From IMG/VR virus record IMGVR_UViG_3300008255_000101, positions 86,183 to 150,182 of that record: a DNA stretch of 64,000 bases. One strand, 5' to 3'. Source of the DNA: a virus. Below are positions 1-64,000 of this stretch, piece after piece. Within the stretch, counting starts at the first letter, position 1. Each line of letters starts with the position of its first letter. Below the pieces are notes generated by a model. It was not told the origin of the DNA. It saw only the letters and a program-made list of their open reading frames with translations, and searched no databases. The translations under genes were made by a program, and so were the position numbers.

Positions 1-1926
1 AAGACCTCTTGCACCTGTGTCCCCTTGGACGCCTTCAATACCCGTGAGACCCTGTAATCCAGTGTCGCCTTGAACACCATCAACACCTGTGAGGCCCTGT
101 GCCCCCGTATCCCCTTGGACGCCTTCCGAACCTGTGGCTCCTGCGGACCCCGTGATGCCCTGGGCACCAGTGTCCCCTTGTACGCCATCTACACCTGTAG
201 GGCCCTGAACGCCCGTGTCACCCTGTACGCCTTCTGACCCGGTAACACCTTGAGCACCTGTGGCTCCCACACCCGTGGCGCCTGGGATACCCTGAATACC
301 AGTTTCACCTTGGGTCCCTACACCAGTTTCACCTTGGGTACCTGTGGCACCCATTAAACCTGTGGATCCGTCTGGACCAGGGTTACCCGTGATACCGTTG
401 AAACCTGTTAAACCCTGGATACCGTCGGTACCAGTTATGCCTCGGAAACCTGTTAAGCCCTGGATACCGTTGGCACCGGTAATTCCGGTTACTCCCGTGA
501 TACCTTGGAGACCCGTTAGGCCTTGTTCGCCCTGGACACCGTTGAAACCGGTGGTTCCTTGAACACCGCTGCCACCTGTTATGCCCTGGAGACCAGTAGA
601 ACCCTGAGTGCCCTGTTCGCCAGTAATACCCTGGGGTCCCTGGGAACCGGTAATACCCTGAGCACCGGGGGAACCTGTTTCTCCAGCGGGACCGTAGGGA
701 CCTGTTTCTCCAGCGGGACCCGTGGATCCGGACACACCAGTGGGGCCTTGGGAACCTGTGGCCCCCACTCCCGTTGAACCTTGAATGCCCTGAATACCAG
801 TTTCACCCTGGGTACCTACACCTGTCTCACCTTGGCTGCCTGCGCCAGTGTCACCTTGGGTACCTGTGCTACCCTGGATTCCTTGGAGACCAGTCTCACC
901 TTGTACTCCGGTAGCACCTCTTAAACCTGTCGACCCATCCGGGCCCGGGTTACCCGTGATACCCTCAAAACCTGTTAAGCCTTGTATGCCCTCAGAACCA
1001 GTTATGCCCTGGAAACCTGTAGGACCTTGGGAGCCATCAGCACCTGTAAGTCCCGCCGGACCGGCTGGACCAGTAAGTCCCCTTGCCCCCGTGTCGCCTT
1101 GTACGCCTTCAATTCCAGTAGGTCCTTGAAGACCTGTGTCGCCTTGCAGGCCCTGCACACCAGTGTCGCCTTGCAGGCCCTCGGATCCAGTAGCACCCAC
1201 AGAACCCGTTACGCCCTGGGTACCTACAGGACCTGTAATGCCCTGATCACCAGTGTCACCCTGGACACCGTCGATACCCGTAGGGCCTTGAACGCCCGTG
1301 TCACCTTGTACACCTTCAGCACCAGTCACACCCTGAGCGCCCGTGGCTCCCACACCGGTGGCGCCCTGTATTCCTGTGTCACCCTTGGCACCCGTAGCAC
1401 CCTGAGTGCCAGCACCGGTCTCGCCTTGGAGACCCGTAGCACCCATCAAACCTGTGGAACCGTCGGGTCCTGGACTTCCCGTAATACCTTCGTACCCTGT
1501 TAGGCCCTGGATACCGTCCGCACCAGTTATACCTGAATCACCCGTGATGCCCTGGATCCCTGTAACTCCTGAAGTACCCGCAGGACCCGTCACCCCTTGA
1601 GGTCCGGTAACCCCTAAACCTGTGTCCCCCTGGGGCCCAGTGGGGCCGTCGCTCCCTATGTAACCGATACCCGTAACGCCCTGTACACCAGTGGGCCCCT
1701 GGGGCCCTGTTATTCCTGGTCCCGTGTAGCTAGAGGAGCCACCTCCAGAGCAAATCCACTCCGTTCCATTGTAATACTCTAAGCAACCTGTAAGTCCGGC
1801 AGGGTTCGAAGTGTCCCCGTGGTAGATTACGTAACCCTCTTCAGCCACTAGGCTATCCCTCTCCGCCGTGGTAAGTACGGGAAGTTGAACGATTCGGCCT
1901 TTGTGTTTAATATTCAGGGTTTTCAT
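1..1926 (-). CDS. Collagen-like (Gly-X-Thr/Gln repeat) fibre protein, 3' end truncated by the window edge
   Basis: Not in the ORF track because it runs off the edge. Manual translation from ATG 1926 gives [24 protein letters not shown]...LEYYNGTEW, then long [13 protein letters not shown]-type triplets. Confidence 0.9.
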
Positions 1927-2015
1927 GTGCTATCGCTAGGGTACGGGTTCATGCCTTGCCCCATGGCGATTAGTACATTATAGCGGTAAGCCCCCGTGTT
2001 TAGTGGGGTTGTGGG

Positions 2016-3125
2016 CTACCTAGCGTACACCCAGAGTTTGTATAGAGCCAGGCTCGTGTCGATATTTATCTTGACCACATCGTCCGATGTATTGGACCAA
2101 TCGAAAGACCTTGTCCTTACTCTCATTTCGGAAACAGAGCTATCGTGAGCGGTGGAATCCATCCTGAGATTACGGGGCCTTCCGTGCTTTGTGAGGCACC
2201 CCTGTATGAGAGTTTCACCCAGTATGCCGAAGTCCGCCAAGTTAGGTTTACCGTCATTAACTGAGTCGTTACCTTCCGCCGTGTTGTTGGTGGTGTACAA
2301 CATAGCACTAGGGTAGTTGGTATCGTTGCTGTCGTCATTAAAGTAAAGATGGACGGTGGCTAGCGAATTGTTTGAAAAATGGGAGCATTCCACTTTGATA
2401 TTGCTATAAACTGAGGGGTCCCAGGTTATGGATCTCTGCGTCGTCTCTGGAGCACTGAGGCTGCTGAAAGAATCTAGGAGTACCCAGTCGCTAGGGGGAG
2501 CTGCCGGCGCGGATGCTCCCGTGGCACCTTGGGCGCCATCGATACCGTAGATACCACCTGGGGTGGGCAGGTATCCTGAGGTGGACACAATTGTTAGGTG
2601 CCAAGTCCCCACTATAGGGGTTCCGTCAACTAGAGACACTTCCACATTGTAGAGGTCCGCAGCACGTATCTCCGTGGGAAGAACGAGTTGGTTCAAATTA
2701 TCGTACACCTGGACAATTACTGATTCAGATCCCAGGTTGTGGTACACGGGTAATATGTCATTAACAAGGTCAGCCTGTGTGAAGGACCTAGCGTAAGAAC
2801 CTATGCTATTGCAACCACCCGTCTGGGAGATCAAGGTCACTCGCCAGGTTCCGGTTATGGGGGTACCGTCCACCAGAGAAACATCAACGTCGTACCCGTC
2901 GTTAATAATTATTTCAGACGGCAACACTAACTGGTTGTTTTCATCGTACACCTGCACAATGACATTCTCGGTGCCAAAAGTATGATGCACGTTCACTATG
3001 TCGTCGACCAGGTCAGCTTGAGTGAACAGCCTAGTGAAAGCGCCTACACCGTCCCCGGCACAACCCGTATAGCCACCACCTCCACCACCGCCGTATGCCG
3101 GGCTCTGTACGAATCCTAGCATCAT
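2016..3125 (-). CDS. Virion structural protein with a duplicated ~75-aa domain
   Basis: Two copies of FTQADLV.DI..V.H..G.E.VIVQVYD..NQLVLP.EI; lies next to the collagen fibre gene. Confidence 0.7.
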   Translation of the reverse strand: MMLGFVQSPAYGGGGGGGYTGCAGDGVGAFTRLFTQADLVDDIVNVHHTFGTENVIVQVYDENNQLVLPSEIIINDGYDVDVSLVDGTPITGTWRVTLISQTGGCNSIGSYARSFTQADLVNDILPVYHNLGSESVIVQVYDNLNQLVLPTEIRAADLYNVEVSLVDGTPIVGTWHLTIVSTSGYLPTPGGIYGIDGAQGATGASAPAAPPSDWVLLDSFSSLSAPETTQRSITWDPSVYSNIKVECSHFSNNSLATVHLYFNDDSNDTNYPSAMLYTTNNTAEGNDSVNDGKPNLADFGILGETLIQGCLTKHGRPRNLRMDSTAHDSSVSEMRVRTRSFDWSNTSDDVVKINIDTSLALYKLWVYAR

Positions 3126-3748
3126 TAGTAGTGCACCACTATCCTTACGTCGGCTATGTCGCCGTCGGTTATGATGGAGACTCCGTTGTCCTTAGAAAGA
3201 TTTCTGAAGATGGTGTAGTACACCAAGGGGTATACAGGCATGCTCTTGGTTACCGTAGCGTCCACTCCCGTTATATCCACGTAGACCACTGCAGTCTTGG
3301 CCGCATTGGAGTTATTGAATATCTCCATGAAGGTCACATCGTGTGTGAACTTGATGCGGGTAGCATTTGAGTTTGCTACGTGAGTGGATATATTCTCTGA
3401 CGCTGTGATGGGACTGTTTAGGGCCCCCGCGTCGGCCATCTGGTCCGCGATGTAGGGAATCAACCTAGGTGTACCCAAAGACGATTCAACCGAGGACCCG
3501 TCTACCGAAGTGATGGACAGGTAGAAGGTGTCGCCCTCGGTAAGGCCTATTTTGGCTCTGTTAAAACTCGCAGAGGTGGCCCTCTTACCAAAAGTTCCAA
3601 AATTAGGGATGTTGTCCTGCAGCAAGTTAAAAGTTCCCGCAGACCCTGTGGGGGACCAGTACAGCCTAAATTTTTTCGCACCAGGAAGTAAGTCCCAGTA
3701 CACTGTGATCTTTTCGGAATTCTCGTGGAGCTGTATAGCGGGCAACAT
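3125..3748 (-). CDS. Putative virion protein with an FN3/Ig-like N-terminal domain
   Basis: ITVYWD...FRLYWS...TFYLSITSVD...ES pattern; late-promoter-like motif upstream. Confidence 0.55.
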   Translation of the reverse strand: MLPAIQLHENSEKITVYWDLLPGAKKFRLYWSPTGSAGTFNLLQDNIPNFGTFGKRATSASFNRAKIGLTEGDTFYLSITSVDGSSVESSLGTPRLIPYIADQMADAGALNSPITASENISTHVANSNATRIKFTHDVTFMEIFNNSNAAKTAVVYVDITGVDATVTKSMPVYPLVYYTIFRNLSKDNGVSIITDGDIADVRIVVHY

Positions 3749-3805
3749 AACTAATCCCTGTTTTGTTATCTGTGAAACAGGATGGGCCCCATAAGGAGAT
3801 TATCC

Positions 3806-4243
3806 TTAGTGGATGTTCTTAGCCTTTTCCTTTAAGGCTTTGAGCCGACGTTCGTCGATCCCTGCCGAGTTCTGGGAGTTCTCCTCTTTCTCCACGTATT
3901 TCTTGAACTTAGTGGAGTCCTTGAGTCCGTTGTCCTTAGCCAACTGCTCCGCTTCTTTCCATGAGGAAACCTCTTGGCCGTTCACATTGGGGACCAACTT
4001 ATTTTTACCACCGTATCTCTCAAGTTGGCGTATCTCCAGCTGAGCGTTTTTCTTCTTACGAAGGCGCTCTTGCTTTTGGTACTTACCTACTGTGGTAGCT
4101 TTAACGAAAGAGCCCGTACCCCCTGATAGCACACGCCTCATAGGTTCTTGGCACTCCCCACATTTGAACTCGGGGTCCTCAGTCATTCCGTGCGTCTTGG
4201 CAGCTGTGTGCCCGTTTTCACACCGGTACTGGTATAAAGGCAT
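3806..4243 (-). CDS. FmdB-family zinc-ribbon protein
   Basis: MPLYQYRCENGH...CGECQEPMRRVLS signature. Confidence 0.8.
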   Translation of the reverse strand: MPLYQYRCENGHTAAKTHGMTEDPEFKCGECQEPMRRVLSGGTGSFVKATTVGKYQKQERLRKKKNAQLEIRQLERYGGKNKLVPNVNGQEVSSWKEAEQLAKDNGLKDSTKFKKYVEKEENSQNSAGIDERRLKALKEKAKNIH

Positions 4244-4253
4244 CTTTGGCCTC

Positions 4254-5573
4254 CTAGCTTATTTTATCTTTGATTACTTCGTACGCCGTGTTTATCAAGT
4301 TCACAGGTACACTTCCGAATTCTTTTTTGTACTCCATCAGTAACAGGATCAGGATATCAGGAGAATTCGAAAATTCTTCTAATATCAGTTCCTGGGTCCT
4401 GGGGTCTTGCGTTGCAAAATCACCGGTAACATAATCTGCCACTTGGTGCTCTTCCATACCGTTGGCCTTAAGGAGTTTAAGACCGTCATTGTACACTTGG
4501 CGGTGCATCTCGGCATCTTCAAGAAACTGTTTAAGCTTGGTTTTGCGATCCACATGGAACCTTTCCAAAACATCCATAGCTTCTTCGGGTACTTGAATAT
4601 CCTTGATGTCCAGCAAATTCTCTTTGACCTCGTCAGAGTACGCTTGGTCTACACCCATCTCAGTTAAGTGGGTAGCCACGGCATACACGTGCTTACAAAA
4701 CGTCAGATTCTTTCCGCGACCACCGTTAGTCACTTCACGGGGTTCGATAATTTGTGGCCTAAACATGGGCATGTACATGTAGTTGTTTTTCACAGCGTAG
4801 TACTGGGGACCCCAAAACAAAAAGGAGTTACAGTCGCAAGCCAACTGGCAAGGATGGTCCAGTAAATTGGTGGTAGGGCCTGAGGCCTTGAGGAACTGTA
4901 TCTTAACTACATGGCTCTCGTCGTCACCGGACACCTCAAATTCGTACAGTCCGTGCTTCTCCTGCTCAGGGTCGTTTCGTTTTCTGGGTTCCAGGGATCT
5001 TCCGCGAGTCTTGAACTCATCAGTTTTTTCGTGCTTACTTGAACCCAAAATCTGATGGATATTCTTAGAAGCAGTTTTGATGCCGGCTGTTTTTAAGGAC
5101 GCCTCCAAATTTGACACGTTGACGTCCTCGCCGTACAAACCGCTACCCCATGGATTACCTGTGGCCTCGTCCTGCCTCTCACGTGCAGCCCACCACCACT
5201 TAAGGGAAGTCTCCGGGGTAGTCTGCCTATCAAACTTATTGAACTCGATAGGGAAGCTCATCGCGTCCCCGTCAGACCTGTAGGAGTCGTTCTCGTTAGC
5301 AGGAGGTACATCCTGGGTCTTGTTCATACTGAGAGCGTCGTTCACGCCGTCCAGCAGATTAGGTCCTACATCGCCGTCCCCACTAGGGATATCCTTTACA
5401 GGTACCTTGCCCTTGTTCTTTTCTTCCACGTGGATATTACCCGGCGCGTTCTGGTCGGTATCCTTTCCGGGGAGATTCTTACGCATCATGTAGTCCATCC
5501 AGGGGATGTCCAAGCTCTCTTGGTTATTCCCTAGGTATTGGGCTATGATTTCTCTGGTAAAGTCTTTCTTCAT
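4254..5573 (-). CDS. SWIM-type zinc-finger protein, probably virion-associated
   Basis: CDCNSF...CKH motif; KTAG/KTAS motifs precede the domain. Confidence 0.6.
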   Translation of the reverse strand: MKKDFTREIIAQYLGNNQESLDIPWMDYMMRKNLPGKDTDQNAPGNIHVEEKNKGKVPVKDIPSGDGDVGPNLLDGVNDALSMNKTQDVPPANENDSYRSDGDAMSFPIEFNKFDRQTTPETSLKWWWAARERQDEATGNPWGSGLYGEDVNVSNLEASLKTAGIKTASKNIHQILGSSKHEKTDEFKTRGRSLEPRKRNDPEQEKHGLYEFEVSGDDESHVVKIQFLKASGPTTNLLDHPCQLACDCNSFLFWGPQYYAVKNNYMYMPMFRPQIIEPREVTNGGRGKNLTFCKHVYAVATHLTEMGVDQAYSDEVKENLLDIKDIQVPEEAMDVLERFHVDRKTKLKQFLEDAEMHRQVYNDGLKLLKANGMEEHQVADYVTGDFATQDPRTQELILEEFSNSPDILILLLMEYKKEFGSVPVNLINTAYEVIKDKIS

Positions 5574-5604
5574 ACTAAGGGGTTAGACCTTATTTATAGA
5601 TCAT

Positions 5605-5634
5605 AAAAAGCAGCCCCTGGACGGGGGCTGCTTT
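5605..5634 (-). terminator. Rho-independent terminator
   Basis: AAAGCAGCCCC-loop-GGGGCTGCTTT hairpin with a U-tract on the minus strand, downstream of 5667..6935. Confidence 0.8.
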
Positions 5635-5666
5635 CTAGTGAAGGGCATAAGACAAAGGGAGGAGTC

Positions 5667-6935
5667 CTATGCCAAGGCACTAATTTGTTCTTTGGCAGCT
5701 TTACGCACGGACCAATGGGACTTAACATGTACCCGGATGGCTTCCAGGAGAGTGGGGTCCTTGAATGTCTTGACGTAGGCCACTTTGGACTTGTAGTCGA
5801 TATCAGACCACTTCTTACCTCCCACTACCAAGTCATTGACGTCGGAGACAGCCACTGCAGCAGGAGTGGGATCCTTGGGTGCCTGTTGTTTGGCCTTGAG
5901 ACGGGCGGTTGCTTCATTCTTCTTCAATTGGAAGTCGTCAATCCTCTTGCGAGGAGTTTGCTCCTTCTCGTTTATGCCGGAAGAATGGGTCTTCTGCAAG
6001 ATTGGAGCGTCTTGCGCCTGCCTGGTGGTACTGTCCAGGTTAGTGAGACTCTGGTCTTTCGAAGGGGGAGCGATAGCGGATGACTCCATGGTCTTTGACG
6101 AGGGCCCTACGGCAGGCTTACCCATACCCTCACCTTCGTCCACCACCGTGGTCACGGCTTTTGCTTCAAGGGTGGAACCCTGGGTACCTAGGCCGGCATT
6201 TTTGGAAATCAATTTATCGAAACCTTCCTCACTCTTGGGAGAAGAAGCGTCCAACTCAATGGTCATCTTGGCGGGAACCATCCTACGCATAGGGATAGCT
6301 TCGCCGTCCACGGGGGGAGGATTCTCCCCTCTGTTCTCGATGAGGGCCTGTTGCTTGGCGGATACAGCCCGGGCACCCATCTTAATGGCACCCTCATTAT
6401 TGGAGCTCATGGCCACTGCTTCGCGGTTACCCTTCAAAGGTGCCACGATTTCCATATCTTCACCCATGATGACACCAAGCTTCTGGCGTTCCGTGGATAC
6501 AGAGGTGGAGTGGTTCTGGCGGGATCCGGCATCGTCGAAGGCGGTCTTGCGTACGGTGTTGCCCTCAACCGTCTCCACGGGCATTCCCCGTTTGGCGGAG
6601 GACCCCTCGACCATGACGAGATGGCCGTTGTTATTACTGGAGGCAACCGAAGTTGGGGCCACGTTTTCAAACATTTCCTGTGCGGCAGGAGCCTGCGTAG
6701 GAGAGCTGGTCTCGTACATAGGTACTTCTTCCGTTTCCCCCACAACTCGTAACCACCCTTCTCGGATAGCTGCCTTAAGGGATACAGAGGCATCACGAAT
6801 GCCATTGTACTCTACATTGAACCCGTCGTAGAAAAGAACCTCTCCCACTTTTGTGGAAAGGCCCATTGACAAAGCGGGGTTATTGATGAGGGACAGAGTG
6901 AACGCCTCGGTCACCAGGTATTTCTGCATGGACAT
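5667..6935 (-). CDS. Hypothetical (likely virion) protein
   Basis: 422-aa ORF with an AGGAG RBS and a late-promoter-like motif upstream. Confidence 0.7.
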   Translation of the reverse strand: MSMQKYLVTEAFTLSLINNPALSMGLSTKVGEVLFYDGFNVEYNGIRDASVSLKAAIREGWLRVVGETEEVPMYETSSPTQAPAAQEMFENVAPTSVASSNNNGHLVMVEGSSAKRGMPVETVEGNTVRKTAFDDAGSRQNHSTSVSTERQKLGVIMGEDMEIVAPLKGNREAVAMSSNNEGAIKMGARAVSAKQQALIENRGENPPPVDGEAIPMRRMVPAKMTIELDASSPKSEEGFDKLISKNAGLGTQGSTLEAKAVTTVVDEGEGMGKPAVGPSSKTMESSAIAPPSKDQSLTNLDSTTRQAQDAPILQKTHSSGINEKEQTPRKRIDDFQLKKNEATARLKAKQQAPKDPTPAAVAVSDVNDLVVGGKKWSDIDYKSKVAYVKTFKDPTLLEAIRVHVKSHWSVRKAAKEQISALA

Positions 6936-7051
6936 CTGGGTGTCTCCTTTTTGGGATCTGTTATATCCTACACATAGGCTAAAAAGTCTACGTACGTGTG
7001 CATATGGGGTACCCCGGATTAGGAGATTATCAGATATTCAAAAAGGACGGA

Positions 7052-7612
7052 TTACAATTTAGCGTATGGCGGGGCCACAGCTTCTTTTTCTTCGGCCAGT
7101 ATGGTTTCCAAATCATCCTGATGGCTTTCCTCATCCACCAAGATGTCTTGGAGGATGTCTGCCAAACCGTACTCGCCCAGGGTAAGTGCCTGAGCGATAC
7201 GTTCTTTGTAACGGGCCACGGCTGTCTTCTCGTCCACAAGGTCAAGTTCCAGCATCTGTTTAGCACCTGGTGCCAACTTCACATCACCCACGCCTACAGC
7301 TGGTACGCCGCCCATGTAGTTTATGCGGTCGGCTAGGGAGGAGGCGTGGCCTATTTCTTCCATCCCGTGAGTCTTGAGTTCATCCCTGAAGCTGTCGTAC
7401 TTCCTGCCCTGCGTACGGGCATAGTGCTGGAAGTATTGGAGGGCTGCCGTGTACTCGAGAATGAGATCCTCATTCAGCAATTCGATCAACTGGCCCTTAC
7501 TGACTAATGGGGTGGGGATAGCAGCCTGGGGGATGGAGGCCGACTTAATCTTTTCTGTTTTCTGATTTTCGCCGAAAATACTAGCGAACACAGAACTGGC
7601 GGTTTTTTGCAT
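7052..7612 (-). CDS. Bacterioferritin/ferritin-like di-iron protein with an N-terminal leader
   Basis: Ferroxidase ligands present (LILEY, EEIGH, LVDEK, DEESH) plus ADRINYMGGVP. GGAGG RBS supports a start at 7612 (MQKTAS). Confidence 0.88.
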   Translation of the reverse strand: MQKTASSVFASIFGENQKTEKIKSASIPQAAIPTPLVSKGQLIELLNEDLILEYTAALQYFQHYARTQGRKYDSFRDELKTHGMEEIGHASSLADRINYMGGVPAVGVGDVKLAPGAKQMLELDLVDEKTAVARYKERIAQALTLGEYGLADILQDILVDEESHQDDLETILAEEKEAVAPPYAKL

Positions 7613-7622
7613 GGGGCCTCCG

Positions 7623-10600
7623 TTAGAATAGGCTCTGTTGGTTTGGGTCACCCTTAGGTGCTTTCACAGCGGGGCCCGGGCGGTAGTTTTCTTTGAATGG
7701 GTTTCCAAATGGACGAGGGGGAGCAGGGATATGTACATCCTTAATGGTGTAGGCACCCTTGTTGTACAGATCAGCAGTCACTACTCCTATCTGGGGTACG
7801 TGGGCCCTGGCCAGGATCCTCCCTATGGCACCCCTAATGGCAGTGGCATCCTTCCTTCTTGAGCTATCTATGCTCTCGCTTCCCGGATACCCATACACGG
7901 TCAGTTCACTGCGGGCGGGGACAGACGCTTTCTTGTTTAGAAAAGCTTCTACCACCCGGTTAACCAGCGGTGATGACGCTGTCTTTACCACTGGGTTACT
8001 TTCTTTCATATGACTTCCAAGATCCTTGATCATGGAATCGTATTCTTCAACTAACTCGGGGTCCCTGTCGAAGTCTGTTTTGTCACCAAGGGCCTTTGCG
8101 AACTTATCGAGACTTGCTAAAAAAGACTTTTTATTGACGCCATCGTTACGGCCTACAAGGGCCTTGGCGCTGCGTAGCAAATCCTTGGCCTCTGACCCTA
8201 CACCCATACCCGAAAGAACCCCGTCACCCATGTACTCGGACTTCCCGTACTGCAGGTACATGGCCACTATGTCAGCTACCTCGTACAAGTCGTCAGGGAC
8301 CTCCAGCAATGCTGTGTGTACCTCGTTTCCTAGATCCCTATGCTCATCGTTGGAATCATCGGGAACCTTTTCCTCGGCGGGCTCAGACTGAGAGGGCTCT
8401 ATCTTAGGATCCTCAGGGGCCTTGAGTCGGGTCCATATGTTAGCGCTTTCCTGCACTATGCTATCGGTGTTCAATATTAGTTTGGCGCCCTGAACGGATT
8501 GCATAGCCTTGGCCTTGCTACGGATCTCGTTAAGTATGCCCTTGATCTGGTCGAGCTCCGAATTAATCCCGTCACCCAACTTGCCCAGCAGGGACTCTAC
8601 TTCTTCCACAGACTTTATAGATCCGCGGTTATCGAAAAGGTACTTCATGAGTCCCTTAACCTGATCACCTATGTCACCAACTAATTCCTTATTGTCCAGA
8701 ACTTCCCGAGCTTTTACCAGGGCCTTACTAAGGGCACCGCGAGCGAAGTCTAAGGCCTCCTCAGGGTCCTCTTTTTTGGCTACAAAGGCTTCAACCCTTT
8801 CTAGGTAATCCACTATAGCTTCCGCTTTCTCCACATCCCTCGTGCTGGGGACTTCAGGGGAGGCGCTTCCGGGTTCTTCCACCAAAACCTCAGCTATGGC
8901 TTCTGCTTGGGTTTCGTCCTCGGGCAGGACCTCGCCTTTCTCCTCAATCCTATCGGCCAATTCCTGTAGCATTTTACTGGCATTTTCTGGAGTCACTGGG
9001 TCAGAAACTTCCGGGGTAGCTGGTTTTTCCCCAGTACCCGCCGGCTTATCGGTGACAGTCCCACCTTGTTCTTTTTCATCAGCCTTAGCCCTGGCTGCTT
9101 GCTCCTTGGACCTCTTCAAAAAATCCTTATAGAAAGCTTCACCCCAAGCCTTAAGCTTATCTGCGGCGGGAGTTACCTCGCTGACCACATCAGCAGGAGT
9201 CGTCACACCGGGGCGAGCATCGTACAAAGCCTCGTCAAGGGCATTATAAAATGCCGAGAAGGGGCTGTGTTTGGATTTGATGATAGTCTCCAACACACGC
9301 GGACGATTTAGAACATCCTCGCTGAAATCTAATCTGTTACCAAGCTTGGACATGACCTGGTCTAGCGTACGGGAAAGCCACGCTTTGTCCACCTTACCGT
9401 TCTGCCTATACCAAGCCTTCATGGTACCGTTGTGGTAGGATCTGAAACCACTAGTGAAAGAACCCTTCTGACGAATCTCGTTAACCAGGTTCTCCCGATC
9501 GGGCGCTACTGGGGAGTTTGGTCCCTTCTCACCCATTTCTTCGGCACTGTAGCCCCCGTCACCCTGCTCTTCGTTAGCGGGAGCCTGCTCTTCAGGTTTG
9601 CCCTCTTCCGGTGCTTCGGTATCCTCTGGTTTGGAGTCCTCAGGTTCTTCCTTAGCCTTGGCAGGTTCGGTACTGTCGGGGACTCCAGCAGTCTCCTTCT
9701 TAATGGAGTCGTGCAGACTTTTCAGTGCTTTGTACAGGTTGTCCTTACCGTCCAGTATCAATTCGAAGTAGGTATCCGTGACAGCTTTGGACCACTCTGG
9801 AGAATCCTTGTATTCCTGAAGCGCCCGGAGGTACGAATCGTACGTACCTAAAAACTCTTTCTTGAGATCGGGTAGGGAACCTACAAAATCCCCTTCGGCG
9901 GCGGTCTTAACTAAATCTTCGAACTGGCGAAAGCGGGACTCAAAAGCCTTGCGGTCAAAGGACCCGTCTGCTTTGAATCCAAATTTTTCTAAGGAACCCT
10001 TTAACCGGCCACTCCAGTCACTCCCCACCACTCTAGTGGTGGCGTCCTCAACAACCTGGTCAAACTTCGCACGGTCAGGGCTTCCCTCAACGGGCTTCTT
10101 CTTTTCAATGACCTTATTAATTGCCTGGGATATTTGTTGGATACCGTCGGTACCTATCCACTGAATCTTCTTTTTCTTCTCTTCCGTACTTACGGGTTTG
10201 CCTTCGGGCTCCTTGGCACTCTCGTTGCCAAACACCTTGACCAGTTCCTCCAGAGATGTTACCAGCCCGTCCTTATCCATCAAAGAATCGTAGACCAAAC
10301 GGTACAGACCGTCCAGGTACGAGGGGTCTTTTTCATTTTTGAGGTCCTGGACAGCTTCCTTTAGGAAAACAGGAGACTCCTCCAGAAATTTAAGAACCTT
10401 GGGGCCGATCGCATTGGCCCTAAATTCGGCGGCGAACTTGGTTAGGCCCATGAACTGATCGTGGGTAGATCGGTACCTCTTACCATCGTAATGAGGCCAC
10501 AAACCATGATTTTGGAACACGTTCGTGATTCTAGTAAAATTCTGGATCAGGGACTGGGTGATCTCTTTGTACTGGCGGGTCTGCTCAGGGGTCATGCCAC

Positions 10601-10790
10601 CACGTTCCCCGTTTGCCAACCTTTGGGCGTTATCCCAGGCTTCCTCTACCCTTTCCATGCGGTCCCGAGGATTAGCTATGAAGTCCTGGACCACCTTAAT
10701 CTCTTGAGGAGACACAGTGTCCATCTTGTTTTTGTTACCCCAAAACAAACCTGCGGTGACTTCCTTGTAGCTTTTTTCCACATCATTCAT
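7623..10790 (-). CDS. Large acidic alpha-helical protein, putative internal head protein
   Basis: ~1050 aa, E/K-rich, with KTAA/KTAS/KKAS motifs. Start could be 10790 or 10847. Confidence 0.65.
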   Translation of the reverse strand: MNDVEKSYKEVTAGLFWGNKNKMDTVSPQEIKVVQDFIANPRDRMERVEEAWDNAQRLANGERGGMTPEQTRQYKEITQSLIQNFTRITNVFQNHGLWPHYDGKRYRSTHDQFMGLTKFAAEFRANAIGPKVLKFLEESPVFLKEAVQDLKNEKDPSYLDGLYRLVYDSLMDKDGLVTSLEELVKVFGNESAKEPEGKPVSTEEKKKKIQWIGTDGIQQISQAINKVIEKKKPVEGSPDRAKFDQVVEDATTRVVGSDWSGRLKGSLEKFGFKADGSFDRKAFESRFRQFEDLVKTAAEGDFVGSLPDLKKEFLGTYDSYLRALQEYKDSPEWSKAVTDTYFELILDGKDNLYKALKSLHDSIKKETAGVPDSTEPAKAKEEPEDSKPEDTEAPEEGKPEEQAPANEEQGDGGYSAEEMGEKGPNSPVAPDRENLVNEIRQKGSFTSGFRSYHNGTMKAWYRQNGKVDKAWLSRTLDQVMSKLGNRLDFSEDVLNRPRVLETIIKSKHSPFSAFYNALDEALYDARPGVTTPADVVSEVTPAADKLKAWGEAFYKDFLKRSKEQAARAKADEKEQGGTVTDKPAGTGEKPATPEVSDPVTPENASKMLQELADRIEEKGEVLPEDETQAEAIAEVLVEEPGSASPEVPSTRDVEKAEAIVDYLERVEAFVAKKEDPEEALDFARGALSKALVKAREVLDNKELVGDIGDQVKGLMKYLFDNRGSIKSVEEVESLLGKLGDGINSELDQIKGILNEIRSKAKAMQSVQGAKLILNTDSIVQESANIWTRLKAPEDPKIEPSQSEPAEEKVPDDSNDEHRDLGNEVHTALLEVPDDLYEVADIVAMYLQYGKSEYMGDGVLSGMGVGSEAKDLLRSAKALVGRNDGVNKKSFLASLDKFAKALGDKTDFDRDPELVEEYDSMIKDLGSHMKESNPVVKTASSPLVNRVVEAFLNKKASVPARSELTVYGYPGSESIDSSRRKDATAIRGAIGRILARAHVPQIGVVTADLYNKGAYTIKDVHIPAPPRPFGNPFKENYRPGPAVKAPKGDPNQQSLF

Positions 10791-11439
10791 AGTAGGATCC
10801 CATCCTGTCCTTAAAATACTGGCCCTTACTGTCAGGGATGAACCCATCCATGGAGGCTACCTTAAAAGCAAATGTGTCTGCAAAATCATCCCAAGGGTTA
10901 CGGCGAGCGTAAAAACGCACGAACTTCGAAGAGGGGTCGTAGAACCACTCCCCTACCACGTTTTCCTCAGAGTCCTTGTCATTTATAACGATGCGAACTT
11001 TACCGTCTTCAGGTTTCTCACACCACCCCGATAATTGCAACCACTCGGGTTTCTTGCAGAGCTCGCCCTTAACCATATCCCACCCATGTCCCAGCTCGTG
11101 AAACAGGGTGTGGTCAAAACGATCCAAAATCTTACCCGAGGTGTCCTTGAAAACTACGGGATCGTCCACCAAGCGCGTATTAAGGACCAGCGTCTCCCCC
11201 ACGTAGTAACCGTGGTTGGGGAAGTACTCCTTGGACTCGCCCAAATCCTCGAACCCTATATCCTTTATTCCACAATCCTTGACAAGTCCGTCAGGAAGCT
11301 GGTGAAGGGCCCGGGCCAAACGGGACACCAGGTGCTGGTGGGATCCAGGGCGTACGGCCATACCGTACCTTTTGAGGATACCGCCTGGTGTAGAATTTAA
11401 ACCAATGTCAGCCATAGCAAAATACTGTTGTTTTTTCAA
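10783..11439 (-). CDS. Zinc metallopeptidase (HEXXH)
   Basis: LFHELGH and downstream YARRNPWDDFADTF. Confidence 0.7.
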   Translation of the reverse strand: MKKQQYFAMADIGLNSTPGGILKRYGMAVRPGSHQHLVSRLARALHQLPDGLVKDCGIKDIGFEDLGESKEYFPNHGYYVGETLVLNTRLVDDPVVFKDTSGKILDRFDHTLFHELGHGWDMVKGELCKKPEWLQLSGWCEKPEDGKVRIVINDKDSEENVVGEWFYDPSSKFVRFYARRNPWDDFADTFAFKVASMDGFIPDSKGQYFKDRMGSYYE

Positions 11440-11466
11440 CTTGCTTAGGCCGACTCCATTAGAAGA

Positions 11467-11703
11467 TTATCCTTGACCCTTTTTATCCCTTAGCTCCAGT
11501 ATGTCTTTCACCGTCCGGTCAAAAAACTCTGGATGGAAGTAAAGCTTGGCGGCCTCACGGGGTGTCAAACCCATACCCCGGGTTTTCCTCATCCTGTACA
11601 CAGCTGTATACATGAGAGGGGGTAGGCGCCCCAGAATCCTCTGGACCTCCAGAAAAAACTGTCGCTCCTCTAAAGGAGTGGGGCGGGGTGCTTTAGTAGC
11701 CAT
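11467..11703 (-). CDS. Small hypothetical protein
   Basis: Tightly packed with its neighbours on the same strand. Confidence 0.5.
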   Translation of the reverse strand: MATKAPRPTPLEERQFFLEVQRILGRLPPLMYTAVYRMRKTRGMGLTPREAAKLYFHPEFFDRTVKDILELRDKKGQG

Positions 11704-12041
11704 TCGCTTAGCTTCCGCATGCCTTCATCTTTGGAGGATAGCTTCTCGATCTGATCGGAAGCCTTAGAAAACATTAGCATGTCCATAAACTCTTGCACAG
11801 TTTCCTTAACGCTTACTTTGTAGATGCCTATAACCTCAGGAGGAGCTGCTGGGAAAAGGGCCTTGGACACATCCGCGGAAACCTCACTCACCAGGTCATC
11901 TAGGCTACCACACTCTCCCCTAAACTTCCGAAACGACTCTAGGTACAGAGAGTACCTAGGGGTGAAGGCGTCTAAGTCTTCTAGCTCCGTGTCCGTGTGT
12001 CTAGCGTGTATGGCCATAGTGTAACAATGTACATAATGCAC
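11670..12041 (-). CDS. Hypothetical protein
   Basis: Same-strand operon-like packing. Confidence 0.55.
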   Translation of the reverse strand: MHYVHCYTMAIHARHTDTELEDLDAFTPRYSLYLESFRKFRGECGSLDDLVSEVSADVSKALFPAAPPEVIGIYKVSVKETVQEFMDMLMFSKASDQIEKLSSKDEGMRKLSEWLLKHPAPLL

Positions 12042-12050
12042 CCGTAATTT

Positions 12051-12644
12051 TTAACTTAGACCCATGACCTTCCTGTACAATTCCCTGGCAGCGGACGAAG
12101 GATCCTTGTAAAGAATACCTATGCCACCCTTGGCCTCCCACGGCCCTAGGAATTTCTCCATGTCGTCTACTAAGATAGACCTACCGTCAGCATAGCGCTG
12201 CTTCTGTGTGTCCAGGATGTATGGAGTAGACTCACCCAGATTCTCGGATACCCAGAAGGCCTTGCCCTCTTTTGAGTACCTACTGATGCCGGGGGATGAT
12301 AATACAGTGGGGTTCAAGTGCTTTAGGCTGTCCCACAGCTCATGACCGCCTGGTAACCATTTCATGGTAGACCAAAAAGGCAGACTCTGCGTTACCTTCC
12401 AGTCAATGTCATTGTGGTCCACAAAATCCTGCCCACCAAAATCCAGGTACTGCTTCTTCCAATCTGTGAGAACCCCGTCCATATCCACGAAAAGTCTCAT
12501 GGACTTCCGGCGGAAAGTATCCAAAAATTCGGGGTCATGTAGGATGCTGGTGACAGACTTACCTGCCAAAAACTTATCGATGTCCTGGGAGCCACTCGCC
12601 AGAATCAGTCTGCTTAATTTATCTGCAATTTTTAACGCTATCAT
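12051..12644 (-). CDS. HAD-family 5'(3')-deoxyribonucleotidase-like protein
   Basis: FVDMDGVLTD motif I, LSSP motif II, ILVDD motif IV. Confidence 0.85.
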   Translation of the reverse strand: MIALKIADKLSRLILASGSQDIDKFLAGKSVTSILHDPEFLDTFRRKSMRLFVDMDGVLTDWKKQYLDFGGQDFVDHNDIDWKVTQSLPFWSTMKWLPGGHELWDSLKHLNPTVLSSPGISRYSKEGKAFWVSENLGESTPYILDTQKQRYADGRSILVDDMEKFLGPWEAKGGIGILYKDPSSAARELYRKVMGLS

Positions 12645-12753
12645 GGAAACCCCAGGGATTGTTGCAGCAGTGCCTACCCCATTAAAAGAGTATGGGGGTC
12701 AAGCATAATCTTCAAATGATGCTGGTGGGATACTAAAAGAAAAGGTAATCCAT

Positions 12754-13284
12754 ATGCAGCCTCAAGAATTCGCATCATACATGTCCAGCGCCTGCGGAGG
12801 CCTCCTCGTAGCGGGATCGCTTGGACTGCTGTACAAGGGAGTGATTACTCTCTCCCAAAAATCCCAGGAAGAAGCTATATCCATCGAATACAAAAAGCTG
12901 CTTAGGGTGTCCAGCCACTACCCAGCTCTCGCCCTATTCCTTATAGGGTGGTTTTTCGTGGGAATACCCATGGTTATCCCGTCTGCTGGGGGACCCACCA
13001 GGGTCGTGGTAAACGGTACGATCGTCATAGACCCGCCGGATGCTATCAACAGCGTGTCAGTGCGTGTGGTGGGTGGGCCGTGGGGTATAGATCCCGACAG
13101 TGATGGGTCTTTGAACAAAGAACTTTACCCAAGCATGGATAAGCTAAAGGTGGAAATCACTTCCCCAGGTCGCATACCCTTCCATAAAACCGTTAGTGTG
13201 CAGAAAGACGGATCCATGGATGTAGGTGAGATCCAGATACCAGACCCCATTATAAATATCAGAACGGTACCCGCGGGTCCGTAA
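12754..13284 (+). CDS. Membrane protein (2 TM helices plus a beta-rich extracytoplasmic domain)
   Basis: Two hydrophobic segments followed by a beta-strand-rich C-terminus. Confidence 0.6.
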   Translation: MQPQEFASYMSSACGGLLVAGSLGLLYKGVITLSQKSQEEAISIEYKKLLRVSSHYPALALFLIGWFFVGIPMVIPSAGGPTRVVVNGTIVIDPPDAINSVSVRVVGGPWGIDPDSDGSLNKELYPSMDKLKVEITSPGRIPFHKTVSVQKDGSMDVGEIQIPDPIINIRTVPAGP

Positions 13285-13294
13285 GGAGATCACA

Positions 13295-13729
13295 GTGAAA
13301 ATATCCCTCATAGTGGCTATACTAATGGCGTGGTGTTTTGCCCAGCAGGACGGTACAAGCGTCCATAAGAAGTCGGCACCCGTAGTGACACTCCACACCA
13401 TGGACTCTCAGCAGAAAATGGTGTCCATACCCATAGACCACACTCAGGTACCAGGTACCGAGAACAACGACATACAGAATCTTCTTGTGGTGGAAGTATC
13501 CGCCTTCGCGGGGGATACCCTACGTGTACCAGGAATGACAGTATTGTTGAAAGGGGTGCCCGGAGGTTTTTCAGATACGGGGACTACCGACCAATACGGA
13601 CAAGCCACCTTCCACGGGTTCCAAAGTGATAGCACTTATGTCCTAGAGATATACGCAGGTAAGGCCCTAGTGTACAGGGGGTCGCTTGATCTTTTCAGGG
13701 GAGCCAATAAGACTAGGGTCAATCTTTAG
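13295..13729 (+). CDS. Secreted protein with a carboxypeptidase-regulatory-like beta-sandwich
   Basis: Signal peptide MKISLIVAILMAWCFA; VPGMTVLL...GTTDQYGQATF motif; AAGGAG RBS. Confidence 0.6.
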   Translation: MKISLIVAILMAWCFAQQDGTSVHKKSAPVVTLHTMDSQQKMVSIPIDHTQVPGTENNDIQNLLVVEVSAFAGDTLRVPGMTVLLKGVPGGFSDTGTTDQYGQATFHGFQSDSTYVLEIYAGKALVYRGSLDLFRGANKTRVNL

Positions 13730-14348
13730 CTAGACCCTCAAGGTACTTTTCGATCTTACCCCAAGTACCATTCAGACGGGCTTGGACCATGGGGAAAACC
13801 ACACTCTTATGATCCAAGAGCTCCATTAGGTCGTGAGCGGGAGCAGTCCTTAGGTACTGCACGAAATACAGAGAATTCTCTAGTAACCACCCCTCCGAAA
13901 AAAGACGTAGACCTCTCCTCCTAACCCACCTGTCGGCATCATTAGTACGGTCGAACGTCTGTACGGGCACGGTTCCGGACCTACGAGCATAGGGGTCCAA
14001 GTCCCTCATAAACTCTTGCACGTCGTAGTCTGGGCATCCACTCTCTTCAAAATGCAGCATGCCCTGCAACCACTTTAGGTCTGGGGATATCCTAATAAAA
14101 CCCCCAGTGAGGTCGTCAGAACGGAGCAGTTGCTCGAAATGCCCCAAGAAAAAAACTCTGTACTGGCATGACCGGCCTTTGGAGTAATAATTTCGAACCT
14201 TCTCTCTATTGGCTAGAGCCTGGCCCCTGATGCTATCGGGGCCTTGTATCATGAGGGAATCGGTATTCAGCAAAATTTCCTTGTTCCTACATGCCTGGCA
14301 CACCCTTTGGGGCCGTCCATACCTAAGTTGGGCTTCCTTCATGGACAT
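13719..14348 (-). CDS. Hypothetical protein
   Basis: 209-aa ORF with an N-terminal CxxC. Confidence 0.55.
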   Translation of the reverse strand: MSMKEAQLRYGRPQRVCQACRNKEILLNTDSLMIQGPDSIRGQALANREKVRNYYSKGRSCQYRVFFLGHFEQLLRSDDLTGGFIRISPDLKWLQGMLHFEESGCPDYDVQEFMRDLDPYARRSGTVPVQTFDRTNDADRWVRRRGLRLFSEGWLLENSLYFVQYLRTAPAHDLMELLDHKSVVFPMVQARLNGTWGKIEKYLEGLAKD

Positions 14349-14535
14349 TCCACCCTTCCTAGGCGATCTCCTGAGTATGCGTCGGTAGCAGCACCCACAA
14401 GCAGTTTTACTACATAACTGCCGTTACCAGGATGGGCGTACTCGAGGGGGCTCTGATGCAGGACCTCCTCACTCACGGCTATTTCGTAATATCTTCTTCT
14501 TCCCATGGCTTAGTATATAGACGGGATTGGTGTTT

Positions 14536-15525
14536 CTAACGGTAAAACTCTACGCATACGGAAGACACTACGTCATCTGCACTGACGTTACCGTCCAAAA
14601 AATCCTTAACCGTGTCCAAGAACCCCGGAACCTTTCTTATTACCTTATTGACCCTGCCCGCGTACTTAGGGGCCCCCTTATAACGAGCAAATTCGGGGCC
14701 CGTCAAGACGGAACCTACCTCTTTGCAACTCTGTAGGTACTCTCCCAGCTGGCTGGGTAACCCCTGGCGGGCGGGCGTCACTTCACAGTAACTCACGAAC
14801 TCGGACCACGACCCAAAATGATGTTCTATTTGAGCTGTGGTGGCGGACAAAGGGTAATCCACCGTACCATGGAGTTTGGATAACGCTGACCTTGCAGGGG
14901 AACCACCTTTCCGGGTATGTGCCCGCATCTCCTCCCTCCAGGTCTCTTCCTCCCCCGTGTGATCCCCACGCCGGGTATCTATACCCATTTCCTCGCACCA
15001 CTTTGCCAAGGTGACCGAGGACACTCCAAACTCGTTGGCAACACTTTTAAGTAGGACGCCTCTAGACACTCTATCCCTTAGAAGGTCCTCAGCGGGGCAC
15101 ACTTTTCGGTTTTTACCCGCATGGGATTTACCCTCGGCGTGGAGCTTTTTCATATTTTCCCGGGATTTAGCACGAGCGGATTCCGTCTGGGAGTAGTGCT
15201 CCACTCCGTGGTTCTTTAAGGTTGTTTCCCGGGCCTTTGCTTTATTGTAAACAGGCCCTGTTAACTCTCGGACTTTGCTCCGATTACTCAAGACCTGGGG
15301 GTCCCTCATGGGGTGCCCTCCCGCGTACCTCTCAAAAGTTTTAGCAGTCTTGATTTTTGCTGCTACGTAATCCCGGGAGCACACAGCCCGGGCCACAACA
15401 TCCTCATCGAGTAGAGGGGTGCCTGGGTACTCCCGACGTAAGTCCGCTACAGATTTCCCATGCTTATTTATTATGTGGGAAGTCAGTACGCGATGTACCT
15501 CTTTACAGTATGGACACGTACTCAC
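14536..15525 (-). CDS. DNA-binding protein of the homing-endonuclease-associated type (C2H2 finger, HTH, FGSW repeat)
   Basis: CPYC...HIINKH, ETTLKNHGVEHYSQ, VANEFGVSSVTL HTH, HFGSWSEF; 4-bp overlap with the upstream gene. Confidence 0.6.
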   Translation of the reverse strand: MSTCPYCKEVHRVLTSHIINKHGKSVADLRREYPGTPLLDEDVVARAVCSRDYVAAKIKTAKTFERYAGGHPMRDPQVLSNRSKVRELTGPVYNKAKARETTLKNHGVEHYSQTESARAKSRENMKKLHAEGKSHAGKNRKVCPAEDLLRDRVSRGVLLKSVANEFGVSSVTLAKWCEEMGIDTRRGDHTGEEETWREEMRAHTRKGGSPARSALSKLHGTVDYPLSATTAQIEHHFGSWSEFVSYCEVTPARQGLPSQLGEYLQSCKEVGSVLTGPEFARYKGAPKYAGRVNKVIRKVPGFLDTVKDFLDGNVSADDVVSSVCVEFYR

Positions 15526-17384
15526 TTACAAACCTCCATCAACAAGACCTTGTCGGTGTACCCGCTGTCCCACCTACCCGAACTGCATATTTCAAGAACG
15601 TCTATCATTTTGTACCCGGCAGAAAGGAACACTCTTATGGAGTCGGTTACCAGGGAGTACTTACCCACGTCACCTATTACCCAGGCTACTTTCCCTCCGG
15701 GCTTAACCGACCTACGTATGTTGCAAACTACGGGGTACACAAAGCCATCTACCCACGCTCTGTAGCTATGGAATTGATTCACACTTTGCAGGGGATCCTC
15801 TGAGTACAGCTCATGCCTGTAATACGGGGGGCACGCAATGCAGATATCCGCCGTGTTCTCCTCAGGGTAATTGCTAGGGTCACTGGAGCACCCCTGTACC
15901 ACTGTGATGTCCTTTACCGATGTGTGCTCCTTTAAAAACGACGCCAGCTCAAGTGCCCCACTTACTGTAAGGGGTTCGGAGTCTATGCCGTGATAGCTAC
16001 GTTCCCCTGTTACGGAAGCCCCAACCATACGCCCGCCCCATCCAGAAAAAGGGTCCAGGACCAAGTCGTCAGGCCCCCTACCGTATTTCTCCAGGAGGTA
16101 CTTAGCCCACACAGGGTTAAAATTGGACGCTACCTTGGACCCGTAGTAGGATAGCGCTCCTCTGATGTTGGAGTTCTCGTACCGAGACCCTTCCTTTATC
16201 TGCTTACCCAGGCAGTCGGTAAGTAAGCCTTTACTACGGAACACCTCCACTGGGGACGGTCTACCCCCGGACGACACACCGTACCTATTCTTATAAAAAC
16301 TAGAGGGTAGGGACGTGTACCGTGAGTGTGCCAGAATCTTATGACCCCTGGTGGAAACCTCTGCATCCCTTATGAACCCCAAGTTTTTGACCATATTTTC
16401 TTTAGACATTACGGGGTAAGGGAAGCCCCTCGCTTTCGTGCGAGACACAAGGATGTGTGCCTTGGGGTCCGAGGGGTCCCATAGGGGGTGATCAATGTCC
16501 CTGAACAACTCTTCACTTTTTTCAGAAAGACCCCTAGCCCAGTACTTGATAGGTGTCTCCCATAGCCTGTCGGTAATTTTATACTTGAGGTTGTTCACGA
16601 AATAATGGGATAGACGCGCCAGAGAGTCCTTGCAAGTTATGCGGAGTAAGAAGGAGTGGTGGTCCTGTACGGGAGCTACGGGGACTCCCGTTTTTGACTC
16701 AATCAGACGAGCTACTTCCTCCAGTCTACTAAGTGTGTAGTGGTCCTGGAACCCTATGGATATCTTGATACCGCTTTTCTTGTCATACCTGGACCCGTCG
16801 TCCATAGCCCATATGGCTAGGGTGTCCTCCCCGAACTCGTCGTACACAGACGGATTCATGATGTCCTTAAACCCCCCAGGATAGAAAAGATCCCTGAGAC
16901 GTTTAGCCCACGCGGTGCAGGCACTTTTGGCATGCACCTGCATGTCCTCTCTAGCCGTGGCGGTTGAGCTTACTCCTAGTCTTAAACTAGACAGGGAGTC
17001 CCCGAGCATTGCCGCCTTCATCCACATGTAAGGAGCTTGAGAGAAAGCGTGGGATTCCAGGAAGTACGGGGAGGGTCCCCCACTTATGCACCCATCCCCA
17101 AATAAACTGTTGTAGGCCAACCTCTCCGCCTCGCCCCGTATGTTTAGACCGCGTGCCGCTACGAATAGTTTTTCGGACAGGGTATCAGGGGTAGCCATGG
17201 TAAGGGCCTCTAGTTTCTTATTAGAAACCGAACCAGTTTTCCTGTTTACTGCTTTCCGTGTGGACCCGCCCGCTAACCTCTTGTAGGAGCTGTGTGTAAG
17301 GTACGGAAAGTTCTTCTGAACTTCCTCAAGAGTGGAACCTTTGTCGATCATTGCTTGTAGGGCTAGCATATTACTCATTTCCAT
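15522..17384 (-). CDS. LAGLIDADG endonuclease domain fused to an amino-DNA methyltransferase
   Basis: SLFGDGC and LAIWAMDDGS LAGLIDADG motifs; VLDPFSGWGGR SAM-binding motif and CPPY catalytic motif. Confidence 0.8.
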   Translation of the reverse strand: MEMSNMLALQAMIDKGSTLEEVQKNFPYLTHSSYKRLAGGSTRKAVNRKTGSVSNKKLEALTMATPDTLSEKLFVAARGLNIRGEAERLAYNSLFGDGCISGGPSPYFLESHAFSQAPYMWMKAAMLGDSLSSLRLGVSSTATAREDMQVHAKSACTAWAKRLRDLFYPGGFKDIMNPSVYDEFGEDTLAIWAMDDGSRYDKKSGIKISIGFQDHYTLSRLEEVARLIESKTGVPVAPVQDHHSFLLRITCKDSLARLSHYFVNNLKYKITDRLWETPIKYWARGLSEKSEELFRDIDHPLWDPSDPKAHILVSRTKARGFPYPVMSKENMVKNLGFIRDAEVSTRGHKILAHSRYTSLPSSFYKNRYGVSSGGRPSPVEVFRSKGLLTDCLGKQIKEGSRYENSNIRGALSYYGSKVASNFNPVWAKYLLEKYGRGPDDLVLDPFSGWGGRMVGASVTGERSYHGIDSEPLTVSGALELASFLKEHTSVKDITVVQGCSSDPSNYPEENTADICIACPPYYRHELYSEDPLQSVNQFHSYRAWVDGFVYPVVCNIRRSVKPGGKVAWVIGDVGKYSLVTDSIRVFLSAGYKMIDVLEICSSGRWDSGYTDKVLLMEVCK

Positions 17385-17498
17385 AATTTAGATATTTTAA
17401 CAACGGGTAGCCCTATTAGACTAACTTTTGTTTCTAGCGCCGTCAGCACAGAACTTTTATGGTCGGAGGGGGTACCCCTACGCACCCCTATAAAACAC

Positions 17499-17531
17499 AA
17501 AAAGACCCGGAGTAAACTCCGGGTCTTTTTT
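17499..17531 (-). terminator. Strong bidirectional terminator after the major capsid gene
   Basis: AAAAAGACCCGGAGT-AA-ACTCCGGGTCTTTTT inverted repeat. Confidence 0.9.
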
Positions 17532-17548
17532 GCAAGATGAATTGCGGG

Positions 17549-18427
17549 TTACCGAGCAATCTTAATGCGAGTGATCGCCTTAGGATTGAATGCTCCAATA
17601 CCCAGCATTTCAAAGATGCTGAAGCCGATGCGGCGAGCTTTAGGATCATCCGCGCTCAGAACGGTAAGTTCCGTACGAACGGGGATACGTCCCAAGAACT
17701 CAGGCTCTGCACAGACATACACGTAGCCAGGTTCCACGATACGGGAGATCATGATCTGGGCACCGTGCAAGGTAGCCATAAGGCCAGTCTTGAGCAGGGT
17801 AGCTTGAGTTTCGATGTCCAAAACATCACGTCCCCACTTACGCAGGTCAGCAAAGTCACGGGCATTCATGAACACGCGAGCAACGCGGTTGTCCCACTGT
17901 TCGATTTCAGCGAAAGCATCGATGAAAGCGGCAGGAGTGACAGGAGCGTTCACGTTCACCTGAGGGTTAGGATTGGTATCGGTATCGAAACCATTCACAT
18001 TCAGCTGATCCAAGACTTCGAAGACGCGAGAGTCTTCAGCAGCCTGAATCTGAGCCTTACCCAGGTTCTGAGCACGTTCGATCAGGTCGAAACGACGTTC
18101 CTTGATCTGAGACAAAGGAATCTCAGGATTGGAAGCCAGTTCGAAGAGAGGGAAGATCACACGAGTACCGCGAGCAGTACCGAGGATGTTTTCACCTTCT
18201 TCAGACACGGCATAGGCACGTACGTCCGGATCCTTGTCGTAGATGGGCAATGCGCCGTCAGGCAACTGTTCCACTTCGAAAGTCTTACGACCAACGGAGG
18301 AATAGTCGCGACGTTCGCGGAGGGGCTGCTGCATGGAAGCAGCAAGCTTTTGGCGGCCTTCGATCGTTCCAATGTATTGGGCGATCACTTGGCTCTTTTG
18401 TTCGTTGGAAAGTTTAGACATACTCAT
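17549..18427 (-). CDS. Major capsid protein (HK97 fold)
   Basis: 292 aa from a GGAGGA-preceded ATG; FELASNPEIPLSQIKERRFDLIERAQ...AAED; strongly biased codons; follows protease, scaffold and decoration genes. Confidence 0.88.
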   Translation of the reverse strand: MSMSKLSNEQKSQVIAQYIGTIEGRQKLAASMQQPLRERRDYSSVGRKTFEVEQLPDGALPIYDKDPDVRAYAVSEEGENILGTARGTRVIFPLFELASNPEIPLSQIKERRFDLIERAQNLGKAQIQAAEDSRVFEVLDQLNVNGFDTDTNPNPQVNVNAPVTPAAFIDAFAEIEQWDNRVARVFMNARDFADLRKWGRDVLDIETQATLLKTGLMATLHGAQIMISRIVEPGYVYVCAEPEFLGRIPVRTELTVLSADDPKARRIGFSIFEMLGIGAFNPKAITRIKIAR

Positions 18428-18440
18428 TTTTCTGTCCTCC

Positions 18441-19013
18441 TTAAACGCGCAGCTGAACAACCATGACGGGGCTGCTGGCGGTTGGGGGTTCAATGATTAC
18501 GCCTACGATCGTTGCACCAGATGCAGCGACACCACCAGTCAAGCCAGCAGCGATGGTCAGAAGACCATTAGCGGAAGCATAGACGGGGAGACCGGCAGCG
18601 GTGGAATAATCGAGCGCGGTTCCGGCAGTGTCAGCAGTCTCGTAAACGGGAACTTCGACAACGGAGCCAGTGCCGTGCAGATAGGTGATGGAGCCAGAAG
18701 CCACGGATGAGGTGGATTCGTAAGCTTCGCCAGCAGCATTGCGAACAGCGATACCGACGATACCTACTTGAACGCCTGTAGCAGCGTCGTTAGCAGGACC
18801 GACAGTAGCGGCATCTACGATGCGAACTACGGAGCCAGCCAGAATACCGTCAGGAGTGGCGGTGTTCAGAGTGGTGTTGGCCAGAGCTTGAGTTCCAGAG
18901 CGATTGTCCACGGTAAGCCCTTCATCACTGATTGCACAGTAAGAGTTCAGGGTACCACGGTACAGAGGCTGGAGTTCAAGCGCAGGAGCAATTTTATTGC
19001 TTTGTCCACGCAT
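18441..19013 (-). CDS. Capsid decoration/cement protein
   Basis: A/G/T/V-rich beta protein with VYASANGLLT, located between scaffold and capsid genes. Confidence 0.7.
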   Translation of the reverse strand: MRGQSNKIAPALELQPLYRGTLNSYCAISDEGLTVDNRSGTQALANTTLNTATPDGILAGSVVRIVDAATVGPANDAATGVQVGIVGIAVRNAAGEAYESTSSVASGSITYLHGTGSVVEVPVYETADTAGTALDYSTAAGLPVYASANGLLTIAAGLTGGVAASGATIVGVIIEPPTASSPVMVVQLRV

Positions 19014-19097
19014 GGTTTACCTTCCTTGTGAGGTTGGGTTACATTCCCTACCGCGAGGCACGGTAGGAGTATTTTGTGTCTCTTCTAACCCCAGGTG

Positions 19098-20006
19098 TTA
19101 GCTGAAAACAGCTGACACGTTGGGAGTAGAACCCCAGAGAGAATCAAGAATGTCGTCGGAGGATCCGGCAGAAGCCTTTTTGACCATCGAGCTGGTCAAG
19201 GAAGCAGCGGCAGGTTCCACAGCACTGAAAATGGATTCCAAAGCGTCATCGCCATGGGAAGAAGCAGTCTTGGCAGAAGCCTCAACAATGTTTTCTTTTC
19301 CCATTTCGATTTCGGGTTCGGGCTCAGGAGCGGGTTCGTCACCATCGGGCTCAGGAGCGGGAGCAGGTTCGGTAGCGGCTTGGGCCATGGCCATCACCAC
19401 GTCGGTCAACTTGGCGAGCTTGTCTTCGAGAGCGGCCATCTTGTCTTCAGCTTCTTTGGCTTCAGGAGCTTCTTCAGTCTCGGGAGCTTTAGGAGCTTCG
19501 TCACCGTCGGGCTCACCTTCACCGGCAGCTTTAGGAGCTTCAGGAGCTTCAGGTTCGTCGGCAGCGGAAGTCACGCTCAAAGCCAAAGAGGCTTGGCGAG
19601 AAAGCACACCGTCAATGGCGGAGTCGGGGAGGAACATGAGATCGGAAGAGTTAGCGATCAGAGCTTCTTGGCTTGCACCAGGCAGCATACGCTCGGAGGC
19701 GATCATGCACTTGGCTGCGTGTTCACGCATCTGGCTGGATTGCTTGATGGCTTGAGCGAAGGCCATGCGGATTTCACCGAGATTCATCTCGTTGCGCTTG
19801 GCATCTTCGGTATTGAGTTTTGCAGTTTCTTGCGTGGAGATCGGATCTTCCTTCCATGAAGAAGTGTCGCCGGTCTGGTATTCCTTTTGGAATGTTTCAC
19901 CGGATCCGTTACCGCCGCGCTTGGCTTCATCGGGGCGTGCACCATTCATGGTGTACACGTCGTTGACTTCCCCCGCCTTCTTGTCTGTAAGCCTAGTTCT
20001 TTCCAT
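19098..20006 (-). CDS. Putative capsid scaffolding protein
   Basis: Acidic, PE-rich, coiled-coil, ending DSLWGSTPNVSAVF; between protease and capsid genes; AGAGGA RBS at 20006. Confidence 0.7.
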   Translation of the reverse strand: MERTRLTDKKAGEVNDVYTMNGARPDEAKRGGNGSGETFQKEYQTGDTSSWKEDPISTQETAKLNTEDAKRNEMNLGEIRMAFAQAIKQSSQMREHAAKCMIASERMLPGASQEALIANSSDLMFLPDSAIDGVLSRQASLALSVTSAADEPEAPEAPKAAGEGEPDGDEAPKAPETEEAPEAKEAEDKMAALEDKLAKLTDVVMAMAQAATEPAPAPEPDGDEPAPEPEPEIEMGKENIVEASAKTASSHGDDALESIFSAVEPAAASLTSSMVKKASAGSSDDILDSLWGSTPNVSAVFS

Positions 20007-20191
20007 TTGAGTATCCTCTTGGGTTCTGATTTTGTTCATCCCCCTCGCGGCTGGAATGCCCTGCGGGGACCAAGTCACTTCCTCTGCGTTTACATCAAAT
20101 TCTGCTGTAGACTCATAAGGAATTTTCGAAGTTTTCGATATGATTAATAGATTATCAGTTCTGGTAAAATTTCTGGTAAAAGACCGCTAGG

Positions 20192-21826
20192 CTAGATACC
20201 GTCTAGGATGGCGGGCCATGTCCGTAAAACTTTTTTCTCGTGGTCCGAGGGACGCCTTACGTTGTCAAGAACAAATTTCAGCATATAATCCTTGTCAACG
20301 GGTCCTTTATGGTCCACAACGTGTTGCACCACATCGTCACCCACGGGCTGTCCGTTCCTGCGTTCATCCACAAATCGAAGTACAGCGGCGGCATCCTTTC
20401 GTGTGAACCCCAGCTTAGAGATATCAGACAATTTGGGTACTGAGGCCATGGCCATTAGGGACGCGGCAAGCTTCACATTCTGGATCTTGGTGACGTCCAC
20501 TGAGTACTTGTCTTGCAAGTACCTGGCAGTGTTGTGAGATGACGCCTCTTTCACCAGAGAGTCCGACTGTCTGAAAATGCTTTCAGTGTCCGCATTGTCC
20601 TCGCCCACTTCTTCCGTAGGATTCTTATCCTTGAAGGCTTCGTTGACCTGGTCCATGAGCTGTTGCTTGATCTGAAGCATAAGCCCGTCTTGAATTTCCT
20701 TTTTAATGGAATCCAAAGGAGTGGCCTGTGCTTCCTCAGGTGTAGTCTGGGGGTCAGCGGGGTCAGCGGCGGCATCTTCCCCGAATAGGCTATCGGCGCC
20801 AGCACCAGCATCTCCACCGGCACCTGCTTCAGGTTCAGGGAAATCTGCGTCGCTCTTACCCTCAGCAGGAGCCTCAGCAGGCTCACCAAATCTGGCGGAG
20901 GAGTCGTCCTCACCTTCAGCTATCTTCATAGAAGCGGCTTTAGCAAAAGCAGACACATCATGGTGCTCAGTTTTGATTACTTCGCGGGACTTAACATTCT
21001 CCATGAGGGGGTCGCCCGTTCCGCGAGCGGCAGCTTTAGCGGCCTGGTACACAGCCTTGGGAGGAGACACGATGTTACGTATCACAGCACCAGGGAACGC
21101 AGGCTTGCGGACCCAGGAGGCATCAATGAATGTGACACTCGACGGGTCCTTCTTGTCACCGCAGATCTCGGCGATGATTCGCTTGTTCCCGTTATCATCG
21201 TAGAAAGTGTTTCTACGGTAGAAACGGATATGCTCACAATGTTCGGATTCGTCTTTGGCCGTCTTACCACAACGACTACAGGTTGAGTACTGTATGAGGC
21301 AGCCCATACTAACGGCGTTGTACTCACCGGTCAGGATCTTGTTACAAATGTCAGGGTATTCCCAGCTGGTAGCGATCAACAGATCCACATACAGAGTGGT
21401 GAGGGGGTTGCCACGGGAATCTAGTCCCAGATCGACTTCCCTGATGGCCGCGTCAATAACTTTACCCTTGGAGTGTTCCGGCAGCTGGACATGCTCAACA
21501 TAGTTGTTGGCGCCCACGAAAGTCTTGTAGGTGGCTGCAAGAAGATCTCTTTCCCAGCAGTCTCCATTATTGTTCACAAAGATGCTGTGCTCTGGCTTGA
21601 TGAGGTAGGCAGACTTGGGGTCTCCTGACTTAGCTTCTTCCAGATCCACGGAAGCCATGATAGTGACGTGAGAAAGGAGCCACTTAGACGGATCGTACTT
21701 TGACAAGGCCTCTGAAGCAGTCTTGACCTGGCCCCCTGAACGATTCCTGGATGTAGCGTTCACCCATTTACTGGCATTTACTCGGGGAGTAACCAGAAGG
21801 GCTTTACTTTCTTTTCTCATTGCCAT
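20192..21826 (-). CDS. Prohead (maturation) protease with an acidic C-terminal extension
   Basis: NNNGD...YKTFVG..NYVEH...KGKVIDA...VSMGC...CSRCG...ASWV..PAF pattern of HK97/assemblin-type proteases with a zinc insert. Confidence 0.8.
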   Translation of the reverse strand: MAMRKESKALLVTPRVNASKWVNATSRNRSGGQVKTASEALSKYDPSKWLLSHVTIMASVDLEEAKSGDPKSAYLIKPEHSIFVNNNGDCWERDLLAATYKTFVGANNYVEHVQLPEHSKGKVIDAAIREVDLGLDSRGNPLTTLYVDLLIATSWEYPDICNKILTGEYNAVSMGCLIQYSTCSRCGKTAKDESEHCEHIRFYRRNTFYDDNGNKRIIAEICGDKKDPSSVTFIDASWVRKPAFPGAVIRNIVSPPKAVYQAAKAAARGTGDPLMENVKSREVIKTEHHDVSAFAKAASMKIAEGEDDSSARFGEPAEAPAEGKSDADFPEPEAGAGGDAGAGADSLFGEDAAADPADPQTTPEEAQATPLDSIKKEIQDGLMLQIKQQLMDQVNEAFKDKNPTEEVGEDNADTESIFRQSDSLVKEASSHNTARYLQDKYSVDVTKIQNVKLAASLMAMASVPKLSDISKLGFTRKDAAAVLRFVDERRNGQPVGDDVVQHVVDHKGPVDKDYMLKFVLDNVRRPSDHEKKVLRTWPAILDGI

Positions 21827-21830
21827 GGTA

Positions 21831-21980
21831 TTATTTCTCTTCTTTGTTTTCTTCCTCTACACCAACTTCTTTACCCATGGCGCCATTTTGCTTGGCGGGG
21901 ATACCCGTGTTCTTGATCCGACCCCAGCTGGGGTTGGTGGACACGGGGGAAATCGATGCGCCTCTCTTAATCATTGCCAT
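21831..21980 (-). CDS. Small 49-aa protein (below the ORF-track cutoff)
   Basis: GGAGG RBS; MAMIKRGASISPV...EEK; fills the gap between neighbouring genes. Confidence 0.55.
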   Translation of the reverse strand: MAMIKRGASISPVSTNPSWGRIKNTGIPAKQNGAMGKEVGVEEENKEEK

Positions 21981-21993
21981 GAGAAGCCTCCTG

Positions 21994-22563
21994 TTATTCT
22001 TCGTTGTATTCCTGGGTAAGGGCTTGCTTGATCAAGCTGTCACTCAGATAGGAACCGTGTTTGTCGTACATGATGTCGTAAGCCTGCATGGCCGTTTTGC
22101 CAGCACTTCTCAGGGAAGCGGCTTCGTCCATCACAGTGTTGGCGACGCGAAGGGCATGCTGGGCAGTCAGGTCATCAGCGTTCTTACGGAACGACGCCAT
22201 CTTGTTGTGCATGTCCACCATAGCCTCGAAGCTGCGAGCGACCACAGATGCGGCCTTTTCACGGAAAGACGGGGTCATGGTGCCAAATGTCTCGGCGGAC
22301 ATTTGCTTGTCGTAAGAGTCGTACCCGTTGTCTTCCTGCACCACGGACATACCCTGGAACTTGGGTACCAGGATTAATTCTTCGGGGGCATGTTGCTGGG
22401 TTTCTCCGATGGGCCATGTCACCCAGACCTTATAGGTCTTGGGGCTTACGGCTACGACTTTTCCCACATAAGGGGAAACATCGGTAGAGCTGGTGAACCA
22501 ACGTACGTTGTCGCCCACCTTGAAGTCCTCAGCGGCAACTGAGATAGGGTATAAAGCGGCCAT
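21994..22563 (-). CDS. Head-associated protein with an SH3-like N-terminus
   Basis: FKVGDNVRW...VGKVVAV...KVWVTWP; KAAS and KMAS motifs. Confidence 0.6.
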   Translation of the reverse strand: MAALYPISVAAEDFKVGDNVRWFTSSTDVSPYVGKVVAVSPKTYKVWVTWPIGETQQHAPEELILVPKFQGMSVVQEDNGYDSYDKQMSAETFGTMTPSFREKAASVVARSFEAMVDMHNKMASFRKNADDLTAQHALRVANTVMDEAASLRSAGKTAMQAYDIMYDKHGSYLSDSLIKQALTQEYNEE

Positions 22564-22653
22564 GATCACTCCACGGGCTGAAATTCTAAGGCATACCACA
22601 CCCTAGGTGCAGCATTATTCAAATTCCGGTGGACGATTAAGAGATTATAAGTA

Positions 22654-23247
22654 CTAGGAGTACTTGTGCTGTGTTCTGTTCAAGAAGTGCATCAAAGTCC
22701 CGTAGCGCTTGGCAGGCTTGGGGGCTACCCTATCTGCTTCCATACTGGCCGCTGGGACATTGTTTTCCTGGTCCTTACGGAAGGCTTCCAGTACCACATC
22801 CATTTCACGTAGGACCTGATCCTCTTGGCCCCGCGGCATGGATGCTGATATGCTGTGGACGAAGTCCATAACCTTGTCTCCCCGTGTGGGGTCATCCATA
22901 TGAACAGAGCGTGCCACGGTCCTGAGGTCTTCCAGAAGTTTTCCCCATCGACTTAGCAGGTGCTTCAGGCCCTGCAGTTTGTGGGAGTCGTCCAGAGTAT
23001 CAATGTCCTTGACTTCTTTGCGAATGACATCTAGGGCTCCAGGTATGTCGGCACCAACTAATTGGCTTACAAAGGTACCGCGAGCCTCTTCGCTCATTAC
23101 GGGGTTGTTGCGGATATCCAAAAAGGAGGTTAGGTTACCGGCAGTTTTTTCCGCAGGTCCCTCTAAGTTAGCAGCAGCCAGCAGAAGGTCGTACCCTTCC
23201 ATTTCCTTTTTCTTAGCCTCGATGAGGTTACTCAGATTCGCAAACAT
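22654..23247 (-). CDS. Hypothetical head-associated protein
   Basis: Late-promoter-like motif upstream; KTAG motif. Confidence 0.6.
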   Translation of the reverse strand: MFANLSNLIEAKKKEMEGYDLLLAAANLEGPAEKTAGNLTSFLDIRNNPVMSEEARGTFVSQLVGADIPGALDVIRKEVKDIDTLDDSHKLQGLKHLLSRWGKLLEDLRTVARSVHMDDPTRGDKVMDFVHSISASMPRGQEDQVLREMDVVLEAFRKDQENNVPAASMEADRVAPKPAKRYGTLMHFLNRTQHKYS

Positions 23248-23339
23248 AAGCTATTCCCTATTTTTAGGACCTACACAGGCTATTAATAGGTTATAAACCG
23301 GTGGGTACTTTATATGCTTGGGTATCGGAGGATACCCCT

Positions 23340-23840
23340 ATGGCCTTAGAACAAACAATCACTTCTGCTGAGTGGGAGACTCTTTTAGGTCTGTACGTGG
23401 ATACGTATGGCTTGGACAGGAAAGCTACTCCTGCGGAGGCCCTTTATTCCGAGACCACATCACTAGGGGTAGTGGACCCTGTGTTCCCCGTTTTAGCTGG
23501 GCACATTTGGCCAGGAGAGGAGACCCCCGACAGACCTGAGACGTTCGGGCACCTGTTGGAAGGTATTGCAGCATGGGTTAGTAACAGAAGCTGTACGGAC
23601 TACATCCCCCTGCGTGCCAAACAGTTAACCAATTGCAGTGAAGTCCTGAACAGGCCCCTTACGGACATGGTGTTCTTTATTCACAAAAACCGGGAGGCCA
23701 ATACCAACTACAACAACATGATGGAAAGCATGCGAGAACAAGCTGACCTAGGTCTCGGTCTGGGAATCCCTGCGAACGAGCTGTGGCCCATGAGGTCTGA
23801 AAAAGTTATCGCCATGTGGCGGATCAAGATCGGAAAGTGA
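23340..23840 (+). CDS. Hypothetical protein ending in WRIKIGK
   Basis: GGAGG RBS; C-terminus shared with 24153..24632. Confidence 0.65.
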   Translation: MALEQTITSAEWETLLGLYVDTYGLDRKATPAEALYSETTSLGVVDPVFPVLAGHIWPGEETPDRPETFGHLLEGIAAWVSNRSCTDYIPLRAKQLTNCSEVLNRPLTDMVFFIHKNREANTNYNNMMESMREQADLGLGLGIPANELWPMRSEKVIAMWRIKIGK

Positions 23841-24051
23841 TCAGATCAGCTAGGACCTCATCACTGTGCTGCCGGATGCCATTGACCTCTTGCTCGGTCA
23901 CGCCCTCGGGGTAGTGCACACCATTTTCGTGAAGGTATTTCACCAAACCGTCCAGGGACCCAGGTGAGACCAGGAAAGTTAAGGCCCTGCTGCCATCTAT
24001 CCTGATCACGTGACCGTCAGGCATTACTTCACGAACTTCTTTACTCACCAT
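23824..24051 (-). CDS. Small hypothetical protein
   Basis: Preceded by a TTAAAT-N17-TATATT promoter and an AAGGGG RBS. Confidence 0.55.
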   Translation of the reverse strand: MVSKEVREVMPDGHVIRIDGSRALTFLVSPGSLDGLVKYLHENGVHYPEGVTEQEVNGIRQHSDEVLADLITFRS

Positions 24052-24152
24052 ATGGATAAGACCCCTTTTTGAACTTTTTCAATATACAATTTCTTTTCCT
24101 GTTATTTAATGGATCAGGGGTTATATACTGTTAGTAGAGAGAGGATAGTTCT

Positions 24153-24632
24153 ATGGGAAAGCTACTTACAAAAAACGACATAGACCTACTGGTCCGCATG
24201 TATGAAGAAGCCTCCCACGCTAGTTGGAGTGAGATCCACTACATGTCACGGGAGAAACGGTTCGATTTCAACTTCCACTATTTTTCCAACGACATAGCAG
24301 TCATTCTGAATCTATTTGAGGGGGTCTCATTCCACTCCACGGGTATCATGTACGTGTCCGAGCTCGCCAATCCCGTTCACCATGCTTTGGCTAGACTGGA
24401 CGGATGCTCCCTACCTGAAGAGGCTAAGCTTGCCAGGGAAGAGAGGAAGCTCATGGTGCGCCTTTTAAAATCCCCTCTGCCCACCGCTATCGAATACCTC
24501 AGCCACGAGTCCTTTGACCCTGCGGACTACCGGGGCCGCCTACAGATGGGTACAACCAGAACCCCCGTGCGTCCTGGGAATTTATCACACATTGCCTTAG
24601 TGGCTGCCTGGAGAGTTAAAATTGGAAAATAG
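24153..24632 (+). CDS. Hypothetical protein ending in WRVKIGK
   Basis: GAGAGGA RBS; terminator follows. Confidence 0.7.
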   Translation: MGKLLTKNDIDLLVRMYEEASHASWSEIHYMSREKRFDFNFHYFSNDIAVILNLFEGVSFHSTGIMYVSELANPVHHALARLDGCSLPEEAKLAREERKLMVRLLKSPLPTAIEYLSHESFDPADYRGRLQMGTTRTPVRPGNLSHIALVAAWRVKIGK

Positions 24633-24667
24633 AAAAGCTCCCCGCTTTCACGAGGAGCTTGACTTTT
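24633..24667. terminator. Terminator between convergent genes
   Basis: AAGCTCC...GGAGCTT stem flanked by A/T tracts. Confidence 0.6.
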
Positions 24668-24677
24668 ATCAGTAATG

Positions 24678-25445
24678 TCACCCTAAAGCGTTGTAGGCAT
24701 TTCTGAAATTGTTTGTGTACCCTCTTAGGGTATTTACGAACTGCAAGAAGTTGGGACCCTTCCACCGATCGATTTTTCCGGCCATGTCTATGATGTTGGC
24801 AAAAAGCTCCAGAGCCTTCTTGGCCTGAGGGATCTTGTTAGGATCCTTCTGAGCGAAGGTCTTCTTTCCAAATTCTAGCAAAGAGGCATCCGTCTTGTAC
24901 AGAGAGGGGAAGTCCTTCAGGAACATACGGAGTTCGTTCATTTCCTGGGGGTTAGCTCCTTTCTCATTCTGGATTCGATTAGCCAAGTTCTGCATAGCTG
25001 CTTCGTAGTTAAGAGCACCGCCCGCTGCGGGAGGAGCCCCGTTACGAAGGGCCACCAGGGACCCCCAAGCTTTCTTAACCAGATCCTGCCAGTAGGCCTT
25101 ATGTCCTGGATCGCTGTTCTTAGCCACGATCTCGGCCTGATCCAATGGCTCGGTGAGAGACTTCTCGAAGTTGGTACCGTAGTCGGCTTCCTTGGATTCT
25201 TCTCCACCTTCGTCCAACACATTTAGGGCGGCCAACTGCTTAACCTTATTGGCTATCAAAGCTTGCAGAACTTCTCCTGATGGTATCCCCATGGAGAGAT
25301 CCACGCTTTGTTCGAAAGCGAGGCATTCCTCTAGGGCACCTAGGGCCTGTAACTCAGCTTGCTTAGAAGCCATAGCTTCCTGGATGTCGGGTATACCCGC
25401 CAGGGCTGCCAAGATTACTCTGTGTTGGTCACTTTTTACGGACAT
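24678..25445 (-). CDS. Hypothetical head-region protein
   Basis: Operon packing; predicted helical. Confidence 0.65.
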   Translation of the reverse strand: MSVKSDQHRVILAALAGIPDIQEAMASKQAELQALGALEECLAFEQSVDLSMGIPSGEVLQALIANKVKQLAALNVLDEGGEESKEADYGTNFEKSLTEPLDQAEIVAKNSDPGHKAYWQDLVKKAWGSLVALRNGAPPAAGGALNYEAAMQNLANRIQNEKGANPQEMNELRMFLKDFPSLYKTDASLLEFGKKTFAQKDPNKIPQAKKALELFANIIDMAGKIDRWKGPNFLQFVNTLRGYTNNFRNAYNALG

Positions 25446-25449
25446 GGTC

Positions 25450-25956
25450 TTACATCTTTTGGTAGGGAGCAGGATTCTTTACGAAGTTGGCTACTTCCAC
25501 GGTGTCATCCGTTTCGAGCTTCTTGGCAAAAGGTTTGCCCTTGTCTTCAGAGGGAATTTCCACGACACCGTCGCGGAAGAACTGGTCCACCTCGGGTTCG
25601 GGGTCGACGAGGTCCTTCTCATACACGAAAGAGTTTTTGCGAACAGCCTCAGCAGCAAGCCTAAGCTCACCGGCCTGTACGCGGATTTCTTCCTTGTCGG
25701 ACTTTTCCAACTCGGAGGCTACACTTTCCAGGATTTCCAAAGAGGCTGCTTTGTATTCGTCAGAAAGCATGAGGACCATGCCGCCTTCTTCAGGCTCTGC
25801 TTCGGGTTCGCCTTCCGTCACTACGGGCATGGGGTCACCTTCGACTCTCATGGCTCCGCCCTTCAGTAGGTCCTGTGCTTCAGAAAGTTTTTGCAAACCT
25901 TCCAGCTCAAGGGAAGCTGCCTTTTTCATTCTCTGGATGTCTTCTTGATTAAGCAT
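25450..25956 (-). CDS. Acidic head-region protein
   Basis: Two KAAS motifs; start refined using the RBS. Confidence 0.65.
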   Translation of the reverse strand: MLNQEDIQRMKKAASLELEGLQKLSEAQDLLKGGAMRVEGDPMPVVTEGEPEAEPEEGGMVLMLSDEYKAASLEILESVASELEKSDKEEIRVQAGELRLAAEAVRKNSFVYEKDLVDPEPEVDQFFRDGVVEIPSEDKGKPFAKKLETDDTVEVANFVKNPAPYQKM

Positions 25957-25969
25957 AGCTCTAATTCCT

Positions 25970-26245
25970 TTACTCGAAAGTATTCTCGCTGCCTTCACCG
26001 CTGGCAGACTTAGTCTTGGAGAACCCGTTGTAGGCCATGGCCATTCCGATGAATGCCAGGATACCCGTGTCGGGGCCAGCGCCGGTGATCATGTAGTGCT
26101 TACACATGATCACTAGGATCACCAGAAGAGGAGCTCTCCCGATGGAAACCTTGCGTTTACCTGCAGGATTGGTGTCCGTGAACAGGGGGAGGAAACCTCC
26201 CAGTAGGCCAGTCACAGCCTTTATTGCTTTCTTGACCATTTCCAT
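25970..26245 (-). CDS. Small membrane protein (holin-like)
   Basis: VSIGR followed by two hydrophobic helices and a charged tail; GGAGG RBS. Confidence 0.55.
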   Translation of the reverse strand: MEMVKKAIKAVTGLLGGFLPLFTDTNPAGKRKVSIGRAPLLVILVIMCKHYMITGAGPDTGILAFIGMAMAYNGFSKTKSASGEGSENTFE

Positions 26246-26246
26246 G

Positions 26247-27326
26247 TTAGGCCTCCGCTTTACCCATAGGGGCATCTTTATGTGATTCGATGAGCTTCAT
26301 CAGCTCCTCGTAGTAGTTTTTGGTATCCAATATGGAGTTCACCAAGCGAGTGGCGCGCTCATAATCCTGAGGGTTCCACAGATTCTTGAACATGTCCCTG
26401 TTGGCTGGGTTAAGAAGAAATTCCTTCTGGATTTTTTTGGCAGTGGGGTTTGGTTCCCATCCTGCACCGGCCTTATGCCATTCTTCGATAAGCTGAATGA
26501 GCCAGGGAAAATTCTTCTGGATATCGGTGTCGTCCGGGTTAGACGGACGATTTTCTTCACCAGGCTGGTCTGAGGGACCGGTGCCCGGGCTGAAAAAGGA
26601 TTCTTTCTCCAAGGTATTCGCCACAGCGTCCAGTTTGGCGGCGAGAGCCTCCATACCAGCGTCCTGGATGCTACCGGCTACTTTATCCAGCTGGCCAAGG
26701 ATAGATGACAAAATCACAGTGTCGCCCTTGCTAAGCATTTTCTTGACGGTAGCACGTTGACGTCCGCTCATCTGGGAGACAGCTTTATTGGTCTGACCGC
26801 TGGACTGCTGCTGGGCCCGTCCGCTTGGTTTAAGCTTAACTACCACGCCCTTCTTGGGCGGAGCGACGGGAGCGGCTTCCGCTGCCATTTTACTCATCTC
26901 ATCAGGGGTCTGTCCGTTCTTGTTGGTAAACTCCATGTTCTGGTCTTCCTTTTCTTCCACCTTCTTTTCTTCAGAAGGGGTCAAGAGTTTGTCCACCATA
27001 TCCGCTAAGAGAGTGGAGGTACTAGCGCTGACCTTGCTTTGCCACTTACCTTCGTCCATGCTTCCTATGGCCATGGAGACGGCTGAGTTTACGGCGGCCA
27101 CACGATTATCTTCCAAGAGATCTTTGTCCACACAGTTCAAAGCGAACTTAGCGAGCTTCTCCATATCGTCATCGGTGATCTCGTAGGCCTGGGTCTCTTT
27201 CTCACGGGAGTCCCCGCGGTTGACCACTTCTTCAATCACAGGTTGTTTCTCGTAAAAGAAATAATCCTGAGCGTTGTTCTTAACCTCAGGGTGCTGCTCC
27301 AGAATGTTTTCGTCTTTCTTGCTCAT
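26247..27326 (-). CDS. Hypothetical head-region protein
   Basis: LDKVAGSIQDAGMEALAAKLDAVANTLE helix; late-promoter-like motif upstream. Confidence 0.65.
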   Translation of the reverse strand: MSKKDENILEQHPEVKNNAQDYFFYEKQPVIEEVVNRGDSREKETQAYEITDDDMEKLAKFALNCVDKDLLEDNRVAAVNSAVSMAIGSMDEGKWQSKVSASTSTLLADMVDKLLTPSEEKKVEEKEDQNMEFTNKNGQTPDEMSKMAAEAAPVAPPKKGVVVKLKPSGRAQQQSSGQTNKAVSQMSGRQRATVKKMLSKGDTVILSSILGQLDKVAGSIQDAGMEALAAKLDAVANTLEKESFFSPGTGPSDQPGEENRPSNPDDTDIQKNFPWLIQLIEEWHKAGAGWEPNPTAKKIQKEFLLNPANRDMFKNLWNPQDYERATRLVNSILDTKNYYEELMKLIESHKDAPMGKAEA

Positions 27327-27411
27327 GGTTCGACCCATCCGTGTATAAAGTTCTTATGCCTGGGGCCCTAGGACCGGCAGGCTTACCGATTCCTTGGGAA
27401 CGATTAAAAGA

Positions 27412-27723
27412 TTATCCCAGCTGTTTTTTAACTTTTCCAGCAAATTGGCGTAGGACCTCTTCGCTCGCGAACCGAGACATGTCGGTGCTAGCTTTAGCCC
27501 CTATCGCGTCTTCTCCTGGAAATGACGAAACATCCGCCTCCAACCCTTCTCTCATCTTACTGAGATCGAACTGAAGCTTGTTGGCAGCACGCTGCTGCTT
27601 AAGCATCTCTTTCTTTAGGTCGTCGGAAGTTACAAGTTCTTCTGCATCCTTTTCAGAAAATGACTTCAGAGAGGTTTCCAGATTTTTAAGCTGGTTCATT
27701 AATTCCTGGTATAGCTCATCCAT
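27412..27723 (-). CDS. Small head-region protein
   Basis: Coupled to the upstream gene; RFAS motif. Confidence 0.6.
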   Translation of the reverse strand: MDELYQELMNQLKNLETSLKSFSEKDAEELVTSDDLKKEMLKQQRAANKLQFDLSKMREGLEADVSSFPGEDAIGAKASTDMSRFASEEVLRQFAGKVKKQLG

Positions 27724-27994
27724 CTTGGCCTTCCTTGCTCTTCTTGGGTCCCTTAGGGATGTACCCATTTCCGTTTTCTTCCCGATACTCTTTTTGGTAC
27801 TGGTTGCGGTACTCTCTCGTATCTGTCACATTGTTACTCTTGCGCCGTGGAGGCTTATCATTTGGCATTTTCAAAAACGGCTTTTCCTTCGTGGAAGAGC
27901 CGTCCTCCAATAACCGGGATTCTTTGTTCTCCACCATTTCCTGAGCCAGCTTTCGTAGCTCGGACGCTATGATCAACTTCTTAGTCAATTCCAT
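27716..27994 (-). CDS. Small head-region protein
   Basis: Overlaps the portal stop codon; IIASELRKLA. Confidence 0.6.
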   Translation of the reverse strand: MELTKKLIIASELRKLAQEMVENKESRLLEDGSSTKEKPFLKMPNDKPPRRKSNNVTDTREYRNQYQKEYREENGNGYIPKGPKKSKEGQDG

Positions 27995-29894
27995 TCACCT
28001 TCACTACGGGAGCTTGCCTAGATTTAAGAAACTTGATAACCTTAGCCACACCCTCGGGGTCACTAGCCAATAGAGATTCCAATTCGATTTTTTGGGCCTT
28101 ATCGCTTGCGAACCTTAAGCCCCCAAGTCCGCCTCCGCCACCGCCTGCAGCTTCTCCGCCTGCTTCCTCAGTGGGCTCCTTATATGTGACGCCAAGAGCT
28201 GTAGCCAACTTGGACATGATATCCGTACGGTTAGGCATCTCATTGGCTGCCGCCTGGTACACGCCACGGACCAGGTCGTTAAACGCAGAGTCGTTGACGG
28301 ACAGGAGATCGCTCTTCAGACGGGCTGTGGCCGTGGTGGAGTCTATCCCTATCAAGTCGTAGATGTCTTCGATGGGGACGCTTCCCTTATTGTACAGCTG
28401 CATGAGCTGATCGAATACAGAGTCGTTATCCCTGATGGAGAGACGTGCAAAGGATATCTTAGGGTAGATGACCTTTTCATTACCGTACTTATCCGTTTCC
28501 ACAAAACCTTTTCTGCGGGCCACGGGTTCGAACAGATATTTCTCAATGTACTCCTGCAGCATGTCGCGGAACAGGAGGTACTGAATATTCAGCAATTCCA
28601 AAGTTATCTTGGACCCCGAGTAGGACGCTTCACCAGTCATCATTTCTTTGGTGACACCCAGACCAGCGTACAAGTCCGAGTCATACCGTTCAAACTCAGC
28701 AGAAAGGTCTAGGAGCCTCTGATTGGACCCGTACTCTTCCCAGCTGATTTGGTAGTTAGCTACGATCGAGTAGTCAGGGTCCATAAGGGCCATGTCAATC
28801 TGCGACCTTAAATCTTCCACATCCATCTCACTAAGATCTTCAGCCGTGACCACCCGTATGGGTGTCATGTGCCTACTGGCGATGGATGTCTGGGCCTGGC
28901 GTAGCTTATCCTTGACCAGAAGGGTGTTAACACACCTTTCCAGGATGGATACACCATTGGTTTCGTACTGGGACTTCTTACGTGCAAAATGAAAAACAAA
29001 GGATCCGGCGTTAGGGTCCTGCTCTAGGGGTATGGTTCCTCCCCTAGACACTTGCTCCCTGATTTCCTCAGGGACATCGGGGCGAGAGGATTTGCTCAGG
29101 TTCTTAAAGGCATCTCCACCAGATTCTTCAAATCTTGTGATGGCTGCCTTAGTCTCGGGGTCAGGTAGGTACTCAATGAGGGGGTTGTCCGCAAAAGGGA
29201 TCTTGGTGACACGCACTTGGTCAGGTGGTAGGATGATGAGTTTTCTCCACCCTATGTAGTTGGGGTCTGTGTCCGTTATGCGGTATTCCTTCAGAAGCAT
29301 ATCAGACTGGGCCTTACCCCTCGCTTCAAGGGCTGCCCTAGCATCCTTGCTTAATCCGTCATAGGGATTGTGGTCCTCTGCGAACGTGTGGCAATTGCCT
29401 ATCAGCCAAAATTCATGACTTATTTCCGAAAGGCTTCTGAGCATCTTCAAGCGTTCGGACATCTTATCAAAAAAGCGGTAGCTGTACTCAGCCAAATGTT
29501 CGTTCTTCGCCTTGGGCTTCTGCAGCTTTATTTTGGAAAGGGGTATGGTGGAATGCAGATCGATAGCCGCACCGATGATCTCGGTGGAGTTGTAAAAGTG
29601 GCGATACCACGCCCTGCGTTCCCGCAGATTCTGTGGTTTTTCCAGAAAGTCGGTGGACAGCTGGGGGCTGTACCAATTACCGCCGGAACCCATGGACACG
29701 TCTCCGGATCCGTAGAAGCTGGCGGTTTTACTGGACCCGAACCCGCCGGCTAGAGCTGCCACTTTTTTGCGGGCCATTCTCTCTTTGTCCGAGAGGGGGG
29801 TGCTCTTAGGGATTACATCGGAAACCACGGTCACGCCAGGTGTGCGAGTGTTCGCAACCTTGACCATAGGTGTATTTGATTTTTTTCCAGCCAT
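27981..29894 (-). CDS. Portal protein
   Basis: YRHFY...IGAAIDLHSTIPLS, HEFWLIGN, GVSILERC...KDKLRQAQ...PIRVV, GLGV..EMMTGEASYS; position in the head cluster. Confidence 0.85.
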   Translation of the reverse strand: MAGKKSNTPMVKVANTRTPGVTVVSDVIPKSTPLSDKERMARKKVAALAGGFGSSKTASFYGSGDVSMGSGGNWYSPQLSTDFLEKPQNLRERRAWYRHFYNSTEIIGAAIDLHSTIPLSKIKLQKPKAKNEHLAEYSYRFFDKMSERLKMLRSLSEISHEFWLIGNCHTFAEDHNPYDGLSKDARAALEARGKAQSDMLLKEYRITDTDPNYIGWRKLIILPPDQVRVTKIPFADNPLIEYLPDPETKAAITRFEESGGDAFKNLSKSSRPDVPEEIREQVSRGGTIPLEQDPNAGSFVFHFARKKSQYETNGVSILERCVNTLLVKDKLRQAQTSIASRHMTPIRVVTAEDLSEMDVEDLRSQIDMALMDPDYSIVANYQISWEEYGSNQRLLDLSAEFERYDSDLYAGLGVTKEMMTGEASYSGSKITLELLNIQYLLFRDMLQEYIEKYLFEPVARRKGFVETDKYGNEKVIYPKISFARLSIRDNDSVFDQLMQLYNKGSVPIEDIYDLIGIDSTTATARLKSDLLSVNDSAFNDLVRGVYQAAANEMPNRTDIMSKLATALGVTYKEPTEEAGGEAAGGGGGGLGGLRFASDKAQKIELESLLASDPEGVAKVIKFLKSRQAPVVKVNGID

Positions 29895-29928
29895 CTGTAA
29901 TATTTTCTCCGTATCCTAAAAAAGCCTA

Positions 29929-30252
29929 TCAAGAGACTATGACACTATTCTTCTGGGTATCTTTTAGCCTACCCAAGTTTGAGCGGACCCCAGAGGCTAT
30001 CCGGAGATTGAGACCATTGGCCGCTTTTAGCAGTCGAAGACTGGTGACCCCTTCCTCAGAATTATCCATTCCCTCTAAGACTGCTATGAAGTTTTGAAGC
30101 TCGGAATCCAATTCCGAGGATATGCCACTTAGCTTCCCCAGCACTTTGGAGGCTTCCCCTGACATTTTGGCGAAATTCTGCAGTAGGTTATTCACCTTAT
30201 CTGCCCGGCGCCTTAGTTCGGTAGCCTCATTTGTGGCTTTCGCGGTTTTCAT
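29929..30252 (-). CDS. Small coiled-coil head-region protein
   Basis: Operon packing; RIAS motif. Confidence 0.6.
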   Translation of the reverse strand: MKTAKATNEATELRRRADKVNNLLQNFAKMSGEASKVLGKLSGISSELDSELQNFIAVLEGMDNSEEGVTSLRLLKAANGLNLRIASGVRSNLGRLKDTQKNSVIVS

Positions 30253-30583
30253 TGGTATCTCCTATCTTGGATAAATGGCCATCTACGACCAAGTGGTTGG
30301 TTTTCAAGAATTCCTCCATAAAAGACTGGACCTTATCCTCAAAACCATCCTTGCCAGCTTGCTCCATGATCCCCTTCTGCTCCAACTCCTTCCAGATCCA
30401 ATCCTTCAGGTAGGGGGTTACCCCCGGGAAATACCTGCGGATTGTCCACTGGACGGAGTCCATAGGTATCTTTGCAGAGATGGACGGAAACCGGGTCTTA
30501 CCCATGGTAGGACCTTCATGATAACCCATGAAAAACGGGTTGTCTCCTGCGTCATCTAAATTAGCTGGCATATAAGTAGTCAC
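30227..30583 (-). CDS. Hypothetical protein
   Basis: Directly downstream of a late-promoter-like motif; start may be 30571. Confidence 0.6.
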   Translation of the reverse strand: MTTYMPANLDDAGDNPFFMGYHEGPTMGKTRFPSISAKIPMDSVQWTIRRYFPGVTPYLKDWIWKELEQKGIMEQAGKDGFEDKVQSFMEEFLKTNHLVVDGHLSKIGDTNENRESHK

Positions 30584-30739
30584 GGAGATTAAAAGGTTAT
30601 GTGCCTATTTTGACGTTTTTTGGCATATGGCCAATTTTTCTTTTAAAAAATGTGATAATGTAGGACTACCCGGTTATATACTGTATTGTAGGGCACTGCT
30701 ACGGCAGGTATTAAAAAAACCATGAGAGGAGATACCATC

Positions 30740-31936
30740 ATGAAAAAGAACACCATCATTATGCTGATTACGGCAGCCCTGTTACTTCTGGTAAACGGGT
30801 GCCTCTCTGACGACTCCGTTGTCGGGGTACAGGACGAAAAGGGTAACGTCACTTACGTGCATGTCACCTCATTCGATGAAACCACTGGTATCGGTACCGC
30901 TGTGGACACCGCCACGGGTACTGTTTACACAGGCCAGTTCCTTAACGTGGACGGGGATTCCGCCCAGGTCGTTACACCTACTGGTGACACCCTCGATTTC
31001 AAAATTGTGTCGATCGACCCCGGTACGCCCATCCCCGTGGACACTACCATTGTACCCGTGGACACGGCATTCGTTCCCGGCGACACTTCTACCCTCGTAA
31101 CCGACACCACCGATACCGTACTGGTGACACCATCATTTCTGAACTTTTCTGGACCCAACTTTGCCTTCCTGGATTCCACCAAAACCATGGATGCCCAATT
31201 GCAAGCCCTTGGGTTCGAAGCTACCCCTCGGGTGTACCCCGCAGTGGCTGACCCCGACACCAGCGTACTACCTTCCATATACACCCTACAGGATGGACTC
31301 GTCACAAACTACACCATCAACGAGTACACCTTTGACGAAGGCCGTGCGTATGTGCTAAACGGTGAAATGGTCATTCTGTTCCCAAATACGATCATCTATC
31401 CCCTGGGTCTTACGGGTACCGTCCGGGATTCTGCTACGCTCATTAAGATGGACATAGCATTTGAAGAAGACCGTACCAACTCAGTGATTGACTTTAAAAC
31501 TACGTTATACGGGTCCTTGGGTAGCTACGAAGCCCTTATGCAAACTGTAAACCTGGGTACAGGTGAGGGGATTGAGGTACTGGCATCTTACTACCGTACC
31601 AGCTGTAGTTCCGAGGGGAACTTCGCAGACAACGACGGATTAGATGGCCACCGTGACCCTGCTTGCGGCGTACCCCTGGGTCCAGATCGCGTAGGGGGTG
31701 GTACCTACAATAACATGGCGGAGAACTCTTCGGGGTGCCACGATTGGTACAAGGGATTGCGTACTTCCATTCTAGCGGGTGAGTGGGTTGGGACTGCACC
31801 CTATTTCTTTGACGCCCTCAAGGTTAACCCCTCCGAAAACCTAGATACCCACTTCACCAATAACCCCTTCAAGTGGTTCTCGTATTTCCTCTACGGCTCT
31901 TTCCCTTCGGAGAGTTCCGTGGACCTGTCCTGTTAG
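30740..31936 (+). CDS. Lipoprotein (host-envelope moron)
   Basis: MKKNTIIMLITAALLLLVNGC lipobox; AGGAG RBS; own promoter and terminator. Confidence 0.75.
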   Translation: MKKNTIIMLITAALLLLVNGCLSDDSVVGVQDEKGNVTYVHVTSFDETTGIGTAVDTATGTVYTGQFLNVDGDSAQVVTPTGDTLDFKIVSIDPGTPIPVDTTIVPVDTAFVPGDTSTLVTDTTDTVLVTPSFLNFSGPNFAFLDSTKTMDAQLQALGFEATPRVYPAVADPDTSVLPSIYTLQDGLVTNYTINEYTFDEGRAYVLNGEMVILFPNTIIYPLGLTGTVRDSATLIKMDIAFEEDRTNSVIDFKTTLYGSLGSYEALMQTVNLGTGEGIEVLASYYRTSCSSEGNFADNDGLDGHRDPACGVPLGPDRVGGGTYNNMAENSSGCHDWYKGLRTSILAGEWVGTAPYFFDALKVNPSENLDTHFTNNPFKWFSYFLYGSFPSESSVDLSC

Positions 31937-31956
31937 AAAACATAAGGGTATTAATT

Positions 31957-31987
31957 AAAAAAGGCGGCCTCTCTAGGCCGCCTTTTT
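31957..31987. terminator. Bidirectional terminator
   Basis: AAAAAGGCGGCCT-CTCT-AGGCCGCCTTTTT. Confidence 0.9.
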
Positions 31988-31990
31988 AAG

Positions 31991-34900
31991 TTACCAACCA
32001 AAGAGGGTTGTGTTGTGACTACGTATGTACGTAATGGCTCCGTCTGTCTCACTGGCTTGGTACGACTCTGGTATGCGGACTGTAGCGTTACGTGCCCTGT
32101 ACGTGACAAACTTACATGATACGTGGAACCATACCCCTACAGGTAAACCTAGAGCCCAGGTGCTGCTGCCGGACACACAGTGCCGAGCCAGAACTTTCAG
32201 AGCCCTGTATCGGGACGGCGCCGACGCATCAGAGGTTGTTTCACTAGTGTACCCCACGTGGGTGAGAGATACCATGTTGTTCACCTGAACCAACGTAGGC
32301 TGGTTTGCTCCTGAGTTAGCACTTGAGCCCCAGGCAAAGGCCTCCACATTCTGTGGCAACCCGAACAGCCTTCTTCCCGTGTCACCGAAGTAGTAGTTAG
32401 CAGTACTGGGGGGGAGCTGTCCCGTGTGCATATCCGGAACAGTTATCCCGTATGTGTCCGAGTACCCGGCGGCCCCCAGTATAAACCTAGTCTCAGTCAG
32501 TTCCGTGCTTCGCACGTTAATGAGCTTGCTAGCGGAATTGTCCTTTACTATGACATCGTACACCCCTCCGTCATTGAATGAGTTTGACGACTCATTAAGA
32601 GAGATGGCCTCAAAGATATAGTCCCACGCAAAGTTACCTGGCGACCCGTACCCATTGGGGTAGTAGGGACTGATCATATTGTCCTCAACAAGGGGGTACT
32701 TAACATCGAAGGCATTGCCCGTGATTACGGTGTCCTCTGCTGTAGCACTGGCCGCGTCGGGTATCAGAACTATGAAGCTGTCCACCACGGGATCCTTCTG
32801 CACGGAACCCAGGTCGACATTACACTCGAATATATTACCGGTGATGATCAACTCCTTGCAACCGTATGATTGGTACTTGGTGTTGATGAAGGTGTTGTTA
32901 GACACCTGGCACTGGTTGTGGGTGTACAAAGCGTTACTCAGGAAATCATCCGCACCCACAGTATACATGTTAGGTACTTCAAACACGTTACCCATCACCT
33001 GGCTGTAGCCCGAGGAAGAGACATTGTAGGCACCCGCTAACAATAGGTACTCGGCACCAATCACGTTACTGGTGGACGAACTAGTCACCACCTTGAACCT
33101 GTTGAACAGGAACTTGGCCCTAGTGTTAGAAGGGGATTGGACAATTGAATTCTCAAAAGTACACCATTGCACAGTTCCGTGGTAGAAAGCAGTGGCGACT
33201 GCCCCCGTGCTGGATAGGGATACTTCAGAGCGATAGAAGTTGCAATTGCTTATCACAGCGCCGTAGGTTTGTCTAAGGGACAAAGTCTGGGACCATACCG
33301 TAGTAGACCCCTGTCCGTAGAATGAGCAATTCTCTATGCGGAGCCCAACCGTGGAACAACGGTAGCTTCCCACAGATGTACCCGCAGGGGATGTGGTGAG
33401 GTAGCCAAAAGTGGGGTAAGCCAGGGTGTTGTGGTCATAGTCCAATACCAAGTTTCGGACACCTAGGTTCCTGCTCACAGCTGTAGCAGTACGACCATCC
33501 TTATAACCAGGAAGCATGGTGATGCCACCGTCCAGGTAGTAAGGAACCGATCCGCCATCCAGCCACATGTACTCGCTGTCCAGCGCGTAAGACTCTGCCA
33601 GAGGGTCTGGGGAGGTTTCGTCCCCGTCCCATGTAGAAGCTGTCAGACAGTTAAAGGCCATCTGAAGAGCTTGGGTGTCGCTAACCAAAGTATTGGCACG
33701 GAACCACTCAGGACGAACGATACCACCACCCAAAGACGGGGCCCATGTGTCGGTCCACAGGCTAACTACTGTTGGTGAGTAGTAGGTGTGGTCAAACTTG
33801 GCGTTCATGCTGTCCACTGGGTACTTGATGCGGACATTCATCTTATACCAGGTCAGGAGAGCCCCGGGGGCCTGCTCCACAGGGTTTTCGAAGAAGTCCA
33901 TGACGGGGTCGCCGTCAGTACCTAGCTGGTAGATTCCTGCAGGGAAGTATAGAGTGGCATTTACACCGCTGCACTCAAAGTTGTTGAGAAGGTTGCGTAG
34001 CTTGTCAGAAACTCCGGCCACGGCTCCAGGAAGGACACCGAACCAGGTCACATTGACTTTGCTGGGGGCATTTGCTCCCCACGATACAGGACCTTCAGAA
34101 CAGTAGTAAACTGTTCCGGCAGCCACATCGGGGAATGTGAAGATAGTGTAATTGGGGGCAACTATGTCCGCGTTTACGGTAAGGGTAGCGGAACCGGTTA
34201 GCTCTATACCCGAGGAACCTACGAACTTGGAACGAGATGTCATTTCCACATCACCTTCGATACCATAGAAACCCGCAGGACCTCCAGACCCAAACTTACC
34301 TAGGGACCCGTAAACTACAGTAAACCCTCTTGAGTAACTGCCCCGTATGGGTTCCTTGTCCGCGTCCGCCAGGAGCGAGGAGTACATGTCGTTGAGAGCA
34401 TCCGTGTTGTCGTAGGCCACCCCGAACTCATCTTTACCGGAAAGGGCAAACCACCACTCTGGCCGCACCTCTGTTAAGGCGGAAGGTGCAAAGTGGAGGA
34501 TAGGCCCAGTCACGGGGTGTGTCAGCGCCGTGTAGGTATTGATTGTGGTAGGGCCCCTGAATGTCCAAATAGGACGGGTAGTGTTGTTGTAGAGGAAAAC
34601 TCCCGACCCTATGGTTAATGCCACGGTCTCAGGGAATTCCATATCTGCTGTGGTGAGGTAGACGGACTCCGCGGGTATAACCAAGTCCATACCAAACTGC
34701 TCCGCAGCTGCGATAGCAGCAGCTATCTCGGCATCTCTGTTCAGAGGGGCGGAACCGGATAATCCAGGTATGGCGCCATAGTCGTAAACGCTGAGGGTGT
34801 TTTGCCTTACTTGCCTTACAAATCTTCCAGGATTGAGATTGTCCCCCTGGTAAGCTATGTAGATCCCGCTATCGTCGTCTTCAGTGGAAGTCGCGTCATA

Positions 34901-37873
34901 AATGAATATGTCACTGCTTCCATCACCGGAGGCGTAGTAGCCCTTAACCAAGACAGCCTTGGCGGCTAAAGTGACGGGGTCTAGCGTACGTAGCTCCGCT
35001 ATACTGTCCACTGCGAAAATAGGTATGTCCCTCCACAGCACACCATCGATGGCTGCGGATAGGTACTGCCCGTCTCTTCCAACGGTCCAGCTCAAATCCT
35101 TGATGCGGGGTCCTGAGGGCATAGCACCAGTACCGGTTAGGCCCCACACATCAGGGTCAGACATATCCAAGAAAGCATTCCGACCTCTAAGAGCAACCGA
35201 AGCGGTGGACGCCAAAGCGTTCTGCTGGATATCGGGCTCAGCACTCATGGGAGTAGCCCTTACCGTTCGAATGTAGGCGTCCGCTGAAACCAGAGCGCCC
35301 GCACCTGCTACCAGTGCTGTCGTGGTGTCTTCCCTTCCGGCCAAGACCAAAGGTTCGGCTACAGTATTGCCCCCAAAGAAGGGATCTTCACTGACTTCTA
35401 TTGTCAGATTCCGAAGCGCTGCCGAGGAGGGGATGTAAGAGTCACTCAGGTACATATTCAAATTGTACGTGGAGGCGCCAGGTCCTATGGCAAACTTGAC
35501 TAGGCCGAAGTCGCCGTAGGGGCTCTGCTTGGTCCAGGTAAGATCGGTAACTGTAAGGGCCGGTGTACTGGCACCCAAGGTGGCGTCGGGTATCTGAACC
35601 TTTACGCGACAGGAGGCATTGACTGAGTTGGACCGGGTGGGGTCCTTGATAACCACTACGAAAGACTGGTAGCTAGCAGACACTGCCGCTAGCGGTCTTG
35701 AGGCGATGGTGTACTCGAACAAAGTACCCTGGAGGTCCACGGCAGCAGTCAGAGTGTTGTAGGACATGCGGTCGGCATGCAATGTACCAAAGTGGCCTTC
35801 GGCGTAGGTCAGGGTTTCTGCTGGGAGTATGCCCAGGGGTGCGGTGGCTGTCCAAGAGGTAGTACCGGTTTGGTAAAATGCCAAGGACCCACCATTCACA
35901 TTGACTGTGTCTGTAGCGTTGTAGCTATAGACCTTTCCATAATTTTCATCGTAGAGGTGGGCCTGCAGGGTCATGCTATTCGATGTCGAAGACACCACTG
36001 AGAAACGCAGGTTCTCCTTGAGGAAATTATGGGATTGGAGTGCTACTGCTTCGAATGTAGGCAGGGCCCCCGAGGATGTCTTATTCAAACGAATCTTGAA
36101 ACTTCCAAAACGGTCGGGTTGGGCCAAGCTTCCACTGCTAGCAGCCACATTCAAAATAAAAGTCAAATCCGTTGCCTGTGCAGCGTCTGTAGAGAACTCA
36201 CAAATCTTCCAGTAGGCGTTGCCGCCCAATCCGTTTACAGGGGTCCTGTACATGTTGGTCTGGCGATCCCACTGTGCGTCGAAGATGTGAGCGGATCCCG
36301 AGACCCCTACATCGTTCCAGAACTGATTGGTACCACCCCTAAGATCCACGTGCTCGTCAAAGTTGGCTCGGTCTGCTACATCCAGCTGATAACCTGAAGC
36401 TCCCCTGACTTCTTTACCAAGGGCTAGTTTACCCTCATTGTCCAGCTGGGAGACCACGCTTTCATCATCTTTCTTCTGGGTCCAGAAAAAGTTACTCAGA
36501 GCAGGATCAGCCGAGGTACGCGCCTCGATGAGAGATCCCGTGAACCCTCTTCCTTCCAAAACCACAAGGGAGTCTTCCAGATCGGATCGAGCTTCCTCGA
36601 CGGTGGGCATGGAATCCGCGTTAGCTGCAGCTCTAACGTACAACCTGCCTGCGAATACTTTGTCCGAAGTTATCTCGCCTGGTACAAGGCCATCGGGATT
36701 TGGTTGGATTGTTCCGGCGGCACCAGTTTCACCGGTACCGGCTACGGCCAAAGCCCTGATTCGGTAATCTCCCTCATTGTCCAGGACACGGGGAGTGACC
36801 GAGTTGCTATTGAAAGCTTCAGTGTCTACGCCCTCGTTCCTTCCAGTGGCGCCCCAAGTCTCGTCCACGTCAGAGGAAAGGGCTCTTCCGGCGTCCACGT
36901 CGTTTTGGGTGTACCCGCCGTGTCGTAGGCGATGGGTGATCTCCACGGGTGGGCAGACTCTCTTGTCCTGAAGCTCCAGGATGTCCGTAAAATCCCCTTC
37001 ACTGAAAATAGTGGAGTGACTACGAGTCAAAACAGATATGGGGGCGCGGAGGTATTTCACGCCCGTGGCGTATTCGCCTTCAGCGAAGAAGGGGTCATCG
37101 TAAATAGCACCGGTTAGGGGATCAGTGCCCGTCCAGTTCTCGGCGACCAGGAACTTAACACTAGCCTTGATACGGTTGGCAGTCTGATTGCCCACCACTG
37201 GGTCTTTTATGCCTGGGTCTTGAAGGTCGGGAGCACTGTCCGAAGGAGAACTCCCTCCGTCAGTAACTTCATCGAGGGTAAGTTCCACATAGATGACATC
37301 GGTCTGGCCCACACTTCCGGGTTGGATCTGGCCCACATCCTTGACATAGGTATCACTACGCATAGCGTACTTAAGCTTTTCAGCCAAAGTAGTGCTGGGA
37401 TTGTTGGGGTCGGGAATGGTCTCACCAGGGTATTCCTTGATGATGGACCCCATGTGGTCGTCAGGATTGTCATTCTGTTCGGACCACTTGATATCAGAAC
37501 TTAGGAAGATGTACCAACCCTTCAGGTACATGATAGCAGGAAGATCGTTGTAACCATCGCTATTCAATCCACCGTACACAGTGAAGTCTAAGTTTTGTTC
37601 GTTGGAGTTTCCATCCACCGCCGTGACTTTGAATCCGTCTACACGATGCATTCCAGCAGCATCGGGGTAGTCACTGTATCGACGCGACACTACGGCTACA
37701 TCCCCATAGGAGTTGCGTGCCAACCACCTGTTCAGGTCCAGCATAGTCTCAGAAAGCTCGCGTACTTCTGCGTCCAGTAGTGGAGTGTTACGCTGAGCCT
37801 GTAACACATAATAACGCTTCTTGGCGCTATACTGGATAGAATTTGAGTACTTACCCTTAAATGGAGTAGTCAT
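31991..37873 (-). CDS. Large tail/baseplate protein: DUF6519/DUF4815-like N-terminus plus tailspike beta-helix
   Basis: KRYYVLQAQRNTPLLDAEVRE N-terminus; VDSIAELR...VKGYYASGDG...DDDSG, SVYDYGA and NTF/NIF/NAF parallel beta-helix repeats. Confidence 0.75.
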   Translation of the reverse strand: MTTPFKGKYSNSIQYSAKKRYYVLQAQRNTPLLDAEVRELSETMLDLNRWLARNSYGDVAVVSRRYSDYPDAAGMHRVDGFKVTAVDGNSNEQNLDFTVYGGLNSDGYNDLPAIMYLKGWYIFLSSDIKWSEQNDNPDDHMGSIIKEYPGETIPDPNNPSTTLAEKLKYAMRSDTYVKDVGQIQPGSVGQTDVIYVELTLDEVTDGGSSPSDSAPDLQDPGIKDPVVGNQTANRIKASVKFLVAENWTGTDPLTGAIYDDPFFAEGEYATGVKYLRAPISVLTRSHSTIFSEGDFTDILELQDKRVCPPVEITHRLRHGGYTQNDVDAGRALSSDVDETWGATGRNEGVDTEAFNSNSVTPRVLDNEGDYRIRALAVAGTGETGAAGTIQPNPDGLVPGEITSDKVFAGRLYVRAAANADSMPTVEEARSDLEDSLVVLEGRGFTGSLIEARTSADPALSNFFWTQKKDDESVVSQLDNEGKLALGKEVRGASGYQLDVADRANFDEHVDLRGGTNQFWNDVGVSGSAHIFDAQWDRQTNMYRTPVNGLGGNAYWKICEFSTDAAQATDLTFILNVAASSGSLAQPDRFGSFKIRLNKTSSGALPTFEAVALQSHNFLKENLRFSVVSSTSNSMTLQAHLYDENYGKVYSYNATDTVNVNGGSLAFYQTGTTSWTATAPLGILPAETLTYAEGHFGTLHADRMSYNTLTAAVDLQGTLFEYTIASRPLAAVSASYQSFVVVIKDPTRSNSVNASCRVKVQIPDATLGASTPALTVTDLTWTKQSPYGDFGLVKFAIGPGASTYNLNMYLSDSYIPSSAALRNLTIEVSEDPFFGGNTVAEPLVLAGREDTTTALVAGAGALVSADAYIRTVRATPMSAEPDIQQNALASTASVALRGRNAFLDMSDPDVWGLTGTGAMPSGPRIKDLSWTVGRDGQYLSAAIDGVLWRDIPIFAVDSIAELRTLDPVTLAAKAVLVKGYYASGDGSSDIFIYDATSTEDDDSGIYIAYQGDNLNPGRFVRQVRQNTLSVYDYGAIPGLSGSAPLNRDAEIAAAIAAAEQFGMDLVIPAESVYLTTADMEFPETVALTIGSGVFLYNNTTRPIWTFRGPTTINTYTALTHPVTGPILHFAPSALTEVRPEWWFALSGKDEFGVAYDNTDALNDMYSSLLADADKEPIRGSYSRGFTVVYGSLGKFGSGGPAGFYGIEGDVEMTSRSKFVGSSGIELTGSATLTVNADIVAPNYTIFTFPDVAAGTVYYCSEGPVSWGANAPSKVNVTWFGVLPGAVAGVSDKLRNLLNNFECSGVNATLYFPAGIYQLGTDGDPVMDFFENPVEQAPGALLTWYKMNVRIKYPVDSMNAKFDHTYYSPTVVSLWTDTWAPSLGGGIVRPEWFRANTLVSDTQALQMAFNCLTASTWDGDETSPDPLAESYALDSEYMWLDGGSVPYYLDGGITMLPGYKDGRTATAVSRNLGVRNLVLDYDHNTLAYPTFGYLTTSPAGTSVGSYRCSTVGLRIENCSFYGQGSTTVWSQTLSLRQTYGAVISNCNFYRSEVSLSSTGAVATAFYHGTVQWCTFENSIVQSPSNTRAKFLFNRFKVVTSSSTSNVIGAEYLLLAGAYNVSSSGYSQVMGNVFEVPNMYTVGADDFLSNALYTHNQCQVSNNTFINTKYQSYGCKELIITGNIFECNVDLGSVQKDPVVDSFIVLIPDAASATAEDTVITGNAFDVKYPLVEDNMISPYYPNGYGSPGNFAWDYIFEAISLNESSNSFNDGGVYDVIVKDNSASKLINVRSTELTETRFILGAAGYSDTYGITVPDMHTGQLPPSTANYYFGDTGRRLFGLPQNVEAFAWGSSANSGANQPTLVQVNNMVSLTHVGYTSETTSDASAPSRYRALKVLARHCVSGSSTWALGLPVGVWFHVSCKFVTYRARNATVRIPESYQASETDGAITYIRSHNTTLFGW

Positions 37874-37893
37874 GTACTATTCTCCCTCGAAAA

Positions 37894-39858
37894 TTACCTT
37901 CGGCGGGGACCTGGGCCCATCCCAGGACCCATACCACCACCAAATCCGTTGTACCTCCCACCACCAGATTTATAGATCATGCCTGTGGAGGGTCTATTTA
38001 GATCCATTCTTCTAAGATTCTTAGAAAGTGCCATATGGCCCTGGCGGCCCTTTGATGTCCTAGGCACTTTGGACCCCTTGCCTCCACCAGTGATGTACTC
38101 CGAGGCAAGCTTGACAGAACGAGCTAGAGCATCACTCAAGTCGTCATGGCGGTCCTTTCCTTCGGGCATAAACACCTTGATAACGTACTTGGATTTTTGA
38201 AGGACCTGCAGTTTGAGTAGTTCCTGGACAAGCTCGGAGTCCTCAGGTTTCCCGTTGGGTCCTGTAACGCCGGACGCTGGTAGCCTTATACCACGAGTCA
38301 TGAACTTGGCCATAAGGTTCTGGTAGATCTCTGAGTTCAGGGTATCGTTGAAATGCCTGTCCTGCATGGTCAGGATCCCCTTCCTTTTAAGAATGGGGAG
38401 CACAGACATAGCGTAGTATTGGTCGAGAAGACCCGCATGTATATTGTAGTGCCCGTGGATTTCGGCTATCCAATCAGCCATTTCCGCGGGGTCGAATGCC
38501 TGAAGCTTACCAGTGCTTTCGTCAAAGGTCTTTTCGTCTTTAGCGTAACGGACAGCGATCCAATCCAGAACGATCACGGGAGATTCCACCCCATCTACCA
38601 CATCGCGTTCCACATGGGTCACTGCGATAGCAGTTCCATCGTTCTTAAGACCAACGTCAATACCCATAAAGTACGGTATACGCTCACTGGATCTTTCCTT
38701 CATGAAAAGTTTTTCGTCCACGCAATCGTAGACCAGGTCAGCGTCCTCAATCCACCCAGAAAGTCTATCCGAGAACTCAGCACCGTACTCCACAGAGAAC
38801 ACCACGGGGCTCTTGTAATACTGAGATTTCAAAAAGGCAGTAGGAATTTTAGGATTCATTTCCCAGGACGGTAGCTGGATCATTAGGATGTCGCCACCCT
38901 TCTCTTCATCGAAAGATCTCTCGTACTCCTCCCAAAGCAATCCAGACTTATCGGCAGGCGAGGATATTAGGATAATCTTGCCTGCTGGGGAGCCGTCCGG
39001 GTTAGGGTACATAGCTAGCGATGGTATAATGGCTTCGTAAACAGCTTTGTCACTCTTATCGGAGGTGGACTTGCTACCTATTTCCTTAAAAAAGTGAGCG
39101 ACCTCATCGAAAGCCACAAAGATATTGTTACGTCCGCGGGTGCTGCGGGCAGAGCATGCTTCAGCAATAAATTCAATGGTATACTTTCCGCCGCCAAAAT
39201 CCTGGATATCCCTTTGGGACTTCAGGTACATTTCTGTTTTATTTGGGGACTTAAGCAGATAATCCCTGAAAAATAGGGCACGTTCCAGATTGTTTGTAAC
39301 ACGGTCATAAAGAATCTTGGCGTTCTCTTCACTCGTGGACAGACAGGTCATAGATATGGGGTCATCAGGCATCACACCGTAATAACCCTGGGGGTGGTAC
39401 TGCAGCATCATACAGTACATCTCGTAGTTGGCGATCATGGATGTCACAGTGGTTTTGGTACCACGGCGCCCACAAATCAGGGCCAGCGTATTACGAGTTC
39501 CGTTTAGGGGGCCGGGGCTTATTCGGCCCTCCTCCAGGAGGTACAAGTAAAACTCCTGTTCCGTAAAGGTGTACAGAAGATTTTCGTTGAACCTATCAAA
39601 AATTGGTATGTACCTATCGGTGTCATCCAGGGGTATACCGTAATAGGCTTTAAGGATAAATCTTTGGGCGGGTAGCAAAGGGGGCACTCCGGATATAGAC
39701 CCCATGCCCAGACCCCACGGGGCCTCTACGAATGTAATGACATCTACCTTGGTGTCGGCCTGATCTGTAACGCCCGCGGCAGACCCCAACATGCCGGCAA
39801 AGGTGGTCTTTACCTTCTCGGGGTTGTTTCTTCGGGGTACTAGATCTTTAGGGGCCAT
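37894..39858 (-). CDS. terL: Terminase large subunit
   Basis: GRRGTKT Walker A, AFDEVAHF Walker B, ILISSP, MGIDVG and HDDLSDA RNase H-like nuclease motifs. Confidence 0.9.
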   Translation of the reverse strand: MAPKDLVPRRNNPEKVKTTFAGMLGSAAGVTDQADTKVDVITFVEAPWGLGMGSISGVPPLLPAQRFILKAYYGIPLDDTDRYIPIFDRFNENLLYTFTEQEFYLYLLEEGRISPGPLNGTRNTLALICGRRGTKTTVTSMIANYEMYCMMLQYHPQGYYGVMPDDPISMTCLSTSEENAKILYDRVTNNLERALFFRDYLLKSPNKTEMYLKSQRDIQDFGGGKYTIEFIAEACSARSTRGRNNIFVAFDEVAHFFKEIGSKSTSDKSDKAVYEAIIPSLAMYPNPDGSPAGKIILISSPADKSGLLWEEYERSFDEEKGGDILMIQLPSWEMNPKIPTAFLKSQYYKSPVVFSVEYGAEFSDRLSGWIEDADLVYDCVDEKLFMKERSSERIPYFMGIDVGLKNDGTAIAVTHVERDVVDGVESPVIVLDWIAVRYAKDEKTFDESTGKLQAFDPAEMADWIAEIHGHYNIHAGLLDQYYAMSVLPILKRKGILTMQDRHFNDTLNSEIYQNLMAKFMTRGIRLPASGVTGPNGKPEDSELVQELLKLQVLQKSKYVIKVFMPEGKDRHDDLSDALARSVKLASEYITGGGKGSKVPRTSKGRQGHMALSKNLRRMDLNRPSTGMIYKSGGGRYNGFGGGMGPGMGPGPRRR

Positions 39859-39863
39859 ATCAG

Positions 39864-40481
39864 TTATTCTCGTGTCTTAGCAAAAGCTTGTGCGTTCATG
39901 GCTGCATCCTTCTTAGCGGATTTCTGACCTTTGTAGGCCTGCTCAGCCATCTCCTCGAAACCCGTAAGTTTCTGCTGGAGCTTTAAGAAAAATCTCTTCT
40001 CGGTAGCTTCCTGCATCCCAGTTTCTTTAACGGCCTGCAGTATGAGACCGGTCATAAGACTGAGCACATCTTGGAAGCTGTCACTGTAGAAATCGATTTT
40101 ACCGCCACTCTTGTCCTTCAGCTCTTTACTACGCTGGGACACCATCTTGGCAGCTTTTTCTAGGGATATGATTCTTTTTTCCGAGAGGATAGCCTTGGAG
40201 GCAACGTCGTTCGGTTGTGTCTGATTGGACAAAGACTTTAGGTAGGACGCCTCGGCAGCGACCTCCTCCAGAATGATGTCATAAAGACTGGAGTCGTCGT
40301 CCTTGGACCTTATGGCAATACTCAGCCTGTCGTTGCTCTCGCTCCGCTCATCCACCAAATCTGTGGACACCGATCTACCGCCGACATCTGCGGACAGTAC
40401 CTCGTGCGACCCTGATTCTTCAAGGGTTTCGGCATCGACGACTTCCACTTCCTCGACGTCGACTTCATTGTTCTTTCTCAT
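39864..40481 (-). CDS. Putative terminase small subunit
   Basis: Helical ~205-aa gene immediately upstream of terL; call is positional only. Confidence 0.45.
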   Translation of the reverse strand: MRKNNEVDVEEVEVVDAETLEESGSHEVLSADVGGRSVSTDLVDERSESNDRLSIAIRSKDDDSSLYDIILEEVAAEASYLKSLSNQTQPNDVASKAILSEKRIISLEKAAKMVSQRSKELKDKSGGKIDFYSDSFQDVLSLMTGLILQAVKETGMQEATEKRFFLKLQQKLTGFEEMAEQAYKGQKSAKKDAAMNAQAFAKTRE

Positions 40482-40579
40482 AGTCGACTTCCGTTTTCGT
40501 ATGTTATATCTTCCCAGTCTAGTTTACGCCCCCTCACTGGGGAGGGCTCGGGACTTCCTTTGGGGAAGTCCCTTTACGA

Positions 40580-42463
40580 TCAGAAATTGATGTTTCCCAT
40601 CTGGCCCATCACGATGTCAGTGCTCTTACGTGGAGGTGTAATAACCGCAGACATGTCAATGTCCAAGGAGTTGGCAGTCAACCCCATGGAAACCGATGGG
40701 TCAATGTCGGGAGTAACCTGCGAAGCTTTCTTCACATGGGTCACTTTAAACGAGCGGCCTTGACGGCTGCAAGCCCCACAAACCTTACGGACGCAACTCC
40801 TGCACTTGGAACCTTCAATGAGGGAGGCGGTCTTTGCCAAGGGGTAACCTTGAGACTGGCAGTTGTCGAGGGAATCCGCATGAATCTCATCCATAGCGGC
40901 CATAGCCTCTCTAACGATCCCTATGGCTTCGCCAATTGGTACGTAGTTGGCAACTTTACTTTCCACGGAAGAGGCGCTTAGGCCAGCCTGGAACGACTTA
41001 GTGGCAGCAGTCTTGATGGCGCCGCGATCCACTTCTTGGCGAGTGGGTCCCACGGAGCTATACAGGTAACCCTGCTGGGTGCTTGCTATCTTCACATCAG
41101 TGGATGCCTTCTTTTCCTTATAGGAAGTCATGGCGGCCTTGATGATGCTGACAGGGGAAAGGGACGCATTCTTCACAGCGTCCAAAAGCTGTACAGCCAC
41201 GTCACTGCTCAACTTGGCGGCACCGTGCAAAGAGGAAACCACTTCAGAAGCATGCTTCATAGTGATGTCTTCCACACCTGTAAGGATAGGTAGGCCTGTG
41301 CGGGTACGAATCTTTTCCATGAAACCGTCGTCGACGGGCAAAGAATTGTGAATGAACTGTGGCTTCATGAAGGATCCGCCCACAGCATTGGTGGCAGCGT
41401 CTACATCAGGATAAGCCGACACGTCCACAACCAATGGCCCTATGATACCTTGCTTCTTCACCATGCTGCCGATCTCAGGAGCGAACTCCTGGATGGTCGC
41501 AGTGTCCATGCAAGCACGGATACCATTCTTGAGGTCATCGTCCATGGCGCCCTTCAGCATGAGGTCCTGCACACGAGCAAGGACAGGCCTTACACGAGCG
41601 ATACGAATCTGCGAGGCTATCCTGGCGTCGCTGGCCATAACTTCGTTATGGATGGAAGCCATAGCTTGCTGTACGGTTTCAGGATTAGCGACCACAGATT
41701 CAACTGCGTCTGCGTGCCCTGGGTCCAACAAGGTCTCAGCCCTCTTTAGGCGGCCCTGCAAGAAAGCCTGGCGAAGATCCTCTTTGGTGCGAATGCTCGC
41801 TTCCTTAGTGATCACGCCTGCATTCCTCAGGTGATTTTCATAATGGGAAAGCACTTCTTGGGAGTACTCCACCTTATCCACAGCTGTTTTGGACAAATTA
41901 CGGCAGCGGCCGAAAGAGTCCACGTAATCTCTTTCCTGCGAAGGGGACCCCACGACAAAGCTTGCAAGACGGATACGACTCTTGCCAAGTTGGATGGCGG
42001 CTTCGTGGGTGGTGCGGAAGGGGGACAGGTCGATGTACACGTTTCCGAGTAGACCGTCTTCCGAGGCTACCTTCTTTAATTCCCCAGATGCGGCATCGAG
42101 GACTTCAGAGGAGAACCTTTCCCGTAAATGGGTGACAACGTCCTTGCCGGCCAGCCCCTGCATCATGGCTTTTTTGGCCACGCGAGCAACTTCGAAGATG
42201 TCATCTTCGCCGATGGTTTTGTTCTTCCCTGCGGACTCGGATGGAATTGCCGAATTGGGTACCAGCCGGTAGGGGCTTGAGTACTGCTCGTTATTCCACT
42301 GAGCTTGAAGTTGGGGAATTACCTCACGGGGGGACTCCGAAGGGATGTTGTCGTAGTTTTCACCAGGGGTGACATTAAGCCAGTCCAGGTTTACTACGTC
42401 CTTGGTGTCCAGAAGCCGTGCGATATCGCCCAGGTTGCCGCTGTTAATATCCTGAGGATTCAT
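40580..42463 (-). CDS. Head-associated protein with internal repeats and a Cys-rich C-terminus
   Basis: Repeats GLLGNVYIDLSPF / GIIGPLVVDVSAY; ten [KR]xAS motifs; CRSC...CGAC. Confidence 0.7.
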   Translation of the reverse strand: MNPQDINSGNLGDIARLLDTKDVVNLDWLNVTPGENYDNIPSESPREVIPQLQAQWNNEQYSSPYRLVPNSAIPSESAGKNKTIGEDDIFEVARVAKKAMMQGLAGKDVVTHLRERFSSEVLDAASGELKKVASEDGLLGNVYIDLSPFRTTHEAAIQLGKSRIRLASFVVGSPSQERDYVDSFGRCRNLSKTAVDKVEYSQEVLSHYENHLRNAGVITKEASIRTKEDLRQAFLQGRLKRAETLLDPGHADAVESVVANPETVQQAMASIHNEVMASDARIASQIRIARVRPVLARVQDLMLKGAMDDDLKNGIRACMDTATIQEFAPEIGSMVKKQGIIGPLVVDVSAYPDVDAATNAVGGSFMKPQFIHNSLPVDDGFMEKIRTRTGLPILTGVEDITMKHASEVVSSLHGAAKLSSDVAVQLLDAVKNASLSPVSIIKAAMTSYKEKKASTDVKIASTQQGYLYSSVGPTRQEVDRGAIKTAATKSFQAGLSASSVESKVANYVPIGEAIGIVREAMAAMDEIHADSLDNCQSQGYPLAKTASLIEGSKCRSCVRKVCGACSRQGRSFKVTHVKKASQVTPDIDPSVSMGLTANSLDIDMSAVITPPRKSTDIVMGQMGNINF

Positions 42464-43188
42464 TGTCTTTCTCCTACTTGCTTTGTACTCTTTGTACAAC
42501 TTTTTACAAGACCTGTGAGCACTGCAGATGCCAGCTTCCTGGTCACTCCGTCAGCACTCTTATCTAACCCAACGAAAGGCGTATTACTAGATGATGCCTC
42601 TTTAGGGTTGGATACTTCATTGTTTTCTACACTCTCTTCCGGTTCCCCAGATTCATCGAAGGTAGGGAAGGCTTCGTCGTCTTCAGGGAGTTTTTCTTCC
42701 TCTCCGCTGGGGCCTTCTTCCTCGGACTCATCGTCCGCTCCAAAAATCTGTTCCAACTCTTGAGTTATATCCTCAATAGCTTCCTGGGAACCTTCCTCGG
42801 ACTTTTCTTGAACCCTTGTTATGGATTCTTTTTCGTCCTTGGATAAACCCCACCCGGGGTTGTTAAGTTCATCGCTGAGGGTGTCTCTTAGGGACGATAG
42901 GCTAACCAGCGTCTCTGACATCTCAGTTTTCATGTCCCTGATGGACATGACGTTTCCTCGGCCTCCAAGATTACCGTCAGGACTTATTTCGTCGCTGGGT
43001 ACAGAGGTGAGTTCTTCCAAAGCATGCTTGGTGTTCTCCATCGCGGCTGTCACCTGAGTGAGGACGCTGACCACGTGAGTGATCTTGGTTTTGTCGTACT
43101 GGGGAGCGCCCTCTAGGTTTCTCTCAGCAGCCTTGGTAGCTACCTTGACCACAGACGCCACACCTTCAGTTGTCAGCCTCGCTCTCAT
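42460..43188 (-). CDS. Acidic head-associated protein
   Basis: ISPDGNLGGRG; KEAS and KLAS motifs. Confidence 0.65.
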   Translation of the reverse strand: MRARLTTEGVASVVKVATKAAERNLEGAPQYDKTKITHVVSVLTQVTAAMENTKHALEELTSVPSDEISPDGNLGGRGNVMSIRDMKTEMSETLVSLSSLRDTLSDELNNPGWGLSKDEKESITRVQEKSEEGSQEAIEDITQELEQIFGADDESEEEGPSGEEEKLPEDDEAFPTFDESGEPEESVENNEVSNPKEASSSNTPFVGLDKSADGVTRKLASAVLTGLVKSCTKSTKQVGERQ

Positions 43189-43190
43189 CG

Positions 43191-43964
43191 TTACCCCTTA
43201 ACAGGACTTCCGTCGTCGTTGAACTGCTTCTCGATGACAGTGCTTCCGTCCCCATCGACTCCGATGGACCAGAGTTCTTTGCTGGACTTGTGGATAAGAG
43301 TTTTAGAGGAAACCCTGTCAAAAGAGTACAAGTCGGCTAGGGAGGCAACCTTCATTTTATGAGGATTGTCAGTGAAGGAGCTACCCTTAGCTAGGGCAGC
43401 TTCAATGACACGGTTGATAATCTCAGAAGATACACTCTGCATGGCTTGATCTCCATTTTTGTCCGCTGCATAAACGTACACACGGTCCGAAAAAGTTTGT
43501 TCTTCGCCTTCACCCTGATGCTCGTAGGCCTCGCCTATCCCTATGGGTTCTATTGCGATATTAAAGGGGTCTGCACCATCACCCTTGGGCTTCGTGTAAA
43601 CCGTATCAGACTGGGGTTCTACCCCGTCGCCAGCTGCCGGATCGTTAGGCATGGACCACTGCTGCCCCCACGCATTGGTGGTTGAGGCAGGTTGGTCCTC
43701 TGGAGATACGGCGTTCTGAAAGGTCTCGGGCCTTTCCCCTTGTCTCATCAAGTTGTGGTCTTGCTCTAGCTCGTTTGTTCTAGTGCTGTCCACGTATGGT
43801 ACATTCTGTGGCCCACCCCAGGGTTCTGCGTACTGCAGGACGTCCCCTGAACCCGATGGGGTATTGTCTTCTTGGTAGAGGGGTATGTTAACGGACGGAA
43901 ATGCTATCTCGGCCATCTTGACCGAGCGATCCTCCAGAAAACTACCTATAGCGTCTAACGACAT
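43191..43964 (-). CDS. Head-associated protein
   Basis: KVAS followed by a C-terminal F.RVS..TLIHKS.KELW domain; late-promoter-like motif upstream. Confidence 0.65.
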   Translation of the reverse strand: MSLDAIGSFLEDRSVKMAEIAFPSVNIPLYQEDNTPSGSGDVLQYAEPWGGPQNVPYVDSTRTNELEQDHNLMRQGERPETFQNAVSPEDQPASTTNAWGQQWSMPNDPAAGDGVEPQSDTVYTKPKGDGADPFNIAIEPIGIGEAYEHQGEGEEQTFSDRVYVYAADKNGDQAMQSVSSEIINRVIEAALAKGSSFTDNPHKMKVASLADLYSFDRVSSKTLIHKSSKELWSIGVDGDGSTVIEKQFNDDGSPVKG

Positions 43965-44060
43965 CTCTACCTACCACCGCTCTGAAAGTTGGAACTTCCA
44001 TCGCTTTTTGTTAAAAAACCACTAGGGGATCTACCGAATCCCTTGTGTGTTGTAGGCAGG

Positions 44061-44073
44061 ATTAGGAGATTAT
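44061..44073 (-). promoter_or_regulatory. Putative late promoter ATAAYCTNNTAAT (representative copy)
   Basis: Same motif at 3791, 7018, 11458, 20143, 22636, 23282, 27403 and 30588, always upstream of minus-strand genes. Confidence 0.75.
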
Positions 44074-44711
44074 ATGGAACCGGACATATCCAACACTACG
44101 TTGGATCCGCGTTCAAAATGGGGGAGCTTTACTTCGTGCAGCATATAGAGTCCACATTCTTTGATGTAGCCCGCCAGCTCTGCTACGGTGGAAAACCTTC
44201 GGTCTTCTTCTGCTCTTTTCTTTAGTAGGTCGACGCCCCTGAAAAACTTGTGGCGGACCTTTACTTGTGTTAGTTGCTGCCTTTCTTGGTAACCCATGAT
44301 GTCATTAACTATTGCAGCGGTCTTCGTTTGGCAGGTGGTCCTTATCATATGGTAAACCACGTGCGTATCAACTTCATCAAATACTTCGGCCAGTCTTCTT
44401 TTTAATTCCTTGTTGTCCACCTTGGGCATGTCTCTGAGAAACACCAGTCGCTTTCTAGCTCTCGTGAGCCTGTGACTTACGGCTCCCTGGGAGATGCTGA
44501 AAAAGGCAGCAATCTCTTTTTGTTTCTTCTGATCACAGTAGTACATGTGAATCAGATCCACTTCGCGTTCTGGCAACTTATCCAAATACGGCTGGAGGTC
44601 CTCAAAATTTAGGCTGTCTTCCTCATGCTCGTCGAAAGTGGTCTCCTGCTTGGACGCTACGGTCCTTTCCAATATCTGCGGATCCACATAATGAGTTCTG
44701 GCTCTTGGCAT
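44070..44711 (-). CDS. Sigma-70 region-4-like HTH regulator (apparently tandem)
   Basis: LDKLPEREVDLIHMYY...QKEIAAFFSISQGAVSHRLTRARKRL plus a second degenerate copy. Confidence 0.75.
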   Translation of the reverse strand: MPRARTHYVDPQILERTVASKQETTFDEHEEDSLNFEDLQPYLDKLPEREVDLIHMYYCDQKKQKEIAAFFSISQGAVSHRLTRARKRLVFLRDMPKVDNKELKRRLAEVFDEVDTHVVYHMIRTTCQTKTAAIVNDIMGYQERQQLTQVKVRHKFFRGVDLLKKRAEEDRRFSTVAELAGYIKECGLYMLHEVKLPHFERGSNVVLDMSGSI

Positions 44712-44857
44712 CTTTACCCTCCCTAGTTCGGATATCTTAAGCTGAATTTTAAAGGTCGTGTCCCAAATATACGGGTATAACTCGTTGATATTTTAATTTT
44801 TGTTAACAAATATTTTAGCAGTTAAAATTCCACTGGGGAGGGCATAAAAACTATACG

Positions 44858-44889
44858 AAAAAACCTCTCCCGTTTTACCGGAAGAGGTT
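44858..44889 (-). terminator. Rho-independent terminator after the NusG-like gene
   Basis: AACCTCT...AGAGGTT stem with a minus-strand U-tract. Confidence 0.65.
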
Positions 44890-44936
44890 CGGAGAACGCC
44901 AGTGGCTGCTGAGCGCTCGTTCACAATGTAGAAAGT

Positions 44937-45485
44937 TTAAATGTCTTCCTTCAAGATAATGGCTATAAAAGACAGGTCCTTAGCAAGGACCTCGCGGGTC
45001 CTAGTCTTGAACTTTACGTCTGCAGATCTCTTGGCCACGTCTACCCTAGTGACGATCCCGATCATTCTTTTGAATGTACCCTCCACGCCTTCCACGAGAT
45101 CCCCGACAGCCGGCACAAAGGTATAAACCATCTCGTCTAACAAACCCCTGTATTTTTCAATCTCAGTACCTGACACAAAGGATAACTTCCCGGAAAAGGA
45201 TAGGACCCTGTCAACGTAATTACCCCTGACCTTCTTGGCCCTTCTCTCGAAGTCATTACTGCCGTCGTGTTTGGCAAAGGCGTAGCCATCAAAAAGATGC
45301 ACCTGAAACTCTCTAGCCGACACAGTCTGTACCTGAACAGGCAGAAAAACCTCAACACCTGCCCCCATGTGGTTCTTGATCTCCCTCTCCACTTGGGCGG
45401 CATTCTTTAGGAGGTCCACGAAATCATGTAGCGTGAACGCTGCCCACACTGATTTTTCAACACTGATTTCCCCGGATTCACTCAT
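44937..45485 (-). CDS. NusG/RfaH-family transcription elongation factor
   Basis: NGN domain (VEVFLP...LFDGYAF) and KOW domain (VGDLVEGVEGTFKRMIGIV). Confidence 0.8.
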   Translation of the reverse strand: MSESGEISVEKSVWAAFTLHDFVDLLKNAAQVEREIKNHMGAGVEVFLPVQVQTVSAREFQVHLFDGYAFAKHDGSNDFERRAKKVRGNYVDRVLSFSGKLSFVSGTEIEKYRGLLDEMVYTFVPAVGDLVEGVEGTFKRMIGIVTRVDVAKRSADVKFKTRTREVLAKDLSFIAIILKEDI

Positions 45486-45500
45486 GCAAAAACTTCCCTT

Positions 45501-46760
45501 TTAGGATCTCTTCAACTCCACCGATTGGGGTACTTCCTCTTGGCCCCACTCCTGAGTGATGGTGTCGACTGTTTTTTGGACTACGCCTAGACCCCGAGAC
45601 CTTTTCTTCATCTCTCTCTGCTCAGAAAGCTTAGACAGGTTAGAACTGGGTGCTCCACCACGTGTTGCGTCCGATGAGGATCTAACCGGTGCTGGTACAG
45701 GGACAGCAGAGGATGTGTCGAAATCCCCTTTTATGAATTTGTAATATGTTTGTGCTATCTCGGATTGGAGGAGCCTGCTGTCCGACATCTTACCCTTCGC
45801 TGAGAAATGAGCGAGGATGGGACCCAGACGGCTACCGTACGCTGAATATACATTCTTGACGCTTTCGTAGGTATCCCTTTTCATACCAGATAGCCCGTAC
45901 TGGAGGGCTTCCAGGAGTACCCGGATAATGGAGGAGTGGGCCGTGTCCGCTCCGAAGCGATTGCAAATAGACTCAGCACTAACCATGGCGGCTGCTAAAT
46001 CCCCATTAAGGCTAATGAGCATATCGCTGACGGCATCCACATCGTAGGAAGTAAACACTGACACGTTCTCGTGATTTATCCCGCCCATGAGCATAAGAGG
46101 TTCTAAAGCATTTTCCGCTTCACGAAAGTGGCCACCCGACCACTCAGCCAACGCCCTCAGGGACCCACTGTCGTAGGGCACATTGTTAGCCTCGCATATC
46201 TTGTTAAGCTTGGATAGCACATCTTTGGGAGTGGGGTGCATCATAGGGATGGGTACGCACCGGCTACGAAGGGTGGGGGGCATCTGATGGCCTTCCGAGG
46301 TGCTGAACATAAATACTGTGTTGTCGTCCTCAACGGGACTTTCCAAAGCTTTGAGGGCTGCGTCTTTACCCGCCTTGGATATCATATGGGATTCGTCCAT
46401 GAGAATAAACCTCTTCCCTACCGAGGCGTACTCAAGAGTCTCCAGCAAAGAGTTCACTTCCTCTTTGGTCCCATGCCGAGCGGCATCCACTTCCGTGTAG
46501 GAGGAATGGTTACCCCTTAAGAAATTGGTGCAGGAAGAGCAGGTGTTGCATGGATCCTGTGTAGCTTCATCTCGGTTGGGGCACAGAGCTGCCCTGGCGA
46601 AAAGAGACGCCAGGGTAGTCTTTCCTATCGACCGTGGGCCTTCAAATAGGTAGGCTCTAGAAAACCTTCCGGTGCGAAGAGTATTCACCAGCAGTTTTTT
46701 GGCGTAGTCCTGACCTTCCACTTCACCGAAAGTTTTAGGTCTGCTTTTAATACCGTCCAT
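45501..46760 (-). CDS. dnaX: DNA polymerase III gamma/tau-like clamp-loader ATPase
   Basis: RPKTFGEVEGQ, GPRSIGKTT, C...PCNTCSSC zinc module, MDESHM, TLRSRC, GHFREA. Confidence 0.9.
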   Translation of the reverse strand: MDGIKSRPKTFGEVEGQDYAKKLLVNTLRTGRFSRAYLFEGPRSIGKTTLASLFARAALCPNRDEATQDPCNTCSSCTNFLRGNHSSYTEVDAARHGTKEEVNSLLETLEYASVGKRFILMDESHMISKAGKDAALKALESPVEDDNTVFMFSTSEGHQMPPTLRSRCVPIPMMHPTPKDVLSKLNKICEANNVPYDSGSLRALAEWSGGHFREAENALEPLMLMGGINHENVSVFTSYDVDAVSDMLISLNGDLAAAMVSAESICNRFGADTAHSSIIRVLLEALQYGLSGMKRDTYESVKNVYSAYGSRLGPILAHFSAKGKMSDSRLLQSEIAQTYYKFIKGDFDTSSAVPVPAPVRSSSDATRGGAPSSNLSKLSEQREMKKRSRGLGVVQKTVDTITQEWGQEEVPQSVELKRS

Positions 46761-46838
46761 GTTACCACCTTTTAAATCCTGACGTAATATACAGGACCAA
46801 TTTCCTTTTTTGAACTAAAAACCTTAATTTCAACAATT

Positions 46839-47543
46839 TCAGAACAAAGCCAAACTACCCAGAGTGTTGGACAGTGCCTTTTTAAAAGCCTCATCTCCGT
46901 GCTTCACCAAGTAAGCGTTGGGGTCTTTATGGCCAAACTCCCTCGAGTAAATCCCCTTTCTACCGAACTTAGTGAATACCGACTGCACCCCTTCCCGGCC
47001 CGCCTTGTCGGGGTCAAACACCATAACGATGTTATCCGCTATCATGCGTAGAGTAAACATCTGCTCTTCGTTTATGTTGGAGGTCAATGTGCTTACCGTG
47101 TTAGGGAAGTGCCTAGCTATAGAGATGCAATCGAAAGCCCCCTCGGTCACGTACACAACCCCCTTGGCCAGGATGTGGGGGAGTGCCTGGCGGAGCCCGA
47201 AGAAAGCCCCAATCTGCTTTGCCTCTTTTAGGTAGTAATGCCCGTACCGAAACTTGGTCTCTTTTTCCAAGGACCTGGTTATCAACCCGTTGACCAAACC
47301 AACGGAATTCTCTAGTGGTATGATTACCCTGTTTTTCAGGAAAAAAAGATTCCTGGTGACCTCCCTAAAATCATCTTCCTCAGGGTCGTTGCTGAGGGGT
47401 AGAAATGGCACGGCTGTATGCCCTAAGCGGTATGAGTTTATTTCTCCTTTCGTGAACTTTCGAGCATCGGTCAAGTACCCCAATACATCTGGGTAATTGG
47501 CAAGGCTGCTTGCAGCCCTGTTCACAAGGGGGTCAAGAAACAT
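46839..47543 (-). CDS. DnaG-type primase catalytic core (TOPRIM)
   Basis: RVIIPL, YVTEGAFDC, FDPDKAG, KDPN; no N-terminal zinc domain; start refined to 47543. Confidence 0.8.
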   Translation of the reverse strand: MFLDPLVNRAASSLANYPDVLGYLTDARKFTKGEINSYRLGHTAVPFLPLSNDPEEDDFREVTRNLFFLKNRVIIPLENSVGLVNGLITRSLEKETKFRYGHYYLKEAKQIGAFFGLRQALPHILAKGVVYVTEGAFDCISIARHFPNTVSTLTSNINEEQMFTLRMIADNIVMVFDPDKAGREGVQSVFTKFGRKGIYSREFGHKDPNAYLVKHGDEAFKKALSNTLGSLALF

Positions 47544-48000
47544 TATTTCTTTCCCGCCACTTTCTTGGGAGTAGTTTTTTCTTGGGAGCGGCCACCTTGG
47601 GTACAAGGTCATAATCCGAGCTACCCTTGAAGGCGTCCTTAATAAAGGCGTCATCCCACTTTTCAAACATAGGAACGTCCCCTTCAGCTACAGGGTGGAA
47701 CTCCGCGAATAGTTCGGGAAAGGCCACCCCTTTTTTACCCTGGGGACTAACCAAGTCGGGGCAATATATCAGGATCACGTATTTAAAGGATTCGGAATTA
47801 AGCTTTCTCCAGGTGAAATGCTTTTTCCTACCTTCCAGGATTTCTTTACCCTTCGTGGACCCCCAATCGTATATCTCCAGAATCTTACCTAGGCGTCCGT
47901 GCAGCCCAATATTGAATTCGTCGCCCTTGTTACGGGACAGAAAGTCCTGACCAGCCATAGTGATGAAAACCAAGTCACCTTGCTTAAATTTCTCAGCCAT
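47533..48000 (-). CDS. Hypothetical protein (SH3-like N-terminus)
   Basis: FKQGDLVFI...GKILEI; operon packing. Confidence 0.6.
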   Translation of the reverse strand: MAEKFKQGDLVFITMAGQDFLSRNKGDEFNIGLHGRLGKILEIYDWGSTKGKEILEGRKKHFTWRKLNSESFKYVILIYCPDLVSPQGKKGVAFPELFAEFHPVAEGDVPMFEKWDDAFIKDAFKGSSDYDLVPKVAAPKKKLLPRKWRERNNVS

Positions 48001-48006
48001 AATGCT

Positions 48007-48321
48007 TTAACCCTTGTTTAAATCCCGTATAATATTTTTGACTTCCTGCATGCGTTCGTCCGTGAGGGGTTCTCGAGTGCTGTAGCGGGTGGATAGGTCC
48101 ACCTCCAAAACTCTCCCGATATCCCGGCTTCCCACAATACTCAGTAGCCTCATCGTCAACTCTTCTTCTCCGCTAAACAGTACATTCCCTATGGTGATCA
48201 CCATCCTACCGCAACCATCGCACTTGAAAAACATAATGTCTGTTTCCGTGGTGGTTATGGTTACAAGCGTGTCGCAATTGAGACATGGTATGGCGATCTT
48301 AAAGAAGGTACCAGTTAGCAT
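48007..48321 (-). CDS. Zinc-ribbon protein
   Basis: CLNC...CDGC. Confidence 0.6.
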   Translation of the reverse strand: MLTGTFFKIAIPCLNCDTLVTITTTETDIMFFKCDGCGRMVITIGNVLFSGEEELTMRLLSIVGSRDIGRVLEVDLSTRYSTREPLTDERMQEVKNIIRDLNKG

Positions 48322-48845
48322 AGGCCTATCACCACCTCCACACCTAATGTGTCGGCCATCAGAGTTATTGCGAAGTTGTGAAGGTACTCATCCCTAGCAA
48401 CCACCAGTGGCTCAGGAACCTTTACAGTATACCCCAGGAACCTCAGGTCGGCTGCCGTGAAAAGCACGGCACTATTTGTCTCAGCGCCTATCAAGTAAAT
48501 CTCCTCTGGGTCGTTCTTCTTGATCTCGGATAGTAGCGGCGTCTTCCAAAGAGCCGATGGCCTAGTTGAAGCTATGACCAAGGAATTAGCCCCGGCCAAA
48601 CCATCCACCATGTTTATATCCAAAGTCCCAACAGTGCACTGGGTCTTGGTGTGTGCGTAGAACTTATCCTCGGGTGAGCGCACATCCCGGGTATGGAAAA
48701 CTTCGAACTTGTCAAAGTCCAATTCCTTCAAAGTCTGGGATACTCTCAGCTTAACTGCTTTGGAGTGTTCCCCTAAATAGGAGGTCCCCTTCGAGCTAAA
48801 ATAGTTGAACTGCATGTTGGTGCAGATTACGACGTTTTTTCTCAT
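48315..48845 (-). CDS. Isochorismatase/nicotinamidase-fold protein with a degenerate active site
   Basis: ICTNMQ, QCTVGT, IYLIGAETNSAVLFTAADLRFLGYTVKV; start refined to 48845. Confidence 0.75.
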   Translation of the reverse strand: MRKNVVICTNMQFNYFSSKGTSYLGEHSKAVKLRVSQTLKELDFDKFEVFHTRDVRSPEDKFYAHTKTQCTVGTLDINMVDGLAGANSLVIASTRPSALWKTPLLSEIKKNDPEEIYLIGAETNSAVLFTAADLRFLGYTVKVPEPLVVARDEYLHNFAITLMADTLGVEVVIGLC

Positions 48846-49363
48846 TCCCCAGACCTCATCTTGCATTTTTCGCTGCAGAACTTGTACTTGAACTTCTTCT
48901 GAGTGAAGTAGCGGTGGCATTGAGGGCATTTCTTTATTTTGGAAAACCCAAAGGCCTTGATGAATAATGTCAAATTGTAGCACACCACGGCTTCCACCCA
49001 AGGGGAATCCTTTTTCCTGATGGATAACCATTTTCTAGTGGTGCCAGAGGAATCCAGGTTTCTTTCCTCCTGGTGCTCCAATATGCTTGGCTCCATGTAG
49101 GAGTTCAGGTAATTGACAGCTGGGTGGTATACCCCGTTGGCTATTATGTCGTCCAGGAGGCTGCACAGGTCCTCCCTAAACTGGGTGAGGTCCATCTCCC
49201 CGGCCAAAACTTCCTGAGCTATCCCTATGGTCCCCTCATCGCGGGTACCCTCGATCAAACCCTGGACCACTCCCCTTGGGTCTGTGTCACCATTAACAAA
49301 CCTAATGAACAGGGGGTCTGACTGGTGGGGGGTGTAGGTCTTGTAGCGGGGCTTATCAGACAT
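48842..49363 (-). CDS. Protein with a C-terminal CGNR-like zinc finger
   Basis: KKCPQCHRYF...KFCSEKC. Confidence 0.65.
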   Translation of the reverse strand: MSDKPRYKTYTPHQSDPLFIRFVNGDTDPRGVVQGLIEGTRDEGTIGIAQEVLAGEMDLTQFREDLCSLLDDIIANGVYHPAVNYLNSYMEPSILEHQEERNLDSSGTTRKWLSIRKKDSPWVEAVVCYNLTLFIKAFGFSKIKKCPQCHRYFTQKKFKYKFCSEKCKMRSGE

Positions 49364-49716
49364 TAAAAAGTCCTCAATACAGAATTCAGTACGGCTCTCT
49401 TCTTGGCGGAGCGTACTGACTGGACGGAGATGTTTTTCTTTCGAATATCCACAGACAGCGTCATGTCCGGTATAGCTGTATTAGGGAGGGGGAAGGTAAC
49501 CCTGTGAAGGGCCACACGCTGAGAGGACAGTACCCTGCTAAGGTCAGCCCGCAACTTAGCTTTAGCCGCACCGTAGTCGGGGTGCTGTAGCAGCTCGTCA
49601 ATGGATACCAACGCATTCTCGACCATGTCCGTGATGGCGGTGATGTCTACCCCCATGTACACGCTTTTCTGGTCGTTGTGCTTCCTATCAAATTTGGGTA
49701 AATTTTGATTTTCCAT
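49363..49716 (-). CDS. Hypothetical protein
   Basis: Operon packing. Confidence 0.6.
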   Translation of the reverse strand: MENQNLPKFDRKHNDQKSVYMGVDITAITDMVENALVSIDELLQHPDYGAAKAKLRADLSRVLSSQRVALHRVTFPLPNTAIPDMTLSVDIRKKNISVQSVRSAKKRAVLNSVLRTF

Positions 49717-49717
49717 A

Positions 49718-50632
49718 TTAGCTCAACAGTAGCAGTGTAGCGGATGCCATCTGGGCCTGACCGTCCACTGACTCTCCTTTCATTATCATTCCAACCATGT
49801 CTGTAAGTTTTTCCACAATGTTCAGGATCCTAACGGGGCCCATTGTCCTCAAGCGGGGCAGGAGCCTGTTTCTCAGGAACCATTCATTTTGACCAAAAGC
49901 GGCAGCCAGGTCCCGCGTGGATACCTTCTCGGAATCCTGCATCAACATGGCAAAGTACAAAGAAAGGTCATCAACAATCCTAGAGGTGAACTCCAAATAG
50001 GAATCTGATCTTAAAATCAAATCCGCGGTGTCCTTGGGAAGCTTGAATAGGAATGAGTCCTTATAGGACATATAGGTGACCTCGTCGCTTAGTTTTCGAC
50101 TAACCACTGAGGTTCTTCCCACCAACCCCTCTCCGTTGGTAGCGGCGTACTCGATACAACTAAGGATACCCGACCAGCCCCCGCCATCGTTATTATCGGC
50201 TGCAGCCTGGGTGCCCTCCTCATCGTAGGAAATACCCATGAGAGAGCAGGCAAACGATATGTCATTTTTCAGGGTCTTATCAGTAGGGTTGGTGACCTCT
50301 ACCACGGTGCAGTTACCCATGAGATTTCCCCACTGGGCCTTAGTCGTGTAGAGATTCTCCTGGAATGGTATGACCCTGGTGCACCCCGTGGAGGCATTCA
50401 GAAACTCGTCTAGACCACCCTCACTCTGAGTCTGGAACAATGTCACCTTGTGGGGGTCTGTCGCGGACGGCCACTCATGGACATCCAGCTCTTTAGACAA
50501 GACCCTGCAGAGATGCCTTGCAAATATCTCGGCAGCAGGGTAATTGTAGCCCTTCCCCGTAAAAACAAATGTTCGGGGGTTGGCTTCTATGTCACGTGTC
50601 AAAGACAGTGCTTCTCTGAAGGATACTTTCAT
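49718..50632 (-). CDS. Putative DNA polymerase III delta (HolA)-like subunit
   Basis: ~300 aa; FVFTG N-terminus, LAAAFGQNEWFL and MIMKGE C-terminal pattern; next to a delta-prime-like gene. Confidence 0.5.
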   Translation of the reverse strand: MKVSFREALSLTRDIEANPRTFVFTGKGYNYPAAEIFARHLCRVLSKELDVHEWPSATDPHKVTLFQTQSEGGLDEFLNASTGCTRVIPFQENLYTTKAQWGNLMGNCTVVEVTNPTDKTLKNDISFACSLMGISYDEEGTQAAADNNDGGGWSGILSCIEYAATNGEGLVGRTSVVSRKLSDEVTYMSYKDSFLFKLPKDTADLILRSDSYLEFTSRIVDDLSLYFAMLMQDSEKVSTRDLAAAFGQNEWFLRNRLLPRLRTMGPVRILNIVEKLTDMVGMIMKGESVDGQAQMASATLLLLS

Positions 50633-50725
50633 AGGACCCTCCTACACGAGGAACCGACACATAGGAAGGCTGCAAAATCCCCCTCACTCTGGGAGACCAC
50701 CACCGAGTTCACTACCCAGAAAAAG

Positions 50726-51736
50726 TTAACCTTCACGTTCTTTTCTCCCACGCTCTATGTCCGCCCTTATGAGTAGACTGGTTATACCCACGGCCCAGAT
50801 GAACATCGCCCTGGCCTGCTTCTCATGGGTGGCCATCACCTTGGCGAAAGCGTTCAGGCACCTGTTTATATCAGACTCACTGTGGCTACCAGCATGCTCC
50901 AGGTACCAACTTGTGCGACTAGGCATAGAGACATGGAGGGTATCCATGAACTTCACTTTCAGAAAGTCCGTGCACATGGCCACCATGACCTCAGCCAAAA
51001 CCTTAGCCCCCAGGGCATTGGACTGATTCACGAAACCGGAGAATTTAGCCAGGGCCTTGCATGTATCCCCACGCAGGATGTAAGTGAAAAGCTGGGGGGC
51101 GGTCTCGTGGGCTTTGGTGACCGTATCGGCATTATCCATGGGGTCGATCGACAAGAATGGGCTAAGCTTTGACAATTCCTCGGCTTTCTTTATCTTCATG
51201 CCGGCCTTCATCATTAGGGGCTGGTACGTAGTGCAGGAAGAATCCCCTGTGAAAAACATTTTGGTGCGAGACATGATGGTGGACGAAATATCCCTTCTGT
51301 CCCTGCACGTAAGAATGACCAAGACCCCGTCTGGGTCTTCTTCCAAAACTTTAAGGAGGCTCGCTTCAGCAGAGGGGGTGAGTTTCTCAGCTCGCTTAAT
51401 CAAAAGGCACCTTCTGTCGGATACCGTAGAAAAGTCTGTCAAAAAGTCCAGAGCTTCCCGTACAGTCCCCACTAGTAGGTTACCTGCCTCGGACAACTCC
51501 ATGGAGAACAGATCGGGGTGTTCGGATCCAAAAACCCTGCAGGATGGGCACGGGCACGAGGGGTCGTGGGTGCCGGTACACAAAAAGTACCGGGCTAACA
51601 GATCCGCAGTGTTCCACCTGTTATGATCGGAGGTCCCGTGCAATAGGAAAACACCTCCAGGAAGTCCTGAGCCCCTTATGTAGGTGCTCAACTGCTCTTC
51701 TGTTCGATTCGGTAGGGTCACCTGATTAAACGGCAT
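50726..51736 (-). CDS. DNA polymerase III delta-prime (HolB)-like subunit
   Basis: FLLHG, C...CPCPSC...HPDL, AEKLTPSAEASLLKVLEE, TIMSR. Confidence 0.8.
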   Translation of the reverse strand: MPFNQVTLPNRTEEQLSTYIRGSGLPGGVFLLHGTSDHNRWNTADLLARYFLCTGTHDPSCPCPSCRVFGSEHPDLFSMELSEAGNLLVGTVREALDFLTDFSTVSDRRCLLIKRAEKLTPSAEASLLKVLEEDPDGVLVILTCRDRRDISSTIMSRTKMFFTGDSSCTTYQPLMMKAGMKIKKAEELSKLSPFLSIDPMDNADTVTKAHETAPQLFTYILRGDTCKALAKFSGFVNQSNALGAKVLAEVMVAMCTDFLKVKFMDTLHVSMPSRTSWYLEHAGSHSESDINRCLNAFAKVMATHEKQARAMFIWAVGITSLLIRADIERGRKEREG

Positions 51737-51922
51737 TTTTTTCCTTAAGCACTAGAGTAAAACGACCATGTCCTCGTAATAGGACATAAGCCTTCTCAAA
51801 TATTCATCGGCTGCGGACTTCTTTCAGGTTCACTGCATGGCAGCCAAATCCAGGTGAACCGTTACCGGAGGTCTATGTTAACACGGGGTCTAGTCCACTA
51901 CCCCGAAGACCGCCTAAAAATA

Positions 51923-51950
51923 CTCTACCTATAGCAACTGTATCTTCTAG
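51923..51950. repeat. 28-bp direct repeat, copy 1
   Basis: CTCTACCTATAGCAACTGTATCTTCTAG. Confidence 0.9.
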
Positions 51951-51974
51951 ATATGCTTGTTCAAATAATGATTT

Positions 51975-52560
51975 TTTGGTTTTTTCGCCAAATTCGGCCA
52001 CCTCTAGCCACATTGACTTTACCCACCGCTCTCTAGCACTTGCCAGGAATCCAGGGCGTTCCACGTTCACGCTCAGTAACGTACGTGCTCCTTTTCCGAA
52101 AAAGGAGTGAAAATCTCGAACCGTTGTAGTAAGACTCCGCAGCACCCCGGCATTCACCCTGCTTACGCGAGGTAGGTGGTGGGAGTCCGACCCACTGCCG
52201 CCGTTGTGTTTAAAGGAAGGAACTGCGTGTTTCACGCCAATTAAGGCATTTTTCCTACATACGCTCTTTCGAGAGGGGCTATCAAGACATACCCGAACCA
52301 TGTCCGTTCGGGTCAAAGTCGACGGCCTGGTTGAAACGACCCCGGTCACCTTCAAGGGCCAAACCCATTCATTGCGGCCACATAAGTAGCTCCACGCCGA
52401 GGAATCTTGCCTGTCAGAACACGAAGCACAGGCGGAGTGAGGACGCATCCCCAAGAGGTTTCCCTCCCTTAGCTCGCCTTTCCAGTGTCCAGTTTGAGTG
52501 GTCATTTCGTCCTTTTTAGACCCCACCGGGGTCATACACCATGAATAGGTGTTCTCCAAT
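51975..52560 (-). ncRNA. Candidate large structured non-coding RNA (~580 nt)
   Basis: At least 9 hairpins plus long-range helices; several GNRA loops read on the minus strand. Boundaries and strand are approximate. Confidence 0.6.
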
Positions 52561-52594
52561 ATATGAAGGCACCCTTCGTTTTTAAACAAAAAAT

Positions 52595-52984
52595 TTACCG
52601 ATAGGCGGCCATACGCTCCAGATTTACCTTCCAGCGCTCCACCACAGGTGCCAATTCCTCGGCTCCTTTAAGAATGTCAGGGTTAGGGAAATCCTTCTGT
52701 TTCAGCACGATAACCTGGTCTAATCCCTCGATTGTAGCCTTTAGTGCCAGGTTTTCAGGATTTAGGACCTCAGTACTCTTGATCAGTACTAGGGGGAATA
52801 ACCCCTCCTTCTCTATACTTCCCAGGGTACCCAGCTGCTCTGCTACGATATCAGGAGTATTAAAAAGGGAGTACGAAACCATGTGTAGCCTCCTGTCCCT
52901 TAGGTAGATGGTTCTAAGGAAGTCAGTGAACATATTCACTGATAGGACGTCTTTCCAGATAATTCCGATTCTTTTAATAGGCAT
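52595..52984 (-). CDS. Hypothetical protein
   Basis: 129 aa with an AGAGGGG RBS and protein-like composition. Confidence 0.7.
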   Translation of the reverse strand: MPIKRIGIIWKDVLSVNMFTDFLRTIYLRDRRLHMVSYSLFNTPDIVAEQLGTLGSIEKEGLFPLVLIKSTEVLNPENLALKATIEGLDQVIVLKQKDFPNPDILKGAEELAPVVERWKVNLERMAAYR

Positions 52985-53087
52985 AAGCCCCTCTTTGGTT
53001 ACATCCCCTTAAGATAGGGATCTTTAAGAAAAAATGGTAGAGGGGGTCGATCGAACTCATTAAATGATTTCTGTTTCGTCGTTCTCC

Positions 53088-53115
53088 CTCTACCTATAGC
53101 AACTATATCTTCTAG
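53088..53115. repeat. 28-bp direct repeat, copy 2
   Basis: CTCTACCTATAGCAACTATATCTTCTAG (1 mismatch to copy 1). Confidence 0.9.
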
Positions 53116-53320
53116 TAGATATCCGTGAAACGGATATCACTTACTTACGTAAGTAATATCCTTGTATAAATACATAATGAATTAATCCTAAAATGGGGGA
53201 GTCCGCAAGTGAAAGAGATATTTCCCCCTACAGCTGGAAAGTTAGCTTTTAGTGAGGGATAGGATCCTAGGGTCAGTTGAGATTTCCTGGATCAATCCCT
53301 AATACCGTCGAAGTTTCTAG

Positions 53321-53349
53321 TTAAAAATCTGATACAGATAACGTATAGT
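53321..53349 (+). promoter_or_regulatory. Sigma70-like promoter for the rightward replication operon
   Basis: TTAAAA-N17-TATAGT; same architecture at 56844-56872 (+), 46786-46814 (-) and 24081-24109 (-). Confidence 0.6.
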
Positions 53350-53393
53350 ACCTCAGGATGTTATTGGTCATCCTGGATTTTAAAGGAAAACTG

Positions 53394-53753
53394 ATGCCAC
53401 AGGGTAAAGATAACGAAGGAACTGGTTTTCGCGCTGTAAGCGGGCTGGTTCAAACATTGAAAGTAGCAGAGATGGATGCAAGCATAGCTTCCAACCTGGA
53501 ACGTGCCAAGGATGCTCTGAAAGATCTGGCTAATGTGGTTACCACTCAATGTGCCCTCCTGATGGAGATCACCCAGAAGGGTGCTGACGCTAGCACTATA
53601 GCTTCTGTACATACCCAGTACAACAAGTGCTCGCAGATGTACCATTCGAAATTAAGCAAGTTTGTGGATGTCAGCCTGAGACAAGCTGAAACCATGCTGG
53701 ACGATAAAGAAAGAACGGCAAAGCTCCTGAAAGAGCTGGACCCCTCACGATAA
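53394..53753 (+). CDS. Hypothetical helical protein
   Basis: AAAGGA RBS; first gene of the rightward operon. Confidence 0.65.
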   Translation: MPQGKDNEGTGFRAVSGLVQTLKVAEMDASIASNLERAKDALKDLANVVTTQCALLMEITQKGADASTIASVHTQYNKCSQMYHSKLSKFVDVSLRQAETMLDDKERTAKLLKELDPSR

Positions 53754-53765
53754 TACACACCTGGA

Positions 53766-54389
53766 GTGATAACAAAGATGAGTCCTAACAGACCTACCTA
53801 CAAAGATGACCGTATCCAGAGGTCCCTCTTCAGAAGTGAAGAGCACTACGTTAAAGCGGAGAAGATGCTTGACGGGGTCCTGACCGGTAAGATAGGGGAC
53901 GCCCCCATGGGAGACAACGGGGAAATTGCTTTCTCAACGGTCCTCGATATTATGGGGGACGAGAATAAAGCACTGGACTACATGGACTACGAACACCTGG
54001 TGGAACTCTACCTCAGGCACAGCCCCCTGTTTTTCAACCTGGCCGGTGACGATATTGTGTCCCTGAGGCCTGCCAATTTTGAGAAACCCGTAGTACCGCC
54101 GGACACCCTGTACTTTGGGACAGTTCGTGGCGTGGCTCAGAGAGCCCTGGAGCAAGGCCTCGAGAGCAGGAAGCACCCCCACGTTGTACTGACATCGGAT
54201 ATTACAGCAGCCGTGAGACGTTCCCACCAGTTCAGTATGAGCACCAAGGACGAGGCAGTCCTGCTCACTGTGGATGCGGGACGTGCTTACAAAGACGGTA
54301 AAGAATTTTTGGTGGGAAATAGGAGTGGGTTGTACATGGCAACCCACATCAGTCGCAAGTACCTAACCTACGACGATTCTACCCACTAA
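53766..54389 (+). CDS. RNA 2'-phosphotransferase (Tpt1/KptA)-like protein, degenerate
   Basis: PPDTLYFGT...GLES.KHPHVVLT...LTVDA.RA..DG..F pattern of the Tpt1 C-lobe. Confidence 0.7.
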   Translation: MITKMSPNRPTYKDDRIQRSLFRSEEHYVKAEKMLDGVLTGKIGDAPMGDNGEIAFSTVLDIMGDENKALDYMDYEHLVELYLRHSPLFFNLAGDDIVSLRPANFEKPVVPPDTLYFGTVRGVAQRALEQGLESRKHPHVVLTSDITAAVRRSHQFSMSTKDEAVLLTVDAGRAYKDGKEFLVGNRSGLYMATHISRKYLTYDDSTH

Positions 54390-54451
54390 CAAACTGTTTC
54401 GTGTAAGGGGTTTAAGGCCTCCTGCCCATTAAAGGGCAAAAGGATAATGCA

Positions 54452-56824
54452 ATGGCTGCAGATATGAAAATGCTAAAGGGTGAGGTGGTACGCATTAAGC
54501 ACCACTCAACCGAGACAGGTTTCTGCGTATTCGTCATCAAGGTGGTGAAAGAGGGCAGAGTTTCCAATCACTCCATGAGTTGTTCTGGCACCTCGGACGA
54601 ACCCCCGACACCCGGATCGATGGTGGAAGTGTACGGGACAGTGTCTAATGACACCAAGTGGGGTCCTCAAATGAAGTACTCCGCTTTCCACGTTACTTCC
54701 GGGATGAGTGCCACTGCCGTTGCTCATTACCTACGTTCCTTCGCGAAGTACCTAGGGCCGGAGAAATCTCTGGCCATCGCCCGTAGATTTGGTACGGACC
54801 TTGAGAAAATTCTGGACGAGGACCCCGACGCACTGCTGCAGGTCAAGGGCATAGGCGCCACTATCGTCGCCAACATTGTGGAAGGCTGGCGCGAGAACCG
54901 CAGCATGCACACCATCAAAATCTTTCTGAGTTCCATAGGGCTACCCGACTACAAGATCCGGGAGATTGCCTCCAAACATGGACCAGAGTACGACTCCCTC
55001 ATTAAGGACGACCCCTACGTCCTCATGTATGAGGGGATTGGTTTTTCCATTTGTGACGAGATCGCCCTTAAGCTAAAAATACCGGCCAGCTCCAAAACCC
55101 GTTTAAAGGGTTTGATTCTGTTTGCTCTGCGTTCGGCCACTATCACAGGCGATGGTCATTTGTATGTTACACAGCGCCACATCCTGGGGGAAGTGAACGA
55201 ATTCAACATGAAAGCTTCGTTCGATCGTAAAATCGATCAGACCGGTGTGGTGTGGAGCATGCTCGAAGAGGGCATGAATGAGCTGATCGAGAACGGCCAT
55301 GTCGTTCAAGAGGAGGACAGGTTCTACCTCCTGGGCCATTATTTCTTCGAAAGTAAGTCTGCTGAGATCCTGGCAGAGATTATTAACTCTCCAGGTGAAG
55401 CCAAACTTGAGAACGTGGATCCAGAGGGTTTGGTTTCTTACTATGAGAAACATGAACAACTCCGTATTCCTGATTTTAAGTTTGGCGAAAAACAATCAGA
55501 AGCTATAAAGTCCTTTGTCCGCGACAAGGTTATGGTGGTAACAGGACCCCCGGGTACCGGTAAAACCACCATCATCAAAACATTTGTCCGCATCCTGGAT
55601 AATGCCAAAGTCACCTACTGCCTGCTGGCGCCCACAGGTATTGCCTCGAAAAGGCTGGAGGCGACCAGTAATAAGCCTGCTGCCACTATTCACAGGCATT
55701 TGGGTTTTCAGGGCTCCCGTGGTTGGAAAAAGAACAGCGAGAGCACCCTTGAGGAGTCCTTCATCATCGTGGACGAGTTCTCCATGGTAGACATGGAATT
55801 GTTCTACAGGCTCATAAGCTCCATGAGGCACAATTCCCACATTGTATTCGTGGGGGACGTGTACCAGTTACCCAGCGTTGGTCCAGGTAACGTGCTAAAG
55901 GATTTGATTCGAAGCCAGAAAATACCTACGGTAATGCTGGATAAGGTTCATAGGCAAGCGGAGCAGTCCGACATCGTTTTGGCTGCCAATAGAATCAAGG
56001 ATGGGGACACCAATCTGGACCTATTCAAGAGCGACATCAATGCCGATATTTGTTTTGTCCGCACCAACAATGACATCTTAGCAGGGGAGAAGGCGATCAG
56101 TCAAGTTTGCCAATCTCTGGAAAAGACCACCAACATAACCTACCAGGTCATCACCCCACGAAACGACGGGGACCTCAGCGTTTCTACAATCAATGAGCTC
56201 CTGCAAGGGGTCCTAAACCCCCCGGGTGTCTTTAAACATGAGGGGTCTGTTAACCAGATTGCCCTAAACAAGACCACCTTCATCCGTCCCGGCGACAAAG
56301 TAATGGTTATCAAAAACAATTACAACCTCGGCGTATTTAATGGGGATGTGGGTAAAGTGAAACTCATCACCCAGGAAGTTGTCAGGATCACGCTATTGTC
56401 CGGGGAGTCCGTGGCTATACCCATTGCGGATTCCCGTAACATGCTGAAGCTTGCCTACGCCGCCACGGTGCACAAAGTGCAAGGTACCGAATTCTCAGTG
56501 TGCATCATACCCCTGCTAAAATCACACGGTTCCATGCTACTGCAAAGAAACCTACTCTACACGGCTTTGACCCGTGCTCGGAAAAAAGTTGTGGTAGTGG
56601 GGCAGGAGTCTGCCATCCATGCGGCCATAACCAATGCCGAGATCCGGAACAGAAGTACTCGTTTTGCAGAGAAGATCCAAGCATGCTGCAATGAGTTTGT
56701 CCCCAACGGTTCTCGGTTTACCAAGAAGCTGTACAGTATTCCTGCCACAGCCTCAAATTTTCATGCTGTCCAGAAACTCATCCACCCCTCGGTTAAGCAG
56801 AGGTCCTACGTTGACGAGATGTAG
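54452..56824 (+). CDS. recD2: RecD2-type SF1B helicase
   Basis: N-terminal OB and HhH domains (VKGIG), TGPPGTGKT, VDEFSM, GDVYQLPSVG, HRQ, YAATVHKVQG, LYTALTRA. Confidence 0.92.
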   Translation: MAADMKMLKGEVVRIKHHSTETGFCVFVIKVVKEGRVSNHSMSCSGTSDEPPTPGSMVEVYGTVSNDTKWGPQMKYSAFHVTSGMSATAVAHYLRSFAKYLGPEKSLAIARRFGTDLEKILDEDPDALLQVKGIGATIVANIVEGWRENRSMHTIKIFLSSIGLPDYKIREIASKHGPEYDSLIKDDPYVLMYEGIGFSICDEIALKLKIPASSKTRLKGLILFALRSATITGDGHLYVTQRHILGEVNEFNMKASFDRKIDQTGVVWSMLEEGMNELIENGHVVQEEDRFYLLGHYFFESKSAEILAEIINSPGEAKLENVDPEGLVSYYEKHEQLRIPDFKFGEKQSEAIKSFVRDKVMVVTGPPGTGKTTIIKTFVRILDNAKVTYCLLAPTGIASKRLEATSNKPAATIHRHLGFQGSRGWKKNSESTLEESFIIVDEFSMVDMELFYRLISSMRHNSHIVFVGDVYQLPSVGPGNVLKDLIRSQKIPTVMLDKVHRQAEQSDIVLAANRIKDGDTNLDLFKSDINADICFVRTNNDILAGEKAISQVCQSLEKTTNITYQVITPRNDGDLSVSTINELLQGVLNPPGVFKHEGSVNQIALNKTTFIRPGDKVMVIKNNYNLGVFNGDVGKVKLITQEVVRITLLSGESVAIPIADSRNMLKLAYAATVHKVQGTEFSVCIIPLLKSHGSMLLQRNLLYTALTRARKKVVVVGQESAIHAAITNAEIRNRSTRFAEKIQACCNEFVPNGSRFTKKLYSIPATASNFHAVQKLIHPSVKQRSYVDEM

Positions 56825-56901
56825 GAAGACTGAAAACTTTTAGTTAAAAAAAAGCAGTCACCCCTATACATTGAAAAGCGCGAATTAAGGAAGTCGTTAT
56901 T

Positions 56902-58449
56902 ATGTCAGAAGTAAAAGAAAAAGATATCGAAGCATTCAGCACTGAAGAGCTTCTCAGGCTAGACCTTGGTAAGGATATCTACCAGGTTTTTGAGTTCATC
57001 CAGAACCTAGGTGTGGTGCAGAACAATGTCAGCGTTCCTGACCCTGCCTATTATCGTCGTCTCATTACTGAGGCTCGAGGCCACGCCTCGACGGTAAGGC
57101 AAGAAGTGTCCAAGGTGCTCAGGGCTAAGACCAAGGCCCAGTCCCGTTTAACCTCAAGGACCACCCGGTACCAGATCCTCTTGGAGGATAAGCTTGAGAA
57201 CGACGTAGCAGTCCAAGCCGGGGTTAGCATCGAGGACAGGAAAGCCAGGGCTGCCAATACCTTGGTATCGTTGAAGAACTCCATCAACGAAGCCAAAAAT
57301 GAAGTGGAAGCTCTAAAGAATCTTAAACAAGCTCTGGACGTAACCTTACGTGACTTCAACGCCATGTGCTCGGATTTTAGGGAGCAAGCCAAACTTTTAC
57401 AGGAAGAGCTCAAACGTCTACCCCAGTTACCTCCCAACGGGAATGATGTGGACTCGGGAGCTTCCTTCGCAGGAAGCGTAAAGGACATCGAAGAGAAATA
57501 CGGCATAGGTGTCACCGTTGCTTCTGTCGGGTTAGAACCCGAAGTAGCGGATGAGCTGACCATCGAAGACGAGGAGGAATCCTCTGACCCTACAGACGAC
57601 TTGATCGCCGGCATGATGGATAGCTTTGCATCCGTCTCCCCAAGTGTTTCTTTGGAAATACCTGACCTACAAGCGGATGACATGACGGTGGGCGAAGAAA
57701 GCCCCCCCGACTTAGCGACTCAGGAAGGGGTCCAACAGACATTGGACGTGGATATTGAAGCGGACATGGGTTACACCCTGCCTGGTGAGGAGTTTGAAGA
57801 AACTCCAGAAGATTCTACGGGTGGTGAATCTTCTGAGGAAATCTCATTGGATTTGCCTGATACCGATCTCTCCCTACCCGAGGAGACACCCGACTTTGAC
57901 CTGGAAGTACCTGACAGCCCAGCACTGGGAACCGCATCGGGAGATTCTAGTGATTCAATGTCCATGGAAATCCCAGGCGGTACGGACATTACCCCCGAAA
58001 GACCCACTAATAGTGAAGAGTCTGCATTCGATATGTATGCCGACAGTGACGACGAGGTCACCGTAGAGGATGACCTAGACTTCATTGGGAACCTTTTCAA
58101 CGAGGAAGATATATCGGATCAGGTAGAGGGTTACGTCTCTGAGGAGTTATCCCTGGAGGCGCCGTCCCTATCTTTAACCGAAGATAAAGAGATTCCACTT
58201 ACCGAAGAGACCGCGTCGAATGACGAAGTTTCCGACGAAGTGACGCAGGATTTTGAAGTGGCTTCCGTGTCCACGACCGAACCTAAGATGTCCAAGCACT
58301 TTGCTGAGACGGAAGAGGAGAAGGTCCCCGACATGAGCATGTCCATGGATGAACCCTTGGAATCTAAGGCCGCCCCGAGTACTCCCGAGAAAAATGCTGA
58401 TACCCTCACGGGTATTGACGAGCTCCTCGGAGCACTTCTTGGTGGCTGA
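56902..58449 (+). CDS. Coiled-coil protein with a long acidic tail (possible UvsY-like recombination mediator)
   Basis: N-terminal coiled coil (SIEDRKARA) then >300 aa D/E-rich; immediately upstream of the SSB gene. Confidence 0.5.
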   Translation: MSEVKEKDIEAFSTEELLRLDLGKDIYQVFEFIQNLGVVQNNVSVPDPAYYRRLITEARGHASTVRQEVSKVLRAKTKAQSRLTSRTTRYQILLEDKLENDVAVQAGVSIEDRKARAANTLVSLKNSINEAKNEVEALKNLKQALDVTLRDFNAMCSDFREQAKLLQEELKRLPQLPPNGNDVDSGASFAGSVKDIEEKYGIGVTVASVGLEPEVADELTIEDEEESSDPTDDLIAGMMDSFASVSPSVSLEIPDLQADDMTVGEESPPDLATQEGVQQTLDVDIEADMGYTLPGEEFEETPEDSTGGESSEEISLDLPDTDLSLPEETPDFDLEVPDSPALGTASGDSSDSMSMEIPGGTDITPERPTNSEESAFDMYADSDDEVTVEDDLDFIGNLFNEEDISDQVEGYVSEELSLEAPSLSLTEDKEIPLTEETASNDEVSDEVTQDFEVASVSTTEPKMSKHFAETEEEKVPDMSMSMDEPLESKAAPSTPEKNADTLTGIDELLGALLGG

Positions 58450-58524
58450 TGCGTCCCAAACACCACCACGTACACTAAAGCCAAAGCCCACGTTTACGTT
58501 TTCACAGCATAGAGGAATACCACC

Positions 58525-59160
58525 ATGGAATCATTCGGATTCGACAATAAGGATGTCAAAAGCACCAGCTTCGACAAGTTCAAGGGTGAAAAGGGCCGTA
58601 CCTACACGGTCAGCTTTGCTCACGACGACCCCAACAAGTTCTTTGTTGGCGGTAAGCAGCACTACAGCAACAGGCTACAAAAAGGGTGGGCATGCTTGTC
58701 CACCGCTACTAGCCAGGAAGTGTGCTGTACCCATGATTACGACGGTAACGAAGCCAAGTGGCGCATCGGGTGCATCCTGGTGGTCTACCGGGTGGATGAC
58801 GGCGTCGTCAAGGGGATTGATAAGGTGCTCCCATGGACTTTCAGCGCCAAGCAATTCGAGCTTCTCAAAAAGATCTACAAGGAATTTGGCCATGTGGACC
58901 TTACCCTGACCTGCACGAATGGCGAATATCAGAACTTTGATGTTCTCCCCAAAAAGAATTGCGCCTGGATGGGGAACGATAAGCTGAAAGAATACGTTCT
59001 GGCCAACTCCAAAAAGATGTACGAACGCCTGCCTAAGATGATATCTACCAAGATGTCTGAAGCTGAAATCCGGGAAAACCTGGGTCTTGGTGGTGGTAGT
59101 GCGAGCGACTCTGCCTCGGGCTTGGACCTGTCTAACATTGCTGGCTCTTTGGACGGCTAA
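58525..59160 (+). CDS. Single-stranded DNA-binding protein (gp32-like)
   Basis: Aromatic/Cys-containing OB-like core, PWTFS, DLTLTC, acidic tail; replication operon context. Confidence 0.6.
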   Translation: MESFGFDNKDVKSTSFDKFKGEKGRTYTVSFAHDDPNKFFVGGKQHYSNRLQKGWACLSTATSQEVCCTHDYDGNEAKWRIGCILVVYRVDDGVVKGIDKVLPWTFSAKQFELLKKIYKEFGHVDLTLTCTNGEYQNFDVLPKKNCAWMGNDKLKEYVLANSKKMYERLPKMISTKMSEAEIRENLGLGGGSASDSASGLDLSNIAGSLDG

Positions 59161-59168
59161 AGGGTAAC

Positions 59169-59969
59169 ATGGCCTTCATACTAGGTTTAGACCCCAGCTT
59201 AAGGAAATCGGGCTACTGTGTCGTAGACACGGAAGCCCCCTATAGCTCTTTCATAGAAAGAGGAAGGCTCTATACCACGGTATCTGATGGCTTTGTCACT
59301 CTGCGTCTGCTCAAACAGCAACGTCAGATCAAAGAACTGATGGAAAGGTTCTCCATAGACTTCGTGTCTATGGAGCAACCTTACTTTGGCGATGGAGAGG
59401 CAGAGGTGCTATTTGCCCTCAACCAATTTATCCATCAAATTTTCTACAGCAGGGGAACTCACGTTATCGCGTTCCCACCCCAGCAACTAAAGAGCTTATC
59501 TATACCCACAAAGGACCCCAAGGACGTGGGTAAGAACCACATGGTGATGGCTGCCCAGGAGAGGTACCATCTGTTGGGTACACCTATCACAGACGACGAG
59601 GCGGATGCCATGCATGCGGCGTACCTGGGGAGGATTTACTACCAGTGGCGTGTGGACAAGACGCTTAAAAGTAGCGACCTAGAAGGTATAGGTCGCGTTC
59701 TGCACCCGGAGGCAGGGGAACTTAGGGCAGCACTCATTACAAAGAAGTATGCTGCGCTCATAGGTCCCAAGATTTACAAGGCTTTCTACGGGAAGCACAC
59801 ATACGTCAGGGGATCCAAAAAGGGTACCACTGAGTATAAAGGCTTAGCGTTCCGGGAGAATGAACTCTTCTGGGACTATACAAAGATTTTAGAGAGACAG
59901 CGAAAATACAATTCGCCCGAAAGTACACATCAAGGAGAAGACCAGGATGCCAAGAGCGACCCCTGCTGA
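59169..59969 (+). CDS. ruvC: RuvC-like Holliday junction resolvase
   Basis: ILGLDPS, VSMEQP, PQQLK, DDEADA. Confidence 0.85.
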   Translation: MAFILGLDPSLRKSGYCVVDTEAPYSSFIERGRLYTTVSDGFVTLRLLKQQRQIKELMERFSIDFVSMEQPYFGDGEAEVLFALNQFIHQIFYSRGTHVIAFPPQQLKSLSIPTKDPKDVGKNHMVMAAQERYHLLGTPITDDEADAMHAAYLGRIYYQWRVDKTLKSSDLEGIGRVLHPEAGELRAALITKKYAALIGPKIYKAFYGKHTYVRGSKKGTTEYKGLAFRENELFWDYTKILERQRKYNSPESTHQGEDQDAKSDPC

Positions 59970-61260
59970 AGAAAGCACTGCAGCAAAAAAATCAGCCCCC
60001 CAGAAGAAGTTGTCCAAAAGTGCTGCGAAGACGGCAAAGGGAAAGGCAGCTACTAAGATGGTTTCCGACTCAGGTAAGGGACGGGCTGCCGATATCGAAA
60101 AATTCCTTAAGGGGAATGAAGCCATGCTGGGGGATATAAATCGCCCCATCGACTTCATATCCACGGGTAGTTGGGTAGTAGACCGTATCATTGGTGACGG
60201 CTTAGGGGAAAACGGAGCGGGTGGTATCCCCAAAGGGTTTATGGCGGAAGTCTTCGGTAAGGAAGGCTGCGGAAAAACCACTTTGGCCCTACAGACAGCT
60301 GCCGAGTGCCAGCGCGAAGGCGGGCTGGTGCTTTTTGTTGATTTTGAAAAGTCTCTCCGTGCCCAACGTCACTACGTTAAGAGCCTAGGTATTGACATTA
60401 ACGACAAGTCCAAGTTCATCCATTTGGAACCGGACACTTTGGAAGATGGCGCCAAAGCCACTTTCGAGGCTATTGTCGCATTGAGACCTGACCTGGTGAT
60501 TATTGACAGTGTTGCTGCCATGATCCCTTCTGCTTTCCTAACAGGCGATGTGGAAGACGCCATCAAGGTCGGACTCCATGCCCGCCTTATCGGTATCTTT
60601 GTGGGTACCCTCAACAAGGTTCTGCAAAAATCCAACACCGCTGTACTGTTCACCAACCAGCTCCGCGCCAAGATCGGTGGGATGGGTAACGGACCTCAAA
60701 CGGACACTACCGGTGGTATGGCGTTCAAGTTCTATATGCATCTTCGCTTACAGATGGCTGTAGTGAGTAAAACCTCCTCTTCACAGGTAAGTGAGATTAC
60801 CGGTAAGGCCGGTACCTCTGTGGTATCCGACCAGGTAGTAAAGGTTACGGCTGTCAAGAACAAGATGGACAAGCCCTTTAAATCCGAGGAAGTGTACATC
60901 ACCTTTGGTAAGGGTATGGATGGTCTCCGCTCGCTCATCGAACTGGCCATAAAGAGAGGTGTGCTGAAGGGTTCCGGATGGTACGAATACATCTCCAAAG
61001 AAGACTCTGGGTACAACTTCAAGATTCAGGGAGTTGCCAAGGTCAAGGCACACCTGGAGCAACATCCTGAGGTTGTAGAAGACATGATGCCTCGCTTGTT
61101 CCCCGAAGTGGACGTAGAGGCCTTCGTCCAAGCCCGGGAAGCCGGTGAAATCGATAAGGACGATATGGGTGACGAGATGGCTGACCTTCTAAACCAGATG
61201 GCTGCCAACATGAGTTCCGTTTCTGCAAACCCATCACTTCCCGGTGAATCGGACGATTAA
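59947..61260 (+). CDS. recA: RecA/UvsX recombinase
   Basis: ISTGS, GKEGCGKTT, IIDSVAAM, TNQLR, TGGMAFKFY, VKNK. Confidence 0.93.
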   Translation: MPRATPAEESTAAKKSAPQKKLSKSAAKTAKGKAATKMVSDSGKGRAADIEKFLKGNEAMLGDINRPIDFISTGSWVVDRIIGDGLGENGAGGIPKGFMAEVFGKEGCGKTTLALQTAAECQREGGLVLFVDFEKSLRAQRHYVKSLGIDINDKSKFIHLEPDTLEDGAKATFEAIVALRPDLVIIDSVAAMIPSAFLTGDVEDAIKVGLHARLIGIFVGTLNKVLQKSNTAVLFTNQLRAKIGGMGNGPQTDTTGGMAFKFYMHLRLQMAVVSKTSSSQVSEITGKAGTSVVSDQVVKVTAVKNKMDKPFKSEEVYITFGKGMDGLRSLIELAIKRGVLKGSGWYEYISKEDSGYNFKIQGVAKVKAHLEQHPEVVEDMMPRLFPEVDVEAFVQAREAGEIDKDDMGDEMADLLNQMAANMSSVSANPSLPGESDD

Positions 61261-61289
61261 GCACCCGCAAGGGTACTAGGAGATTAGTA

Positions 61290-62600
61290 GTGGCCACCAA
61301 AATCGAAATTTTCAATTACAAGACCATCAAACACGCTGTATTTGAAGTGGATGGCTACACTCTTCTCCTGGGCAAGAACTTCATTGGGAAGTCCGCGCTG
61401 ATCACTGCGATTGTCTCGGCCTTCATCAATAGAACCGGTGACGGGTTTATCCGCCACGGGGAAAAGTTCGCTGAAGTCAGGATCACGTATGGAAAGTATT
61501 TCTTTGCTTGGCACAAGGAGGAGGGTAATAGCTTTTACACCTTGTCCGACGGGGAAACCACTCGCACATTGGAAAAGATAGGCGCTATGGACCTGCCTCG
61601 CGAAATTGTCGAGGCAGGTTTTGGCCCTATCGTCATAGGTGGAAAGAAGAATCTGCTTTGGTATGCCCGCCAGCTGGAAGTCCTGTTCCTGATAGACAAG
61701 CCCCGCCAAAACAGCACTACCGACCTCATCGCATCGGTCACCAAGATAGATGCTGTGTATAAGGCTGTGGAGTTGGCCAAAAAAGACCTTAAGGCGTCTA
61801 AAGCAGAACTGAAGGTACGTGGGGCGGACATCAGGGATGCCAAACAAGACCTAAGCAAGTTCGAACCCCTCGAGGAGTACGCGATCAAAGAAAGCATACT
61901 TACCGGGATAAGGGACCAAAACCTAGCTATTCAGAAAGAGGTGGCCTTTCTGGAAAAATCCACCAGAGATCTTGAGGAGCATTCTACTACCCTGCGAAAG
62001 TACCACCCCGCGGTAAAGCTAACCCCCGTCAGCACGGTTCCCCTTGGGGGGGACCTTAAGGAAATTGTAAAGCTGGACGGGCTTATGCGTCAGTATAGGG
62101 ATAGTCAGGCGGAAGTGGAAAGCTTGAGTTCCGTGCCAAAAGTACCGGGGTATCCCACAGAGCTGTTGAATAACTCTGAGGGTTTAGCTCGGGAAATAAG
62201 TAACTTGGACGATCTTTCCCACCGACTGGACTCCGCTCAAAAGGTAGTTGTCAAATGCAGGGACGCAGGTAAGATACCTAGTGCTGATAAAGCTTACAAG
62301 GCTGTGGCTTCCCTAGCTAAGGAAGTGGCATCTATAGCAGTTCTCGAGGATAAACTCAAAAAAGCTAACGAGGGGCTTTCCAGGGTTAAGGCTGCTGGTA
62401 GTCTGAAACCTGTCCCAGTGCCCCACGAATTACTCAAGGAATTGATCACCTTGGAAAAACTTACCAATTCCTTGGACGCAGCATCCAGGGAACTCAGGAG
62501 TGCCCATGCCGAGCTTTTAAGCGCTGCGGCGGAGCACGAAGAAATTCATGCGGAGCTGGGTAAATTTGAAAACTGCCCAGCTTGTGGAGCCCCCCTATGA
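61290..62600 (+). CDS. SbcC/Rad50-like ATPase, N-terminal half
   Basis: IEIFNYK, GKNFIGKSA Walker A, coiled coil, terminal CPACG zinc hook. Confidence 0.8.
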   Translation: MATKIEIFNYKTIKHAVFEVDGYTLLLGKNFIGKSALITAIVSAFINRTGDGFIRHGEKFAEVRITYGKYFFAWHKEEGNSFYTLSDGETTRTLEKIGAMDLPREIVEAGFGPIVIGGKKNLLWYARQLEVLFLIDKPRQNSTTDLIASVTKIDAVYKAVELAKKDLKASKAELKVRGADIRDAKQDLSKFEPLEEYAIKESILTGIRDQNLAIQKEVAFLEKSTRDLEEHSTTLRKYHPAVKLTPVSTVPLGGDLKEIVKLDGLMRQYRDSQAEVESLSSVPKVPGYPTELLNNSEGLAREISNLDDLSHRLDSAQKVVVKCRDAGKIPSADKAYKAVASLAKEVASIAVLEDKLKKANEGLSRVKAAGSLKPVPVPHELLKELITLEKLTNSLDAASRELRSAHAELLSAAAEHEEIHAELGKFENCPACGAPL

Positions 62601-63613
62601 GTACTACCGTAAAGTTTGTCTATTACACCGATGTACATATACAGGACGTGAACCCTCCCTCGCGACTGGGGAGTTACCGTGACGATATTCTGGCAAAAAT
62701 AAGACAGGTCATGAATATTGGTAAAAAATCCAAAGTGGATTTTACCTATTGTGGTGGAGACCTCTTCAACCATAAGAGGCCGGCTAGCACCCGTCACGCT
62801 CTTGTGACCCAGGTTATTGGTGTTCTCGATGACAGTGGGGTACCAAATTACGGGGTTCCCGGAAATCACGATCTCCAGGGAGACGATATTAGTACTCTAC
62901 CAGAGCAACCCCTGGGGGTTTTGATGGAGGGCGGCCATATGATCCAGGTTAAAAACGGACTTCTGTTCAAAAAGGGTAACCTAACGGTGCACCTGGACTC
63001 CTACGACTTTGAGGAGGAGCCCGATCTAGTTGAGCTCGCTGAAAAACGTGAAGCTGTCAAGGCCGACGTGCATACCTTGGGGGCACACATTTTTTCAAGC
63101 CCCAAGGGTGGTGATCTCTTTGGGACTAAGATTTTCTCGTACGAGGAGCTCGCAGTAACCGGCCACGACCTATACCTATTGGGACACTACCACCCTGATA
63201 ATGGCGTGGAAGACCGAAGCTATGATAAGGACCGCCAGACGTTCATCAACGTAGGGTCCTTGTCCCGTGGGGACTACGGTGATGAGAACCTTACTCGTAA
63301 GCCTAAGTGTGCTTTGGTCACGATAACCAAAGAAGACGGGAACGTGACCTGGTCGGTAGAGCAGATCCTACTGGATGTGAGGCCCGCCGAAGAAGTTTTT
63401 GATTTGGAAGCAAAAGAAAAGATAGCCAAACAAAAAGAGGAAACGGCTGAGTATGTAGCAGAGATTGAGAGATCCTCGACGGCTACCGATGGTAACGCCA
63501 GTGAGGAGGAAGAGCTCAAAGCCATCGTACCCACTGATAAGAAAATCTACAACCGAACCATGTACTACATCAACAAAGCTCGTGAAGATCTAGCCAAGGT
63601 ATCTGCCCAATGA
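62597..63613 (+). CDS. SbcD/Mre11-like metallophosphoesterase nuclease
   Basis: TDVH, GGDLF, GNHD, GHYH, NVGSL motifs. Confidence 0.88.
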   Translation: MSTTVKFVYYTDVHIQDVNPPSRLGSYRDDILAKIRQVMNIGKKSKVDFTYCGGDLFNHKRPASTRHALVTQVIGVLDDSGVPNYGVPGNHDLQGDDISTLPEQPLGVLMEGGHMIQVKNGLLFKKGNLTVHLDSYDFEEEPDLVELAEKREAVKADVHTLGAHIFSSPKGGDLFGTKIFSYEELAVTGHDLYLLGHYHPDNGVEDRSYDKDRQTFINVGSLSRGDYGDENLTRKPKCALVTITKEDGNVTWSVEQILLDVRPAEEVFDLEAKEKIAKQKEETAEYVAEIERSSTATDGNASEEEELKAIVPTDKKIYNRTMYYINKAREDLAKVSAQ

Positions 63614-64000
63614 GCGGTCTTCCTGATTTTTCCAAGATGCGGTTCGACTTCCATAAGTACAAGACGTACTGGGAGTGCCCCAAGAAGTTTCTGAAACAGT
63701 ATAAAAGAGAGGACCCTACGGTACCTCAGAACGGATACTATCGTGTGTCCGGTGAACTCGTCCAAAAATTTTTCGAAATGTACTCTAACCATTGGAAGTC
63801 TACCGGGTCGGATGTTTCCGAGGGTAGCGTAAAAGACAAGATGCGTCCCTTCTGGAACGCCCTGCTAAGATGGAACGAGGTAGACTGGGGACACCCCATG
63901 TCCAAGCTTGGGGAGTCTGATCTGTTCCTGGAGTGTGTTGACACCATTCTTGCCAATTTGGCGGAGCTAGACGTGTACGGCGGGACACAGTCCGAACTTA
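63610..64000 (+). CDS. PD-(D/E)XK nuclease-family protein, partial
   Basis: Manual translation MSGLPDFSK...YKTYWECPKKF...SGELVQKFFE; runs off the window. Confidence 0.6.
   Translation, partial: MSGLPDFSKMRFDFHKYKTYWECPKKFLKQYKREDPTVPQNGYYRVSGELVQKFFEMYSNHWKSTGSDVSEGSVKDKMRPFWNALLRWNEVDWGHPMSKLGESDLFLECVDTILANLAELDVYGGTQSEL

What the first reader, a model, noticed from the sequence alone, without database searches (positions are those of the whole stretch)
51975..52560. Candidate ~580-nt ornate non-coding RNA at the genome's strand-switch point
Seen: an 858-bp gap in an otherwise tightly packed genome is filled with hairpins at 52088-52107, 52225-52237, 52264-52275, 52291-52313, 52409-52433, 52455-52466, 52519-52533 and 52536-52552. 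Enclosing helices include GACTTT(52015)/AAAGTC(52315), CGGCA(52148)/TGCCG(52196) and GGACG(52441)/CGTCC(52508). On the minus strand several loops are GNRA (gagg-GAAA-cctc, ctc-GAAA-gag, gc-GUAA-gc). There is also a three-way junction with a T-arm-like GUGGG-UCGGACU-CCCAC. Some helices read better on the plus strand, so the strand is not certain. Known: phages carry large RNAs of this size class (ROOL, GOLLD). I could not match hallmark motifs of RNase P, tmRNA or group I/II introns. Inference: a large functional RNA, possibly a new class.
Basis: partly seen in the sequence, partly recalled or inferred. Interest (0 to 1): 0.8.

Follow-up and report, generated by a model that had tools for sequence, protein, structure and literature searches.

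The report
Conserved open frame with RNA-like evolution
The supposed gene-free gap in this huge uncultured phage holds a reading frame that stays free of stop codons in two distant relatives, yet its sequence evolves like a folded RNA and not like a protein, so it is probably a structured and translated transcript of unknown function, not a plain non-coding RNA.

Summary
The 858-nt gap (51737-52594) and the listed hairpins are real. An exhaustive HMMER search found two distant relatives, known only as proteins (48% and 33-39% identity). Both are open in the same frame across the whole core. A neutral simulation gives about 1% and 0.5% for that, so the frame is under selection and a purely non-coding RNA is unlikely.

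The frame does not behave like a protein gene. Codon use and amino-acid make-up match spurious ORFs. Mismatched residues are no more alike than random (0.13-0.17 positive, HolB 0.33-0.43). AlphaFold2 gives pLDDT 31.

Minimal-change back-translation of the relatives gives a consensus fold on the ORF-sense strand with z -3.6 to -5.6 and excess forced compensatory pairs; HolB controls mostly lie between +0.9 and -1.8. Hairpin 52292-52312 has three forced compensatory pairs.

There is no Rfam match. Single-sequence folding is only modestly stable (z about -2.3).

Best reading (0.4): a structured transcript whose frame is kept open. Rivals: an odd orphan gene (0.3), a pure ncRNA (0.12). Relatives' DNA could not be fetched, so this stays unsettled.

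The parts
51737..52594 (.). The 858-nt interval between the holB-like gene and the 129-aa ORF (the 'gap' of the finding).
51873..52589 (-). Stop-free frame of 238 codons counted from TTG. The gene caller's version (P0002) starts at ATG 52535 and is 220 aa. The start I favour is ATG 52505, giving 210 codons.
   Evidence: The other five frames hold 7-22 stops.
51930..52454 (-). Conserved core (codons 46-220). It aligns in one frame with P0010 (48% identity) and P0011 (33-39%).
52017..52112 (-). Most conserved block (codons 160-191). It contains the runs read as RTLLSVNVE and GFLASARER, which are identical or nearly so in all three sequences. It folds into a 10-bp bulged hairpin (52062-52087) and part of a 14-pair imperfect helix, 52021-52057 (one arm 17 nt, with unpaired bases).
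52292..52312 (-). 7-bp hairpin (CCCGAAC / GTTCGGG). P0011 has three forced compensatory pairs and one wobble. P0010 has two C-to-U changes that keep G.U pairs on this strand only. One terminal pair is broken in P0011.
   Evidence: checked by hand against the codons
52088..52107 (-). 8-bp hairpin. The relatives' change of SFFGKG to LAFGSR is compatible with UU/AA becoming GC/GY, but only if their Ser codon is AGY.
   Evidence: the codon reasoning is my own
52148..52200 (-). Three-way junction: CGGCA/TGCCG closing the GTGGG..CCCAC and CACCT..GGGTG hairpins. Nearly invariant in the relatives, so it says little about pairing.
52503..52517 (-). AAGGA, a 4-nt spacer, then ATG (codon 29). The ribosome-binding site resembles holB's (AAGGA, 5-nt spacer, ATG). 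P0011's first residue aligns with this Met: both lie 10 residues before the ELR motif.
52519..52533 (-). 6-bp GC-rich hairpin just upstream of the ribosome-binding site.
52558..52586 (-). Sigma-70-like promoter match (TTTAAA, 17 nt, TATATT; 9 of 12) at the upstream edge of the gap.
   Evidence: a consensus match only
51923..51950 (-). Copy A of a sharply bounded 28-nt direct repeat. It lies inside the 3' end of the frame and 187 nt upstream of the holB start. Its translation LEDTVAI is kept as LEFTVAI in P0010.
53088..53115 (-). Copy B of the 28-nt repeat (one mismatch), 104 nt upstream of the 129-aa ORF. These are the only two copies in the 150-kb contig.
51766..51789 (-). Terminator-like hairpin (9 pairs, then TCGTTTTACT) between the end of the frame and the holB ribosome-binding site.

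Best explanation
The gap holds one conserved transcription unit on the minus strand:
- a promoter-like site at 52586-52558
- a GC hairpin
- AAGGA plus ATG at 52505
- about 210 stop-free codons ending at 51873

Two selective forces appear to act on it together. (1) The frame is kept open, so ribosomes probably translate it. (2) The sequence is held by an RNA secondary structure on the same strand, not by what a folded protein needs. Half of the positions are frozen. The other half change with no regard to amino-acid similarity, but tend to keep base pairs.

I therefore read it as a structured, translated RNA, that is, a dual-constraint element. The RNA fold is the conserved functional part. The peptide is either incidental or works through a few short frozen motifs. 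Because it sits inside the replication module, just upstream of the clamp-loader operon and about 400 nt from the divergence point, a role in replication-module expression or priming is the most natural guess.

Shown: the conserved open frame, the non-protein-like evolution and the absence of any known family. Inferred from indirect tests: the conserved fold. Guessed: translation itself and the function.
For: Frame under selection:
- One frame has no stops across the ORF span 51873-52589; the other five frames carry 7-22 stops over the 858-nt gap.
- P0010 (E 6.5e-31) and P0011 (E 1e-10) are open in the same frame over the whole core, and every conserved block is in register.
- Neutral simulations that reach the same identities give 4.8-6 stops and P(no stop) of 0-1% and 0.5-1%.
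- The start position and ribosome-binding site are plausible and are shared with P0011.

Not protein-like:
- Markov coding score -0.056 bits/nt, against 0.084 +/- 0.024 (minimum 0.014) for 79 genes.
- Codon-position composition is flat.
- Codon log-odds -0.066, against 0.256 +/- 0.10 for genes and -0.049 +/- 0.13 for shadow ORFs.
- Amino-acid make-up of all three members fits random translation (0.07-0.12, against -0.035 +/- 0.04 for genes).
- BLASTP identities/positives are 48/54 and 46/54, against 39/60 for HolB.
- The positive fraction among mismatches is 0.13-0.17, against 0.33-0.43 for HolB and 0.21-0.23 for the neutral model.
- AlphaFold2 gives pLDDT 31 and the ESM Atlas model 0.27.
- No hit in Pfam or PHROGs, and only one weak, spurious-looking PDB hit (melanophilin, E 8e-4).

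RNA fold, tested on three-row alignments with the relatives back-translated by the closest codon:
- Consensus energy z is -3.8 to -5.6 on the sense strand with column shuffles and -3.6 with codon shuffles.
- The ratio of consensus to single-sequence energy has z +2.9.
- Forced compensatory pairs have z +2.1 to +4.4.
- HolB controls at equal divergence give energy z +0.9 to -1.8.
- Hairpin 52292-52312 carries three forced compensatory pairs plus sense-strand-only G.U changes.

Conservation is about equal to that of HolB on what is evidently the same 12,965-bp contig.
Against: - The fold tests use relatives known only as proteins. Silent positions were set to our own bases, which assumes nucleotide-level conservation. 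With random codons the signal is noisy (sense energy z -0.1, -5.1, -1.9).
- One HolB control with closer relatives reached z -3.5 on the antisense strand.
- The antisense strand of the candidate also scores (z -1.4 to -5.1).
- Enumerating all stems gave no single helix above the permutation maximum.
- Single-sequence stability is modest, and local windows are ordinary.
- Only three sequences exist.
- I know of no precedent for a 200-codon frame kept open without protein-like constraint.
- An ordinary orphan protein with an invariant core and saturated surface would explain part of the substitution pattern.
- There is no transcript or peptide evidence.
Confidence: 0.4

Rival explanations
1. This is an ordinary but fast-evolving orphan protein gene (about 210 aa, basic) with foreign or unadapted codon use. 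The first reader simply missed the ORF, and the RNA-fold signals are artefacts of the back-translation method.
For: - The stop-free frame is conserved in three lineages, and all length differences between conserved blocks are multiples of three.
- The gene caller predicted it (P0002).
- There is a ribosome-binding site plus ATG at 52505 and a promoter-like site upstream.
- Conserved motifs such as RTLLSVNVE and GFLASARER could be a functional core.
- Phage orphans often lack family hits and confident folds.
- A few other likely genes of the contig, such as the integron cassettes, also have poor codon scores.
Against: - The substitution pattern is indistinguishable from random at mismatched positions. 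With HolB-like behaviour, 12 positives among 90 mismatches is about 4 sd too few.
- Trp is kept in only 2 of 10 cells and Tyr in 0 of 4.
- Composition is random-like in all three diverged members.
- Codon score is 3 to 6 sd below the genes.
- pLDDT is 31 with the family alignment.
- Consensus-fold and compensatory-pair signals are absent from the HolB controls treated in the same way.
Confidence: 0.3
2. This is a free-standing large non-coding RNA of a new class. The open frame would then be a coincidence, made visible because protein databases only hold relatives in which an ORF could be called.
For: - All the non-protein-like features listed above.
- The consensus-fold and compensatory signals favour the minus strand.
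- There are promoter-like and terminator-like sites at the two ends.
- The HolB-bearing contigs of P0004 and P0007 show no detectable ORF homologue. That could mean broken frames there, or merely that those contigs are short.
Against:
- The conserved blocks never change frame.
- Only about five related contigs are known, so detection bias cannot supply a factor of 100 or more.
- Rfam has no match (neutral for a new class).
- Local folding z-scores are ordinary.
Confidence: 0.12
3. This is a DNA-level element inside an open frame, for example a replication origin or regulatory region embedded in a gene, as lambda ori lies inside gene O. Nucleotide constraint would then come from protein-binding sites and unwinding elements, not from RNA.
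For: - It lies in the replication module near the strand-switch point and the local cumulative GC-skew minimum.
- Conservation runs at the nucleotide-block level.
- A sharply bounded 28-nt repeat has one copy inside the frame.
- Both strands score in the consensus-fold test in some runs.
Against: - There are no iterons, tandem repeats or AT-rich unwinding tract inside 51951-52594.
- Compensatory and G.U-type changes favour an RNA on one strand.
- The palindrome-rich, AT-rich block that looks like an origin lies next door at 52985-53357.
Confidence: 0.08

Closest known systems
ROOL, GOLLD and OLE: large ornate bacterial and phage RNAs (Rfam families; structures in PMC12286853)
   Same: The size class is similar (about 500-650 nt) and the element is phage-borne. 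The helices that can be drawn are many and short.
   Different: There is no Rfam match, even at E up to 10. Those RNAs are not known to carry a conserved 200-codon frame (my own knowledge). No tRNA neighbourhood was found in the window. Ornate tertiary architecture is not shown here.
Dual-function RNAs that are both structured regulators and mRNAs (SgrS/SgrT, RNAIII/hld, SR1/SR1P; named from my own knowledge)
   Same: One transcript is under both RNA-structure and reading-frame constraint.
   Different: Their ORFs have 26-45 codons and occupy a small part of the RNA. Here about 200 codons span the whole fold, and the peptide shows no protein-like constraint.
Spurious conserved ORFs inside structural RNA genes, such as 'proteins' called within rRNA (from my own knowledge)
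   Same: The translations have random-like composition, conservation in blocks and no conservative substitutions.
   Different: Those ORFs survive only because nucleotide identity is very high. Here nucleotide identity is at most 75% and 65%, and the frame is still open.
Lambda ori inside gene O, and the ColE1 RNA II preprimer (from my own knowledge)
   Same: A replication-module element where nucleotide-level function overlaps a coding frame (lambda ori), or a structured transcript of about 550 nt acting at an origin (RNA II).
   Different: No iterons are present here. There is no similarity to either and no evidence of origin activity.
Hypothetical orphan phage proteins
   Same: It is called by a gene finder, has no family, and has a few homologues in related phages.
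   Different: Codon use, composition and substitution pattern are those of non-genic ORFs.

Membership tests
Any Rfam family (ROOL, GOLLD, OLE, HEARO, raiA, RNase P, tmRNA, group I/II introns, 6S, SRP and the rest) | The covariance-model score reaches the family's gathering threshold. | tested here: not met
   There are 0 matches at gathering score over the whole window. With E up to 10 over 51600-53400 there are only chance-level hits of at most 20 bits to eukaryotic snoRNA and miRNA models. ARAGORN finds no tRNA or tmRNA.
Group I / group II intron | It interrupts a host gene, so exons flank it. | tested here: not met
   HolB starts at its conserved Met-Pro (M1 and P2 are invariant in 5 homologues). 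The upstream 129-aa ORF ends with its own stop. No intron model matched.
Protein-coding gene | A stop-free frame is conserved in diverged relatives and indels preserve the frame. | tested here: met
   Neutral expectation is 4.8-6 stops, with P(0) at most 1%.
Protein-coding gene | Codon usage and three-base periodicity resemble the genome's other genes. | tested here: not met
   The score is -0.056 against 0.084 +/- 0.024. Position composition is flat. Codon log-odds are -0.066 against 0.256 +/- 0.10, equal to shadow ORFs.
Protein-coding gene | Substitutions are biased toward similar amino acids (purifying selection on the protein). | tested here: not met
   The positive fraction among mismatches is 0.13-0.17, against 0.33-0.43 for HolB and 0.21-0.23 for neutral nucleotide drift. 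BLASTP positives exceed identities by only 6-8 points.
Protein-coding gene | Synonymous sites evolve faster than non-synonymous ones (dN/dS below 1). | not testable with these tools
Structured non-coding RNA (generic) | The fold is significantly more stable than shuffled sequence. | tested here: inconclusive
   z is -2.2 to -2.5 for 51975-52560, within the range of the coding controls (+1.5 to -3.4). Local 200-nt windows are ordinary.
Structured non-coding RNA (generic) | Base pairs are kept by compensatory changes in homologues. | tested here: inconclusive
   Only indirect tests on back-translated relatives were possible. Consensus energy z is -3.6 to -5.6 and forced compensatory pairs z +2.1 to +4.4, with HolB controls mostly within about 2 sd of zero (energy z +0.9 to -1.8; compensatory-pair z -2.7 to +2.7). 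Hairpin 52292-52312 has three forced compensations. No single stem beat the permutations.
Structured non-coding RNA (generic) | There is no conserved reading frame. | tested here: not met
Structured non-coding RNA (generic) | A discrete stable transcript exists. | not testable with these tools

The most novel reading that the evidence does not exclude
This is a new class of large (about 500-650 nt) phage RNA, found so far only in a rare clade of huge phages next to the clamp-loader gene. Its conserved fold is the functional unit, while one reading frame through the whole fold is kept open. It would be an RNA that works as a structure and must also be translated, for example to protect or remodel it, possibly in control or priming of the replication module.
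Probability: 0.3. Interest if true: 0.75.

Novelty: new variant of a known kind. Interest (0 to 1): 0.45.

Why it matters
If the dual reading holds, this would be a bacterial-virus RNA in which a long reading frame and an RNA fold are selected together while the encoded peptide is nearly unconstrained. Neither gene finders nor ncRNA screens are built to recognise that combination: the first call it a hypothetical protein, and the second discard regions with ORFs.

It would also be a handle on replication-module regulation in a poorly known clade of huge phages. If it turns out to be a plain orphan gene, the lesson is narrower. A 'gap' seen by eye must be checked for ORFs, and the case is ordinary.

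Tried and rejected
Searches for relatives and known families:
- Rfam at gathering score and at E up to 10 found nothing. ARAGORN found nothing.
- blastn and tblastn against 50,697 phage records found no relative of the gap. The only tblastn hits were chance hits at E about 0.8.
- Relatives' DNA was sought with HolB, the 129-aa ORF and the ORF family in IMG/VR, JGI metagenomes and GTDB genomes. None was found.
- RecD2 relatives in IMG/VR are at most 36% identical. Their synteny differs (holB lies 8-16 kb away on the same strand), and none carries the element.
So the Logan contigs behind P0004-P0011 and any RNA reads could not be examined, and read laying was not usable.

Other ways to read the DNA:
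- Alternative genetic codes or a plus-strand gene are rejected, because every other frame mixes TAA, TAG and TGA stops.
- A frameshift fusion with the 129-aa ORF is rejected: no slippery site precedes its stop (read).
- Tandem repeats, iterons and paralogous copies in the 150-kb contig are absent.

Spurious hits:
- P0012 (1601 aa, E 2e-4) matches only because one weak 22%-identity match is repeated four times.
- The PDB hit to melanophilin (E 8e-4) is compositional and without conserved Cys ligands.
- The ESM Atlas gave no feature hit.

Tests that did not discriminate:
- Enumerating all stems of at least 5 bp: the top score equals the permutation mean. Only the count of stems scoring at least 3 is raised (49 against 26 +/- 6), and the two relatives are not independent.
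- Conservation by codon degeneracy class.
- The 28-nt repeat as a general promoter is rejected, because no further copy exists with up to 7 mismatches.

Full report
**Setting**

The window is the last 64 kb of a 150,182-bp virus record. Earlier notes of this scan describe it as a fragment of an uncultured huge phage. I did not test that.

The finding lies inside a long run of minus-strand genes:
- Downstream is a 336-aa clamp-loader-type protein (50726-51736; Pfam DNA_pol3_delta2, E 1.2e-20).
- Upstream is a 129-aa ORF (52595-52984) with no family and no homologue.
- The strand switch lies at 52985-53357. Beyond it come a Tpt1/KptA-like gene and a RecD2-type helicase on the plus strand.

**Checking the observation**

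Their thermodynamic weight is modest.
- 200-nt windows through 51900-52600 have z between -1.55 and +1.64 on both strands. That matches the neighbouring genes. The divergent intergenic block 52900-53300 reaches -2.5 to -5.6.
- The stated interval 51975-52560 gives z -2.46 (+) and -2.19 (-) against 80 dinucleotide shuffles. Eight coding control windows of equal length span +1.5 to -3.4.
- The full 858 nt gives -2.6 (-) and -3.2 (+).
- Rfam has no match at gathering score in the whole window. Around the gap there are only chance hits at E up to 10. There are no tRNA or tmRNA genes.

One minus-strand frame is stop-free for 238 codons (51873-52589). The other five frames contain 7, 9, 15, 19 and 22 stops in the 858 nt. 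From the base composition, 239 stop-free codons have a chance of about 4e-6 per frame.

A gene caller had predicted this ORF (P0002, 220 aa). The most plausible start is ATG 52505. It follows AAGGA after a 4-nt spacer, which resembles the holB site, and a GC hairpin and a promoter-like match lie upstream of it.

**Is it a gene?**

By the usual internal measures it is not.

| Measure | This ORF | Comparison |
|---|---|---|
| Three-periodic Markov score (bits/nt) | -0.056 | 79 long genes 0.084 +/- 0.024, minimum 0.014; four neighbours 0.041-0.066 |
| G at codon position 2 | 0.27 | 0.14-0.18 in genes |
| A at codon position 3 | 0.26 | mostly 0.15-0.17 in genes (0.23 in the 129-aa ORF) |
| Codon log-odds | -0.066 | genes 0.256 +/- 0.10; 176 antisense shadow ORFs -0.049 +/- 0.13 |
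| Random-translation minus proteome log-likelihood per residue | +0.07 | genes -0.035 +/- 0.04; shadow ORFs +0.10 +/- 0.07 |

Pfam and PHROGs give nothing, and a PDB profile search gives only one weak, spurious-looking hit. The ESM Atlas model of this sequence has pLDDT 0.27. AlphaFold2 with the family alignment gives 31.

**Relatives**

No DNA relative exists in the phage records, IMG/VR, JGI metagenomes or GTDB genomes.

An exhaustive HMMER search of 1.84 billion representatives found two proteins from Logan assemblies:
- P0010: 177 aa, E 6.5e-31, 48% identity over residues 46-220.
- P0011: 203 aa, E 1e-10, 33-39% identity.

P0010 occurs on a contig of 12,965 bp. That is the length of the contig carrying HolB homologue P0006, which is 45% identical to ours. 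So the element is about as conserved as the clamp loader beside it.

**Two signals that conflict**

First, the frame. Both relatives are open across the whole homologous core, and all conserved blocks lie in one register. P0011's first residue aligns with our Met29. I simulated neutral nucleotide drift of our core down to the observed identities. This produces 4.8-6 stops on average and leaves the frame open in only 0-1% and 0.5-1% of runs. With about five related contigs known, detection bias cannot explain this. The frame is under selection, which argues strongly against a purely non-coding RNA.

Second, the way the sequence changes.
- BLASTP identities/positives are 48/54 and 46/54, against 39/60 for two HolB homologues.
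- Among mismatched columns the fraction with a positive BLOSUM62 score is 0.13-0.17. HolB pairs give 0.33-0.43, and neutral nucleotide drift gives 0.21-0.23.
- Mismatches are still enriched for single-base differences: 52-53% against 35-37% for random pairings.
- Trp is kept in 2 of 10 cells and Tyr in 0 of 4.
- P0010 and P0011 themselves have random-translation composition (+0.116 each).

So positions are either frozen or free, and amino-acid similarity plays no part. That is how translated nucleic-acid elements look.

**Indirect test for a conserved RNA fold**

I back-translated the two relatives onto our codons, choosing the codon closest to ours. This gives upper bounds of 75% and 65% nucleotide identity. 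I then ran RNAalifold and compared the result with alignments whose columns, or whole codons, were shuffled within conservation classes, so that the pattern of conservation stays in place.

- On the ORF-sense strand the consensus energy has z -4.0, -5.0, -5.3, -5.0, -3.8 and -5.6 with column shuffles, and -3.6 with codon shuffles.
- The ratio of consensus to single-sequence energy is 0.55 against 0.45 +/- 0.04.
- I counted pairs where the relative's residues force a change on both sides and every allowed base still pairs. These number 22-24, against about 14 +/- 3-4 (z +2.1 to +4.4).
- The antisense strand scores lower on compensation (z 0.1 to 2.0) and varies in energy (z -1.4 to -5.1).
- HolB segments treated the same way, with relatives of equal divergence, give energy z from +0.9 to -1.8 and no consistent excess of compensation.

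Caveats:
- One HolB control with closer relatives reached z -3.5 on the antisense strand.
- With silent positions randomised the signal becomes noisy.
- In an enumeration of all stems, no single stem beat the permutations.

Individual helices show the pattern:
- Hairpin 52292-52312 (read here as T-R-T-D-M-V-R-V) becomes T-A-V-H-T-A-A-R in P0011. This forces C-G to G-C, G-C to C-G and A-U to G-C at three pairs, and C-G to U-G at a fourth.
- In P0010 the same hairpin has two C-to-U changes that keep G.U pairs on this strand only.
- Hairpin 52088-52107 changes SFFGKG to LAFGSR. This fits UU/AA becoming GC/GY only if the Ser codon is AGY.

**Interpretation**

No single ordinary category fits.
- A pure ncRNA fails on the frame.
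- A plain protein gene fails on codon use, composition, substitution pattern and, more weakly, on the fold signals.
- The reading that fits all results is a transcript of the minus strand under two constraints: an RNA fold and an open, probably translated, frame whose peptide is barely constrained.

I give this 0.4, a peculiar orphan gene 0.3, a pure ncRNA 0.12, and a DNA-level element inside a frame 0.08. The remainder is unassigned.

Function is a guess. Position suggests control of, or priming within, the replication module.

A sharply bounded 28-nt direct repeat has copy A inside the 3' end of the frame (51923-51950) and copy B upstream of the 129-aa ORF (53088-53115). There are only these two copies in 150 kb. 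Each precedes a minus-strand gene start. Copy A is conserved in P0010's translation. The repeat may be a shared operator or promoter element.

**Novelty and limits**

Nothing in Rfam, Pfam, PHROGs or the PDB matches. The family has three known members. The comparison with ROOL and GOLLD (PMC12286853) rests on size alone.

The decisive data are the relatives' nucleotide sequences.

Noticed in passing
window 52985-53357: The divergent intergenic block at the true strand-switch point is the strongest-folding stretch of the neighbourhood. 200-nt windows give z -2.5 to -5.6 on both strands. It holds perfect palindromes and an AT-rich tract, and the local cumulative GC-skew minimum lies here. It is a better origin or operator candidate than the finding itself.
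   Followed up: partly
window 51923-51950 and 53088-53115: A 28-nt direct repeat (27 of 28 identical, sharp borders) is present only twice in the 150-kb contig. Each copy lies 100-190 nt upstream of a minus-strand gene start. Together the copies bracket the 129-aa ORF and most of the conserved frame. It could be a shared operator or promoter element, or a recombination scar.
   Followed up: partly
window 52595-52984 (-): The 129-aa ORF has normal codon statistics (0.046 bits/nt) but no Pfam or PHROG family. It has no homologue other than itself in the 5.8-billion-protein word-index search, although the element next to it is conserved.
   Followed up: partly
window 53766-54389 (+): A Tpt1/KptA-type RNA 2'-phosphotransferase homologue (Pfam E 7.7e-7, PHROG E 5e-10) lies about 1.2 kb from the candidate RNA.
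   Followed up: no
window-wide; for example 5836-6831 (+) and 17549-18493 (-): The contig has 176 antisense shadow ORFs of 80 aa or more (up to about 330 aa) that overlap real genes. Long ORFs alone are therefore weak evidence for genes in this genome.
   Followed up: partly
L001, L002, L024, L025 (IMG/VR relatives): The nearest IMG/VR relatives found through the RecD2 helicase are only 34-36% identical. They place their holB-like gene 8-16 kb away on the same strand, so the divergent arrangement seen here is not conserved. The clade of this phage is essentially absent from IMG/VR and the JGI metagenomes.
   Followed up: partly
window 47627-47950 (+) and genome positions before the window (integron cassettes): A few other ORFs have codon or composition scores as poor as the candidate's. 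One is probably spurious (47627-47950). Others lie in the integron-cassette array noted by an earlier agent, which fits a foreign origin.
   Followed up: no
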